A stretch of DNA of 64,000 nucleotides from Raillietiella orientalis (Eukaryota), in NCBI GenBank assembly GCA_036172245.1, contig JAYWIR010000049.1, forward strand, positions 248,001-312,000, read 5' to 3'. The position numbers and the translations under genes are program-made. Positions 1 through 64,000 of this stretch are shown here, in pieces. The notes under the pieces were generated by a model. It was not told the DNA's origin, did no database searches, and saw only the letters and a list, made by a program, of their open reading frames with translations. Positions within the stretch are counted from its first letter, which is position 1. Each line of letters begins with the position of its first letter.

Positions 1-610
1 TAAGCTAGGCGGCGACCATTCTGCGAATCCTGAAAGGCTCCGGAGGATCGAGCTTATTCTTTTTACACTTAGGAGGGAACTCTGAAGTCCTCGTCGTAGT
101 TGTGTCCGGAGAGAATCTCAGAGGCAACTAATTCTTCCTTATTCGCTCCGGAGGACCTCGGGAGGGGATCGGTCCTCGTTTTTTCTTCGAAGGGAACCCG
201 AAAGGAATTCGCTCCTTGTTTCCTCCTCTGAGGAGAACCACTAAGAGAGCAGAGCTCCTCTGATGCTCTGAAGAGGCGATCCTCCTAGAAGGGCATCATA
301 AAACCAGCTTCATGGTAACGCCTCCCTTTTCGCAACCGGAGGAGAATCCTGAAGGGAACTGGTTTTTTGATTCCTAGATGGACCTCGAAGGGCCATCTTC
401 CGCTTCCGTTCACTGAACGGAGGCATTGGACATCCTCCAGTTACGGCTTTGAAAGCCAACCGAGTACAACCAGCGTTCTCTTGCGGGGGGACATGAAACT
501 CACAACACACTCATTTCTCGGGGATCCACTCTTCACGTAGGGATTCGAACCAGAGATGCCCGGTGCCGCGCTCGGGAACCGCAGTCATGCGGTCGCCGAC
601 GCGGGCTAGT
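1..610 (-). mobile_element. Interspersed repeat 'family A' copy (partial, runs off the left edge) with a B-box-like head
   Basis: The reverse complement of 540-610 (gcccgcgtcgg...ggcacc...ggttcgaatccc) aligns with 4411-4484. The body at 1-450 resembles 11330-11650 and the reverse complement of 4800-5060. Confidence 0.6.
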
Positions 611-779
611 CACAAAAAGTGGTCTGTAGCCATTCCAAGTAAGATTCCCGGTTCTGCGCCGAGAAGGAGTTGCCCTGTGACTCCCGGTGGCTGTTTAAAT
701 CTTCGCAGATTCCATAGCAACGCGTGCAGGAGCGCTTAGCGTCTCGTAACTCAGTGGAAATCTCAGCTCTGGTCCTCAT

Positions 780-2100
780 TACATCGCAGATTTCAGTCTC
801 ATCCGAACCAATAAGCGAGAGTTCTCCCCATCCTCGAAGAAGCCCAGGCACCGTAATCTACCGCGACACACCGCCCTCCGGGTAGTGTGCAACACGCCAT
901 TCGTTCTCCTCCATCCGATCTTTCGAAAGGGCGAGTGCAAACCGATGACTTCCACCCATAATAAGCACCTTCTGCATAACGGAAGACGAAGCGTAACTTC
1001 CAGCTGCCCGCCGTGCTGCAGACAATCCGTCTGGCCACCAGCGTAATTGCGCGAACGCGTTCCAGTCAGACGGTCGTGGAATGGATTCCAACTGCAGCAA
1101 ATGGCGTCTCGATGGCGGCGACATCTCACGATCTTCAAATGTATTAATCACTGCAATGCCGAATGTACGGTACGAACAGACACCAACGACTTATTTCCTT
1201 CCTGTTTCTTCGCCGAGCGGTCAAGGTCGCGGTGCAGGGACCTTGGGTAGGAAGTATCCAGAGGAAGCGGATGGCGGCAATATGCTCGAGTTCAGGAGCG
1301 GATTGCCTGACCGAACGCGTTGGGGATCATCTCGCATCAGACCAGTGCGACCCAGATGACTTCCTGTCTGCAGGCTGTGTGCCATCTTCCCGGAAGATAG
1401 CCTCTTCCGGAAGCGAAGAGTCGGTGGCCCGTCGGCGGATACACGCGTGAGCTTACAAGAGAAGATGCACAGTCAGTCGAGTGGGTCGCAGGTATCCAAT
1501 GTGCTGGACTGATTGACATCCCGAGGACGGGGCTGCGGCCGACTCCAGATCGGTCGGAAATGAGCATCGTAAACAGGTGGATGCGGAAGTAGCCGGCCAC
1601 AGTGCGGGGTGATCAAGTGTGGTCGGGGATCGTGGAGAGAGATGAGTGTCCAGGATGTGTGACGGTTCCAGCTCCACTCGCGTGTCATGCGCGAAATATC
1701 GGACCATGAATTCTCGAATGTTCCGCACGGACAGATCGTCGTGAGAGGATATGTGCGCAATCCGAGTTTCGATAACCTCTGCACGGAGCACGTGAAGCCG
1801 TGCATCCGCATCGCAATCCAAGCAGCAACTCTTGGAGGAGAAGCCGTTTGATGTGCCGTCTCGGGCAACGTCCCTAGAGTGCACAAGGCAACGGCAGAAA
1901 GGCAGGAGTTCCGTCCGGAAATGTCGGCTTGAAGGTTTCCAGGACAACCAGAGTAGGCAGCCGGACGGCTGGACGATGCGCAGAGACCAGGCTGCCACAC
2001 TGCCAGAGTTGACGCTTTGAGGCGCGCGCGACGGTCTCTGTGGGAGAGCGAACGGCGCCGAAAGATTCCGGGAGCACTGCCGCGTGCTGCCGGATCGAAA
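780..2100 (-). mobile_element. Decayed LINE ORF2 remnant (end of the APE endonuclease and start of the RT)
   Basis: Minus-strand peptides TRIAHISSHDDLSVRN..YFAHD (resembles SRID..SDH), PDGLS (PGPDG motif) and NEWR (NWRPIS-like), broken by frameshifts. Confidence 0.5.
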
Positions 2101-4410
2101 CAGCATCGAGCCAACCTCGCAGGGTATGACCATAGTGACCTCGGAAAAAACGTGCTGCTAGGAAGAGCCCGCCCGATGAGTTCCTGCAGACTCCGCTTGT
2201 GCATCTTTCTACAGAAGTGGGGTCACGCCACAAACGGAAGGCTTTGCTGGGTTTCGTGAGCGGCTTGCCGCTGAAAAGGTTGTCGTGAAGGCGAACCCAG
2301 TTCTTATTACTGCCATTAATTATCAGGCTTATTACCAAATGGGACTTCAAACGAGATGGCGCGGGGCGCATCTGTGTCCGGAGTTCCATAATAGTCTCCA
2401 AGTACTGAACTCAGGATCACGTTTAGAAAAAAAGAACACGTAAACAGGTGCAGGGCTTGCGCCATCTCTTCAGCTCTTCATGTGATATCAGAGGGACTCC
2501 TTCCTATCCTTACGACACGCACCCCAGGAACACTGAACGTTCGAACACATCAGCCGTCGACAAGTAACAGCAGCGCCGGAGAAGGTCATAACTGCTCCAA
2601 TGGGCAACAGCAGCGCCAAAGAGCAAGAGTGCGCCGACGAGCAACAGAGGCGCCAAGGAAGGCAACTGCAGAGCCGACGAGCAGCAGCAGAGCCTAAGAT
2701 TAACAGCAGCGCCAGAGAGGACGACAGCGATTGGATGCACCACCTCCTGATTCCTGGCGATTTCCAGTCCCTCCACGCACCGCCTTTTCCCGGACCTCGA
2801 GCGGTCTACCGGCAGCTGTCCTTGCAAGAGAGAAGCGGAACGTAGAGTCAACAGCACGCCTTTCGCTTTGCCTCCTGCGATGCTGTCGATGGGTGCTCAC
2901 GGGCGCCAGCGACGTCTCCAGCACGGTCATCTCCCCTTCGCCTCGTAGCGTTGAATCTGCCCCTTAGGTGAACCGGCTGGCTTCTGGAAACTCCCCGTGC
3001 GTCATTCGCGACAGTCTCCTTGGCTTGGGCCGTCAGCTTTGAGGACGTACCCCTCCTCCTGCCCTCTGCTGCTGGGCGGCACCCGCTCTGGCGGAAAGTC
3101 GAGCCTTGCCTCTCCGGACAGCTCCATAACCTGCAAACCGGATGCGCTGTCCGATGAACAGATAATGCCCCGAGACGCTATGCTCCTCCAGAGTCTTCCA
3201 ATGACCCGGAGTTCTCTGGATAAGGGGATCTTCGTGCAGCCCTTATCCTCATTCGCTGGCAATCGATTCGCTCACCACCGGGCACAGCGCCCTCTTAGAC
3301 AGCAGATCCGCTCGTGGCAGCAAAGAACAGAGATGCTCCAGCGCTGTTTCTTCTCAAAGGAGGTGACTGAAGGTGAAAATTCGCTGCTGCCAAGATCACA
3401 CACAAATCTGTCCCTATGTTGGGGAAAAAAATTCTCAGCGTAACTGCATTTTTTGTTTGCTACAGAGATGCAGCATCTTCTTCCCTCGTGAATTTAGAAG
3501 TATCCGTTCTCCAGTCTGTCTGCGTCCCGGGTCAGTAAACGACCTCAGATGCGCGATCACTGCACGTGGCAACGTGGCAACATGGAAGGACGAAACACTC
3601 AAAGAGCTATGTGTGGACGCCACTTGCTCTCCGGATGAAGTGATATTTTGGGACCCATTTTGCCCCCATTCAGAGTCACCTGCAAATCCAAATTAAATTT
3701 TTTTTTCCCCTAATTCAGCAGTGACCACTGATGGTGGAGTTCGACCTTTCGAACTTCGAGGTGCACCGAGATTCGTCACAAGCTTCACTACTGAGTCTTC
3801 AAATCCATAGATGGCCGTGTGTGGTTGCAACGAAAGGCAGGTTCCGGCAGGCACGTACTGTGAACCAGGGTCGCGCGTTGGCGGCCGCGTGGCTGCAGTG
3901 TCTGCTCATGAACTGTCTCGGGGGGTTGCCTTTCCAGAGGAGTAAAAACAAGGAACAGTTCCCTTGCAGGTACCCTGCGGAGAAGAAATTCCAGGAGCTC
4001 TCCGACTTTCCTCAAAAACATCTGGATTCTCGGAGCCTCGCTAGGTTCCGATCAAGGAATCCACCTTGAATGCCGTCTTGCCTCCAGTGGATTCGATGCA
4101 AGGAGAGAAAATTCCGATGTTTTTAGCAGGATTCCAGGATTAGAAGAGAATTCGTTGGGACGCATTTCCATCCTCCACCAGTGTGTTCGCATGCGTCAGA
4201 TCAGTTAGTCGATCACGGACACTAGAAAGGATTGCGCTAACCTCAGAGGTGGCTCACGGTGAGGATCCACACAGGTCATATTTGCATCAGCTTTGTGATT
4301 CCACCTTGTCTTTAAAAGGCAAAAAAAAAAAATAGGTTTTTTTTTTAATTTCGATTAGTTTGGCATTTTCTCTTTTCGACACTAAAAACCCATAAAAACG
4401 AGTCGTCTTG

Positions 4411-5232
4411 TGGCCCGCGTCGGAGGTCGTGTGGTTACGGTGGTCTCAGCGCGTGGCACCATACGTCGTGGGTTCGAATACTCCAAAGGAATCGACGCAT
4501 TGTACTTCCTCGTGGGTTCCGAGTTCACCCTACAAGATGACGCTGATTGGCCTACATTCATCCGGGTGCGGCACTGGTAGCGGTTGAAACCGGATGCCAC
4601 CCGATGAGGGTCCAGACAAATGGGAGTCGACCTCCGGGTACTTCCATTAATCACGGAGAGGGAGCTCCCCTCCGGTTGTGAAGGAGTGGACCCCGCATTC
4701 CGGGGGACCCCTGCGCGTCGAACTGATAGAGTAGGTGTGTCGCCACCACCTCTCCAGGGAGTGCAGAGACGTGACCCTTCGGGGAAGCAGCGTCCTTCTG
4801 AATTTCCGAAGCGTCACCTTCTGGGTTCTCTTCAGAGGAGTAAAAACAGGAGCAGATCCCTTCTGGGTCCCCTTCAGAGAAGAAAAATCGGAGCGAATCA
4901 CTCCCAAGGGTCTCTTCGGACAGAACAAGGAAGGAATTTCCCTTCGGGATTCCCCTTCGGAGAAAACCAGGGTGGAGGTGATCCCCATTTGCGGGGATCC
5001 CTCCCTAGGAGTGAGAGGAACGGACTTCAAGTCCTTCCTGGATTCATAGGGCGGACCCCTCCCGGGGTACCGAAGACTACTCACCCACCCTCGGGTGGCG
5101 TGGAACCGTGTCGAAGAACTGCGAAGACAGAAAAGGATTTCCATCATCCTAGGTCAATAGTAACGATCGTAAGGTCGTTACTGGCCTTTTGACAACTCAC
5201 GCGAGAGCTCTCAAGCGTGGTACCCCAAACTT
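4411..5232 (+). mobile_element. Interspersed repeat 'family A', longest copy
   Basis: Has a GGTTCGAATAC head at 4471-4481. The body matches copies near 1-610, 3930-4050, 11330-11800, 24830-25080, 28750-29070, 42930-43380 and 55130-55330. Confidence 0.65.
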
Positions 5233-5529
5233 TTTGCAGGTCAGCCCCAATCGCGTAGATTTCCCAGTCGTAGGCGCGAGCCTGTTCTTTTAGAATCGAT
5301 CGAGAGATGCCGCCACCTTATCCAAAAGCGTGTTCTCCTGCCCAACAACGCTGAAGGCTTTTCCTACCTCATAGTAGGAAACAACTAATGAAGGCATGGA
5401 CAACTCGGCAGCTAGTGGACGCTGCGACCCTGAGTGTCGCGTCTAAAGGACTTCTGCGCTGGGGCGAGCTGCTCGAAATACCTCCGGAGGAGGTGAAGTG
5501 GCTCCCAGCATGCTGGGACAGTGGCGCCC

Positions 5530-5960
5530 TTCCCATGAAATAGAAAGAGACGGCGTTGCTATTCTTGCATTGGGGAATCCTATGCAGAGTATGCCTCTCG
5601 CACTGGACAGTAGGGAGCGTGGCTGCTCGTTGTGCAGAATGCAGTGAAAGGGAAACCTTCCTGCATCTCCTTATAGACTGCGTCGCCCTCTGTGAACTTC
5701 GAGATCGGCTCTCTTCGATTCTGAATCTTTCGGCAGGCGACCCTAAAGATATTTTCCGGCGCCTCTACAGGCGTGATGCCCTGCCCCCCGCCGCATCTCT
5801 AGCAGTTTTCTGCTGTGATCGAGGAATCGTGGCAAGGTGAAAAGCCAAAAGAAGAAGACAAAACAGCAGGGACGCCATGCATTGGACAATGACCTTCTTG
5901 AAGACCGTGCCAAAATGACCCCACAGGAATAATTTAAGAGCAGCACTTGTCAGCATCCTG
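5530..5960 (+). mobile_element. L1/Tx1-like LINE ORF2 C-terminal zinc finger (zf-RVT) fragment
   Basis: ORF 5556-5840 encodes CAECSERETFLHLLIDC, matching the C-x2-C...ET-x2-H-x4-C motif of non-LTR ORF2. Confidence 0.8.
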
Positions 5961-6967
5961 AACAGGATGCCGAGGACCGATCCAAGAGAACAATAATCCC
6001 TTTCCTTCCCCCCTTCCCCTAAAACATTCCTCACCCCCTTTTTTCTAATTCTTTTTGTTTATTTTTATTTTGTTCTTCCCTTCCTCTCCGCCGTCGGAGA
6101 GGACCTCACCGGTCTTTGTACCGGTTGAAGGCAAGTCTCCGGGTGTTGGCACCCGGATACGCAGGGACGTTTATTTACGTCATCTGCAGAACGTGGTACA
6201 AGACCCCACTAACGGCCAACACAACGCCGGACCTGCCAGGACGCCGCGACGCAGACCAGCGTGACTCTCCTCGGCAATGGAGGGGGAAGGGGGAAAAAGC
6301 AAAAAGAAAAATAAACAAAAAGAATTGGAAAAAAATAGTCGTCCGGGCGTGGGAGCGCCTAGTGTGCTACCACGAAAACATTCTGACGACTTTATTGTGG
6401 AATTTTTGTGAAACATTTTCTAATAATAAATGCCCCGGCATACCCGGGTGACAAACAACGCTGATGGCGGTGCAGGCGAAGACGAAGATGGGAACCGGGA
6501 GCGTTTGAAGAGGTGCGGCAACGCCCCTGACACAATCCCACAGTTCGCACCCCCATTGCCCTCTTGATAGCGAGCACCTCAATAAGAAGTTCAAAGGTGC
6601 GGAACACCGGAGCAATAGTGCCTGCCATGAACATCATCTAGGGAGTGATTAGGAGGGGAATAGGGATAGGGAGCTGGGCCTGGACTTACCAGTAGGTCCT
6701 GAAAAAGATAGCGAAAGTTGCTCACGTGAGTGGACTGGAAGTGTTGTGTGCAGGAACGCACTCAACAGATGAACGCCAAACTTTTTCATTGCCCAAAAAA
6801 AGGAAAAGAAGAAATCCTCACAGATCCATTTGCGTGGTCTCCTATAACAGTGATTTCCATCGATTACGCCAATGGTGTATCCCACCGTACGGTATGTGAG
6901 GGTGAATGGGCTGCACAATCCCTTCCACAGACCCTGATGGTGCTGACGCTGGGTAATTCGAATCTTC

Positions 6968-7160
6968 AAGTTTGGGGCACCACGCTTGAGAGCTCTCGCG
7001 TGACTTGTCAAAAGACTAGTAGCGACCTTACGATCGTTACTATTGACCTAGGATGATGGGAATCCTTTTCTGCCTTCGCAGTTCTTCGACCCGGTTCCAC
7101 ACCACCTGAGAATGGGTAGTCTTCCAGATAGGGGGTGCCCCGGGAAGGATCCATAAAATC
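6968..7160 (-). repeat. Inverted copy of 5041-5232
   Basis: 6968-7106 is the reverse complement of 5094-5232, with about 9 mismatches in 139 bp by manual alignment. Confidence 0.95.
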
Positions 7161-7399
7161 CGAACTGCGACTCCAAGTCCGCATTCTAGGTGCAGTGCTC
7201 TTCTGTCGGCGGTACCGCGCTGTGCCGCCGACACAAGAGGTGTCCCGAATTTCCAGATCTCCCGATTTCTCTGAGCTCACGGTTTGGTTCCTCCGCCACC
7301 TTCGCGCCTCCAGGAATGCACATTCTCAGCAACGATTTCCCATATTTGAAAAATAAGAGAACAAGACATAGAAAACGTTACGTAGGTGATCATTATAGC

Positions 7400-8450
7400 T
7401 GGATGTGGAACCCCGACTCGACCAGAACCTTCAGTAGCAATGATAAACCAACAGCAGTTCTCCTATGGGGTGAATAACTGGATCAAACAGGTGAAGGAAG
7501 TTCCGCACACGTAGCCTCTCCGAAGAAGCCACAGCTGTCCGATTCGTCGATTGCAAACCTCAGACGCGCGCGGTTTGACACGGATCCCTTCGCAGCTCAT
7601 GTGCACCCTTGTCCTGCTTCTCACAGCGATGGTTCCTCGAAGCTCAGCAACAGTTCGGGAGAAGATACTCCTCGAAGGCAGGGCAGGCAGGACGAGTTGA
7701 ATAACGCCAAGTGCCCAAGAATGCATTTCCCCGGGCAGATTTTTGTTCTTGGGGCATTTACTTCCCACCTTCTTGATGGGGGATGCATCAGAACGAATGA
7801 AATCCATTTCCAGTGACAGGCATTTGCTTCTCTTCCGGATCAATGATTGTTTCAGTACCCAGATGATGCCAGGGAACGCGCTGTGGTACTTCCGTGATCT
7901 TTCACTCCAGGTGAAGAACTTTCTCCTCGTGATGGTCGCTACAATCCCTGCTTGCAATTTTCAATAAAGATTTTACCTAGGTGTCGTAAGCTTTCCAGCT
8001 AAAGCGCGGTCCCCGGACTTTGCTGAAAACGTTTGGGGTACAACATTGTAAGCGCGCTTTGGGTGGCCAAGGGCTCCCTCATCCAGAGACATCCGTGCTG
8101 ACGAATACTTCATTTCATGCCTTGGCGACTGATCGCGCCACAGGCAGCGTTTCTAAATTCCCTTGTGACTGCTAAGTGTCGGGTCGCCTACTCCCGGCAT
8201 GGAGAAACCCCACCGGACGTGGCGGAGGTTCTGCAACCTTCGAGTGCGCTGCTGGCTACTTGCCGCGGGGCAGAGCTTCAGGCGAGAGCAGGCGTCCAAC
8301 AGGTGTGGGAGGACGCACCGCCATGATGCACCAACTGCCTGTCCTCGTGGGAAGGATGTCTCTGTTGAGTTCCCTCAGGGTTTTCGGTCCATACGAGGAA
8401 CTCCACGATTCCACTGCCAACAACAGAACTGATGTCTCCACTGCTGCCCT
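7400..8450. mobile_element. Oppositely oriented LINE ORF2 fragments (minus ~7400-7960, plus ~7970-8450)
   Basis: Minus-strand FIRSDASP..LPGEMHSWALG resembles FIW..LP..GGLG. A plus-strand YLGV lies at ~7975-7986. Confidence 0.45.
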
Positions 8451-9299
8451 GTGTTGACCCCAGTCAGACCAACGGAGCGGAGAATTTATCAAGCAATGCA
8501 CAAATGAGAATCACAATGATGCAATTTTGTATGCACTTTTTGATGCGTTCCTGCACTCAATCCTTCAAGTCACCCAACTGTCTGTTTCTTTGTTAACTTT
8601 TTTTAGGGAAAAAACTTCTTCTCCTTCAGTGAAAGGGGACACCAGGATGTGGTGGGTTGAAACCCGGTTGCGCCGCTGGAGCGTTTATTTATAGAAAATC
8701 AACATAGCTGTACATGGAGGGCAAACATAAGGGTAAACATAGAGGATACCCACCAGCACATAGACATCCCCTCCCAAACCCCCTCCTCCTCCACACATTT
8801 TTTTGTATGTTTTTTGTTTTTCTTTTTGTTTGCCACCTTTCCCCTTGTGCTGCCATAGAGAACTTCGCCGACCTGCGCGCCGGTTCTCGACAGGTTCTTT
8901 CTGTACCTTTTGTAGCGTGAAAAGATCACGCATCCTGCCACTGATGTCCAAGTTTTACTTTTAACAAACAAACGTCCCGGCATGTCCGGGTGTTAAACCC
9001 TTCGGATGGAAGCGTCCCAGCCGGGACGCGCGCGGAGCGCAGTCCAAAGTGGCAGGTGAAGCATCTTCCTCACTTCACGGCTCCGCGAACGGTACACCGT
9101 AGCCGCCGTCGAACAAGGCTCGGGCCGGACGCCCGTCCTTTCGGGAGTGGCGGATCCGCTGCACTCAGTATCTCTGATTTTACGACTCTCCGGCTCGGAG
9201 TGGCAATCCGGCAGCTCCACCGCCTCTCAGCGCCAACTGTGCCCTCCATTTCGATTTTTTTTCCCATCGGGTTCCACGCGTGGATGCGTTTAATGAGAT

Positions 9300-10560
9300 G
9301 AAATCTGCAAAACTACTTTATTCGAAGGAAGACGATCCGGAAGACAGGAGGGGTTAGTAGCCGTTTTTATGACTTCCGAGTAGCTTCCCTATTGACCATC
9401 GCTGGGCAGAGGTAAGGTGACGAGGGGCGAAGAGGGAGCAGGCAAAACCACGTGTAGGAAGGCTTGAATCGATGGCATGGGATCCACACGCCACAGTGGA
9501 TCTCATCGGTTGCCAAGCGTTGCTAAGTACGATAGCGGAGGTGCGTCGGAGCATCTCCAAATGATCCCATCCCAAGTCCGGGGTCATTCCGACCCGACGT
9601 CAGTGTCACAGTGTCGCCAGGTGGAACTCTTCAACCACCACCAGCCGTCCTTAAACTTCAAACACAACCAGCTGCCCAGGTTAGCTCGATTCGTCTTATC
9701 CCTTCCCCGAACGCAGCCCACGGTGGAGACTTCGCGTTGAGATCACCGCAGAGACCTCTCTCCCTCTATGGGGATTCCCGTAGCCTTCCTCGTAGGATGT
9801 TTCGGCTGCTAGGACACTGTTACCGATGCCTCCCTTTATCCCCCAGCGGCATCGAAACAGCGACGCCGGACCTGGCGAAGTCCGTTTCAGCTGCTTGTTG
9901 TCCTGCTGGCGTTCTTTCCACCTGCACCTTTCGCAGTGCCACCTGTCTTGGCGCGGCATGCCCGAGAGAGACGACTCCTCCCCGCAGGCGGTGCAACTCA
10001 CGACTGGGATTCCGGCGATTTCTTCCTGAACTTCGGAAGGATCGACAGCCGTGGAAGCATAGGCATAAGCAGTATCCCTCATCAGGGAAGGCTCATCCCA
10101 CCGACATCAGGAGCTGCACCAATATCCCTCAGCAGCCCCACGAGCGTCAACGGGTGCAGGACAGGCGACATGGTTAGAACCTGGACTTTCGGCGGCGGTG
10201 GAAGCACCAGCAGCATCTGCAGGAACAGTGATGAGATCCTTGTAGGTTGCCGTGCCGTCAGCGAGAATACCAGCGTCCGCAGCATCATATCGGGAGGCAG
10301 GAACATCAGAGATGGAAGTATGGGCGGGGTCAGCAAGAACAAGAGAAGTGGAAGTGTGGACGGGATCAGCGAGAACACAAGAGGTGGAAGTATTGGAGGA
10401 GTCAGCAAGAACAACGTTGACAGAAGTGCTGGCCATCCTGTGATGGGGCTGTGACCTACTGGTTTTCGCTCCAAGAGGTCTCTTCGCTCCCAAGAGGCCA
10501 GTCCGATCCGCTTCTGCCTTCACTTCTCCCAGGAGTGTCTATCTCTGATACCTACAGCTT
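9300..10560 (+). mobile_element. Decayed LINE ORF1 (gag-like) remnant
   Basis: Degraded zinc-knuckle-like stretches (CFGC/LGHCYRC near 9800, HL..ACP near 9950), followed by a repetitive low-complexity tail. Confidence 0.4.
10298..10414 (+). repeat. 36-bp tandem repeat, ~3 copies
   Basis: tggaagt recurs at 10313, 10349 and 10385. The unit reads as E(M/V)EVWxGSART in one frame. Confidence 0.85.
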
Positions 10561-10726
10561 CGAGAGGGACAGCTGAGGCAGCTGGAAAGCGAACGTCACA
10601 GGTGGCGGCAATAGGGCGGTTGACAGTCGACATCGGAATCGGAGCAGCGCTACTCGTGCAGCTTCTTCCTGGACGGCTCACCATGAAACGAATGGCGCTC
10701 TTGCCCAGAGGACGAACGGCATCGGA

Positions 10727-10786
10727 TCGACCCTGATTTTTCTACAAAAGTCTGCCAGCAGACTTTTGTAGAAAAATCAGGGTCGA
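10727..10786. repeat. Perfect fold-back, 29-bp arms with a 2-nt spacer
   Basis: tcgaccctgatttttctacaaaagtctgc-ca-gcagacttttgtagaaaaatcagggtcga. Confidence 0.97.
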
Positions 10787-11329
10787 GACAACTCTGTAGC
10801 ATGCCGGCGGCAGTGGGGTTTGGCCGGGAAGGCGCGGGCAGCGAGGATGGCAGGGCAGCATCGGAATCGATGGTTGGGAAGCGTAGCCGACGTCTTCATC
10901 ACGTCGCAGCCGTTTCATCACCGCCCCCATACGCGCAGTGGCGGTTGCCGAGCCTTTTAGCGGCCGCCAGCTATCGGAGCGCCTGAATTTCCGCGATCCA
11001 GCCTGAAGACGGCTTCCCTCAGTCGGGCTGCTCGCAGATCCGCACAGCGGCTCATCTAGCCCGGAGGCGGAAGGCTGCTCTTCCGAACGCCTCCCTTGGG
11101 TTTTGTTGACGGCAAGGATTTTCCCCAGGTGCACCCCTCGATCGTTCGCACGTTCCTCCGGGAGTCTGCAAAAGATCCTGGAACTCGTCCGTCAAGAAAA
11201 GCTTCTCAATGCTCCTCAACTCACGAAGAACGGATCTGAGGCGTCGCAGCTACCACTCTCCTACCGCCTTTCTCCTAGGGGCTTACGAGACTTTCAACAT
11301 TGTCTGCGCCACCCAATGGTGAACCCCGT

Positions 11330-11800
11330 AGGGACCGCCCTACGAATCTTGAAGGGCTCCAGAGAAAGGAGTCCGTTTCTTTTAGTCTTGGGATGGGAAC
11401 TCTCTTCCTTGTTCTTCCCTAAGAGACCTCCGGGAAACATCAGTTCTCATTTCTCTTCCGAAGGGGACCCGGAAAGCATTTGCTCCTCGTTCGCTCTCTG
11501 AAGAGTACCTATAAGGGAGTAGCGAGCTGGCATTGTGGGGAAGAGACCCACCCAGGGGGATATCAACCAACTTCATTATAACGGCTTCATCCTCACAGCT
11601 GGAGGGGAATCCAGAAAGGTTCCTTGATTCCTGGAAGAACTCTGAAGGGTTGACTTCCGATCCGGCCCATCGAGGGGGCTATCGGTCGTCCACCAATGCC
11701 ACACGCTAAGTCTTCCGAGGACAACCTACGTCATCTCGCGGAAGGACTTGAAACCCACGACGCACCCTTCGTCATGCGCAGAGGACGCTAACGCAGCCGT
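11330..11800 (-). mobile_element. Family A repeat copy
   Basis: Similar to 20-450 in the same orientation. Its reverse complement contains gtcgtgggtttcaagtcc, matching the head segment. Confidence 0.6.
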
Positions 11801-12079
11801 CGCCGATGTTTTTTCTCTGCTCTGCAGCCGCGAGACTGTCGGGGCTTCTTGCAGAAAGGAGGCAAGGTGCAGAGGGACGCAGACTGCCAGGATTCCATGT
11901 CCGCTGAATCGATCTCCTCCCGTTTCCTCCAGCTGGCCCTTAATGGTTCTCTTGGATCGCTCCTACAGGACGCTGTTCCTCGTGCTCGACCGTAGCCTTA
12001 AGGTCCTCTGCGGCCGCAAGGCTGAGGACTCCGCGCCCAGTGAGGGCAAGTACTGCAGGTTCGAATCCACACGTAGAAG

Positions 12080-12560
12080 ATAGACGTGGAAGAATCCTTC
12101 CTGCATCCCTTGAAATCATGCCGGCCACTTTCATTGCAGGCGACGAGAACCTTCCAGCATGGCAGCCTCCCCGGATGGAGCTGCTCTTCGCTGCTTCCAC
12201 CTGCTTCGTCGTCGCAGAAGCCAACAGGAGCGGCTTCAGGGTTCCCAGTACACGGATGCCGCTCCTGTTGCCTCCTGCTCATGATTACGATCGCCGCTTT
12301 CGTTTCTCAGGATGGCGATCGTCGTTCGACGATCTCTTCCTGGCTGCTGAGAGCGTTTTCCTGCTTCATTGTTGTTTCGAGTCCGCAGGAAGAAAACAAC
12401 GCATACAGCACTTACCGAGTGGCATGTCTTGGTTTTTCGAGGCACTACGATCTTTCCTACTGCATGTGCACCCGAGAGATGTGGTCCAATTTTCGACAGC
12501 TCGAATCTGGCGCCACAAGACGACTCATCCCAAAGGCAGCCTTGAAAACGTTCCATCACG
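12080..12560 (-). mobile_element. LINE ORF1 zinc-knuckle remnant (paralogue at ~21130-21560)
   Basis: VACNESGRHDFKGC here and CIACKESGLQDC at 21150-21200 resemble CCHC knuckles, and the two DNA segments align. Confidence 0.55.
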
Positions 12561-13119
12561 AGGGAGGAACCGTTAACTCATAAGGGGATGAAATCCACGT
12601 AGGACTTTGTGGTCCGAGGCCGCAGGTTAGGATCGTCTACCAGCTCGCTCTCCATGCCCCCAGCCATCGAAAAGTCATGTGACTCCAGTAGTCCGGTGAT
12701 GAAGAACTCCCAGGTTGGCACTGCTGCTGCTTGTCATCAGGTCAGACAGACCAGACGTAGCAACCCCCATCCAGCCCTGCAGGGCGTTTCCGAGCGGCTC
12801 GCGCGGAAGGAGCAGGTTCGAAGGAGACCAAGTCTCCCCTGGACCATACTTCCAGGGGTGGCAATCCAGGTCTCAACCGCTTCCTGACGTGACGCATTCC
12901 AGGTGGCAGGAGGCAGCTGTGACCTTCCGTAAGCAAAGTTAGGTGCCTTAACGGGTAGCCGAATCCTAGCATTTCCGGAGGCTATCTTGAATTCCGCTTT
13001 CTCTCGTCGCAGAGCTACGGTTTCTGCGATGTCTCACGGGAGCTATAGCTCATCTCATCTCGGTTCTTACCCGGTTACGCCGGGCTGTTTTTTTCAAAAA
13101 AACTACAAGTCGGAGGGGA

Positions 13120-13900
13120 GACGAACCCTAAAACAACAAGAAATACCAAAAAAAAAAAGCTCATTCGGGTTAACCACCGGCACTCAAGTCGGCTTCCTGG
13201 ACGTAGGAAACGGAGGGAGGAGACAATAATCAAATAAAAATAGACGGGAGGGTGGAGACGGGGATCTTTGGTTGAAGACATTCCTTTCCTTCTAGAAGCG
13301 GTTCTGAACGGTGGCAATCTCCCTGGCGACTTTTTCTGGAAGATGAGGCCACCTTGCTGCTGTCCTCACGAGGGCTGCTGCCATGCTGGTGGCCTCTCTC
13401 TGCCGCGGACCTGACTTTAACACGTGGCGGATGTCACTATCACTCTGATTGCAACAGACTGTTGCACGCCCAGCGCTTCTTCAGCCCTCCTCCGGTGGAG
13501 AAGAGTCGCAGCAAGTCCTAATCCAAAAGTCCTGCGATTTCCAGAGTACCGAAACGAGCAGTCCAACGGAAGGTGTCCAACATCTTCAACAGTTCGGGGA
13601 GGCAACTCCTCAGTGCGAAACCAGGTGCCTTCTTTAATTGCACTGCAATCTCCAGCTCAGAAACAGCAGAACATCCTGTTTCCATCGGATCGGGAACACG
13701 GAGATGGCCATACACAGGGAAGAGACAACGAGTTCTTCGGGGAGCATACCCAGCAGTTCGCTTGAGTGGAGCATGGACGCAAACCTGCTCTTTGCGAACA
13801 CCTGGTTTGAATTCCAGCGGAGAAGAGAGAACGAAAGGAACACGGTCAGAACCCCATTTCTGAGACGTCCACCGGTGATGGTCGGGAAGGAGAGGGTGCC
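13120..13900 (-). mobile_element. LINE 3' end (zf-RVT region and 3' UTR)
   Basis: SPNC*RC..DC relic. 13285-13440 is repeated at 18340-18490, and 13440-13760 at ~19430-19780. Confidence 0.6.
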
Positions 13901-13914
13901 CTTGAGTTCGCAGT

Positions 13915-14125
13915 CGACTTGCAGGAAGCAGTCGACTTCGTAGACCAGGAACTTCTTCTGGAACTCCCGGAACACCTGGTCTCTTTGAAGGAGTTCCTGC
14001 GCTCTTGCTGGCGCGACGCGCTAAACATTTATTTCAGTGGACGTAACGTGTACGATGTGCAGGTGAGTCTCAAGATACTGCAGGGCGACAACCTGAGTCC
14101 CTTGTTCTTCAGCACCTACTTCGGT
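13915..14125 (+). mobile_element. LINE reverse transcriptase core fragment
   Basis: EAVDFVDQELL (KAFDxVDH-like) and ILQGDNLSPLFF (QGDxLSP motif at 14081-14101). Confidence 0.8.
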
Positions 14126-14797
14126 GCTAAGGGAGCACAGGGAGACTACAGCTCGCTTTGCCTAAACCTGGACATGCCACACGCTTGCCCAGGCACATTG
14201 GCTGTCAGCATGTGTACGATCTTCTACTGCTGCTCCACATGTCCACCCCGGTGTCGGCGCTCGAAGATTTTCTCGAGCTGTCAAGCCTCGGGACAGGCCG
14301 CTCGCCGAGGTCGTCGGGCACGCGCTTAGGCGGTCCCGGATGAGGATCCGGGCACTCCAAGGACTCTGGACGCCGTCATGGCATTCGTCTCCCTTGGCAA
14401 CCGAGGAGGGAGAAGGCAGTCGGGAAACGCGCCTGCTTGGTCGGGGGCTCACGGTCACTCGCATGTAACGCACGCATAGCACGGCCCCCACCTCGCAAGC
14501 CGTTCGTCGCGCACTGAGCCGGCAAGCCTCCGCGGCCTCCATGGAGATGCCTGGAAGCGATGAGGGAGAGGGAGAGGGAGGGGGAAGGAAGCACGTCGCT
14601 GCGTGCCGAAGACCACCAACAACAACTCTCGTCTCTTTTTTTTTTTCTTTTTCTGAGGGCTAAATTTTTGTTTTTTTTTGTTTTTTTGTTGGCCGCCGCC
14701 TCCTTTCCTTCTTTTCGGCGACACAGTCGCTCCTAGCGCACCGTCGTCGTTGGAGACGGGAGGGAGAGAAAGGGTGGGATGGAGTGGAAGGCACTTA

Positions 14798-15430
14798 TCA
14801 GGAGGCGACGCGGCGGCAATGGTGGATGTGGTGACACTGGTGGCTGCCGCTGAGCTAGTCCTGCACGGCCCTGTACAGCTTCTCGCTGCTGCGGATGTCC
14901 TCCTGCAGCTCCCTGGCGCCGACCATCAGCACTTTCCTGCGGCGCAGGAAGCGCTCGTGGGCGCGCAGGTCCTCGGCCAGGACACCGAGCCCCCGCAGCA
15001 CGCGGCGCAGCTCCCCGCCACGCTCGTCCGCGCTCTGCTTCAGCCTCATGGTCTCGCGCAGCTACTCGTTCAAGTTCTCGCGCCTGGTCTCAAGCGGTTT
15101 CTTGGCGACGGACGATCCCTCGTCGAGGATGGCGTTCTCGGTCCGTGTCAGCTGCGCGAAGAGCAACAGCAGCAGCGATAGCACCGTGGCCAGCTCGCAT
15201 GCCAACCGGGCGTAGCGATCGCACTCGACAGAGAGCGTCCGCGCACGCAGACGCTCCATGAGGTTCGCTCCCAGGCGGTCGTTCCCCTCAGTGCTGTGCT
15301 GGAGAGCCGCCGCATCGGAGCGCAGGATGTCCAGCTTGCAGCCGAGACACGTCAGGAATTCCATTTTCTTCGGCACCAGCGAGTGCTCGTCGGGAGTATC
15401 ACAGAGAGGAGCTTCGCACCCGTTGCTGGC
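14798..15430 (-). pseudogene. Shroom: Shroom ASD2/SD2 (Rho-kinase-binding) domain core, intronless, with two in-frame TAG stops
   Basis: LVPKKMEFLTCLGCKLDILRS..NDRLG..ECDRY..ELATVLSLLLLLFAQLTRTENAI..LETRRENLNE*LRETMRLKQSADER..HERFLRRRKVLMVGARELQEDIRSSEKLY follows the ASD2 pattern as I recall it (KKxEL..KL.VL..N..LG..DLEKVV.LLL.L..RLARVENAL..REL.DKI..EEQL). TAG stops at 15062-15064 and 14855-14857; TGA at 14798-14800. Confidence 0.85.
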
Positions 15431-15479
15431 CGGGGACGACGGGAGACGTCCAGGAGGAACTGCCGGCGCAGAACCGCAG

Positions 15480-15720
15480 CACTTCGGGCTCCAGCAGTCG
15501 TTCGCGGGCCAGAAGAATTCGTTTAGGCCCAAGTTCCTGGAAGATGCGGAGGCGTTTCCCGCCAAGCTCAGCTGGCAGAAGCAGCAGGAGGAGATCGAGT
15601 GCGAAGAGCTCGGCAGGAGCATCGCCTGCGACCTGGACAGGAGCGACCGGCTCTACTCGCTGCTGGTGCCTCGGAGCGGCAGCTTGCGGCCGTTCCGAGG
15701 TGAACAGGTGCGAACAGGCC
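15480..15720 (+). pseudogene. Shroom: Inverted upstream part of the Shroom ASD2 region
   Basis: Plus-strand LSWQKQQEEIECEELGRSIACDLDRSDRLYSLLVP (15567-15671) resembles the EEIECExLSRDL..L..LL.P motif that precedes the SD2 core in arthropod Shroom. Confidence 0.7.
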
Positions 15721-15759
15721 GAAAATGGTCCGTAGTAGGAGTCGGTTCGGCGTGAGCAA

Positions 15760-16760
15760 GGTGGCTGAAATTGATCCCCACGGTTCGCTACTTTAAGTAC
15801 CTCGGGGTATCGTTATAGGACTATTCTGAGGCGGACGAGTGATCCAGCCGCCTTCAGAAGGCAGAATTGGAGACCGGCCCGTTCTGTAATGGCAAGTTTC
15901 TCTTGCTGGAACGGGCCGCGGTGTAGAGCACGTTTGCGACCCCCCCCTTATGCCCCCTGATATTTGTTTGTCCCCTACCTAGTAGCATTAAAAAGCGGAC
16001 GAAAGACCTCATGAGAATTGCCCTGTGGGGCACAGGGAGGCCCGGAGTCCACGTGAAGGACTTGTGGTCTCCTAATCGCGACGGATGCCTCCGTCTCCTG
16101 ACGCTAAGGCGCCTGGAAAGGCAGATCCCGTGGAAGACGTTTGCCATAGTGGCGGAGATTTGCAGCATGGAGTGATGCGAGCCCGCGCGAAAGCCGGTCA
16201 AGCGTGACACCGGCTTCGCGAGACTGTCTTCGTTCTGCAAAGGCGGCTCTAGCTCAAGGTGTCCAGCTGCGGACTGGAGTTCCAGCAAGTGGCCAAGATG
16301 ACGAGGACAACATAGCAATTCTCTGACGTGGCGTCAGCACACCTCAAGGCACGTCTGTCGCGAAGTGACAGGGTTTGACTCAGAGTGAGCAAGTGAAAAG
16401 TCAAGGAAGGCTGGACCGCCGCCCCAGTCGTATAGACCGGGCTGAGAATGGAGAGAGATCCCGGGCTGAGCCAGGTCGAGAAGCTTGCTTAGCGCCCGCT
16501 AGCAAGTTTTCGCGTTTTCCATAGCAAGAAATCCGTTTTTCGTGGGGACCTGTTTTGACTGCTGGGAAGCTCTGCGTTCTCTCGCAAGGGAGATGCACAT
16601 TGTGGAGAGCCCCCCCGTGTCGGGTCTGAGGTGGAAGAGAGGAGGAGAAGAAGAGGGTGAAACTGCCCACTACTCCTGCCGGACTGCGGATACTTCACTT
16701 GGGGATGAGAAGTGAGCTGTTCGTCATCACTACAGGCATCTCCAGAACGCCCATTGGAAT
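15760..16760 (+). mobile_element. LINE ORF2 distal part (RT end to zf-RVT), decayed
   Basis: FKYLGV at 15792-15809, KDLWSPNRDG.LRL (GGLG-like), and a zf-RVT-like relic near 16620-16690. 16055-16300 is paralogous to 19787-20030. Confidence 0.7.
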
Positions 16761-19429
16761 TCCGCAAACCTCAGTCGGGCGAACAGTTGCTTTGGGAGGG
16801 ATATTTGGTGTTCCTTCGTCAGTAAGATGAGGCGCAGTGATTCTCCGAGTCTCCTCAGACTCCAGTTTGCAGAAACTCTCGTTACCTTTCCTGTAGGATG
16901 GCGCCATCGCAAGCGGCGGAGCGCACTGCGGCTTTAAGGGTGGCGTTGGCGCGTTCCCACTTCTCCGTCGCAGCTCTTGAAAGGGCTCTGTCCCAAGTCG
17001 TCCGCTGGGATGGAGCTGCTCTGGGTTGGTCCAAGAGACCCACGCACACACACCTGCAGCCTACTACCAGAGAATACCAGAGAACACTGTCCGCGACAGT
17101 CTGAGAAAGAGGACCGGAACTTGCAATTTATCCAGCATCAGCACTCCGAGTCCGGCATCGCGATGCAGAGTCAGCAGGTCTTTTAGACTCACCCGGGACC
17201 TCGTCCTTGCCCACGGGACTTTTCGGAGAAGTCGTTCTTTTCGGCTTCGTAAGGAGGGGGAAAGAGGTTAGCTGAACTCCAAGGCAGCCGTTTGCGAAAA
17301 ATTCCACCTACGGCAATCTCTCCAGCGCATCTCCCTCCAGCGTTGGCGGCGGACCCCGCGGCGCTGCGTGGCTGATGATGTCAGGTGTGACCCAAGCAGC
17401 TATCAGTTACAACCCTTATGCAAGTAGCGTTCTAATAAACCACGAAGAGCTCCTCAGGATCTCAGGAAAAATACACAACCCTTTCTAAAATGCTCTTGTG
17501 AATAAATACAGCAGGAGGTGATCTATCTCTCTATATACAAATATGCATATGTATGTCCATACAAATATGCACGTTGACGTCATGCCACAAATCTGCATTT
17601 CGTTATAGAAATTACAATTATAAACTGTCCCCAGATAATTATAGAAAATTCAGATTTATAGAAAGCAAAGCATTTAAAACCGGCTTCCTCGAGAGCGAAT
17701 CGGCGGCGTGACGTCAACACACGGCATCAACATAGCTTAAAAGCAGCCAGCCCTCGAACTTCACCATGCGACGAAAGGTAGGGCGCACTATATGAGAGAC
17801 CACTTCAGTATCTACTTGAGTTCTTCTACGAGACGGAGTGCTTGCTGTGTTTGAGGGGCACAGTTTTTGCTGAGGAGCTCTCTGGGAACCCGCAAGGTCC
17901 GGGATCCGCCTTGAAGACTCCGCGGCGGGATGTCGGCTTGGACATCTTGATCCTGGAGAGGATCGGGCTACAAGTGCTGTTCTGAATGCTGATACTCTAA
18001 GACAAGCTGTGGACTTTCCCGATCTGTGTGTCTGCATGTGTCATCCTGCAGAGATGCTCCAGCAGCGAAGCACTGGTCTCGCTGTTTCTGGGCACCCGCA
18101 ACAGAATGCGGGGTATCGACTTCCCACACAGGCAACTCGCTTCTCTAGTGGTAGTCTAAACGTGGATCTCCTACAGCCCAATGAACTACAATGCTTGGCG
18201 GCAGGAGGCTGTTGAACCCTGGGAATGCGTTCTGAAGATCTTCACCCCCTGCGGCATCAGTTACCACGCCCACTAGAGATAGTGATGCAGGACATGGTAA
18301 AGTTTTGGACCCTACCGCCACAGTTCTTGCCGCTTCCCTTTCCTTCTAGAAGTGGCTCTGGACGGTGGCGATGTTCTGGAGACTTCTGGCAGATGAGGCC
18401 ACCTTACTGCTACCCTCATGAGGGCTGCTGTCATACTGGTGGCCTTTCTTCGCTTCCAACCTGACTCCAAGACACGGGGCTGTCACTATGGAGCTGGTTT
18501 CACACCTGGATGTGCCGGAGCATTTGTTCCTCTTGCAGGAATCGATGGGGCCGAAAGGTCCACCGATTTGAATTATTACATTAGGAAAAAGTAGGGGAGC
18601 CGGAGGGGTCGATCACGTGCAACAAGAAGAAAAGGAATGAAACAAAATTAGAACAAAAAGAAAACGAACTATAACAAACAATAAAGATCAACAAAACAAC
18701 AAGCAAAAACTAATTGGGGGAAAGGGGGATCGCATTTTGTGATGGGTGAAGCCTCTGCATCCGTTGAAGGAGGCCGGCGAGCTCTTGCTTCTGCCTTCCG
18801 AGGTGGGGCCACCTCAGAGCTATCTGCAGGTAGCGGATGGCATGCAGGACAGCCCCCCGTCGCTTCGGCTTCCCTCGGCGTTGCACTTGCCACGACGATA
18901 CCGCGCACTCAGCACAGCGCTGCGATTGAGGTTGCGGACGTCATGGCCTCCCGCACGAAGAGGGGTCTCAAAGAGTCTCTGGAATCGTCCACGGGGTGAG
19001 GAAGGGACGCGGACGTTCCCACAAGACCCGAAGGTGGTAAAATGTCTCCATCTCTCCACACCTGGCGCAGTTCGACGATGCGCTTCCCTTGGACTAGTTG
19101 TGCCGGCGCGCATTGCAAGAGATACCCCAGTGCTGTATCGGCAGCGCCGATTGCTGACATTTGAGGAGAAGCAGCTTTCTTTTTTATAAACACGGAAGTT
19201 ACTTTCAACTCTTCAGGCTGAATGGAGATGAGTTCGTCCAAGCGCTCTAGTCCTTTGGAGACGGTTCTCTCTTTTGCCGCATTAGTCAGCTGACGAGGAT
19301 TCCAGCCACCGATAAACTTTTCGCGGGTGGAGATCTCGCAGGAAACCTTCGTCGGTAGGCAGGTGCCATGTATCCTGACAGCAAAAGGACTCCGCTGCAG
19401 TGAAGGAGGTAGCTGGTGGTTAGGCCAAC

Positions 19430-20480
19430 ATGGCGCTGATTGCAGTGGATTCTTGCAATCACACACTCTTCTTCAGCCCGCTTCCAGTGAAGAGTCGCAG
19501 CAAGTCCGGAGCTGGGGGTCCTTCAAAGCAAGTCTCTGCCACAAGTTCTGCAAGGAACTGCAGTCCAACAGGAGATGACAGGAGATGAGGAAGCGATTTT
19601 GTCGCCCTGCACCTTCAACAGTTCGGGGAGACAGCTTCACCGGCAACCAGGGATCTTCGCCGATTGCACTGGAATCCCCAGTTTCGAAACGGCAGAGCGT
19701 CCAGTTTCCAGCGTAATGGGAACATGGAGGTGCCCTCACACAGGGAAGGGACCACGAGTTCTTTGTGGGGATCCCGAGTCCTCCTGAAGGACTTGTGCGC
19801 TCCTCGTCGCGACGGAGGCCTCTGTCTCCTGACGCTGGAGCACCTCGAGCGGCAGCTCTCGTGGAGGGCGTTTGGCTTAGTGGCGAAGATTTGCCGCTCG
19901 AAGTGATGCGAGCCCGCGCTACGACTGCTGAAGCGAGTCACCGTCTACGCCGAACTGTCTTGGTTACTAGAATGGCAGTGCCTACGCAACATGTTCAGCT
20001 GCGGACTGGAGCCCCGGCGAGTGGTCAAACTGACCAGGACCAACAACTGGATCTTCTGCCGGCCCGTGAACGGTAGTGCCTGGCTGCAGGAAATCGTTTT
20101 CACATGAGCCAAAAGCAACGAAGAGAGCCCGGGGACGCGGCAGCGACTGCTGCACTCTGTCTACAGCAACCGCATGCAGCAGGACGACATCGTGCAGCGC
20201 ACCGCGTGTACTTGGGTGCAAAAACCCTCGCTATTTGCGGCACTGCTCTCCATCAGGGAGCACTTGGGCAGTAACTAGCCGGCCAAATGTGAGATCCGAT
20301 GCGAGATCGGAAGAGCGAAGGAATTAGGTGAATAGACCACGGGCCAGCTAACGGACGCTGCGACCCGAGGTGTCCCACCGAAAGGAATATTGAAGTAGGC
20401 TGCTGGGAATCTCATAGGAAGATCTCGAGTGGCCTCCAGTGCTGAAGAACTATCGAATCCTCCCCCTGAAGTGGCGGAAG
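19430..20480. mobile_element. Divergently joined LINE fragments: zf-RVT on minus (19430-19785) abutting upstream ORF2 on plus (19787-20480)
   Basis: The minus part matches 13440-13760. The plus part encodes KDLCAPRRDGGLCLL and matches 16055-16300 and ~5415-5470. Confidence 0.65.
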
Positions 20481-22899
20481 TAGTCACTTCTGCTGTTGCA
20501 CTGGGGTATTTCGTGGAACTCCCGCCGGTCTCACTGGACCTGGAGGGCTGTGGACCCTAGCTGTTGAAGGTACGGATAACAGGAATCCCTCCCACACTTG
20601 CTTGTAAACTGTGTTTTTTTCTGGCCCCTGTGGTTGCATTACGCAACGACCTTTGGTGCATCGACGGACAATCCCAGGGACGTTTTGATGCGCCTCTTCG
20701 TGCGCGGTGCCTTTCCCTTGCCGCATCCTCAGCAGCAAAAGTCCTGCGCTTCCAGTGCCTCACCGGAGAATGTGGTGAGCCGAAACACATCAATAAAAGG
20801 ACCACAGTTTCCCACACAGAAGGAGAAAGCGTAACTGCATCTGCATTCCGACCTTCTCAATGGTCAGAATGTCTAAGCCAGGGTCCTGGAGAGACCTACC
20901 CCGTCATTCAGTCTAATCCGGGATCTTGGAGCGTCTCACAAGGTTTTCGTAGGACGCGCTGCGCCCAGATCTTTACTGAATGAGGTGGCAAACAAACAAA
21001 AAGTAAGGGACGGAGGAAAAGGCAGGAACCAAAGTGTTCGATGTGGAGGTGAGCTCTGGCAGGACGAACTTACCATCGAGGAATGGGTAAAGGGCCATCT
21101 ATGCCTTTTGAGGGCATTTCATTTCGGGAGCGCTGGACGTCTTCCATCCTACGTCCCTTGCAATCTTGCAGGCCACTTTCCTTGCAGGCTATGCAAATCT
21201 TCCGTCTTGCCACATCTTTCATTGTCAGCACGGTAGATGCAACGTCCGCGAGGGCGTTTAGCCGATGGTCTACCCCAGGTGCAGCCATTTCTTTTTCCGG
21301 AGAGTGTAGCTGCCCTCGTAGAGGAATCACGAGGGATGCTTGGAGCTTGCTCCTCCACTGCCGCGGGTAGACCCGGTATTGCAGTACCTCATCCCTCTTG
21401 TGTGTTCCTGAGGCAGCAGTTTCAGTTTCTGCCTTTTCCACCGTTCCAGTCCCGCACGTGGCTCGCACGTGGCCCCAGACGATCGCGGCGAAGCATCGAA
21501 ACTTTTTGGAATGTCTTCCTTCCTTTACGGAAAATCCTGCCAGGCTTTCTCATCCAGCGCTATTCCTAAGCGGCCATGATTTGCCTAGCGGGAATCTGAT
21601 CTTTTTGTCTAGTGTCGAGAAGGTGAAGGGCCGCGTTCGTGTTTCCACTCCACCACAAGCGGCGCAGGAATCACTGCGAGCCCGTTCATCATGCCACTGA
21701 TCATATGCACGGTGGTCGACTGGAGGCTGACCCGTCCGGCTTCGGCTTTAGAGGGACGTCAGCGAGCACGGGCAGCATGGCAGCCAACGAGATCTAAAAA
21801 TACAGCGCGATCGACTGGAAACAGGCCCGCCTTGCATATCCTGTGAAACGTAAAGTGGCATTCCCTCAGGGGGTCAAATGGCACTTCTTCTAGAGGTCAG
21901 CCATTATTAACTCGGGAGGTAAACTGGCATTGTCTTGGGAAGTCGAATGCCGTTTCCCTTGGGTTGTAAACTGGAATTTCTTTAGTAGATCAAGTATTGC
22001 TTTCACGCGAGGTCAAGTGGCCCACACTCTCAGTCTTCCCAAGTGGATGCGCGAGCGATCCTGCGATCCCTTCCCGGAAGGGGGCAGCTGGGGAAAAAAA
22101 ATTGCGGGAAGAGCTCCACCGCGTGCTGCCCTCTTGGGGGGAGGAGGGATGTCGAATTGCCTGCAGAGAAGCTGCGCCTCTTGTTCCCTACTGATCCTGT
22201 TTCCAGGGTTGGACGCGGTCGCGAGAGACCCCTACATGCTTTCCCACGCAAAAAGGATGTCCGAAAGAGTTGAAATCGCCGCAGGCCTTCCGCCACTCGC
22301 AGGAGACCGCGCGCGTGCCTGAGGCGCATGTGGATCGGGGAGGCGCTGCGTGTTTCCTGGTTCGCTGACCCAACTCAGAACTTCTTCGAGTGGTCGGCTG
22401 CCATTAACTCGGAAGGTGGGCTGTCTTTGTCTTGGGAAGTTCCCTGAATAGAAGATATGTGCTACAGCTTCACCCCGGCCGCCGCCAGGACGTCAAGACC
22501 CTACGTCACAGCTCGGGGCAGCCATGCCAGATCCCACAGAGGCTTTCCTGGGTCTTGTTTTGCGGAATGGAAGGAGATGCGAAGGCGCGGATGGCGAGCG
22601 AAGAGCAGAACAGGAGAGTTGGAGATGGAACGTGCAGCAGGAAACACTCGTGGTTTGCAGTGCCCCTGCCGTCCGGGGAGGTTCTCTGACCATCGATTCT
22701 GCCGAGAGGGAGACACCAACCGCGCGCGAGGACCGCATCTGCTGAGGACTCAGAGCGGAGAGAGTTGCCAGGCAACGTGCGGGAAGCTCCCACCCTATCT
22801 CCGAAGCGCGGCTAACGGCAGGACGGTTTCTCAGGGCATCTCCCCCTCCTCCTCATGAAGGGCTTCCAGACAGCGAAGAAATAGTCGGTCGCGGAGGCT

Positions 22900-23830
22900 A
22901 GCCGCCCTGTGCTCCTCCTCCAGAGAGGGCGCAGAACATACGAGAAGAGGAACCGGACGCACTTGCACTCATGGAGTTCAAGAGCACATCAGTCGGCCCT
23001 CAAGCCTCTATGGCAGAGGCTCTGGGCGCCATGGCCTAGACTGGAGGACTGGACGTGTCGGAAGATCGGAAGATGCAAGGGAAAAGGGAGAAGGAAATTC
23101 TTCTTCGTCGCCCGTGACAACTCACCCGACAAACTCTCGCCGTACACAACTGGAACGCCAGAGCGTGCAGAAGAACGTGGCCTGCCGCTTCGAATTCTAC
23201 TTCTCGACCACTGCAGGAACAATCTTAGGGGATGGAAGCGTAGTGAACTCGCCGGGAACACGAAGGACTTTCATGAACAAGTTAAAGTTAATGGTCCATG
23301 AGCGCAAGGAGGAAAGACCTTTGCAGAAACTGGTTCCTCGTCCGTCACTTGTTGCAGTACCGATGTTCCAGTGCGTCATCTCCAGGCGACGGACTTCAAG
23401 ATGCGCTTTGCATGAAGAACGAAGGAAAGCAGCAAAAAGAACAGCTGAAGGGTAAAACTTCCAGCAAGCGGACGAGGCGGGCAATCTTTTGTGCATCAGA
23501 AGTGCATGGCCGGCGAAGTGGGGGAGTCCTTAGAGTAAAGGTGTTACATCTTCACAATTTCTGCCAGCTTCGTGTCCCACTCGCATGAAGTCATGGAGCC
23601 ACTTCTGAAAATCTTTCGCCTGCATCTGCAGCAGTTGACGTGGGCTGCTCTTGGATTCCCAGCTTCTGGAAGATTTCTTTATGGGTCTCCATTACATATA
23701 TAGTGTATACTGGGGTCAATTGCGAGGCGCCTCGCTTCATCGAAGTGTGGCAGCGAGATCTCCAGCTTTCGCATCGCCACTTCGGTTTGGGTATCCAAAG
23801 AGCCTATCAGGACGCCAACAGTCTCTCGAT
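22900..23830 (+). mobile_element. Decayed LINE ORF2 fragments
   Basis: L1-like peptide relics such as PRFIEVWQRDLQLSHRHFGLGI, with multiple stops and frameshifts. Confidence 0.4.
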
Positions 23831-26779
23831 TCGTTGACAGAAAGACAGCGAGGTCATCCCATGTGATCTGCTTTGTTTCTTTAGCGCTTCGGAACGCGCC
23901 AACAGTGCTCAGGAAAGTGCATGGGATCACTCCGCAGCTGTCAAGAGTCGGCGTCTTCGGCGGAGCAGAGAGTCGCCCTTACAACTGTGCTGGAGGAGGC
24001 GGGCGCCACAAGTGGCAGCGTCTCGTTTCAGATCGGATTCCTTCTTCTGTGGTTTCCTTTCTCTTGGCCACACGCAACCGGTCCTTTGCCCCTTCCCTCC
24101 CGAGGAGGAGGACGTCGGGATGTCGAAAGATCACCGAATGATTCAATGCTGCTCGATCGATCTCAGGGAGAAGAGCTCGAACATCCTTGCGTCTTTCCTG
24201 AAACCACTCTGACCTGATTTCTGAAAACACCTCCAGACAGCCGAACTAGCATCCTAATGCTTGCTGAGCGCACGCTGCTCCTTGTCCGACCGCAGCCACG
24301 CGGCTGCCAAAGAGGGGGTGAGGCCGCGGTCTGCACCGGTGGCACCGACCGTCGCGGGCTCGAGTGCCACAAGGGGAGAGAAGGGGCGACGTCGAGAACG
24401 GAGGGCGCGTCTCGTGTTTCGAATGCCCCCCCCCCCCGCATGATGACACTGGTTGGTTTCCTTGGGTGCAGCATTGGTGGAACCCGGAGACTGGGCGACT
24501 CCTCTGACTTGCCAATATTGGAGGTCTACCCTTCAAGATCCTTCGAGGACATCGGGATTTGTACTCGGTCACTCCAGGATATTTTCTCAGAAAAATTAAG
24601 CACAAGTCAGAGGGGAACGGCGTTTCTGAATACAAGAGATGCCCCCTTCCCCTCAAAAAAAGAAAACGACGTTCATTTGGGAAAACCAGCGGCACGCAGG
24701 GAGAATGGGAGGAGGGGAGAGCAAATAAAGAAGAAAAAAAAAAACGAGAGGGTGGGCACCCCTGCTGCTACTCTTCGATTGCATCCGTTTCTTCCATTTT
24801 GGAGGAGCTCGCATGTATCTAGGAGCCAAGGAACCGACTTCCTCCGCGGTCTCCCTCCGGATGCACGAAAGGAGCTGTTGCCATGGAGCTGGTTGATGCC
24901 TCCCTCGGGGAGGGTCTCTTCTCCAAAGTGTCAAGGAGCGTGCTGTTCTCTTCGGGTTCCCTTGAGAAGAGCAAACAAGGAGCAGTTCCCCTGAGGGCCC
25001 CCTCCAGAGTGAGACGGAGTCTCCTCCCGAGCCTTCCCGGATGAATGAGGTGGTCGGTCCTCCCTTCCCGGGGTACCCCAAAGCTCGAAGAGTCACACAC
25101 GCTCAAAGGTGGCGCATGTTGAAGAGCTTCGTGAGCCTTCAGGTGAATGCTTTTCCATATCTGAAAGCCGTGGAAGACGGTCGCCGTAGAAACGCTCCTG
25201 CCCTCTTCAAGGCAATGATGCAGCGACCATCCTAGGGCAAAACGGCTGCTTCCGATCTGCTCCCAGGAAGGTGGCATGCGAAGCTGGGGGGGGGGGAGCG
25301 CTCCGCTCCCGGGCAGGCGTTTCAGGAAGGCAAAGACAGAGGAACAGAGCTGCAGCCTTCGAAGGCTGAGGACGCCGCGCCTGCTAACGCGGAATGGACG
25401 GATTTGCCTGCTGAGACGCTGCGGAGTGCTCCGCCAGACCGCAGGATCCCGTCGCCGCGGAAACGGAAATCGATGCGCGCACCTCCTTTGCGGAAGACCA
25501 ACTCCCATGACGAATGGACCGCGCGTGCGAGGATGGAGGGAGATGGATGCAGGCAACGGATTCGAGCGCAACATCGATTCCGGGTGCTTTTCACTTATTT
25601 ATGCATTTGATTTTTCCACAAGGATCTCCACGTGCAGGTTCGAGATGAAGGCGTTGGGAGGAAGCTGGGAAGCTTTCTGGATGTCGAGACGAACCAAGGA
25701 GTCCAGAATCTGCGCCGTGTCTCGAGCAGGCCGCCCGCCTAAGAGCTGCGCGCGTCGATTCCAATGGACGTCTGCGTCCCGGCGCGCGCGTTCCCTATCT
25801 GTGGTTCAGCCATGTCCGGAAAGCGCTTTTCCGGCGACTTCGAAGCAACGAGGCCGTGAAGAGTGACCTCCCCGGCAACCTGGGCTTGAGCTACCCGATC
25901 CATGGACGAATCTTCCGGACACATGGACCCGATGCAAGATACACGATGTGACAGTTTGATTACGTTTTCCCTGCGACTTTCGGGAAAGAGGGAGGAACAG
26001 AATGGGAAGATCGCTCACGTCCCAAGTCGGATCAAAGACTCCGGCGGGGGAGTAAACAAGCGGCGCGTCGTCCAGAGAACGTCAGTTCCAGCGCTCCGCA
26101 TCCTTCCGGGGTCGAGAGTGCTCCTGCTGTCGCTGCTCCCTGTCCCCGTAGCGTTTCCTCTTCTTCGCACACTGAGGCTTCGAATCCCTGGACGGGAGGG
26201 AGTAGAGAACTTCGCTTTCCCCCGCGGGAAGGATGAAGGATCTTCGTGGACTGCTGCGGAGACGCACGCTCTCGGACAAACAAGACGCAGGCAGGGACCC
26301 AGACGATCGCGGAAGAGCGGTGAGCGGAAACATTGCCCAGGATCGGACCCACAGAAGGATTTCAGTCTTGCTTCGGGACTTCTCGGATGACGTGGCGCTC
26401 CGATCGTGCCGCGCTCCATCATTCCAGAGAGTCTCCACTTGGAAACGATAAGGCGGCGAAATTCCGACTCAAGTTCGTTCGATCGCCGCAGGAGCACAAG
26501 CAGGAAACCCTTTCAGCAGGCAGGGGGGCACACAGGCAGGTTGCCTTGAGCTGCGGAACGATGGGGGACCAAGAAAGGCAGCTCTCTCCAGACCACCAAG
26601 CAAACGATGGATTCTTCGGCTGGGATTTGAAGAGAGGTGCCGAGACAGCCCACCGTCTGCACGCATCCAGTGGGAAAGACACGCTTTGTCCGCGTAACAC
26701 GTGACGAAGAAGACCAGGAGCTTGGCGAAACTAGAAGGCGAGAGAAACTTTCACACTCGCTTGCCTTCTTCGGCCTCAC

Positions 26780-27780
26780 CTTTTCCAGTGTCGCTGCCGG
26801 ATGCTCAACGTGGCACGTGGCTCCAGCACGGTGACCTTTCCGTCGAGGCAGAACTTCGCACCGAGCATTATCGAGGATGCGTCCTAGGCACTCTTGTCAT
26901 CTTTCGCATTCACTTACTCGAAGAGACAAGTGACCCCCAGAGCAATGACATTCCCAGCACCCTCTGGGGTCACATACGTGCCCCTCCGAGTCAGAGGGCA
27001 TGAGAAGTGACCTTTTAGGAAATATCCTCATCAATGCCGATATAGCAAGTCTGACTCTGGGATAAGTAGGTTGGAAACTGTGACATCCCAATTTTCTCGG
27101 ATGGTCCTTTTGGCCACGGTCATCAACTCATCATGCCTTGATGATGCTCTGGCTGCTCGGAGATCATCATAAGAAGTAATGAGCTGATGACCGTGGTCAA
27201 GAGAGCTACTTTAAAACAAGAGAGTTCGTGTCTTTCAACGAGTCTTTGCCAGGGGCAGATCTCGTGGTTCAGGGAGATGTGAATGTCATCGTACTGGAGC
27301 CACGTGGCTCCCTTTGAGTAAAAGGATGCGAAAGATGGAAAGAGTACTTTGGACACATCCTCGAGCGAAGATGTGCTTCCGGGTGCTCACCGTGCTGGGA
27401 TCACGGGCCCCTCTGGGTATCCGGCAGAGGCAGTGGGAGAGGAAGAGCAGAAGAAGTAGAGCGACTACCGAGGACTGGCCCTGAATTCCCGTTCTGGAGG
27501 CGCTGTCGCAACAGGCAGGGTATCCTTCGTCGGAGCGCAGGGATGCGCGGGCAGCGACGAAGCCACGAGGGAACTGCCGGAGGGTCAAGAGGAGCGGAGC
27601 GGAAAGGAAGCTGTGCGGCTTCACGTCCAGCGTTCCGAAGGTGGTGCTCTGGAAGAGTTTCATCGTACTACCGGCAGCTAGGGGCACCTGGATGGATATC
27701 AGTTCCGTCAAGCGGGCTAGCAGACGGACCGTGAGGGCGGTGGAAGTCTCTTTTCCTTCGTTTGTTTCATATGTTAGGAA
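26780..27780. repeat. ~1-kb element duplicated at ~48750-50110, mostly inverted, with internal sub-repeats
   Basis: 27100-27760 is a diverged reverse complement of parts of 48770-49810. 26810-26960 matches the 49.1-50.1 kb sub-repeats in direct orientation. Confidence 0.8.
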
Positions 27781-29203
27781 GGGGAGAACAAAAAAACAAA
27801 TAGATTGTTGGAGGGATCATTCTGGACCAGGGAAACAGGAGGCCAAATTACTCATGGATGGTGCAAACCACAGGCAACCTGAGACGGTGAAGAGCGACGG
27901 GTCGACTGCAAGCAGAGTGGTCATCTTCAAGGCAAGAAGCGACTTGACAACGAAACCACGCCTGGGCAAGGTGCCGGCAAAGCAAACCCGACTGTAACCA
28001 ATTCGGGCAGGTTAATGAAGCAGACAGAGATGGATGACCTGTGAGAGGTCAGAGTAATTCGAAGTGGAGTAACCCGGTACAACAAATCAGTGCCAGTAAA
28101 AACAGACGGTACATTAAACTGCCTTCAACTAACTAGATTAAAGCTAGTCGCAATAGTGAATCTCGGGGAAGGATGGAAAGTAGGTCAAAGGGAGAAAGCA
28201 CCTTGAATGTCCTCAGTCGCAAGCCAAACTGATGAGGAGTCACTTTGTTCTGCGCCAAGACTAGTCTTTTCCTTTTGTTTGCTGGTAGCATCGGAGCTCA
28301 GGGATTTCGTCGCAGCATTCGTCGACCACCGCCAAGATTTGCTCCAAGGGCAGTCCTAGGGTCACTCGCTCTTAGACCTCAGACCGTCACCACCCTTCGC
28401 CATCGCCCTCCTGCAGTGGAACGCTGGAAGGTCCTTGCCACGGCGCACGCATCCTCAGGGTTAATTGCTTCTGTGGAAGAAGCGTCGACCGACACTCCTC
28501 AGCGGATTCCGGTTTCCTCACAACCACTGTCTTGCTGCCTATGGCAACCGACACCTTCCATTCTCACTTGGCGACCGCGTCGACAGCCGTGCGGCTGCGG
28601 CTGCCACCCGCTGGTTGAAACATGGTTTTTGGTGCGACGCTGGCGGGAAGCGCTCTAGAAACCCGTTGATCGGCCCGGATTGAAACTGACCCTCCAGGAT
28701 TCTTCCGTGAACCACAGAACCGATTCCCTATGGTTCCCTAGTTCAGTTGTGCAAATGGAGAAAACCTCTTCCCTTGGAAGGTCGTCTTCATGGTGATCGT
28801 GGGGTTGGTCACCTCCTCGGGGGTCCCCGTCTAGTATGCTGTGAGAGTGCTCCTCTTTTGGGGGAAGTCCTTAGGAAAGGGAACAGAAGCGTCCCTTCGG
28901 GTTCTCTTCAGAAGAGTAAACCAGGAGTGGACCCCAGATCAAGGAAGAAAGCCTCTGTAGAGTTCCCTTCGGGAACAACTAGGGCGGCGGTTTCCTTCCA
29001 GATTCCTTCCCAAGAGTAAAAGAAGAGAACGCACTCCTTCCTCCGGAACCTTCCTCGACTCATTAGGATGCTCCCTAAAGAATTGCCCCTAAATGCCGGT
29101 CTCCCTTCTGCTCTCTCCTTCTTTCCTCTCCTCTCCTTCCTTCCTTTTACTCCTTTTCACTTCTCCTCCTCCTCTTCAGAGTGATGTGACGGGCATGGGT
29201 CTG

Positions 29204-29650
29204 ATGGATCTAAGAATCAATACGGAACGTAGGAGTGGGAATTTTCAAAGAGTGGAGTTTTGAGTGGGAGGAAAGCAACCCCCGCCGGTTCAACGTCAGC
29301 TCTTCACAAGCCGCGCGACCGGAAGAGCGCAGGGTGAACCTTCCCTTTTCAGTAATGTCACTAGGCGAGAGCGAGGAAGACCTGGCCGAGGAGACCTTCG
29401 CCGTCAGATCGGAGCTTCATGGTCAGACCGCCCGAGGGGACTGGCTGCGAAGGGCGCTTCGCCTTGCTATTCCTTGTTTCCGAGCAGGGCTGCAAGGTCT
29501 CCCACTGGCGTGTGGGGGCGATGGGTGCAGGAAAAGTGCCTTAGAGGAGCTGAGTTATGGACGGCGCCCCCAATCGCGCACTCTTATAGTCGTGAGAATT
29601 CCGTCTCGGCTTACATCTTCCCGTCCGGCCTGAGGTGACGCTGGACGTCA
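29204..29650 (+). mobile_element. LINE ORF2 APE endonuclease N-terminal remnant
   Basis: MDLRINT-NV-G-like start after a pyrimidine-rich spacer and a family A segment; frameshifted. Confidence 0.4.
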
Positions 29651-30979
29651 CCTCAGGACGAAGAGACGGAGAGCGCTGCTGCACGGCATGCGGGAGCGTG
29701 GCTGCGAGATTTCACGACGGGAACGCCTTTGCGATGTACCTCAACTTGGGCGATTTGTGACGTGCGAGAGGGAGAGCAGGGAGTATGGAAGGAAGACGGT
29801 CGAGGTAACTTGTCCGGTCTGCCGACGAGCCCCCGAGGTCTTCGTACTGCATCGATGGAGCAGCTCTAGGTGTGCACCCGCCCCTCTCCTGACAAATCAC
29901 CTCCTTCCTGCAGAGACTCCACTTGGATGCGAGCAGATGGAGCCAAGAAAAAAGGAAGAAAGGAAAAAAAAAAGGGAACGAGTGTATTTCCAGTATCTTC
30001 TTCCCGGACCTGCGTCCTTCACTGGAAGCCAGTGTGGAGGAAGGGGTCACTCGGGCTGATTCTTGGAACCTCCCCTCTCACTTCAGGTGGAGAAAAGAAA
30101 AGAGGCAGCTCCGGTTACCCCTCTAGAAGAGGCAGCTGTGTCCAAGGGATGTTCCCATCTTCTCTTTCGCCGCCTTCATTCGTCCTAAAGGTCCTCTGCA
30201 AGGGCTGAGACCTATGAAAGCACAGTGGGGCGCGTGGGGACGGAGAGAGTCGACCCGACCCACCCTTGTTCGGCAGGTGAGAAGGTGAGGTCACAACTCC
30301 TTCCTCCTCCGGTAAGAGCCTCGAGAAGCCGAGCTTACCTTAGTCTGGGATTGGCCATCCGAGAAGTCCTATTGCCCACCGTGGGCAGGGGCCAGCCATG
30401 CGATGACGAGGAGGCCCGCCGGGAAGGTGCAGAGGCGAGAGCGGTCCAGCTTGCCACCTGGGAAGGGAATGAGATGACCACTCCGGAAGCCATCCTCCCG
30501 AGAGCTCGGCGACGGGATTGCCAGGGAAATCGCAGCAACGCGACACTCCGGGTGAGCACAGCGATGGCGGCGGGCACGGTCCACAGCCCGCTCAGTTTGG
30601 ACTAGGGCAGGACGAGCGGGTCCGTCCTGCTCTTCCACGCTCCAGCGTCCCCTTGGACATACCGCGGGCTGGGGCACGCGCTCTCTCCACCCTCCGGCGC
30701 AACGACACCCCGAATAACCACCACCCAGCTCGCGGGAGCGAAAGTTGCGCGAATGTGGCGGGTTCAGGAGGCGTAGGGATTGCCACTGAGATTCACGGTT
30801 GCTGGCGAAGCCATCGGCCATCCTCCGGTCATTCACTACGGCTGACATGTCCACACCGACGAGGCACGGCTTACGATACGCACGTGCGGGGACGGCAGCG
30901 CGTGATCAGGAAGACAATCCCCGCAGCAGGCGAAGATCCGCTGCTCCGGGCTTCGCAAGGTCCATCCGGTTCATCCGTG

Positions 30980-31365
30980 TACCATAAAAGGCTCAAAGAT
31001 GCACTCACTACAGGAAGATGCAGTGACTGCCACTATGAAGGGTACGAAGGATCAGGTCAGCATAAAAGGCCTCTGCATCCGCACATCATGAAGCATGCAA
31101 GGATGCAGCCACTATAAGCTGCATGAAGTGGTAGTCACTATTGAAGGCTACAATGCCTCCACACTATGAAGAGTATGAAAGGTTCCTCTGCAAAGGAATA
31201 AAGATGCAGCGACTATAAGCTACATAAGTTGCAGCCACTACAGGAGGCTGCAGTTCGACCACACTATGAAGGATACGAAGGACCAGGTACCATAGAAGGT
31301 CCCTGTTTCGACACACTATGAAGCATGCAAAGATGCAGCCACTACACAAGGCTGCATTGTGTTCA
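30980..31365 (+). repeat. Degenerate complex minisatellite (cactatgaag / gatgcagccacta motifs)
   Basis: The motifs cactatgaag, aagatgcagc and atgaagcatgcaa recur several times. Confidence 0.75.
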
Positions 31366-32499
31366 CACGCTGTTAAGGACAAGAACATGCAGACTCTGAG
31401 AGGGATCGCAAAGTGTGTACGCTCTACGGACAATGCAAAGAATTAGAGGGTTTGGAACGGTGGCAGCGTGGTTACGTGCCAAACAGGGAGTGAGGACTCG
31501 AACGCTGCGAGGGATTGCAAAGGGTACGAGCTGGAGCGTAGTCAGGAGGAGCTTCTATGTTGGACAAGCCACTCAGGCAAACTGGGTGAACTATGCTCCT
31601 GGACTTCCAAATGCGGAAGGGAAGGGGAAGGAGGGAGGGATTCGCAGCAGTGGGGATTCCTTGGCAAATTGGTAAACGGAAACCTAAAGGGAAGAAAAGA
31701 AGGAAGCAAGGCGAAATTGGGGAACCGTTGCTTCGAAGCCTCATGCCAAGTTCTGGGAAGCAAAGCGGCGTATCAGGAAGATGATGATGCGCGCGCAGCG
31801 AGGGATCAGAATATGCAACAGCTGGCGGCGGCAAGGAGCCTCAAGGACACCACCATCCTTAAAGAGGAGCAGGAGGAAAATTCGATTCTCCTTTTGTTCC
31901 TGTGGATAGTCTGTCGGAGTTCCGAAAGGAGCGGAGGAACACCCAGGACTGTTCTTGTCTGCAAGAGTATCCAACTGGGAACTCTCAGATGGAGCGATAG
32001 GGAGTGGATGCGAGCGGCGAGCAGGTTTGCACCTCCGCAGCTGGTGTGACTTTGGCAGCTCTTTCTTCCTGCAAGACCCTGCGGCGCTCCAGGAGGTTCG
32101 AGTTTCCCGGGCCACGCCCTCGCAGCTTGGAGCGAGCGCCTTGGTCGCTGCGCGTTTGCCATCTCTGGAGGAAACCGCGGGTCTATGTTTCCCTCCCTAC
32201 AAGCCCCATTTTAAGTAGGAGGAGATTCAGGAAGTGGAATCATCTCCGCAGGGCGGCTAGACTTCCAGGGGTGAAAAGGGCTGCGGCTTCTGAAAATACG
32301 ACGAGAGGACTCTGGTATCATTCAGAGGGCGAGGGAGCACTCTGACAGAGGACTGCATGCTTCGACGCATGGTCGCTCCTCCCACGCAGCTCCGATAGGA
32401 AGTTGAACTTCCTCAAAGGAGCGTCATACCGATGGACCCTCTGACAACAGGGCAATTCCGGGTGCATTCCCGTCTCTCCAGGAGTGCCCCTGCTACCGC

Positions 32500-32760
32500 C
32501 CTCACCTTTTTTGAACTTCGTATGGGCCCGCACGTTCGTGCGGTTCAGTTCCGGGTGAGAGCGCTTGCGCATCCACACGTTCGACCTGAGGCGGGGGACT
32601 TTCCTGGCTAGACGGGAAAACAACCAGATGCGCACGCCCTGCGCCTGTGGGGCGCCGCCACCGGAGACCCTTGTGGGTCCTTGGTGAAAGTGCCACCTAC
32701 GCATGGACTGCCGTCGCATCTGGGCAGTCATCGAGGAAAACAGGTGAGCAATCCCCATGG
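32500..32760 (+). mobile_element. LINE zf-RVT fragment
   Basis: CACGAPPETL..HLRMDCRRIW relic. Confidence 0.55.
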
Positions 32761-33452
32761 CCGGTGGGGCTAGAAAGGAGTTCGTCCAGCCTCTGGCAGG
32801 CTCGAGAAGCTGGATGAAAACAACAGAGACTCGAAAAGCCGTTTAGCGGAGGGAGGGACTTCCGACCTTCCTGTCGGATTCGGCGGCCCGAGGTGGTCAG
32901 GTGGCTTCTGTGTGTTCCTCCCGGTCCCTGTCTGACGCGGACAAGCCGACGCTTCCCGGCTTCCTGTTCCTCTCCTGTAAATCGAACGGCGGGCTGCCGG
33001 AAGGGGACGGACGGGAGGGGAAGAGAAGCAGAAGGAGAGTAAGGGTTAGAATCACCTGTCTAGGGGCATTTTCCCGGCTTGTGGCCTGATACCTCGTCTC
33101 GCCGACTGCGTGGGCGGAGGGAGACTGAGCCGCACGCATACAGGAAGAAACCGCGCCATCGATCGCTGCGGCTTCCCGCGACTTCTCCTGAGTGCTCCGT
33201 CTCGCGTGCTTTCGGATCCGTTCCCGTTCGGAAGCGGAAAGGAAGAGTACACCCACGCCTTGCGTTACAGCGGGCGCGCTAGAAGGACTCCGGAAGAGGA
33301 GGGTTTCCCAGCCCTCCTCTTTCGGGGAAAAGAGGTTGTAATTTTTTTTTTCTGGGAGGGAGTCGAGAACGAGTCATCTGGAGGCCTGTATCCAGGAAGG
33401 GGTTCCTGGCAGTGCGGCTTCCCCATCCCGGACGATACGCGCGGCGCCGCAC

Positions 33453-33749
33453 CTGATGACCGGCTGCCCCGCCGGCTGGGCTGCTGCCTGCTTTGCAGGC
33501 TCATTTTAGGCCTCTCCATGGTCAGGACGGTGTCGTAGATGAGGATGAAGATGTTCTTTTTGAAGTGAGTCTTCTTGATCAAGAAGCTGGGACACCTGTT
33601 TGACTGCTGGAGCAGCAGCTCGTTCAGCGTGCGGTCATGTATCTCCAGGATGTAGTTGTGCGTCTTCTCTCTGTATTCCGCGCACCGTATGGCAATGCTC
33701 CCGGCGGCCAAGCGCTGGTAGGAGCAGTTCTCCATTTTCCCGGACACCT
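33453..33749 (-). CDS. Sidestep-like exon 10 (divergent FN3 domain)
   Basis: Acceptor ttttccccag after a 68-nt intron. Encodes EVSGKMENCSY..IRC..YILEIHD..PSF..ILIY. The donor CAG|GTGCGG at 33452 is tentative. Confidence 0.7.
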
Positions 33750-36700
33750 CTGGGGAAAAAGAAAACACCAGTAGCTCGCGGGGAGAATTGCCCCCCCCCC
33801 CCTCAGAGGATACTGACCGACGGGGATCAACCGGTAGACGCAGGGCGACAGCTGCTTTCCGATTTCGTTGGCGGCCCAGCAGTACATCTTCCCGGTCGTT
33901 TCCGGGGGAGACAGAGAAATCGACGGATCAGAGAGTGTCGCCGAGTCCGCCGACAGGGACGCCGAGCTGTTCTCGTACTGCCAGAAGTAGCTGGTGGGTG
34001 CCGGGTGCGAGGAGACGTTGCACTCGACGTGGAGCTTCCTGTTGGCGAAGGCGAGGACCGTGGTTTGGTGAGGGTGGGCGCAGATCGGGCGGTCTGGAAC
34101 GAGAAAAGGCGGGTGACGCCTTGTCGCGCACCCAGACAGAACATCAACACCGACAGATGACTCGGGGTTGCGGAGTTCTTCCTGTTTTTGGACCTCTGCC
34201 ATTACTGAGAACACTGCTTCGATACCCGGACTTCGATCATCTTTCGCGGTCCCCATAATCGAAGTGGTGACGGCGGTCGCCCGGACCCTTGCCAACGAAG
34301 GCGCGACGGAAACTGAATCCCAAGATCTGCATGATGCTGCGTGAACGGAGCTCCGGAAAAGCAAGCGCCTCCTCCCAGCACCTAACTTTAAAGTCAGATG
34401 GCCCGCATCCCATTTCCTCTTCTTGATGTGCATCTCTCCGGTTTCCAATTCATCGCTCCTCTTTTGTCACCAAGAGAAGCTGGAGGGAACAAGAAAAGAA
34501 AGCCAGGATTCTGCTCAAAGAGTCCCCGAAGATCAATTTGGAAAGAGCGGCGAAGACGCAGAATCAGGTCCGGACTTTCCACTACTGCGGACCTATTTCA
34601 AGGTACTGTGTCTCCCCAAGTCCCTTCTGCAGATCCCAATCTCCTGGCTCAGCCTCGCTTCCCTCCAAAACGCAGACTCAGTAACACAGACGCGGTCACG
34701 AAAAGCTTCGGAACCACCAGCAACACGCATCTTTGACTCGTCGTGGCTGCTGAATCCAGCAGACAGTCAGGTGTCTTTCTGATCACGAACTGAACCCGCT
34801 GTTTTTCAACTTGCCTTTCGCGATGTATCAGCTGGGATGCAGACACCAGTACTCTGCGTTGTGCCGAGAGGCCACTTTTCTCGCAGCTGCTGCCACGATA
34901 GCAAACAACGTGGGTTCAATTTGCTTCTCCCCTCACAGAATCGTCCTGCTCGACGTACTTTTGGCGCGCCGGCGTCGTTCCTTCGCTCGAGAGGGAACGT
35001 GCAACAGACGCAATAGAGGCGAGCTGGTCGCGTGGGGGAAGCAGCAGCGCAACTTTCCTCTCCTTCCTTTCCCCCCCTTGAGGCCCGGTCGCAGGTGCCG
35101 TGACGGCAGCCTCCGCTACAGCTGCGAAAAGATGACAATAGGCGGCGTTCCCGCTCATTCCTTCCCCTCCCACTTCGATGAGAGGCTCTCAGGGAGGGAC
35201 CGGCTGTTGTGAAGGGGCGTCCGGCATGCTCGCACGTTCTGCGAACGGCTCCTGGGGCGAGGAAAGAAGGAAGGAAGGAAGGATGCAGCAGCTCGCGACC
35301 CGCGGGAGAGGGTTGGAGTAGGCACGCGGCGGCAGCGCCTTCCTTCTCCTTCGGAAACCGCCACCTGAAGCCCAGTTAGCTCCGGGTCATGGGGTGCCCT
35401 AAGAAGGCGGCAAGCAGAGCGGTCCGCCGGTCCCGTTTCGCGAGAAAGGGTCTTCGGGGAAAAGGGAAGCAGGGCATTCCACAAGGGAAGGAGGAGGAGT
35501 AGGAGGAGTAGGAACAGAGGCAACAGAGAAGGAAAAAAGTCGTAAAGGAGGAAGAGATGCAAAAGAACGGAAGAGGAAGAGAAAGAGACGAAGAAGGTCA
35601 AGGCACAGGAGAGAGAGTGGAGGGAGTAGAAGGGACAGGAGGAGGGGAGAAACCGGAGAGAAGGATGGGAGTCGGGAGGAGGAGGAGAAGAACGAGATGC
35701 AAAAAATGGGAAGAGGGACAGGAGAAGGAGGAGCAGGTCCAGGAAAAATAGTTGGAACTCTTTGGTGCGGCACAACGTGTTGAGTCTGCACTACGGGGTG
35801 CCTCCGTGACGCGTGCGGGGGCTGCAGGAACTGAGCTCAAACAGCAATGCGCGATGTAACTTCATTGAGGGGGAATGGCCGTTGAAATAGAACCTTCTGC
35901 CCTTCCACTCTCTCCAGTTTTGCGAGCGTTTGGTTCCTCAACGTCTTTCACGATTTCGAAAGGGCCCTTTGGTGGTGGCGGTTAGGAGATCGTCCGACCT
36001 GGACGCCTCCACCGAGACTACGAGATAATCACACTGGCAACAACTGAGCGTCGCGGAAACGGGTCAAAGACCGCGCAGCTGGAAGAAAGCCTCCCGTTGG
36101 GCTTTCCCCACAATGGTTCATTCGAAAAACGAAACATCGAAGAAGAGAGCAGCAGGCAGAGACGCCGTCTACAGACAGAGAATGATTCAAGGCTGGGGCT
36201 GGATCGCGGCGGGATACTGAGACAGATGAACTCAGCACCGGAGGATACGAATCCGTCCTGGGATAGCGTGCCGCTCCCGTGCTCTTCTTCAGATGCAAGT
36301 TCGCCCTCTGGTATGTTGCAGCCTTCGTATCCATGATGCCGATTTGCTCCTCTTACGCCTTCTCGCGCCTGGAGGATGACCATGACGTACCAGTGGCGTG
36401 CACTTCTAGTGGATGCACCCACTTTGCCAGGGAATGCTCTACGAACCCACGGGGACGCATTCAGAAGTGAACTTCTCATCTTGCATGTAGCTTCTTCCCT
36501 TCATCATTTCATCTTTTCTGATTCCTCTTCCAGAATTTCCTTTAATTTTTCCGATTTTCACGTGCTCTCCGTGAGTGCTTCTCAGCCCTATTCGTTCTTT
36601 GTATGCGTCAGCGGCGGTGCGGATTTCAGGCGGGTAGCAAAAGCATCCGTTGATGGACTTTTCTGACGGTTCCGATCTCAGTTGGGCATCTTCGTCAGAA

Positions 36701-39700
36701 GCAGCGGAGAGTTTCCCTGGCAAGAGAATGAGAGAATGGTCGAGGTTTCCCACTCATTCAGAGATATCTCCAGCTCTCTAGGGCCTGTTCTCCAAACAAG
36801 CGGGAGGGAAGAAGGAACCAATCTTGATCCATCCCCAAGCTGACTTCACCTATCCTACCTATGCTACTCTTTATATGCTACCTTGCCTGATTAACCTTTA
36901 ACCTAAACTAAGAAGATAGTTTTTAGAAGATAGACGACTTTCCCTTGGAGTTCAAACGTCACTCAGGGAAAGCCATGGAAACTTTCCGTAACCGCTCTCC
37001 AGCTAAGATCGGGCAGCTACGGGAGAATCGTCTCCAAAGGAAACCTCAGCCTTCTCGTTGTGGAAGATCGCTGCAGATAGACTCGAATCTTCCTAAGTCT
37101 TGCACAAGACTGCTGGCTTCGCAGGGACGATTCACACCCCTTCCTATGCACGGTGCACCTCTTGACCCCATCCGAGAAGTCATGTCGAGGCGCTGCAGAG
37201 AAGACATACGAAAGTGACAGGAAGCCTGAAACCCACCAGGGAGCTTCCCGTTCAGACCATCCCAGAGAGAGGAGTCGGGCAGGACTCCGGAAGAGCGCTA
37301 AGGAAGGGAGCACCATAAGAAAGGCAGGGAGTGGTCTGCATGTCAGGCGGATCCCAGCGAAGTGCACTCGAGATGTCGATGGGCCAATTGACGTAAAGCC
37401 AGGATAGGCGTTTTGCACATGTTCTGCGTCACTGGCAGGTTAGCTAGGGCCGGACTAATTACGATATTTGATTAGGTCAGGTCAGCTGATTTTGTCTCAG
37501 TAGGGTGGATTAGGCAGAAAAGGTAGACTCGTTTAGGTACACTGGGTTGATCAGGTAGGTTATATTAGGGTAGAACAGGTCAGGTTGGGATAGGTCAAGA
37601 TTTGGTTAAATGGAGTAGGGTTCCAGGGATGAGTTAAGTTCGGTAAGGCAGGATTGGTGGGGTTAGATAGATAAGGCTATCGAGGTAGAGTAGTGTAGGT
37701 AGCATGGCTTAGATTAGACTAGGAGAAGAGTAGGAAACGGATGGACCGGGCTGGAAATTAACTGTGGGCAGAGTGGGTTGCGGATGGACTGTCGTGAGCT
37801 TACAAGTTTAATGAAGAAATTTTTGTGTGCATTCAGCAAGGGTAGATGAGGTTGAATGAATAGGGTTGGTTAGGTTAGGTGAGGTCTAGGCAAGGGTAGA
37901 TTAGGTTGAGTGGTAGGAGTTATAAGTGTACAAGGTTGGCATAAGAGTGGGTTGAGTGGCGTTGGTTATAAGTGGACAAAGTTGGTCTAAGAGTGAATTG
38001 TGAGTGGACAGACTTGGGGTAAGAGTGGGAGAGTTGACTATATCAAGAGAGAGCTAGTTTTGAGAAGAATTTTTTGGATGGCTTTCATCAGGTAAGATGG
38101 GGGTTGGATAGATAGAGTTCCTTAGGTTACGTAGGATATGATGGGTTAGATTCGGTTAGGGTTGTCTTAGGTTAGGAATAGAAGAGGTTTAGTCAAAGGA
38201 GAGGTTGGTTAGGTGGATCAAGAGGAGACGCGTGAGGCGGACAGGTAGATGACATTGCCTGAGTTGGGATAGATCGAATCAGATGAGGAGGTATTGAATT
38301 GTTGGGGTTGGCTAGGTGGGGAGGGCATCCAGTATGGGCAGCTGGATCTTCTGAGTAGCTGGGAGGATGATGTCGTGTTGCGAGGGCGAACTATGTCAGG
38401 CTGATTGCATGGACCGTGGACCAAGGACGGTAGCCGAGAATCGCATCTTGACGCAGCGAACGCGTGTGCAATCTGCGCACCGGTCTGAGCGTGTCGCGGA
38501 GTGAGCAGGCGCGGCGCTCCTTTGCGGACGCACTTCCTGGAAGGGTCGTCCGCGCCGCCCACCAGCGACCCGCTCCCGATTGCTCCCTGCAAAGAGGTAA
38601 GAAGGAGAATTAGGATGACGACGGAGAGCGCCAAGAGAAAGAGGAGGGTGATTTTCTTTCCGATAGTGACTTTCCTATGTAGAGGGGATGACGCGCGGCT
38701 CCATCGGATGCAGCTCCTGCGCCATCCACAGCGCTCGTGGCCGGCGCGCTGAGCGCGCGCACCGTAGGGCAAACGGAAGGGGAGAGGTGCTGGAGTTTGA
38801 TTGTGAGTTCCCGGGGGAGTGTCCGAAAGACAAGCTGCCCTCGAGGGTCCAGAATCCCACGGGAGTGAGCGGAGCGCTCGATGTGGGTGGAGACGGCAGC
38901 GTCCCGGAAACACTGGTGGTGATGCCTGGTGTGAACACCCGGAAGGAGTGCGGGCATAGGCGGGAAGAGGGTTCTGCCCTCATCTTCCTGTCGAGCATTA
39001 GCTTTTGCGTATGTGGTGCATTTTTGGCCAGGACTTTGCCTGGTACCCTCTGCCTCCGTCCTTCCTCTTCCAAAGCCCCCTGCTGTGGATGTCTAGGGGA
39101 GCTCGACTGGGAAAATTCTCCAGGAAGAGAAGACCGTGGTGCTCATCCCAAGGTACTTCTCTGAGGGTGTTCGGGGAGCCGTGCATCGAGGAGGGAGAAG
39201 AACGGGAGCGGAGGAGAGTGTCTAAGCGACGGAACTGCTGCTGGAGGGCGGGAAGACCTACACTTGACGTCCAGAGCGACGGCGCTACTCTCGGCCTCTC
39301 CTTCTCCGTTACGGACGTAGCAGGAGTACCTCCCGGAGTAATTCTTGCTGACCTTCTGCAGGACCAGGGACTGGTTCGAGATGATCAATCCCTCCTTGTG
39401 GCTGTTGCGTATGGGGACTCCCTGAAAAGACAAAGAGCGTATGATCTCCTGGCAGCAAAAGAGACGGCAAACAACAAGAGCCTCAACGGGAGTTGGGGAG
39501 GATAGGAGGAACAGCTTCCTCCTACCGGGGTGACCCTTGTCCATACCACTTTTCCTCCTTATGATGACCTCATGTATTCCCGCGCTACCATGAGGTCTCC
39601 AGGAAACGAGGGTCCCGGAGAGTCTTGTCCAGTCTACCGAGAAAAGCCGGCCATCTCCAGAAGGAAACTCAAGGCTCAACTGAGAGTCCTCCTACATTCA

Positions 39701-42700
39701 CGATCGGCGGAGCAGTGCGAAGGGGGAGTGAGAGGCCTGAAGATGGCACTGTATAGGCAGCTCCAGCAACAGAAGGAGCGGAGAAGGAGGAAGAAGAGGG
39801 AAACTCCACAGGAACAAGAAGGAACCCTAGGAGCAGAGAGAGGGTGGTGAGAGCATTAAGAAGAGAATGGGGAGGAGAAAAACGAAGAAAAAAGGAGAAA
39901 GAGGCGAAAACCCTAAGGCGATGACAAAGAGATGAAAACCAAGATAGAAAGATCGATAATGAAAAAAAAGGTGAAATAAGAAAAGAAGACGAATTAAGAT
40001 GATGACGAGGAGGATCAAAGGGGAGAACTTGATAGGTGACCTTGCTCAGTGGTGCCTTCCAAAGAGCTCACCTACCCTTTTCTTCTTCTTCAGTTCCTCG
40101 AAGGGTGGCAGTGGGAAACACAGTAATCCTCTTGTTCCCTTGAAGTTTAAAGCCCCTCCCAACGTTGTCGACTCGCGTGTATCCCTTCGGACGAGGAAGA
40201 GGCTACTCTCTTCTTCGTCCGGAGGACTGGGCGCAACTTTGTAGGTGTTGCACTCACGTCTCGCTTCCAGATGAAGTCCTCGACCCGCGGGTTGCCCGTG
40301 GTGCAGCAGTCGAAGTAGACGTCCTGATTCTCGACAATGTTCTTCTCGTCCAGACAGATTCCCAGGGAGACGAAGGCAGTCGGGGGATCTGCAAAGCAAC
40401 TAAGCTTCAGAGGCAAGGCAGGTAGACGTCCGGCGCGCCTATGCAGCTGCTCCTCTTCCTCCTTTCCTCACGAGGCCATCCGCTCTAGTTTTCCCTTCGC
40501 GCACGTGCGCTCCTCGCACTCGCATAATGTCTCTGGACTGTCCCCACTGCAGGTAGCTCCTGCTCCGGGAAGGGACGGACGCCGCCAGGGCACGACCACA
40601 CCCCCTGCAAACCGTCCTCTTATTCTGCCCTGAGGAACCTCCAGTTAACGTCTCATGCGGGGGATCAGAGTGTCCCTGTTGCTTTCTGGAGGGAAGAATG
40701 CCAAGCGAAACGGTGATAACGGGGGTAGACGACTCAACCTTCAACATCCGTCACGGTGACTATCTCCCAAGAGGCGCTCGGCTACCTGTGCCCGGAGCAC
40801 GAGGGAATGCATCCCTTGCCCAAGACGAGAAGCCTCTTCAGAATGCGAGAACAGGGGATGAACGTCTCTGGAGCGTGCGGAAAGCGCAGTGAGGGACGCT
40901 TCCCAGTGTAGCCTCTCGATAGGGAAGAAAAAGAGAATGGCAAGGTGATTCTGGTGAATGCTGGTAAATTGTAATGCCGGGGGACAAGGAACACGAGTGG
41001 ACATGGAGCGGAGGGAAGACACGAATAAGGAATGGGAGAAGATAAACCGAGACGACAGAGGTCTTGGTAGTGGTGAAGAAAAAAGGGAGGATGGAGGAGC
41101 AAGAGAAAAGGAGGAAAGAAAAAGGAGGAGGAAGAGGAAGGAGGAAGAAATGAGGAAAGCAGTAGGAAGAGAAGAGGAGAAAGGGAGGAGAGAAAAGTGG
41201 GAGGAGGTGGAAGTACGCGATCCCATCTGGAGAACGTGGAGGCACAGATGTGCCTTGTGGCGATGACCGTGGGACCTTCCCTCGCTGGTCCATGAGGCAC
41301 CTCTTCACCATCGCATGAGCTTTGATGACAACTGCATCACATGCGCCGCATACCTCCTCTCCGGTAAGAAGCAGATAAGAGAAGTCGATCGAGATGTGAC
41401 CATGGTCACAAACAAGAGATGCAAGCCACGGACGAGTAAGGAAAGCTGCAGACCAATGGTCAAGACCATAAACGTGTCCCAGAGATCATGAACCGGAAAA
41501 AGGTAGCGGACAGAAGACCACTGAATGTAGGTGGAAAGCAGGAAAGCACCAAACTCCGGTACGGAATCCAAGGAGATGGAAGGATGCAGTGAGAGCAGTG
41601 GACAAGTGGCTGCAACCTTCGAGCCAACTACGTCCTCGTACTTCCCTGGAAACTCGACGATTGTTCCGCTCTACCGTCGTTTCCCGGAAGATGCAATTCA
41701 AAGTAGAACCTTCCATCCGATTTCCGACCGGAAAGCAGCATCGCAGAATGCTACAGTCCTCCCCCTCACTGAGCCAAACGTCGAAGCAAGGCGTTCCGTC
41801 CAACGGTGCGGGCCTGAAAACCTCCGGCGCTCCGAGCTTCCGCGCGAGCCCTTGCCCTTGCACTCGTAAAGATCAACGAGCTCCGAGGAAAGAAGGAACG
41901 GTGATGCATCCCTTTAGATAGCAGTCTCTCAATCTTACACAGCACATACAGCCTTATGGAATCCTCTTGAGCTCTGTCTCTCAGAATCGGGTTGCTGGAC
42001 CTGCAGACGAGCGTCTTGTCGTTGTGCTCTTGCTCCAGCTTCACGTTTACGACACTAGTAACCGTCCGATCCTGGGCATCTTCAATCTAGAAGCAAAGAA
42101 TCGCTGAAAAAACGAAAGGGCACTCTGCCTCCGAATAGTTCGAGTCGGTGAGGGGTGAAGTCACCTCCAAAGGGGAGGAAAGACCACCTCAAAATAATTC
42201 TGGCACTCAAGACGAAACAACTTGGAAGCACCGGGATGCCCACGTCTAAATCAGTTCGTTTGCGAGAAAACTCGGAATCACCGAAAAAAGGAGAGCGAAT
42301 TCTCTTTTCCTGCATCCCATCAGCAGCAATCTCTGTAGCCAGCGGCGGACCGGGATTTCTGAGAAAGACAGGACGATAAGGGTTCTGTCCCTTCCACAGA
42401 AAAATCAACACCCGTTTAAGTCATCGCCACAAGGGATTCTTCGCTCTGCGCCAGGAGACGCCAAGCTTCGATGCCAACTAAATCAGTACGACAACTCACG
42501 AGCAGCAAGAGATGCCAATCCGATCCCGAAGGTCTCTTCTGACCCGACCTCTCTGTAAACTCAATGTGGCAGAGGCAACGTTCCGGAAAGCTCTTGGACG
42601 TGAAGAGGAGGAATGCGGCGACTTTCCGCCTTATTTTGCATCTCACGCGTTAGCCGCGTTGCAGCGACCCCCTTCCGTATCGCAGAGGTAGGCAAGCCTT

Positions 42701-45700
42701 TCGTCCCGGCGCGTAGCAGCGTCTTAGACACAGGAAATGACTCTGAGCTCTTTTCTCTTAGCTCGAGTTTTGATTGTCCTCCGAACACCTTAGCCTTGCA
42801 CCTTTGTTGAGGGCACCCAGGGTGCAGTCCTGCTTGCTTCCTTCCTCCAAAATGATAAAGTCTAACCCGCGGTCCCGAGAGCCACTGGTTCAAATCTCTT
42901 CCGAGGAAGGATCTACTTCGAGAAATGGGTGCATCGTGGGTTTCGAGTCCCCCACGCAAGCTGACGCTAGCAGTGGTGGAAAACGGGTGTCCCCGTTGGC
43001 TCACTGAGATTTGAGGTTGAACCCTCGGGGTCCCTCCAGGAATCAAGGAGCCGGCTTCCTTCAATGTTCCCCTCCGAGTATGAGAGTGGAGTCGATTCCA
43101 TGGAGCAGGTTGATCTCCTCGGGGAGTTGCCTCTCCAGAGTGCAAGAAGCGCGCAACTCCCTTCGAGGAGGGCCCTCCAGAGAACTTGGTAAGCGTTTCT
43201 TCAAGTTTTCTCCAGTGGAGGAGCATTTTCCTTACAAAGAAAAATGGGGAGGGTCTCCCTTCGGAGATCCCTCCGGAGACAACCAGGGAGAGCGTTCCTT
43301 TCGGCATCCTCCTCCCAAACGTGAGAGGAATGGACCTTTCTTTCTCCGGACCCTTGAAGGATTCATAGGGTGGTTTTTTCGAGGTCACCTCTTAAATTGG
43401 AGGGTCAAGTGGAGATTCAAACTTTTCCATCTTAGAAGGCGTCGAGTCGTCGGCTAGCTCAGTCACCGTCAGCTCCTTCCTCGGAGATCTCCAGGAATTT
43501 TCGTCTTTTGCAGGGAAAGGTCATTCCCTCGTAAGACGGTGACGCACAACAAGTGCTGGAGATTCCAGGAGCGCGTGCCCTTCAGCTCGGGAACCGTCCC
43601 GAAAACCGAAGGCTCATCTACGGTTACCGCTGACTGGGGTACACCTTGCGAACGACCGGGCGCAGACCTGGAGGAAGGATGCAACACTATCTGCGGATGG
43701 ATGGTTTTTCGCTCTGAATCTCGTCCTCGAGACGAGACAGTACCTGCGGGATCGCAGCACAGATTCCCACCGGGGGTAATGCCCGGTTTTGGTCCAGCTC
43801 GCGGTAGCCCTTCGGCGTTTATGTATGGAAGGATAAAGACCGGGGATGCTGCGAGAAACGAACGGGAGAATGGAAGGATTCCCAAGAGTCTCAGGCCGAA
43901 GGCGACCTCATCTGTCCGAGGGGTGCTCTTTCCCACATCGCTTTGATGCCGAACTCGCGAACTTCCTCTCCCTATTCAGCAGGATTCTCCACCGGCGTCA
44001 CACAAGATGGCCTTTCCCGCGTTCCTTGCACGTGGACCATTGCAGTGGAGACACCTTCGCCTCGGAAACTCTTCGAAAGGGACCAGCGGATAGGAGAGAT
44101 GCCGAACTTTATCTACATGTTGTGATTTGGTCTCCTGTATGAGAAAGGCAAGAGCCTGCTGACCTGAAGTAAGGAACTCTTAGGGACAAAGAGCCCTGCA
44201 GCTACCTGCTGAAACATTTTGGCGGAAGGAAGCAAGTAGGACTGTGCCCTGGGTGCCCTCAACAAAGATGCAAGGCTAGGGTGTTCGGAGGACAATCAAA
44301 ACTCGAGCTCAGAGAAAAGAGCTCAGGGTCATCCCCTGTGTCTAAGACGCTGCTACGCGTAGGGACGAAAGGCTTGCCTACCTCTGCAATACGTAACATT
44401 CAGCACACAGTCGAGATGTGCCGCGATGCGGATCCACAGAAGCTGGAGGGATCCCTCAGATTGCAGGTGCGTGCGGAAGCGATTCGATCTTACAAGATCC
44501 CTTCCGGTGGTGCCGTAGGAGAGGAGAAGGGGGAATCAACCGTTGGGAAAGGTCGGATTTCCCTCTGGAGGAAGAGGCGAGGAAGGCCAGCTCACCGAAC
44601 AGCTGTCGACTATGATGGAAACCAAGGCGAAAGAAAACGGACTGCGAACAGTCCGCTTCTCCAAGCAGAGCTCTTCATAAAGGAGTCCCGCCCAGAATCC
44701 CCACCCCGGAACTCTGCAATCCAGGCTGAGGAACGCGGCTCGACCGCGAGGGACGATGGACTCTTCCTTGCAGCTGAGAAGGCGCGGTCATTCCAGAGTC
44801 CTTCTCGCTTTCCGGCCTGTCGAGGCGCCTGGCTGCAGCGTGAAGACAGAGAGAGTCCACCGTTTCTCGGCGTTGGCACCATCAGTGCACGAAACATCTG
44901 CAGGCCTCCGTCGAAGAAATGCTGACCTGAACACCCCGACGGAAAGGAGAACGCAGAAAGCTCTCAGAAATCAGAACCGGGCACGACGGGTGACTTCTTG
45001 TCAACGGAAGGGTTCTCTTCTCATCGGTTCGAACTGCCTTCGAAACGATTGCCGTCGCTCCAAAGGTCATCACTCTGCCGGATACCCGAAAGAGTGGCAG
45101 GCAACCTGCCTGGAGATGAGCAGCTCCGACGGAAGCGAGTCGTTCCTGGGCAGGCAATCCCGAGCGCGCACGGGGCTGTGTGAAAACCCTCTCTCGGCTG
45201 ACTTCCGACGATCAGGTTTCCTCTCAACAACCCTGGCAGCGGCAACGCGAACAGGAAGCCAGCCCCAAGGATCCGCTTCCACGGGTTCTCTGCACGGTGG
45301 GAAATCCTCGCGTGTCCCCAGGAGAAGTGCCGCCCGAACGCCTCGGACGGGGCGTGCATGCAGGCCGCCGTCGAGCGCCTAGAGGCGGGTTCGAGTCCCG
45401 GCAGCAGAGGCGGAACTGCTCCTGGCGGGAACGCACGCTGAAATTCCGGAAACGCACGACCGACTCGCCGCTTTGGGGGGCAGGAGGCATTAGGGACTTA
45501 TCGTTTTCTTTTCTTTTGCGTCTCCTTCCCGATGGTGATTCTCGATGGTGACTATGCGAATGTTCCGTACCGGACCACTAGCAGAATGCCGGAGTGGAAG
45601 CCAAGCAGTCGAGTCAGACCTTCGTGAAAGAGCTGGTGCTAACCGCGCCGACTGCTAACTTCGGAGAGAACAGGGCGTCATCTTCATCGCCATTCTCTTG

Positions 45701-48700
45701 TTCATCCGTTCTCATCCTCATCGTGCTCATGTTTATTCTCTTCCACCTTCCTGTGTCCCGGTTTCTCCTCACCTTCACCTGTCGTCGTCTTCATCAGTGT
45801 TTTCTCTGATACAACCTCGGCAAGAATCCAAAACGAATCCGAAGTATCTTTGTCAAGGCTATCTGCATTTTATCTCTCCTGTTATCTCGATGCCGGGGCA
45901 TCTTTGGAAGTCGAAACACACCTTATGGAGGAAGGTGATTGGAGGCAGCAGCGCAGCGCGCCTTGCACCGAAGGTTCTGTAGTTCCCGTTCCTTGGAGGG
46001 GACGGAAGAGTCCAGACTGACGCAGTTGAGGGGACTGGCTGGAACGGAAGGGCTGCCCCGCCGCAGGTCCGGCATTATTCCACGCGCGCAGGCTTGCGTT
46101 TCAGGGCGTGGTCGTTCCTCCGTACGCCTCCGGCTAGCCGGCGCGACCACCGATTGTGCCACCTCCGACGTGCGGTCGTGACCGCCACCAGCATGCCCGA
46201 AGACTCGCATGCAATGGGGGAGGGACGGGGGGAGCGCAGCGCCTGGATGACGTGAGCACTAGACCGACTGCTCCTGCTGCGTGCTCGAGGGGCCAGGTTT
46301 CACCCGCCGCGGTGACCAACCGCTGCTGTGATGATGACCTTCCCACTCGAACCGGCTTCCTGTCGGTGCGAAGCGAAGTGCGCGCGTGCAACTTCAAGAC
46401 CGAGCCGCGGAGATTCGCAGCAGTCTCCACGCGCACCCCTGACGGGAGCTAGACCTCCCTTGATCCGGTCAGGTGAATGTCGCCTGCGGCAACAGTATGC
46501 TCTCGGCGGCGCTGACCCACCCCGGGGTGCCGACACGGGTCAGACGTTCTTGCGTGAGGAGAGCGTGGGGCCTTCCTGCTCACGGAGGAGCACGCGCGTC
46601 TCTTCCTCCCGTCTTCCCCCTATGCCTCCCCCCCTTGTCGCTGGATGGGAGGGCACCTCGTCATCCATGACACCGACCCTGTTCCCTGTCCCTCAACAAT
46701 GAAATTACGTCCGGAATGCATAAATCGGAAATGACTGACGCTCGAGCGCCTTCCCAATTCGATTCCTCCACTCCGGAACATCATTTTCAGAATGATGGAG
46801 GAAAAGAGCCACTTGTCCCGAGAGCAGAGAAAAGGGGGACACGGAGCCCTTCATAATTACAAGCGCCTTATTAGGGTGGGGGAGCGGATAAAAATCCCCC
46901 TCCGGAAAATCATGTTCAATTAGGATTGAAAAAAAGTGGCACACGTGATGAGAAACGGACGACAAAAGGAGATGATGGAAGTCGTGGTGGAGGAGGAAGG
47001 GGAAAAAACGAGAAGGAAAAGACACGTGCAGGAGGAGCAGTGCACGATGAGGAAAAGTGTGGCAGCATGAGGATAGTAGTAGGAATGGAGAAAAGGAAGT
47101 GTAGTAGTAGTAGGATTTTAGAAGGAGTGTGGCAGTAGTAGGAATGTAGTAGTAGTAAGAATGTAGGAGTGTAATGGTAGTAGGAATGTAGTAGGATGAG
47201 TGCAGGAGGAGGGATGTATTAGTAGGAGGAATGTAGGAGAAGTGGTTATAAAAGTGTAGTAGTGGGAGTGTACTGATAAGAATGTAGGAGGAGTCCAGGA
47301 GGAAAAGGAATGCAGGAGAGGGAGTGTAGCAGTGGGACTGTAGTTGAAGTAGAGGAGGGTGAACGGAGAGAGAACGTTTGGAAGAGGAATGAAAGAAGGG
47401 AGGAATTGGATTGCAAGAGTAGGCGGAGGCAGAGGAACAACAAGGCGACAACACCGACGTCTGAGGAGGAACGGTTCCGCGGCCTCGAAGGAAGTGTTTT
47501 CAGGCTGATCTCTGCTGCGAAGTCCAGCCGACATCGTAAAAGCACACACCACACTCACATCCTCCCCTTCCCACCGACGTGCTCCGAAGATGTAGATGGG
47601 TTTCTCTAGAAACCACCAAAATGAGCAGCTCTTGAGACCAAGGACAGCGCCAGGAAAATGGCTATGACCTCCTATGTTTTACGTCAGCATCTCCTCTAAG
47701 AGAAGCACGGATGCACCCATGCTAATCCTGTTTTGATATCGACGAGCCCACCGAGACGGACATCAGTCACAAAGGATGCTCTTGCTTGGACTAGTTTCGT
47801 TGCTTTCCGCAGTCTCGAAATGGAACCACCTGAAGCTCCCGAATTTATCTTCGAGAGGATGTTACAAGCGTCGCTAGTGGGGTGAGCAGAAGGTGGACCG
47901 TCAGGTGGCAGCCGTCCTAACTTGGTTTTTCACTGCCCTTTTCTCTGGTGGACAGAATGTTTCCGGGACTTATATTAAACTTCATTTTCCCTTCTTTAGC
48001 CTCGTGTCTGATTCGAGGGTGTTTCTTGGAATGCGACTGCCCAAAAAAGTGCGGTCCAATGGTTCGCTTCGAACGTGGTGCAAGGTCAGCAAGCGCAGCT
48101 GCTACGCACGGGGTCTCCGGTACCCCCACCACGGAAATGCTCTTCTGCCCCCCCACTTTCCAGCGATGGTTGTTCGGGGATCAGCAGAACCTAGTCCTGA
48201 AGAGGGTCCCGATTCGCCTCTTCAGGACATGTTCCCACAGCACTCCCGTAGGCAGGGGCAGTCGGAAGATGCATGCGTTAGCCGTCCTTCGTCTCCAAGG
48301 GAAATAGAAAAGAACAAAGGACCCCTTCTTACCAGGTTCTGCACAGAGTCGAGTTCCTTCTCCTGCAGGAACCACACGATTTCGGATGTCGGGTACGACC
48401 CCAGAGACTGGCAGACTGCCCTGAGAACGGCTCCCACTCGAAGCTCTGACAGCTTCCACTTGTCGATGATGCTGGTCGTCAAAGGAGCGACTGGAACACG
48501 AAGAGAGGAGGGATGAGGTCGCCTGACTTAATTAGGTGCAGAGGATGCGCGCCCAACATGCCCAAAGTACTGCTGGAGTGCACAAATGAAAGAAGGAGAC
48601 CCAGTATTCCTGTTCCAATAAACTCGAAACTGCAACGAAGATGAAGATGCTGCTTCAGGAGAAGAAGGTAGGAGGATTATTCGCTCCGGAACTGGTCCCT

Positions 48701-51700
48701 CGAATTGCATTTTCCCTGAAGCTCCTCTTACAGAAGAAACAACGGAAGAAATGAAAGGTGAGACGTCCACCGTCTTCACGACCCGTCTGCTCGTCTATGT
48801 GACGGGGATGCTGTCCTTCCGGGCGACTCTTGGCTGCCGGTGGTACGATGAAACTCTTCCAGAGCAGCATTTTCGGAACGCTGGACGTGAGGCCGCCATC
48901 GGTCGTTTTTCGATTCGCTCCGACTGCTCCTCTGGCAGTTCCCTCGTGGCTTCCTCGTTGTCCTCGCATTCCTGCGCTACAAAGGACAACCTGCCTGTTG
49001 AGAGTTTGTCTCCAGAGCGTAAATGCAAGGCCAGTCCCCGGCAGTCGCTCCACTTCGGCTCCGCCTCTCCCAGTGCCTCTGCCGGATACCCAGAGCGGCA
49101 AGTGACCCCAGCAAGGTAACCGTTCCTTCGAGGCACACCTTCGCGCCAAGCATTGTCAAGGATGCGTCCTTAGTAGTCTTCTCATCTTTCGCGTCTTCTT
49201 ACTCGAAGAAGAGCGTGAGCACAGGGCGATGACATTCCCGTCTCCTGGGACCACGAGTGACTCCTTGGCCTTGGTTTGGACTCTGTTCCTGACCGGATTG
49301 ATATCTACGAGCTCCAATCGACCTCTTCCGGAGGCAGAACTTCACGCCGAGCATTGTCGAGTGTATGTTCTGAAGAGTCTTCCTTTCTTTCGCATCTTCT
49401 TACTAGAAGGGACACGTGACCCCAACACAATGGCATTCCCGTCTTCCTGGACCTGAGGTCTGGCTTCGGATTAGACTCCAGCCCTGGTAAGATTGATTGA
49501 CATCTACGAGTTCCAATCGATTTCTCCCGGTGGTATTGTTGAGGATGCCTCCTAAATAATCCTTCCTTCTTTCGCATCTTCTTTCTCAAAGAGATGCAAG
49601 TAGCTCCAGCACGATAAACTTCCCATCTTTCTGGACCACGAGGTCAGCCCCTGGCAAAGACTTGTTGGAAGCCACGAACTCCCTTGTTTCAAGGTAACTC
49701 TCGTGACCACGGTCATCAGCTCGTTATTTCTGATGATGGTCTCCGAACAGCCAGAGCATCATCACAGCATGATGAGTTGATGACCGTGGCCAGAAGGACC
49801 ACCCGGGAACATTGGAAGGTCCTAACTTAGAACCTATCTCTCATCGAGGCAGGTTTTCGGGGTTGGCATTGTTAAGGATTCGTCCTAAAAAATCTCATCT
49901 TTCATGTCCTCTTACTCGAAGGGGCACGTTCGTCACCCCAGCACCATGACCTTCCCGTCGAGACAGACTTTCGAGCCGTGTATTTTTGAGGATGCATCCT
50001 CAGTAGTCTTTCTATCTTTCGCATCCTCTTACTCACAAGGGCACGTACGTGACCCAGCACGAAGATCTTCCCTTCTCCCTGGACCACGAGGCGTGGCCTC
50101 CAATTAGAGTCCGCCCCTGGCACAGTCGGATTGGAAGCCAAGAACTCCCCGTGTTCCAAGGTGGTCCTCTTCACCTAATCCAATGGCCCTCCGTGTCATC
50201 CACTGCTCGAAACATGGTTCTTTCACGTGGTGACCGCGGGCTCGTCCTGAGGAGTATTCAAGGTGCCGCTTCCTGCTCGTGCGGTAGGTTGCCCGACTCG
50301 GGTGCTCCATTTCCGGGTGTGGCCGCAAATCCGTTACCTATTCAAGGAACACTCCTTGCTTCTTTCCCTTCCTCGAGTCTTCAGAGGGCTGGGGTTGGAA
50401 CGCGGTAATGACGCCAGCGCTGGGAGGCAAGTCAGGGCATCAGAGGCGCGGCACTCCAGGATTTATCGCCTCTACCAGCGTTGCGGAATGCTCGCATGAG
50501 GGACGGTCCGCACGCCTCTGCGAGGTTCCCATAACGACTAAACGTGCGCCTACACCCCGACAGAAATGGTTACTTACGCACGACGTGTATGATGACGGAA
50601 CTCGACACGGGGACGGGCCAGAGTTCGTTGATGGCGACGCAGCTAAGGTTGGAACCGTGGTGGAACCTCTGCAGGTTGCGGATGAAGACTGAGCTGCGTC
50701 TGAGGTGCAGGACAGCGTCCACTTCCGCGTATGTGCTCTTGAGAATCCTGGTTCCGTTCCACCACTCGAGCCGGACGTTGGGATGATCTGAAAGAGACGG
50801 GGAAGAGGAAATTGCGACTTCCCGCCTCGGTAGTCTTTGCTGCACTTCTTTGGCGAAGGCGGAAGTTTCTGCGGGTGACCCGACCAGTACCCGGAAGCAA
50901 AAAAACGCGAACGCCTGTCTGCCACCGTGGCGGTGGCAGAATGCAAAGAGGAAGTCGCCGTCTAGGTGGTCCATGGTCGAAGAGCACTTCCGCCGAACAC
51001 CGAGCGACCTCAGAACGTTTGCCACCGTTTGTGGCTAGCAGCACCAGAATTCCTGGAGAGACGTTTCAGCGTTGCAGCCATTTGGCCGACCTTAGCTTAG
51101 GACCACATCCTTTCGAGGATGATTATGCTCGGTGGCAGCCTCGTGCCGGTGCGGAGAACAACCGACACGTCTGACAGCCCTCCGGCCGGCAAGCACCCTC
51201 GCCTCGTCTGCATAGCGATGTCTAGCCGGCGTGCGCAACGCGCTGGCCGCGCGCCCGCCGGAGGTGTGGAAAGCGCACAAAAGTGCGGCGCCACCCTACC
51301 CTCAGCATCATCTCTTTCTGGAGAGTGGGAGAGACAGAGAACGAAGCGGGATGTCTCCCGCATCGTGAGCAGGTCACCGCAGAGCGGGTGACCTCAATCC
51401 CACCACATTTCGTGTTTGTTTCTTTGATTCGTCGTCTTCTCCCCTTTACGGGCGTGGCTGTGGACTCTTTGCTGACCTCTGCCCTACCTCTTCCCTCTCC
51501 AGCTGACCGTGACACTCCGAACTCGACCTTGGCTTTCAGCTGCCTCTCTTCGATGGGAGAAAAAAATTCGGGGAATGACCCGTTTTCCAAGAATCCTTAA
51601 CCTGACCACACAGCGCCTCAGAAAACCTCTATCGCTGCTTGACTGGGTCTTTCTTAACCTCTGCATGGTAGTGACTCGTCCGCAGGAGTCCTCTGACCTG

Positions 51701-54700
51701 ATTTCACTACGCCTCAAAACATCACTGTCGCGGCGTGACTGGTCTTTCTCAACCTCTACCACGGAGTGACCCGTCCTTCAGCAATCCTCTGTACTGGTGC
51801 GACCACGCATCAAAGCATCTTTGTCGCGACACGACAGGGTCTCTCTCTTAACCTGTACCTCGGGGTGATCCGTCCGAGCAATTCTACAACTTAGCGATAT
51901 TCTATGACCTGTCGCGGAGTGACTGGTTCTTATTAAGTTCTGAGTTGAGGTGAGCCGCTTTCAAGGAACCACTGACGTGAGATGACTAGCCCTTAAGAAG
52001 ACTCAGCGACCTAGGAACTCTTCAAAGCACACCGGCATTGCTGCTTCCATGCCACTAATCGGACGCTTCTTTCGCATGGTTGCTGTGCCCCAGTTCTGCT
52101 GATTTTCCGGTTTGTGCACTGAAGTAGACCTACAACTCGTCGAACCCTCTTCCCCCATGGTGGAGCAAGGCCATTCCTCTTCGCAGGAAAGATGGGTGCC
52201 ATCTGAGAAGTAAGGAGCAGAAAAGTGAACTTACATGTTCGCGCCTCGCACGTGATCTCGACGTCATCGCCTTCGTGGAAGAAGGTCCCATTGCCGACTC
52301 CAGTACTCGAGTAGTACGTGATCGGGATGTCCGGCAGTCCTGGGAACCAGGAAGAAGCAATGAATGTCCTCTCTTGTCCGAGATTCGAGGTCTGGGATTT
52401 AAGGATGGGTGCGAAAGAGGGCCAACCCCCGCGTGTTGCGCCGTCCCGGAGCAGAAAGAGTCCCAGGCATGATCTTCTCCTTCCGCCGCGTAGCGCCGAG
52501 TGTTACTTTTCTCTAATTTACCCCAATGCCCCCTGAGATGTCCTGAGACCGTTGACCTGGTCTCACCCCCAACTGGAGTGAAACCAGGTGCCTCCGACGA
52601 AAAACGCGACCTGCGCATACCACTCTTCCTCCTCGAGAAGGCTTCACTGAACCGCCACGAGCGCGACGGCGGGAAGGAGAACCTCCGGTCGTTCCGACTG
52701 CCGGTCTCCATGGTTTCCGACGCTCGTTCTCTCGGGTTCTTGCCCGTGGAGCCGAACTTCTGTGCACCGATCGGCTCGAGAAGAGAGGCGCAAGAGATGC
52801 CTCCTAGAGTCCCTTGTGAAGCTCTGGCTGGCCTCCAGGTGGTGCGGGGTTATTGGGGGATGAAGCCGGTGAGAGCAACCCTACGAGGAGATCTTTCTGA
52901 GATACTCCCATCGGTGTGAAGCGGGAAGTGGGGCAGACAAAGCTCAAGTGCCTAACGGAGCCATGGCGAGGTCATCTTTGCTCCGCTCCAGAAATCTTCC
53001 TGGAAAAAGATGCCGCTGGGAGCTGACTGCCGACCGAAGGAGGCACTATGAATTTTGGCCCGAGGAATTGCCTGCAGACAGAGGCCACAGGGAAAGAGAA
53101 CGACATGGTCCAGGGCCCAGGAAGCTAGTCCGTGCCTACCACGGAGCTTCTGATGTTCTCTCTCTTCCAGGACGTCGAACTGCCCTTGTCTCTTCAGGAG
53201 AGAATCGTCCAATGTCTTCGGATGCTGCAGGCACTTTGAGATATTCCAAAGTCCCCGAAAGATCGAGAATCCACCGGCATGACTGTCAGGAAGAGCAGTA
53301 CAAGAAGTCCCTCTGCAATGCATTCCAGGTAGCAGCATTCGGGTGCCTGCGCTGACGTGTGCTACAGCCACTGGGAGGAAGGTGCGAGAACAGTCCAGAA
53401 GAGGTCAAGCGAGCGAGGGAGCCATACCGCATGGAATTCCGGGAGACTCGAACGAAGGAAATCTCCTTCCTAGGAAGGTTTATGGAGGAGTGGTGCGATC
53501 CATCCGGGCAAAGGGTGAACTTCCAGTGAAACGCAAGAGGGTTTCCAGTATCGCACCAACTGTTCCCTTGCTGTTGTCGAATATCAAACGAGCAGCCAGC
53601 AAAGAATGGAAAGTCAGCCTCTGAGAGCCTTTTTCGTTCCTCCCAGGGTTCTTTGGCTTTGTTCTTGACCGGTTGTTTGAATTTGTGAGTGGCAGGAAGC
53701 ACGGAGGAATGCCAGGAAACGAGCAGAAGAGGAAGACACGGGGTTACGCTGCGAAGCCAGAAACTGCTTGTCCAAAGACCACGAAGCGCATCCGCTCCGC
53801 AAAGATCGGTTGTTCTGCACTCTGCAGTCGTTCTGCGACAGCCAACCCGCCGCATGCGGAAAAACAGAGAGCAGGACAGTCCACAGAGAGAGTGGTTCCA
53901 CAGAGAGGAACATCACTCATCTCGAGGTGCGAGAAACGAGGTCAGCCGACCGATGTCGACCGGAGGTTTCGATCGCGTCGCCCGGATCCAGGAGATCCCG
54001 TATCCTTCCGCTTTCTCCCCGTGTTTTCTCGGCTGCGAGCGGGTCCACAGAATTGGCATCCAAGGAACATCGCCCTCTCGCCTAGTGAGAAGCAAGGAAT
54101 CGTAGAGATCGCTCTGTCTGGCTCCCCCGGAAGAGTGCGGAGGACCGATCGCTTGGGACAGACCACGCGTCTGTGTGACGGAGACCGCGAAGTGGATGCT
54201 GAATGGCGGTGCTACCTATTTATCCGTCCCGTCCCTCGCGGCGACGGAGACAAGTCTTCTGCCTCCTTTCCTCCTGGAATGGTCGAGAATGGACGAGCGA
54301 TAGGAACGGAGTTTACCACAGGGCACAACGCAACACCACGGGAATGCAGCTCGATCCCCCATGAGAAGAATGTTATGGGAACACGCTTTCCGCGTTGTCG
54401 TCCAGGATCCGACAGGGTGGAAATTTCCCCTCTCGGAGGCAAGCGAAGTGACAAAAGGTCGTCGGAGACCCTCTCCGACCGAAACTCCGGAGGAACCACT
54501 GCTCTGCTGTCCCCTGGGTTTCACCGAACGAGCAGACCCAAGACTGCCCGGCAGCTGTCACGCCGTGTTACAATCTCCTCGCTTGAGGATGACGGCGGCT
54601 GCTCTCTGGACCGCTCGAGTTGAGATGTCTTCCGATGGAACTCCCCCAGGGCAGTCGATCGGTGATGAAAAAGTCCGTGTATTCAGGAGGCACGTCCGCA

Positions 54701-57700
54701 GGCGAAGACATATATTGGTGATCGATCTCCAGTAAGTCCGAATCTCACGTCCCAATTCTCTATTTTTATTTCTATTTTTTTTGTTCCTTTCTGTAAGCAG
54801 AGAGACTCGCGAATGCGATAAATTGCAAAAGGAGCACGAAAACACGACTACTTAGGCGTCTGCCGAGGGAACACAGAGATCATGAAAGCCAGGTTAAAGG
54901 TCCGACGGACGAATCCCTATGAGGTCGCTACTGGCCTCAATATGATGAACATCCTTTTGGGTCCTTCTGTTTTTGCTGTTTTCCTTTTGGCTGTTTTCTT
55001 TTTGAGAGGGTAGATTTCCAAGGAAGGAAGAACCGTTCTCTATCTTACGCGGAGCTCACGAAGCTCTTAAAGCACCGCCCACGCCACCAAGGGCTGAGTG
55101 CAACTCTTCAAATTCGGAAATAATCCTGGAGGGACAACCCTACGAATTCAGGAAGGCTCCGAAGAAAGGAGTCCGTGGAGAGGGAATCACCAAGGAAACC
55201 TCTTCCTTATTCTCTCTGGAGCGGTCCCTCGAAGAGGTCGGTGGGACTACTCCGCGTTTCTTCTCCGGAGGAAACTCGGAAAAGATCCGCTCCTGGAATT
55301 CATAGGCGATCTGGAGGTCCCCCCTGCACGGGAACCGTTCCTTGCTTCTCCCTTCTCTGAAGCCAACCCGAAGGCACTGTTCCCAGCGCGCAAATGACGA
55401 AAGCTCTGATGGCAGATTCATTGGATGGGGTTGCTTTTGCCTGCGGTTTCTCTGTACGTGCCGATAACTCAGGAACGAAACTGAACTGACAGCAACAGCC
55501 TCTGTTTTCCTCCCCCTCGTTCGGTGCACCACGCCGTTTCTTCGAGACGGGAGAGCTCGGCATTTGACGTCATCACTATGCAGATGAGGAAGCACGGGAG
55601 ACTTGAAAAGTTCTCGAGGAGTGGACGAGATGAAGGAATACAGAGCTGTTGCAGAATTCAATGAAGGTTCCTCCGCATCTTCATGATGGTGCAGCACACC
55701 CTGATGTGAAAGGTTCGTCTGAGAATCCTCCTGGATTTTCTACCTGTCAGCATAGCATCCCTGCTGTAGGCGATGAATATGCAAACCACCGAGAATTTGA
55801 GCACGCGGTGCCGCAGAGAGCTGGTGCACTGCACCTTCGAGCCATCGAGGAAACTCTGCTGCCTTTTTCTTCAGCCTCATTGGCTTTGTCCACTGACCCG
55901 GCATGATCGGCAAGAGCAGTTCGCCGCCGCGATGGGTTCAAAATCTTCTTGCTTTTTCAAGAAACACAATACTGAACCGTTTGCCCGCTTCGGTTTCAAG
56001 CATTCGGTCGGGAACTTATCGGAAAGCGAGCCGGAAAGCCTTTTCGAACCGAAGCGAGTTGGGATGTGCGAAGAGCCACAAGGTACCAAGGATCACGTGG
56101 AAGGTCACCACGGTGTAAAGGATTTCAAGGGCTCCCAATCCTTGAAAGGACCTCGCAGAGACACCGAAGCGGGGAACTGGAGGCTGAGGAAAGTGTAGAA
56201 GGCGACAGATGCAAGGTCACGAGCAGGTGACTGAAGACGATGCGATGCAATCCATTGTTGGGCCACGGCGCTGCTCTGTGCAAGAAGGCAGCAAAGATGT
56301 CCGCCATCCTTGCAAAGTGGCCGTGCGGGTTTTCTTCACTAGCAGCCAATCGAGAGAACATGGCAAGATGCATTCCTCTACAGCCGAATTTCCTTGATGA
56401 AAGTCATAAACTGGATAATAAAAACTGGATGAATTCCTCCGAGTCAGAGACCATCACGAGTAGGCCAGGTGTACACGAACTCTAGAGATACGGCAAATAT
56501 TCTTCCCTTATTTGCCATGTGATTTCCTGTCATAGCCTTGTATGTAAGGACTTCAAAAAGGTAGCAGACAGTGGGCGTCCCTCGAACGTGATGCAGATAC
56601 TGACAGTGAGGAAAACGGAAGCATTTCAACACGAGCTTCGTTTAGACGTGGCACAAAAAAAGGTGTTCACTCTGTTACGCAGCACACACACAAGCTGCTG
56701 CTCAGTGCAACGTTGGTTTTCCCCTTTTCTACACCTCGCTCTCCAGGAAGTCAGCCCAGATTCAAATGAGTGCAAGAAGCGGAATCTACTGAAGCTCACT
56801 GGAGCGACACAAGAACAGTCGTTTTAAATGTTAGTGGTTTTCGACGGTGCTCCCGTGTGTTGTCTTTTATGCTGAACGCAAAACGCAAACGGTCGCGGAA
56901 CTCTCTGATGCTAAGTGAGAGGCTCAGCATTCAACCGACGAAGAATATCAAGGTCGTGCCTGCTCACGATTATCAGACATTGAAATATGAGGAACAAGAC
57001 TTGTGGCACACGAAGAACAGTACCTCGAAGCACACGAAGGATAAGACATACGGGCATGCGAAGGATTGGAGGTCGTCGGAATGAAGGATACGTCATGCGG
57101 GCATGAGAAGGATTGGAGGTCGCAGCACATGAAGGATACGGCATATCGGCATGCTAAGGATTGGAGGTCGCCGAAATGAAGGAAGCAGTGAACAAGACTC
57201 TTGAAGTTGGGGTTGGTGTTTATTTGGAGTTCATTGAGGGTTAGATTATGAAATTATTGATTTTCATTTTGTGATGATATTTAAAAATTCTAAAAAATAT
57301 TTAAGTGAAACACACACATTGGCCACACGAGGGGACATTCTTTGAGTTTTATAACGTTCAGCTCTTGAGCCACAGTTGCAAAACCGACTCGAGTCTGGTG
57401 GAAAATTTGCAGTGGTCGCCTCCATACCAGCATCCGAAAAGCATCAGATCCCATGAGGATTTATTTGGAATCATCGACGTTCGGCAGGCTTTCCGGGACA
57501 GTCTGAAAGCGAAACCATGCCCAACCGCTGCTTGCCATCGTGGGTATACCCACCCAAGGGAAAACGGAATTCACTCAGAGGAAACAGGATTCCTAGAAAA
57601 GGATTTTCCTCCCTCCGTGTCGAGTTTTGGATATGCGATAAGCAAAGAGCTTCGCGAGTCCCAAGAAAAATTCCGGAAGGAACATCGTCTTGTAGGAGGC

Positions 57701-60700
57701 TAGAAGGCGCATGAGATGGAGGCCAATGAAATCGAGCAGACGACACGAGACCGGGAGTCGTTTTTCGCTGGTCAGCACACGTAGTACGCCTAGAGTACTC
57801 GATTCACAAGAGATCCGCTCCCTATTCTCCTTTATTTATATAGAGAAACCGAACTCATTGTAATACACGTGTGCATAGAGTCTATTTTCGAATGGCAGGC
57901 AGTTTCTTCTTGCTTTTTCCTACCATCAGTTACTTTCATCTTGATTAATTCAGGAACTAATCCCCTAGAATCGGAATCACACTGTGAATAAATATCTACT
58001 ATGCATTGTAACCATTAATAGATCACGGGGCCCAAACGAATTGACTGCCGTGTACGAGGAGGATTGCGCGGTTTTCGGGGATCGCTTCCATCCGATGGAA
58101 AACTGGTGCCCTCGGCTTGGCTGCGGGATAACCGGAAGGATCGATTCAACAGTCAGGGATGCAGTGAGGATTCGAATCAAGAAGCATCAAGATAATAAAG
58201 CAAAAAGTACTTATGACGTCGAGAATTATTTTGCTGTATCTGGTCGGACTCCTTTTGAAGTCAACTCTGCATATGTAGACCCCGGAATCTTCGAGAGCTA
58301 CGTTTTCGAGAAAAATCACAGGGAAATTTTGAAGCAGGGAAATTCTAATCCGGTTTCCTTTGTAGGTGGTGAACCTCGTGGAATTTCTCTTTGTCTTACT
58401 GTATCTTCTGTCAAAGCTACAAAGCAACATGGATATTTTAAAATTAGGTACGACGCTCACGGTTCGAATACCAATGCTCATACAACTTTAGTAAGGAGAC
58501 TGTTGATTGCTTAGGAGCTTAAATATAGAACCTCAGATTCGTTCTTTGTACTCAAAGCGCTTATTTTCTCACGTCAAATCCCAGGTACTCGTAAAACGTC
58601 TGGAAAAAGCGTGTACCATCTCCGAATAACGCGTCATTTTTCATAGCCTCTGAGAAAAGAAAATCAATGAACTTTTGTTGTACGAGTGAATAAAAGGAGG
58701 ATTGAATATTTATGGATCTTTGACTGCTGAGAGTTGATGGCTAAAGTTGGTGAGCAAATCATCGAGCTATTTCCTCGCATGAACATTGGGAACACTGGTC
58801 CAGTTTTTAAAAGTTTCGTTTCAGAATTCATAAGGAAAGAATGAGCATAAACACGTTTCAAAACCAATGCCACTGCGCACTTGGTGGGTTTTAGGAGATT
58901 TTGTTGATAGCTAGGGAAGTCCATCATTCACGATTCCGTCGAGATTTGGCGGAAAGTGGCAAAATCAGAGTGGTAATCTCAAATTAATTATCACCAGGTA
59001 ACGCGAGCAACCATTCGAGCGTCCAAGGATCAAAATAAGGAAATACGACTGGTCACCAGTGACTGTGACTGCGTTTGTCACTGATACAGCGACTATAATG
59101 GTCACCGTAATTGTCGTCAATGATGTCCATATAATTGGCCACCTCAATCGGTCACCGTAATTGTCGTCAGTGATGTCCATATAATTGGCCACCTCAATCG
59201 GTCACCGTAATTGTCGTCAATGATGTCCATATAATTGGCCACATCAATCGGACACAGTAATTGTCGCCAATAATATTAATATAACTGATCACATATTTTC
59301 AATCGGGAATTGCACGGATACTTTGAAAGCGGATGAGATTCATGCGTTCGAATACGAATGCCGATTCTGAAGAGCGCCTCTCATGTCGGTTCCCGATTCA
59401 CCTGATCTCCGGAACGAGGCAGGCACGTAGGTCTTTGTTATGGGTTACACTATAGCATCCGGATGCCCTGAACCTCGAATTCGAGAGGCACCTCTGAGGG
59501 CGCAAAAGAGTCGCGAGAACACCTTTCGATCGTGCTGCGCTCGTGCTCAAGAGAATGGGTTCCGACTCCACCTGAAAAGTGACTTCCGAGGGAACATTTA
59601 TGGCAATCAGGAGTCACTCGCTTCCCGCGAGCGAACGCGAACGAATCGTCAAGCCGGTTGAACTGCATCTGTGGGGTTTCGGTTCTTTTACGTAATGGCG
59701 AATTGTCAAATTTCCTGAGAGTGCAACCATCCGAGCTCGGTTTTTCTGGACCTCTCCGCACCGCGAGAAATCCCCTTTCTCTGATATCCCTATCCTTAAG
59801 AAATTTCCTTCATTCTGGATTCTTCTTGCCACGTGGCAAAGATGGCAACTTATAGTAAGATGACCTGTTGCTTTTAGTTTATGAGCTTACGCATTCCCTT
59901 TCTCTCGAGTTTCGGCTTTTCCGATCCCTGTGAAAGGTTCCATCTACATAACCAAAGGGAGGCTTCGAGAGCGAAAGAGATTTTCTTCCCTTCCCCTCAA
60001 TGGCAACAGCAAGAATTCGAGAACACGTGTGGAGGAAGAGCATGTGCATCCCCAAGGCTGAACACCCAGCAGAGTCAAACGTCCGTTACCACGTAATTTC
60101 CATCCGCTCGGATCCATCGCACGAGGAGCTCGGGGAAAATTAATTCGTGGGAAATGGACGCATGCGCGTAGGGATGTATTAGTGGAGAGCGCAAACTGAG
60201 AATAGCCAACTCAGGCCAAAATGCAAATTGATTGCTTTATCTTCCAAGCTGCCCAAGAATTCTCCAAGGCTGCAAGAATGCTAGACTGGAGTTTGAAAAA
60301 GGCTTGGATGATAAGCAGCTGACGAACAAGTGAAGATTTAGCAGTAGCTGTTAAGCGCACACTTAGGCACGGAATATCAAGATAATCCATATTTTCTCCG
60401 TCGCTGAGTCGGAAGAATCCTTGCGCCGAGAACCTCGATGATACGATCGGAGGAGACGCTCGCTTATGCAGTACGTTTCGTCCCTGAAACTTCTTCAGAT
60501 CACCCGGTTTCGTAGGCAACTGACTCTGACGGGCTGCGTGGAGACAACGTGGCAAATATACCATGAAACCATGCCGGGACTTCTTGTGCTCTCCCCAAGC
60601 GTCCCAAAAGAAAAAAAAGAAAGAAAAATCCACTGCCCATTACCGGTGTATGCTCTCTGCTCAAGAACAGCGCGAATCTGAACACAAAGTCTTATCTTCG

Positions 60701-63589
60701 TTCAGTTACTGTGAAGTACCCCGATGCTTAGAGGTCTTCTCAGAGAACTGCGCATTTTGGACTCGGTACGAAGGTACAGGGCAGAAGAGGAAAACTCTTT
60801 CGACTTCTTCTACCTCATTTCGTCCATTTCACCAGCCAAAACGAGAAAAAGAGTGTTAATCCGGAGCTACCAAGTCAAAAAGGAGGGAGGGAACGAGTCA
60901 GTGGATGAGGCAGAAACGTTGTCAATTACCACGAAGATACCTATGGAATGAAAGAGTGTGCCATCAATCTTGGCGCGAAGGAATATCTTCATAAGGAACG
61001 CATGAGCAATCTTCTAATTCCCAGATCAGAAAAATACCTAATGGTATCTAACCAACAAATCACTGCTGCCCCGATTGGACCCTCGCTGTCCACGAGGATA
61101 TATAATAATCTAGATAATTTGACGCTGTCATGCCATCTGAGAAAGCTCAGAGAAGGGAAGCTGAAATTCCCTCGATCGGCTCCAGAGAAAAATTCCTCCC
61201 CCTTCCAGAGAGGCAAATTTGATTCTGTTCAGGAGGATCGGCTTCGTGCCTGATGCGAAAATGATTTTCTGATATCCTCACTTGTTAGCAACGGGAAAGA
61301 GCATCTACTAATTTTGTACGGCTACCCCTTAGAAAAATAAACTTTTGCGAAGGAAACAGTCCACAGTTGCGTGAAAAACTGGAACTTGAGAAGGTAACTC
61401 GAAGGGCACTGAAAGAACGATGCTGTTTAATGCAGGTGAAGAGATGGCAGTTTCGAACTTGAGTTTTGAGGATGAAAGGGAAGGGAAAAACTGAAATGTC
61501 CTGATATTTGAGCTCTCATCCAGAAACAACTCAGCCATTCCAGGTCAACTGATGGGCGTGACGCGAGTACCCAGGGCTGAGTGATTGGACCCCAAAATTC
61601 TAGATGATCGAACGACTATGGATTTTTCGCCACGTGCTTTTTTTCACGACACTTGAGTATCACCTGGGGTGAAGTAACCAACAGGATCTGAGTGGTGGCT
61701 CGGAGTCATCCTGCCTTTGCCCATTAGGAGGATCATTCGAGATAACTCGCTAGGAGGTGCAAACCGCCTTTGTTGTCCCGGCACGCCTGTCCGCCCACCC
61801 ACTTAAATAGGTAAATCAGAAAATAAAGTGCAATCGAAAAGGGTCGAACATCGACCTGTCCGCGACGAAAGGGTCCCGAGCCTCGCTGGGGAAACAATAA
61901 GGGGGGAAGTGAAGGGTGAGAAAAGAGATCCAAGACACAAATAAACAAACAGGGACGAAAAGGGTAATTCTGATTCCCGAGGTGCGAACCAGAGAGACAC
62001 TTTTCCGCATCATTCGCTGGATTCTTTGCGATGCGTGGAAATGAGCTATGAACGAAGATGTGGAGCATCCTGCTGTCAGCCAAGGGATGACGAGGAAGTG
62101 GAATCTTTTCCGTCTCACCCTCTCCGAAACAAGCACCTCTTCCAGCTTTTCCTCCTCCTGCTCCTTCAGGAGGACACTCCTTTTTCGACCCGCTAATCAT
62201 TCCCTGAGTTTCCGATCATCATCTGACTGAGGACCCAAGGCTTCCACTGTTTCCTCTAACCAATAGGGCAAGTGCCACACTCCCTTGCTTATCATCTTCG
62301 AGTTGGTTCAAAGTCACAAGCCTCAGCAATTAAAGTAAACATCCATTCGGCAGATGGGAATCATTCAAGATTTCATGTTTTCATGCACCTCTTGTCGCTA
62401 CCATGGAATGCTCGGTGTTAACCAACCCGTCAAACACGCATACACTGATTCCTCTCCAGCCGCCTATTCAGTCTGAGCCACCGGAATCGAACGAATGAAC
62501 ACGGAAGAATCAAAACACAGATGATGGAAAGCCCTGACGACGACTCCTTCAAGTGGAGCAACCAGAAACGTACATGGACATGTATGCATGGATGTATGTA
62601 GGAAGGGGACTTTCCTGAATCTTCTCGGATCCCTTTTGATTCCGAGAAATTAGCGGTGCAATTTCTTGGGTGCGGTCACTTTGTCGAACACTCCTGGATA
62701 TCGATGCAAAGATGGAACGTCGGGAACACTTTTTGACTTGGTTGAGAGTGCTCAAACACGGGCTCTTTGAGCACTCTCAACCAAGTCAAAAAGTTTTCGG
62801 CGTCATGCCTAATATTCTCACACCTGATAGGAAGAAGATGCAGATTGCAGAACGAGGTTTACACCACAAACAGGTTTGCGGTTCCTGGAAAGAGCAAATG
62901 CTCCTCTGTTTACTGGAAGTGCTTTTACGATGTCACGATAGATGACGCTGGCAATATTCTTCCGCGCCTGCCAATTTCGATTCTTCCTCCCGCTTAAATG
63001 AAATTCTCTCTTAGGAAGTTGCTATGTAAAGAAGGAACGCTGATCATCAGGAAAAACGTCTCTTGCACTAATCCGCGTTTGAAATTGCAGAGGCAAATGA
63101 ATGAAAGATGAGCAAGGCTAAACAGTGGGACAATACCGCGAATTTTCTCGAACCTCAACTCTTTCCGTGAACGAATTTTTGTTTACCTTTTAAGAAACAG
63201 CTGCATTCAGTGCTTATAGCGAATGAAAAGAAATATTGATCGCAACAGTATCCAAATTAAGAGGGGGAAAAAATAGCTGTGCTTTCAGTTCTCTTTATCT
63301 TCCTCGTTAATTTATTCGAATTTTCATTGAGCGGATACAAATTCATCTTGAGCGAGCGAGAAACGAAACGCATCGGAAAACGGTCAGGCAGAGACATGCA
63401 AATAAAAACATCTTAAAATATGGTTCTAGATAAAATTTCTGGAGTATACTTACGTGTACACTGGTATCGTGGAGTTGGTCCTGTACCAAAACATCATGAT
63501 CACCGTGTCGTTGTGCTGAAAGTCATCCGGCAGACACTGTAGCATCTTCTTGCTTCCGAAATGAGCCGTAAAACTCTTAATATAATGCA
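33453..63589 (-). CDS. Sidestep-family Ig-superfamily gene (5 Ig + FN3), 10 exons mapped, 5' end outside the window
   Basis: Exons 63454-63589, 58211-58416, 52235-52339, 50578-50787, 48333-48490, 41939-42086, 40258-40388, 39262-39421, 33818-34093 and 33453-33749 join with GT-AG sites and matching phases into 1827 nt without stops. Sidestep-typical motifs: [47 protein letters not shown]..PC. Confidence 0.9.
33818..34093 (-). CDS. Sidestep-like exon 9 (Ig5)
   Basis: [39 protein letters not shown]; 276 nt, phase 1-1; gttccag| and |gtcagt. Confidence 0.92.
35470..35750 (+). repeat. Purine-rich (GA) low-complexity tract (similar ones at 39770-40020 and 41030-41210)
   Basis: Strong A/G strand bias with gga/gaa iterations. 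Confidence 0.85.
37437..38290 (+). repeat. Degenerate GGTTA/TTAGG-like pentamer-rich tract
   Basis: G/T-rich and C-poor, with ggttaggttagg at 37868-37879 and many variants. A complementary C-rich patch lies at 36848-36912. Confidence 0.7.
39262..39421 (-). CDS. Sidestep-like exon 8 (Ig4 C-terminal half)
   Basis: [53 protein letters not shown]; ttttcag| and |gtaggt. Confidence 0.93.
40258..40388 (-). CDS. Sidestep-like exon 7 (Ig4 N-terminal half)
   Basis: PPTAFVSLGICLDEKNIVENQDVYFDCCTTGNPRVEDFIWKRD; tttgcag| and |gtgagt. Confidence 0.93.
41939..42086 (-). CDS. Sidestep-like exon 6 (Ig3 C-terminal half)
   Basis: IEDAQDRTVTSVVNVKLEQEHNDKTLVCRSSNPIL..EDSIRLYVL; ttctag| and |gtaaga. Confidence 0.92.
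42676..44393. repeat. Inverted repeat pair 42676-42854 / 44215-44393
   Basis: 179-bp arms with about 13 mismatches by manual alignment, and a 1360-bp spacer. Confidence 0.95.
46980..47430 (+). repeat. Degenerate (GTA/GGA)n low-complexity tract
   Basis: agtagtagg and aatgtagg iterations. Confidence 0.85.
48333..48490 (-). CDS. Sidestep-like exon 5 (Ig3 N-terminal half)
   Basis: APLTTSII..LRVGAVLRAVCQSLGSYPTSEIVWFLQEKEL; gttccag| and |gtaaga. Confidence 0.92.
48750..50110. repeat. Second copy of the 26.8-27.8 kb element with tandem sub-repeats (intronic)
   Basis: Recurrent tctttcgcatc(c/t)tcttactc..cacgtgacc..gcac(g/a)atgac units; homologous to 26780-27780. Confidence 0.8.
50578..50787 (-). 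CDS. Sidestep-like exon 4 (Ig2 C-terminal half)
   Basis: HPNVRLEWWNGTRIL..IRNLQRFHHGSNLSCVAINEL..VSSSVIIHVV; ctttcag| and |gtaagt; 210 nt. Confidence 0.93.
52235..52339 (-). CDS. Sidestep-like exon 3 (Ig2 N-terminal half)
   Basis: LPDIPITYYSSTGVGNGTFFHEGDDVEITCEART; ttcccag| and |gtaagt; 105 nt; this frame is not in the ORF track. Confidence 0.9.
55750..56900 (+). pseudogene. Decayed C2H2/C2HC zinc-finger gene relic, antisense within an intron
   Basis: HPCKVAVRVFFTSSQSREHGKMH (56305-56373) and CRY*..KHFNTSFV*TWHKKRC (56592-56666) keep the F-x5-L-x2-H-x3-H/C spacing, with key residues mutated. Confidence 0.45.
57052..57185 (+). repeat. ~47-48-bp tandem repeat, ~3 copies
   Basis: ggcatg..aaggattggaggtcg..atgaagga occurs three times. 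Confidence 0.85.
58211..58416 (-). CDS. Sidestep-like exon 2 (Ig1 V-set C-terminal half)
   Basis: FDRRY..[35 protein letters not shown]; tttgtag| and |gtactt. Confidence 0.93.
59101..59306 (+). repeat. 50-bp minisatellite: 3 near-perfect copies plus 1 degenerate copy
   Basis: gtcaccgtaattgtcgtcaatgatgtccatataattggccacctcaatcg starts at 59101, 59151 and 59201. Confidence 0.97.
62728..62794. repeat. Perfect fold-back, 29-bp arms with a 9-nt loop
   Basis: actttttgacttggttgagagtgctcaaa-cacgggctc-tttgagcactctcaaccaagtcaaaaagt. Confidence 0.97.
63454..63589 (-). CDS. Sidestep-like exon 1 in this window (Ig1 N-terminal half)
   Basis: HYIKSFTAHFGSKKMLQCLPDDFQHNDTVIMMFWYRTNSTIPVYT; cttgcag| and |gtaagt; phase 2 matches the next exon. 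Confidence 0.9.
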
Positions 63590-64000
63590 CTGCAAGCAAA
63601 TCTTTGCTTTATATGAATACATGCTAATGCTGCCACACTCCACAAGACACAGCGGCTTTGGTGGATTCTACGCAAACACTGCGTAGAATCCGATAATTTC
63701 TAGAATTTGGAAGTTTCAATTACTACGAAGAGACCGGCGCTGGTAGCGAGGTAACGGATTCCAATAGTTCCCTTCGCTGAAATCTCCTTTTTTGTACTTT
63801 TTTATAAATATTGAACGGCTTATAAAATTTTTAGCGCGATTTCTTTGTAAACCTCACAGCATTGCAAGTGATGGTGCCTCATTCCCAGACAACAACAAAT
63901 CGATCAGTTTCCACTTCTGGTATCTTGTATCTTTCAAAAGTCCATTTTTACAGAGGAATAGGCCAACAGATCGATGGCCTATTGATAAATAGCGTGAAGA

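What the first reader, a model, noticed from the sequence alone, without database searches (positions are those of the whole stretch)
14636..15720. Shroom ASD2 retrocopy with an inverted 5' part, embedded between two halves of a LINE RT
Seen: an intronless ASD2 core on the minus strand with two TAG stops, followed by ~100 bp and then A-rich runs (14636-14690). The motif that precedes the core in Shroom is on the plus strand at 15567-15671. QGDNLSP (14081) and FKYLG (15792) flank it on one strand. Known: ASD2/SD2 binds Rho-kinase, and twin priming gives exactly this layout of an inverted 5' segment plus a sense 3' segment and poly(A). Inference: a LINE-mobilised processed pseudogene with a 5' inversion, or a retrocopy flipped later. 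Either strand of any read-through transcript would be partly antisense to Shroom mRNA.
Basis: partly seen in the sequence, partly recalled or inferred. Interest (0 to 1): 0.7.

Follow-up and report, generated by a model that had tools for sequence, protein, structure and literature searches.

The report
Tail-to-head permuted Shroom retrocopy
A dead DNA copy of a spliced Shroom messenger RNA sits inside an old jumping gene with its pieces out of order, the RNA's poly(A) tail joined directly to its apparent front end, which looks like the trace of a reverse transcriptase jumping from one end of an mRNA to the other; the copy is real but a one-off with no sign of function.

Summary
Window 14298-15696 is a 1.4-kb copy of the spliced mRNA of an intact Shroom gene elsewhere in the genome; four parent introns are cleanly missing. 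It splits a decayed endonuclease+RT LINE whose halves rejoin with 4 nt lost, 2- and 4-nt microhomologies and no target-site duplication. The inverted piece (15525-15680) abuts the sense 3' piece as twin priming predicts. But the poly(A) is not the end: after it come one extra G and 337 nt from the apparent 5' end of the same mRNA (14298-14634, spliced). The order is thus circularly permuted, and about 1.2 kb of the middle is absent. Best reading: an RT primed inside the mRNA at a break, ran to the 5' end and jumped to a Shroom poly(A) end, while the other break end primed the inversion. That exon 1 begins at the cap site is inferred, not shown. The copy decays neutrally (two premature stops). 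The 3' piece is about twice as diverged as the others, unexplained. Seventeen other Shroom-like fragments lie in this genome. The scan noted other retrocopy chimeras here, but not this layout.

The parts
13770..14297 (+). Left half of a decayed APE+RT LINE (RT up to the degenerate YADD region), the insertion target
   Evidence: tblastn of intact relative L047 (Pfam RVT_1 and Exo_endo_phos) aa 510-690; about 70-74% DNA identity to at least 40 other places; weaker DNA match reaches 13575
14296..14297 (.). GG microhomology shared by LINE and mRNA at the left junction
14298..14634 (-). Piece D: mRNA nt 1-337 (whole of exon 1 spliced to the first bases of exon 2; junction 14313|14312; 810-nt intron absent)
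   Evidence: 96% to G000:C27:238382-238703 + 239514-
14635..14635 (-). One untemplated G between tail and mRNA start (possible copy of the cap; weak)
   Evidence: parent has C at this position
14636..14652 (-). Untemplated A5-G-A11 run: poly(A) remnant, internal to the insert
   Evidence: parent continues with other sequence after 243418; no match with up to 1 mismatch in 46 kb of the parent locus
14653..15516 (-). Piece C: mRNA nt 1732-2592, ASD2 core plus 3' UTR; introns absent at 15365|15364 (93 nt) and 15101|15100 (55 nt); premature TAGs at 15064-15062 and 14857-14855
   Evidence: 60 substitutions in 860 columns
15517..15524 (.). 8-nt filler at the inversion junction (4 of the bases may be parent sequence)
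15525..15680 (+). Piece B: inverted mRNA nt 1545-1700; intron absent at 15666|15667 (64 nt)
   Evidence: 97% to C27:242159-242300 + 242365-
15681..15700 (-). Piece A: about 20 nt, mRNA nt ~1691-1710, same orientation as C; overlaps B by about 12 nt; ends in the GAGG microhomology (15697-15700)
   Evidence: 21 of 22 identical, E 2e-4
15697..16312 (+). Right half of the same LINE RT (EVNR...FKYLG...)
   Evidence: tblastn aa 687-871 at 15696-16235; relatives continue across the site

Best explanation
A dead, one-off retrocopy made in a single reverse-transcription event at a chromosome break inside an already decayed LINE. Shown: RNA origin, the order of pieces, no target-site duplication, 4-nt target loss, microhomologies, neutral decay. 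Inferred: the left break end primed inside the Shroom mRNA through a short match (at nt 339, or at the look-alike site near nt 1701 followed by a slip to nt 339). The RT copied to the mRNA 5' end, perhaps adding a C opposite the cap. It then jumped end to end onto a Shroom poly(A) tail (same molecule or a second one) and copied the 3' part back to nt 1732. The right break end primed near nt 1700 and gave the inverted piece B, as in twin priming; a short local template switch gave piece A. End joining with an 8-nt filler closed the gap. It works like a twin-primed, endonuclease-independent retro-insertion with one added end-to-end jump. It encodes nothing functional.
For: Four precise intron losses spread over three pieces; three of the four parent introns are also spliced in RNA contigs of a related organism. 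Untemplated A-run at a plausible cleavage site: AACAAA 14-19 nt upstream and a GT/T-rich tract 10 nt downstream in the parent (seen; the motif meanings are recalled); no other copy holds parent sequence beyond it. D starts at a C|A step; the AG there has the weakest pyrimidine tract of those scored (0.48 against 0.65-1.0 at seven real acceptors). Retro-fragments come from exon 1 onward (4 other places) and none from the upstream large exon, small exon or 900 nt before exon 1. 17 of 18 LINE relatives show the empty site with only a 3-4 nt spacer. B and C are neighbours in the mRNA. Both outer ends lie in look-alike motifs; the shared 8-mer occurs only twice in the mRNA and 40 of 20,000 random window pairs score as high (post hoc). 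Non-LTR RT template jumping to concatemers is shown in vitro for L1 ORF2p (PMC10830420, passages).
Against: C differs from the parent at 60 of 860 sites, B+D at 15 of 492 (p 0.002-0.003; 0.02-0.06 after merging clustered changes), which one event does not predict. The start of exon 1 is not shown to be a cap site: its AG is also in phase to act as an acceptor for the large upstream exon, and a lenient alignment of one old fragment runs upstream of it (inconclusive). The extra G is one base beside a tail that holds another G. The left microhomology is only 2 nt (about 0.18 by chance). Piece A has the wrong orientation for RT from the right end, so one DNA-templated step is needed. About 1.2 kb of mRNA is missing and not found as a young copy elsewhere. 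The anatomy cannot tell a jump on RNA from a pre-formed circle.
Confidence: 0.5

Rival explanations
1. A pre-formed head-to-tail circle (full-length cDNA closed by end joining, or an mRNA ligated 3' to 5') was opened or copied near nt 1700 and patched into the break; the arc nt 340-1690 was lost between the two look-alike motifs, and B is a flipped remnant of it.
For: Ignoring B, the top strand reads once around a circle: 339 to 1, tail, 2592 to 1732, 1710 to 1689, with an imperfect terminal repeat at 14296-14311 and 15688-15701. LINE-made circular products are described (PMC3510499, passages). RNA ligation before RT is named as an option for same-orientation chimeras (PMC11702581 section 7).
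Against: Needs an extra rare step and a further event for B; does not explain the higher divergence of C; an extra G fits a capped, open RNA better (weak).
Confidence: 0.22
2. Separate cDNA fragments of an abundant Shroom mRNA were stitched into a double-strand break by end joining; D's start next to the tail is an arbitrary fragment end.
For: No TSD, microdeletion, microhomology and filler match class 2 templated insertions (PMC5110952, passages) and RT-product-mediated repair, including several inserts at one break (PMC4516963, passages). 17 other Shroom-like fragments show that such pieces are common here.
Against: All four pieces come from one gene; D starts where the retro-fragment record starts; B, A and C cluster within 45 nt of one mRNA site.
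Confidence: 0.13
3. Two ages: piece C with its tail is an older Shroom retrocopy (here, or transcribed from elsewhere), and D and B were added later from the parent mRNA through homology.
For: C is about twice as diverged; copy-derived changes in C are neutral (pS 0.062, pN 0.054) and parent-derived changes are also more frequent there (11 of 860 against 2 of 492).
Against: Needs Shroom sequence added at two separate points of the same insert; no close source copy of C is in the assembly; significance is modest once clusters are merged and the test is post hoc.
Confidence: 0.12
4. Ordinary twin-primed retrocopy ending at its poly(A), with D an unrelated later insertion, or a DNA-level duplication or assembly artefact.
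For: B and C have the twin-priming layout.
Against: No TSD and no target sequence between tail and D; D comes from the same gene; introns are absent, which excludes DNA duplication; 3-7% neutral divergence with stops excludes a cDNA or assembly chimera.
Confidence: 0.03

Closest known systems
5'-inverted processed pseudogenes made by twin priming (Ostertag and Kazazian 2001, seen only as cited in PMC2912911 and PMC12350158)
   Same: Inverted upstream piece joined to a sense 3' piece with a short deletion at the inversion point; microhomology at the outer junction.
   Different: Poly(A) is internal, the mRNA's 5' part follows it, no TSD, no T-rich endonuclease site.
Non-canonical L1-mediated pseudogene insertions (PMC11702581 section 7: three-piece GREM insertion, same-orientation two-RNA insertions)
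   Same: Several pieces of one mRNA, twin-priming inversion plus template switch, junction microhomology or filler.
   Different: In the section read, none is described as a poly(A)-to-5'-end junction of the same mRNA; those are cultured human cells, this is a fixed germline copy.
circRNA-derived pseudogenes and the vault-RNA read-through pseudogene (Dong et al. 2016, PMC4897178, first part of text and supplement legend S1D)
   Same: Non-colinear order; the paper proposes RT reading across the close 5' and 3' ends of an open RNA.
   Different: The junction here is not a back-splice: it holds an 18-nt untemplated A-run and the parent has no GT at the 3' side; the template is a polyadenylated mRNA, not a small structured RNA.
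Class 2 templated sequence insertions / RT-product-mediated DSB repair (PMC5110952, PMC4516963)
   Same: Spliced mRNA sequence at a break, no TSD, microdeletion, microhomology, untemplated bases.
   Different: Those are described as lacking poly(A); here a tail is kept inside the insert.
Tailless retropseudogenes (Noll et al. 2015, PMC5322556, abstract and section 16)
   Same: The insert ends inside the RNA, as internal priming gives.
   Different: Those have TSDs and prime at A-rich sites; here no TSD and a GC-rich end.

Membership tests
Processed pseudogene | Precise loss of parent introns | tested here: met
   4 of 4 junctions covered by the insert lack the intron (810, 64, 93, 55 nt); the 93-nt junction carries two substitutions but the right length
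Processed pseudogene | Intact intron-bearing parent elsewhere; no parent flank copied | tested here: met
   Parent on C27 with an open frame through seven exons; no flank match
Processed pseudogene | Disabled and neutrally evolving | tested here: met
   Two premature TAG; copy-derived pN 0.054, pS 0.062 against parent-derived 0.009, 0.034
Processed pseudogene | Untemplated poly(A) | tested here: met
   14636-14652, but inside the insert
Canonical TPRT / twin-priming insertion | Inverted 5' piece adjoining sense 3' piece, small gap or overlap | tested here: met
   B ends at nt 1700, C starts at nt 1732
Canonical TPRT / twin-priming insertion | Poly(A) abuts the target at the 3' end | tested here: not met
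   337 nt of the same mRNA lie between tail and target
Canonical TPRT / twin-priming insertion | Target-site duplication | tested here: not met
   Longest shared flank word 5 nt and offset by 8 nt; empty sites show 4 nt lost
circRNA-derived pseudogene | Non-colinear order of exons | tested here: met
   Last exon precedes first exon
circRNA-derived pseudogene | Junction is a clean donor-to-acceptor back-splice | tested here: not met
   18 untemplated bases at the junction; parent reads GA, not GT, after 243418
Class 2 templated insertion / RMDR | No TSD, microdeletion, microhomology | tested here: met
Class 2 templated insertion / RMDR | No poly(A) tract | tested here: not met
   Internal tract present
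End-to-end template-jump product | Junction joins the true RNA 5' end to a true 3' end | tested here: inconclusive
   Indirect support for both ends; the one RNA run is contigs of a relative and shows no ends
Functional antisense pseudogene | Transcribed and yields antisense or small RNA | not tested
   Reads were laid on the parent locus; no run of this organism was listed

The most novel reading that the evidence does not exclude
Probability: 0.25. Interest if true: 0.65.

Novelty: new variant of a known kind. Interest (0 to 1): 0.42.

Why it matters
Each ingredient (trans-mobilised mRNA, twin priming, template jumping, break repair with cDNA) is known. The poly(A)-to-5'-end junction in a fixed mRNA retrocopy is the unusual part. 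If both ends are confirmed, it is in-vivo evidence that the end-to-end jump seen for non-LTR RTs in vitro acts on capped, tailed cellular mRNA. It also gives a second route, besides back-splicing, to non-colinear pseudogenes, which pipelines would split into two hits or call circRNA-derived. The copy itself is dead and single, so its biological weight is small.

Tried and rejected
Segmental duplication: rejected, introns absent and no parent flank. Back-splice origin: rejected at the junction. The A-run as copied genomic sequence: no match with 0-1 mismatches in 46 kb of the parent locus; seven 2-mismatch A-rich places are uninformative. The terminal imperfect repeat as a TSD: none of 17 matched LINE relatives has it, while both copies match the mRNA. 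A young copy of the missing middle: none found. Pfam on the plus-strand piece alone: no hit. A PDB search with the parent's matching peptide was not completed, so its Shroom identity rests on DNA continuity with the ASD2 exons. A host gene around the insert: of 104 selected window frames of 105 aa or more below 34 kb, none reached a curated Pfam cut-off except the ASD2 frame; short exons would be missed. RNA run X1 held 6% of the words and is a relative (its laid contigs are under 95% alike); it shows splicing, not ends or expression of the copy. Literature: eight searches listed no paper whose title or abstract start describes a poly(A)-to-5'-end mRNA retrocopy or a Shroom retrocopy; only open-licence papers are searched and most hits were not read. 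No control gene was tested for how many retro-fragments a typical gene has here. The scan's notes hold nothing like this sequence and nothing near it.

Full report
Observation. The minus strand at 14858-15535 encodes an ASD2 core (Pfam E=2e-24; Shroom SD2 structures). A search of the own genome placed the window at G000:C49 and found an intron-bearing parent on C27; the family search shows only C49, C27 and C39 above the cut-off, among 4 candidates. The parent reads open through seven exons with GT-AG introns of 810, 1373, 50, 64, 93 and 55 nt. RNA contigs of a related organism skip the 1373-, 64-, 93- and 55-nt introns. Both TAGs in the window are premature.

Anatomy. Numbering a spliced model of the parent mRNA from C27:238382 (2592 nt), the insert reads on the minus strand: A, nt ~1689-1710, sense; B, nt 1700 to 1545, inverted; an 8-nt filler; C, nt 1732-2592, sense; A5-G-A11; one G; D, nt 1-339, sense. 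Nt 340-1544 are absent, and no young copy of them was found elsewhere.

Target. The flanks are two halves of one decayed LINE with APE endonuclease and RT; its frame resumes across the insert at about aa 688-690. I call it L1/Tx1-like from recall only. In 17 of 18 distinct relatives examined the site is empty with a 3-4 nt spacer (ACTG in 12; one duplicate locus dropped, one did not match the pattern). The window lost that spacer and shares GG with the mRNA on the left and GAGG on the right. There is no TSD. The host LINE is about 70-75% identical to its relatives, the insert 93-97% to its parent, so the LINE was probably long dead when hit; it is the landing site, not shown to be the mobiliser.

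Are the joined ends the true mRNA ends? At the 3' side the parent has AACAAA shortly before and a GT/T-rich tract shortly after 243418 (motif meanings recalled), and no other copy holds sequence beyond it. At the 5' side D begins at a C|A step and has one extra G; full-length L1 and SVA copies with a cap-derived G are mentioned in PMC2912911 (passages). Four other fragments derive from exon 1, and all three copies that cross into exon 2 come from exon 1. None was found for 661 nt of the large upstream exon, the small exon, or 900 nt before exon 1. This fits a short isoform that starts at exon 1. Against it: the AG at 238382-3 is in phase as an acceptor for the large exon, though its pyrimidine tract is the weakest scored, and one old fragment may run a little upstream (lenient alignment). 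The point is open.

Mechanism. B and C are neighbours in the mRNA, as twin priming predicts. D and C share one orientation and meet tail to head. The simplest single event is internal priming from the left break end, copying to the 5' end, an end-to-end jump to a Shroom poly(A) end, and copying of C, with the right end priming B. L1 ORF2p makes such concatemers in vitro (PMC10830420, passages), and Dong et al. propose read-through across the ends of an open vault RNA (PMC4897178, part 1 of the text and supplement legends; the figure itself was not seen). Both outer ends of the insert fall in look-alike mRNA motifs (13 matches with a 2-nt gap; 40 of 20,000 random pairs score as high; noticed after the fact). 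That suggests a slip from about nt 1701 to nt 339, or a later deletion between the motifs, and keeps a pre-formed circle as a serious rival. Piece A needs one DNA-templated switch in any model.

Results against one event. C differs from the parent at 7.0% of sites, B and D together at 3.0% (p 0.002-0.003; 0.016 when changes within 2 nt are merged, 0.06 within 5 nt). Polarised with older copies and 37 listed differences of the relative, 44 of 60 changes in C arose in the copy, 11 in the parent and 5 are unresolved. Copy-derived changes are neutral (pS 0.062, pN 0.054); parent-derived ones are under selection (0.034, 0.009). I cannot say whether C is older or mutated faster.

Context. Seventeen other Shroom-like fragments were found (67-92% identity); 8 of 17 cross an exon junction, one only marginally, and the shortest hits may be chance. 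One is a 125-nt spliced mid-mRNA piece with a 12-nt flanking repeat and no tail. Unchecked notes of this scan report many other retrocopy chimeras in this genome. Scrappy mRNA copies thus seem common here, which lowers the surprise of the locus but would make a genome-wide count of tail-to-head junctions feasible.

Comparison and verdict. It is a processed pseudogene. It is not a canonical twin-priming insertion (no TSD, tail internal) and not a circRNA-derived pseudogene (junction is no back-splice). It resembles class 2 templated insertions (PMC5110952, passages; PMC4516963, passages) except for the kept tail, and the multi-piece insertions of PMC11702581 (section 7 and passages). Eight searches of open-licence papers listed no report of this junction type; most hits were seen as listings only, and supplements other than those of PMC4897178 were not read. 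Verdict: a new variant of a known kind, dead, single, with a moderately interesting mechanistic signature; interest 0.42.

Noticed in passing
L023:1465-1588 (G000:C17:2306541-2306664): 125-nt spliced fragment from the middle of the Shroom mRNA (90% identity), no poly(A), bracketed by a 12-nt direct repeat: a tailless-type mRNA retrocopy.
   Followed up: partly
L061:896-1620 (G000:C16, about 182.4-183.1 kb): A second, older Shroom copy with two pieces in opposite orientation (mRNA nt 1230-1342 plus, 2074-2384 minus), about 330 nt apart.
   Followed up: partly
L013 near 4330-4400 (G000:C16, about 1.330 Mb): Old Shroom retrocopy with a long A-tail starting about 50 nt after the stop codon region, a more proximal site than in the window copy.
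   Followed up: partly
L024 (G000:C52, about 990.6 kb): Old copy whose A-rich UTR stretch holds AATAAA twice, where the present parent has AACAAA; it ends there without a tail.
   Followed up: no
G000, 17 places besides the window: Shroom-like fragments of many ages, all from exon 1 onward; whether this number is high for this genome was not controlled.
   Followed up: partly
window:15702-15720: Short tandem duplication (about 10 nt) in the right LINE flank just outside the junction, absent from the aligned relatives.
   Followed up: no
window:33600-52500, minus strand: Exons of a multi-Ig-domain gene (weak Pfam Ig hits at 33627-34466 and 39146-39691, below cut-off); the wording recalls sidestep-family proteins (from memory). 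It seems to end well above the insert.
   Followed up: partly
window:19760-20736: 3' part of another copy of the same LINE family (52% aa identity to L047); weaker pieces at 17106-17285, 17884-18222 and 20739-21116.
   Followed up: no
window:13283-13453 and 18337-18502: Direct repeat of about 170 nt, 72-89% alike, 5.05 kb apart; probably two copies of a dispersed repeat.
   Followed up: no
window:24656-25102, minus strand: Weak NUDIX hit (E 0.0014, below cut-off) in a stretch that partly matches dispersed repeats.
   Followed up: no
L010:3418-3473 and 5383-5704 (G000:C27): The parent has two alternative exons ahead of exon 2, both ending in phase 2: a 56-nt exon and exon 1, pointing to long and short Shroom isoforms.
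   Followed up: partly
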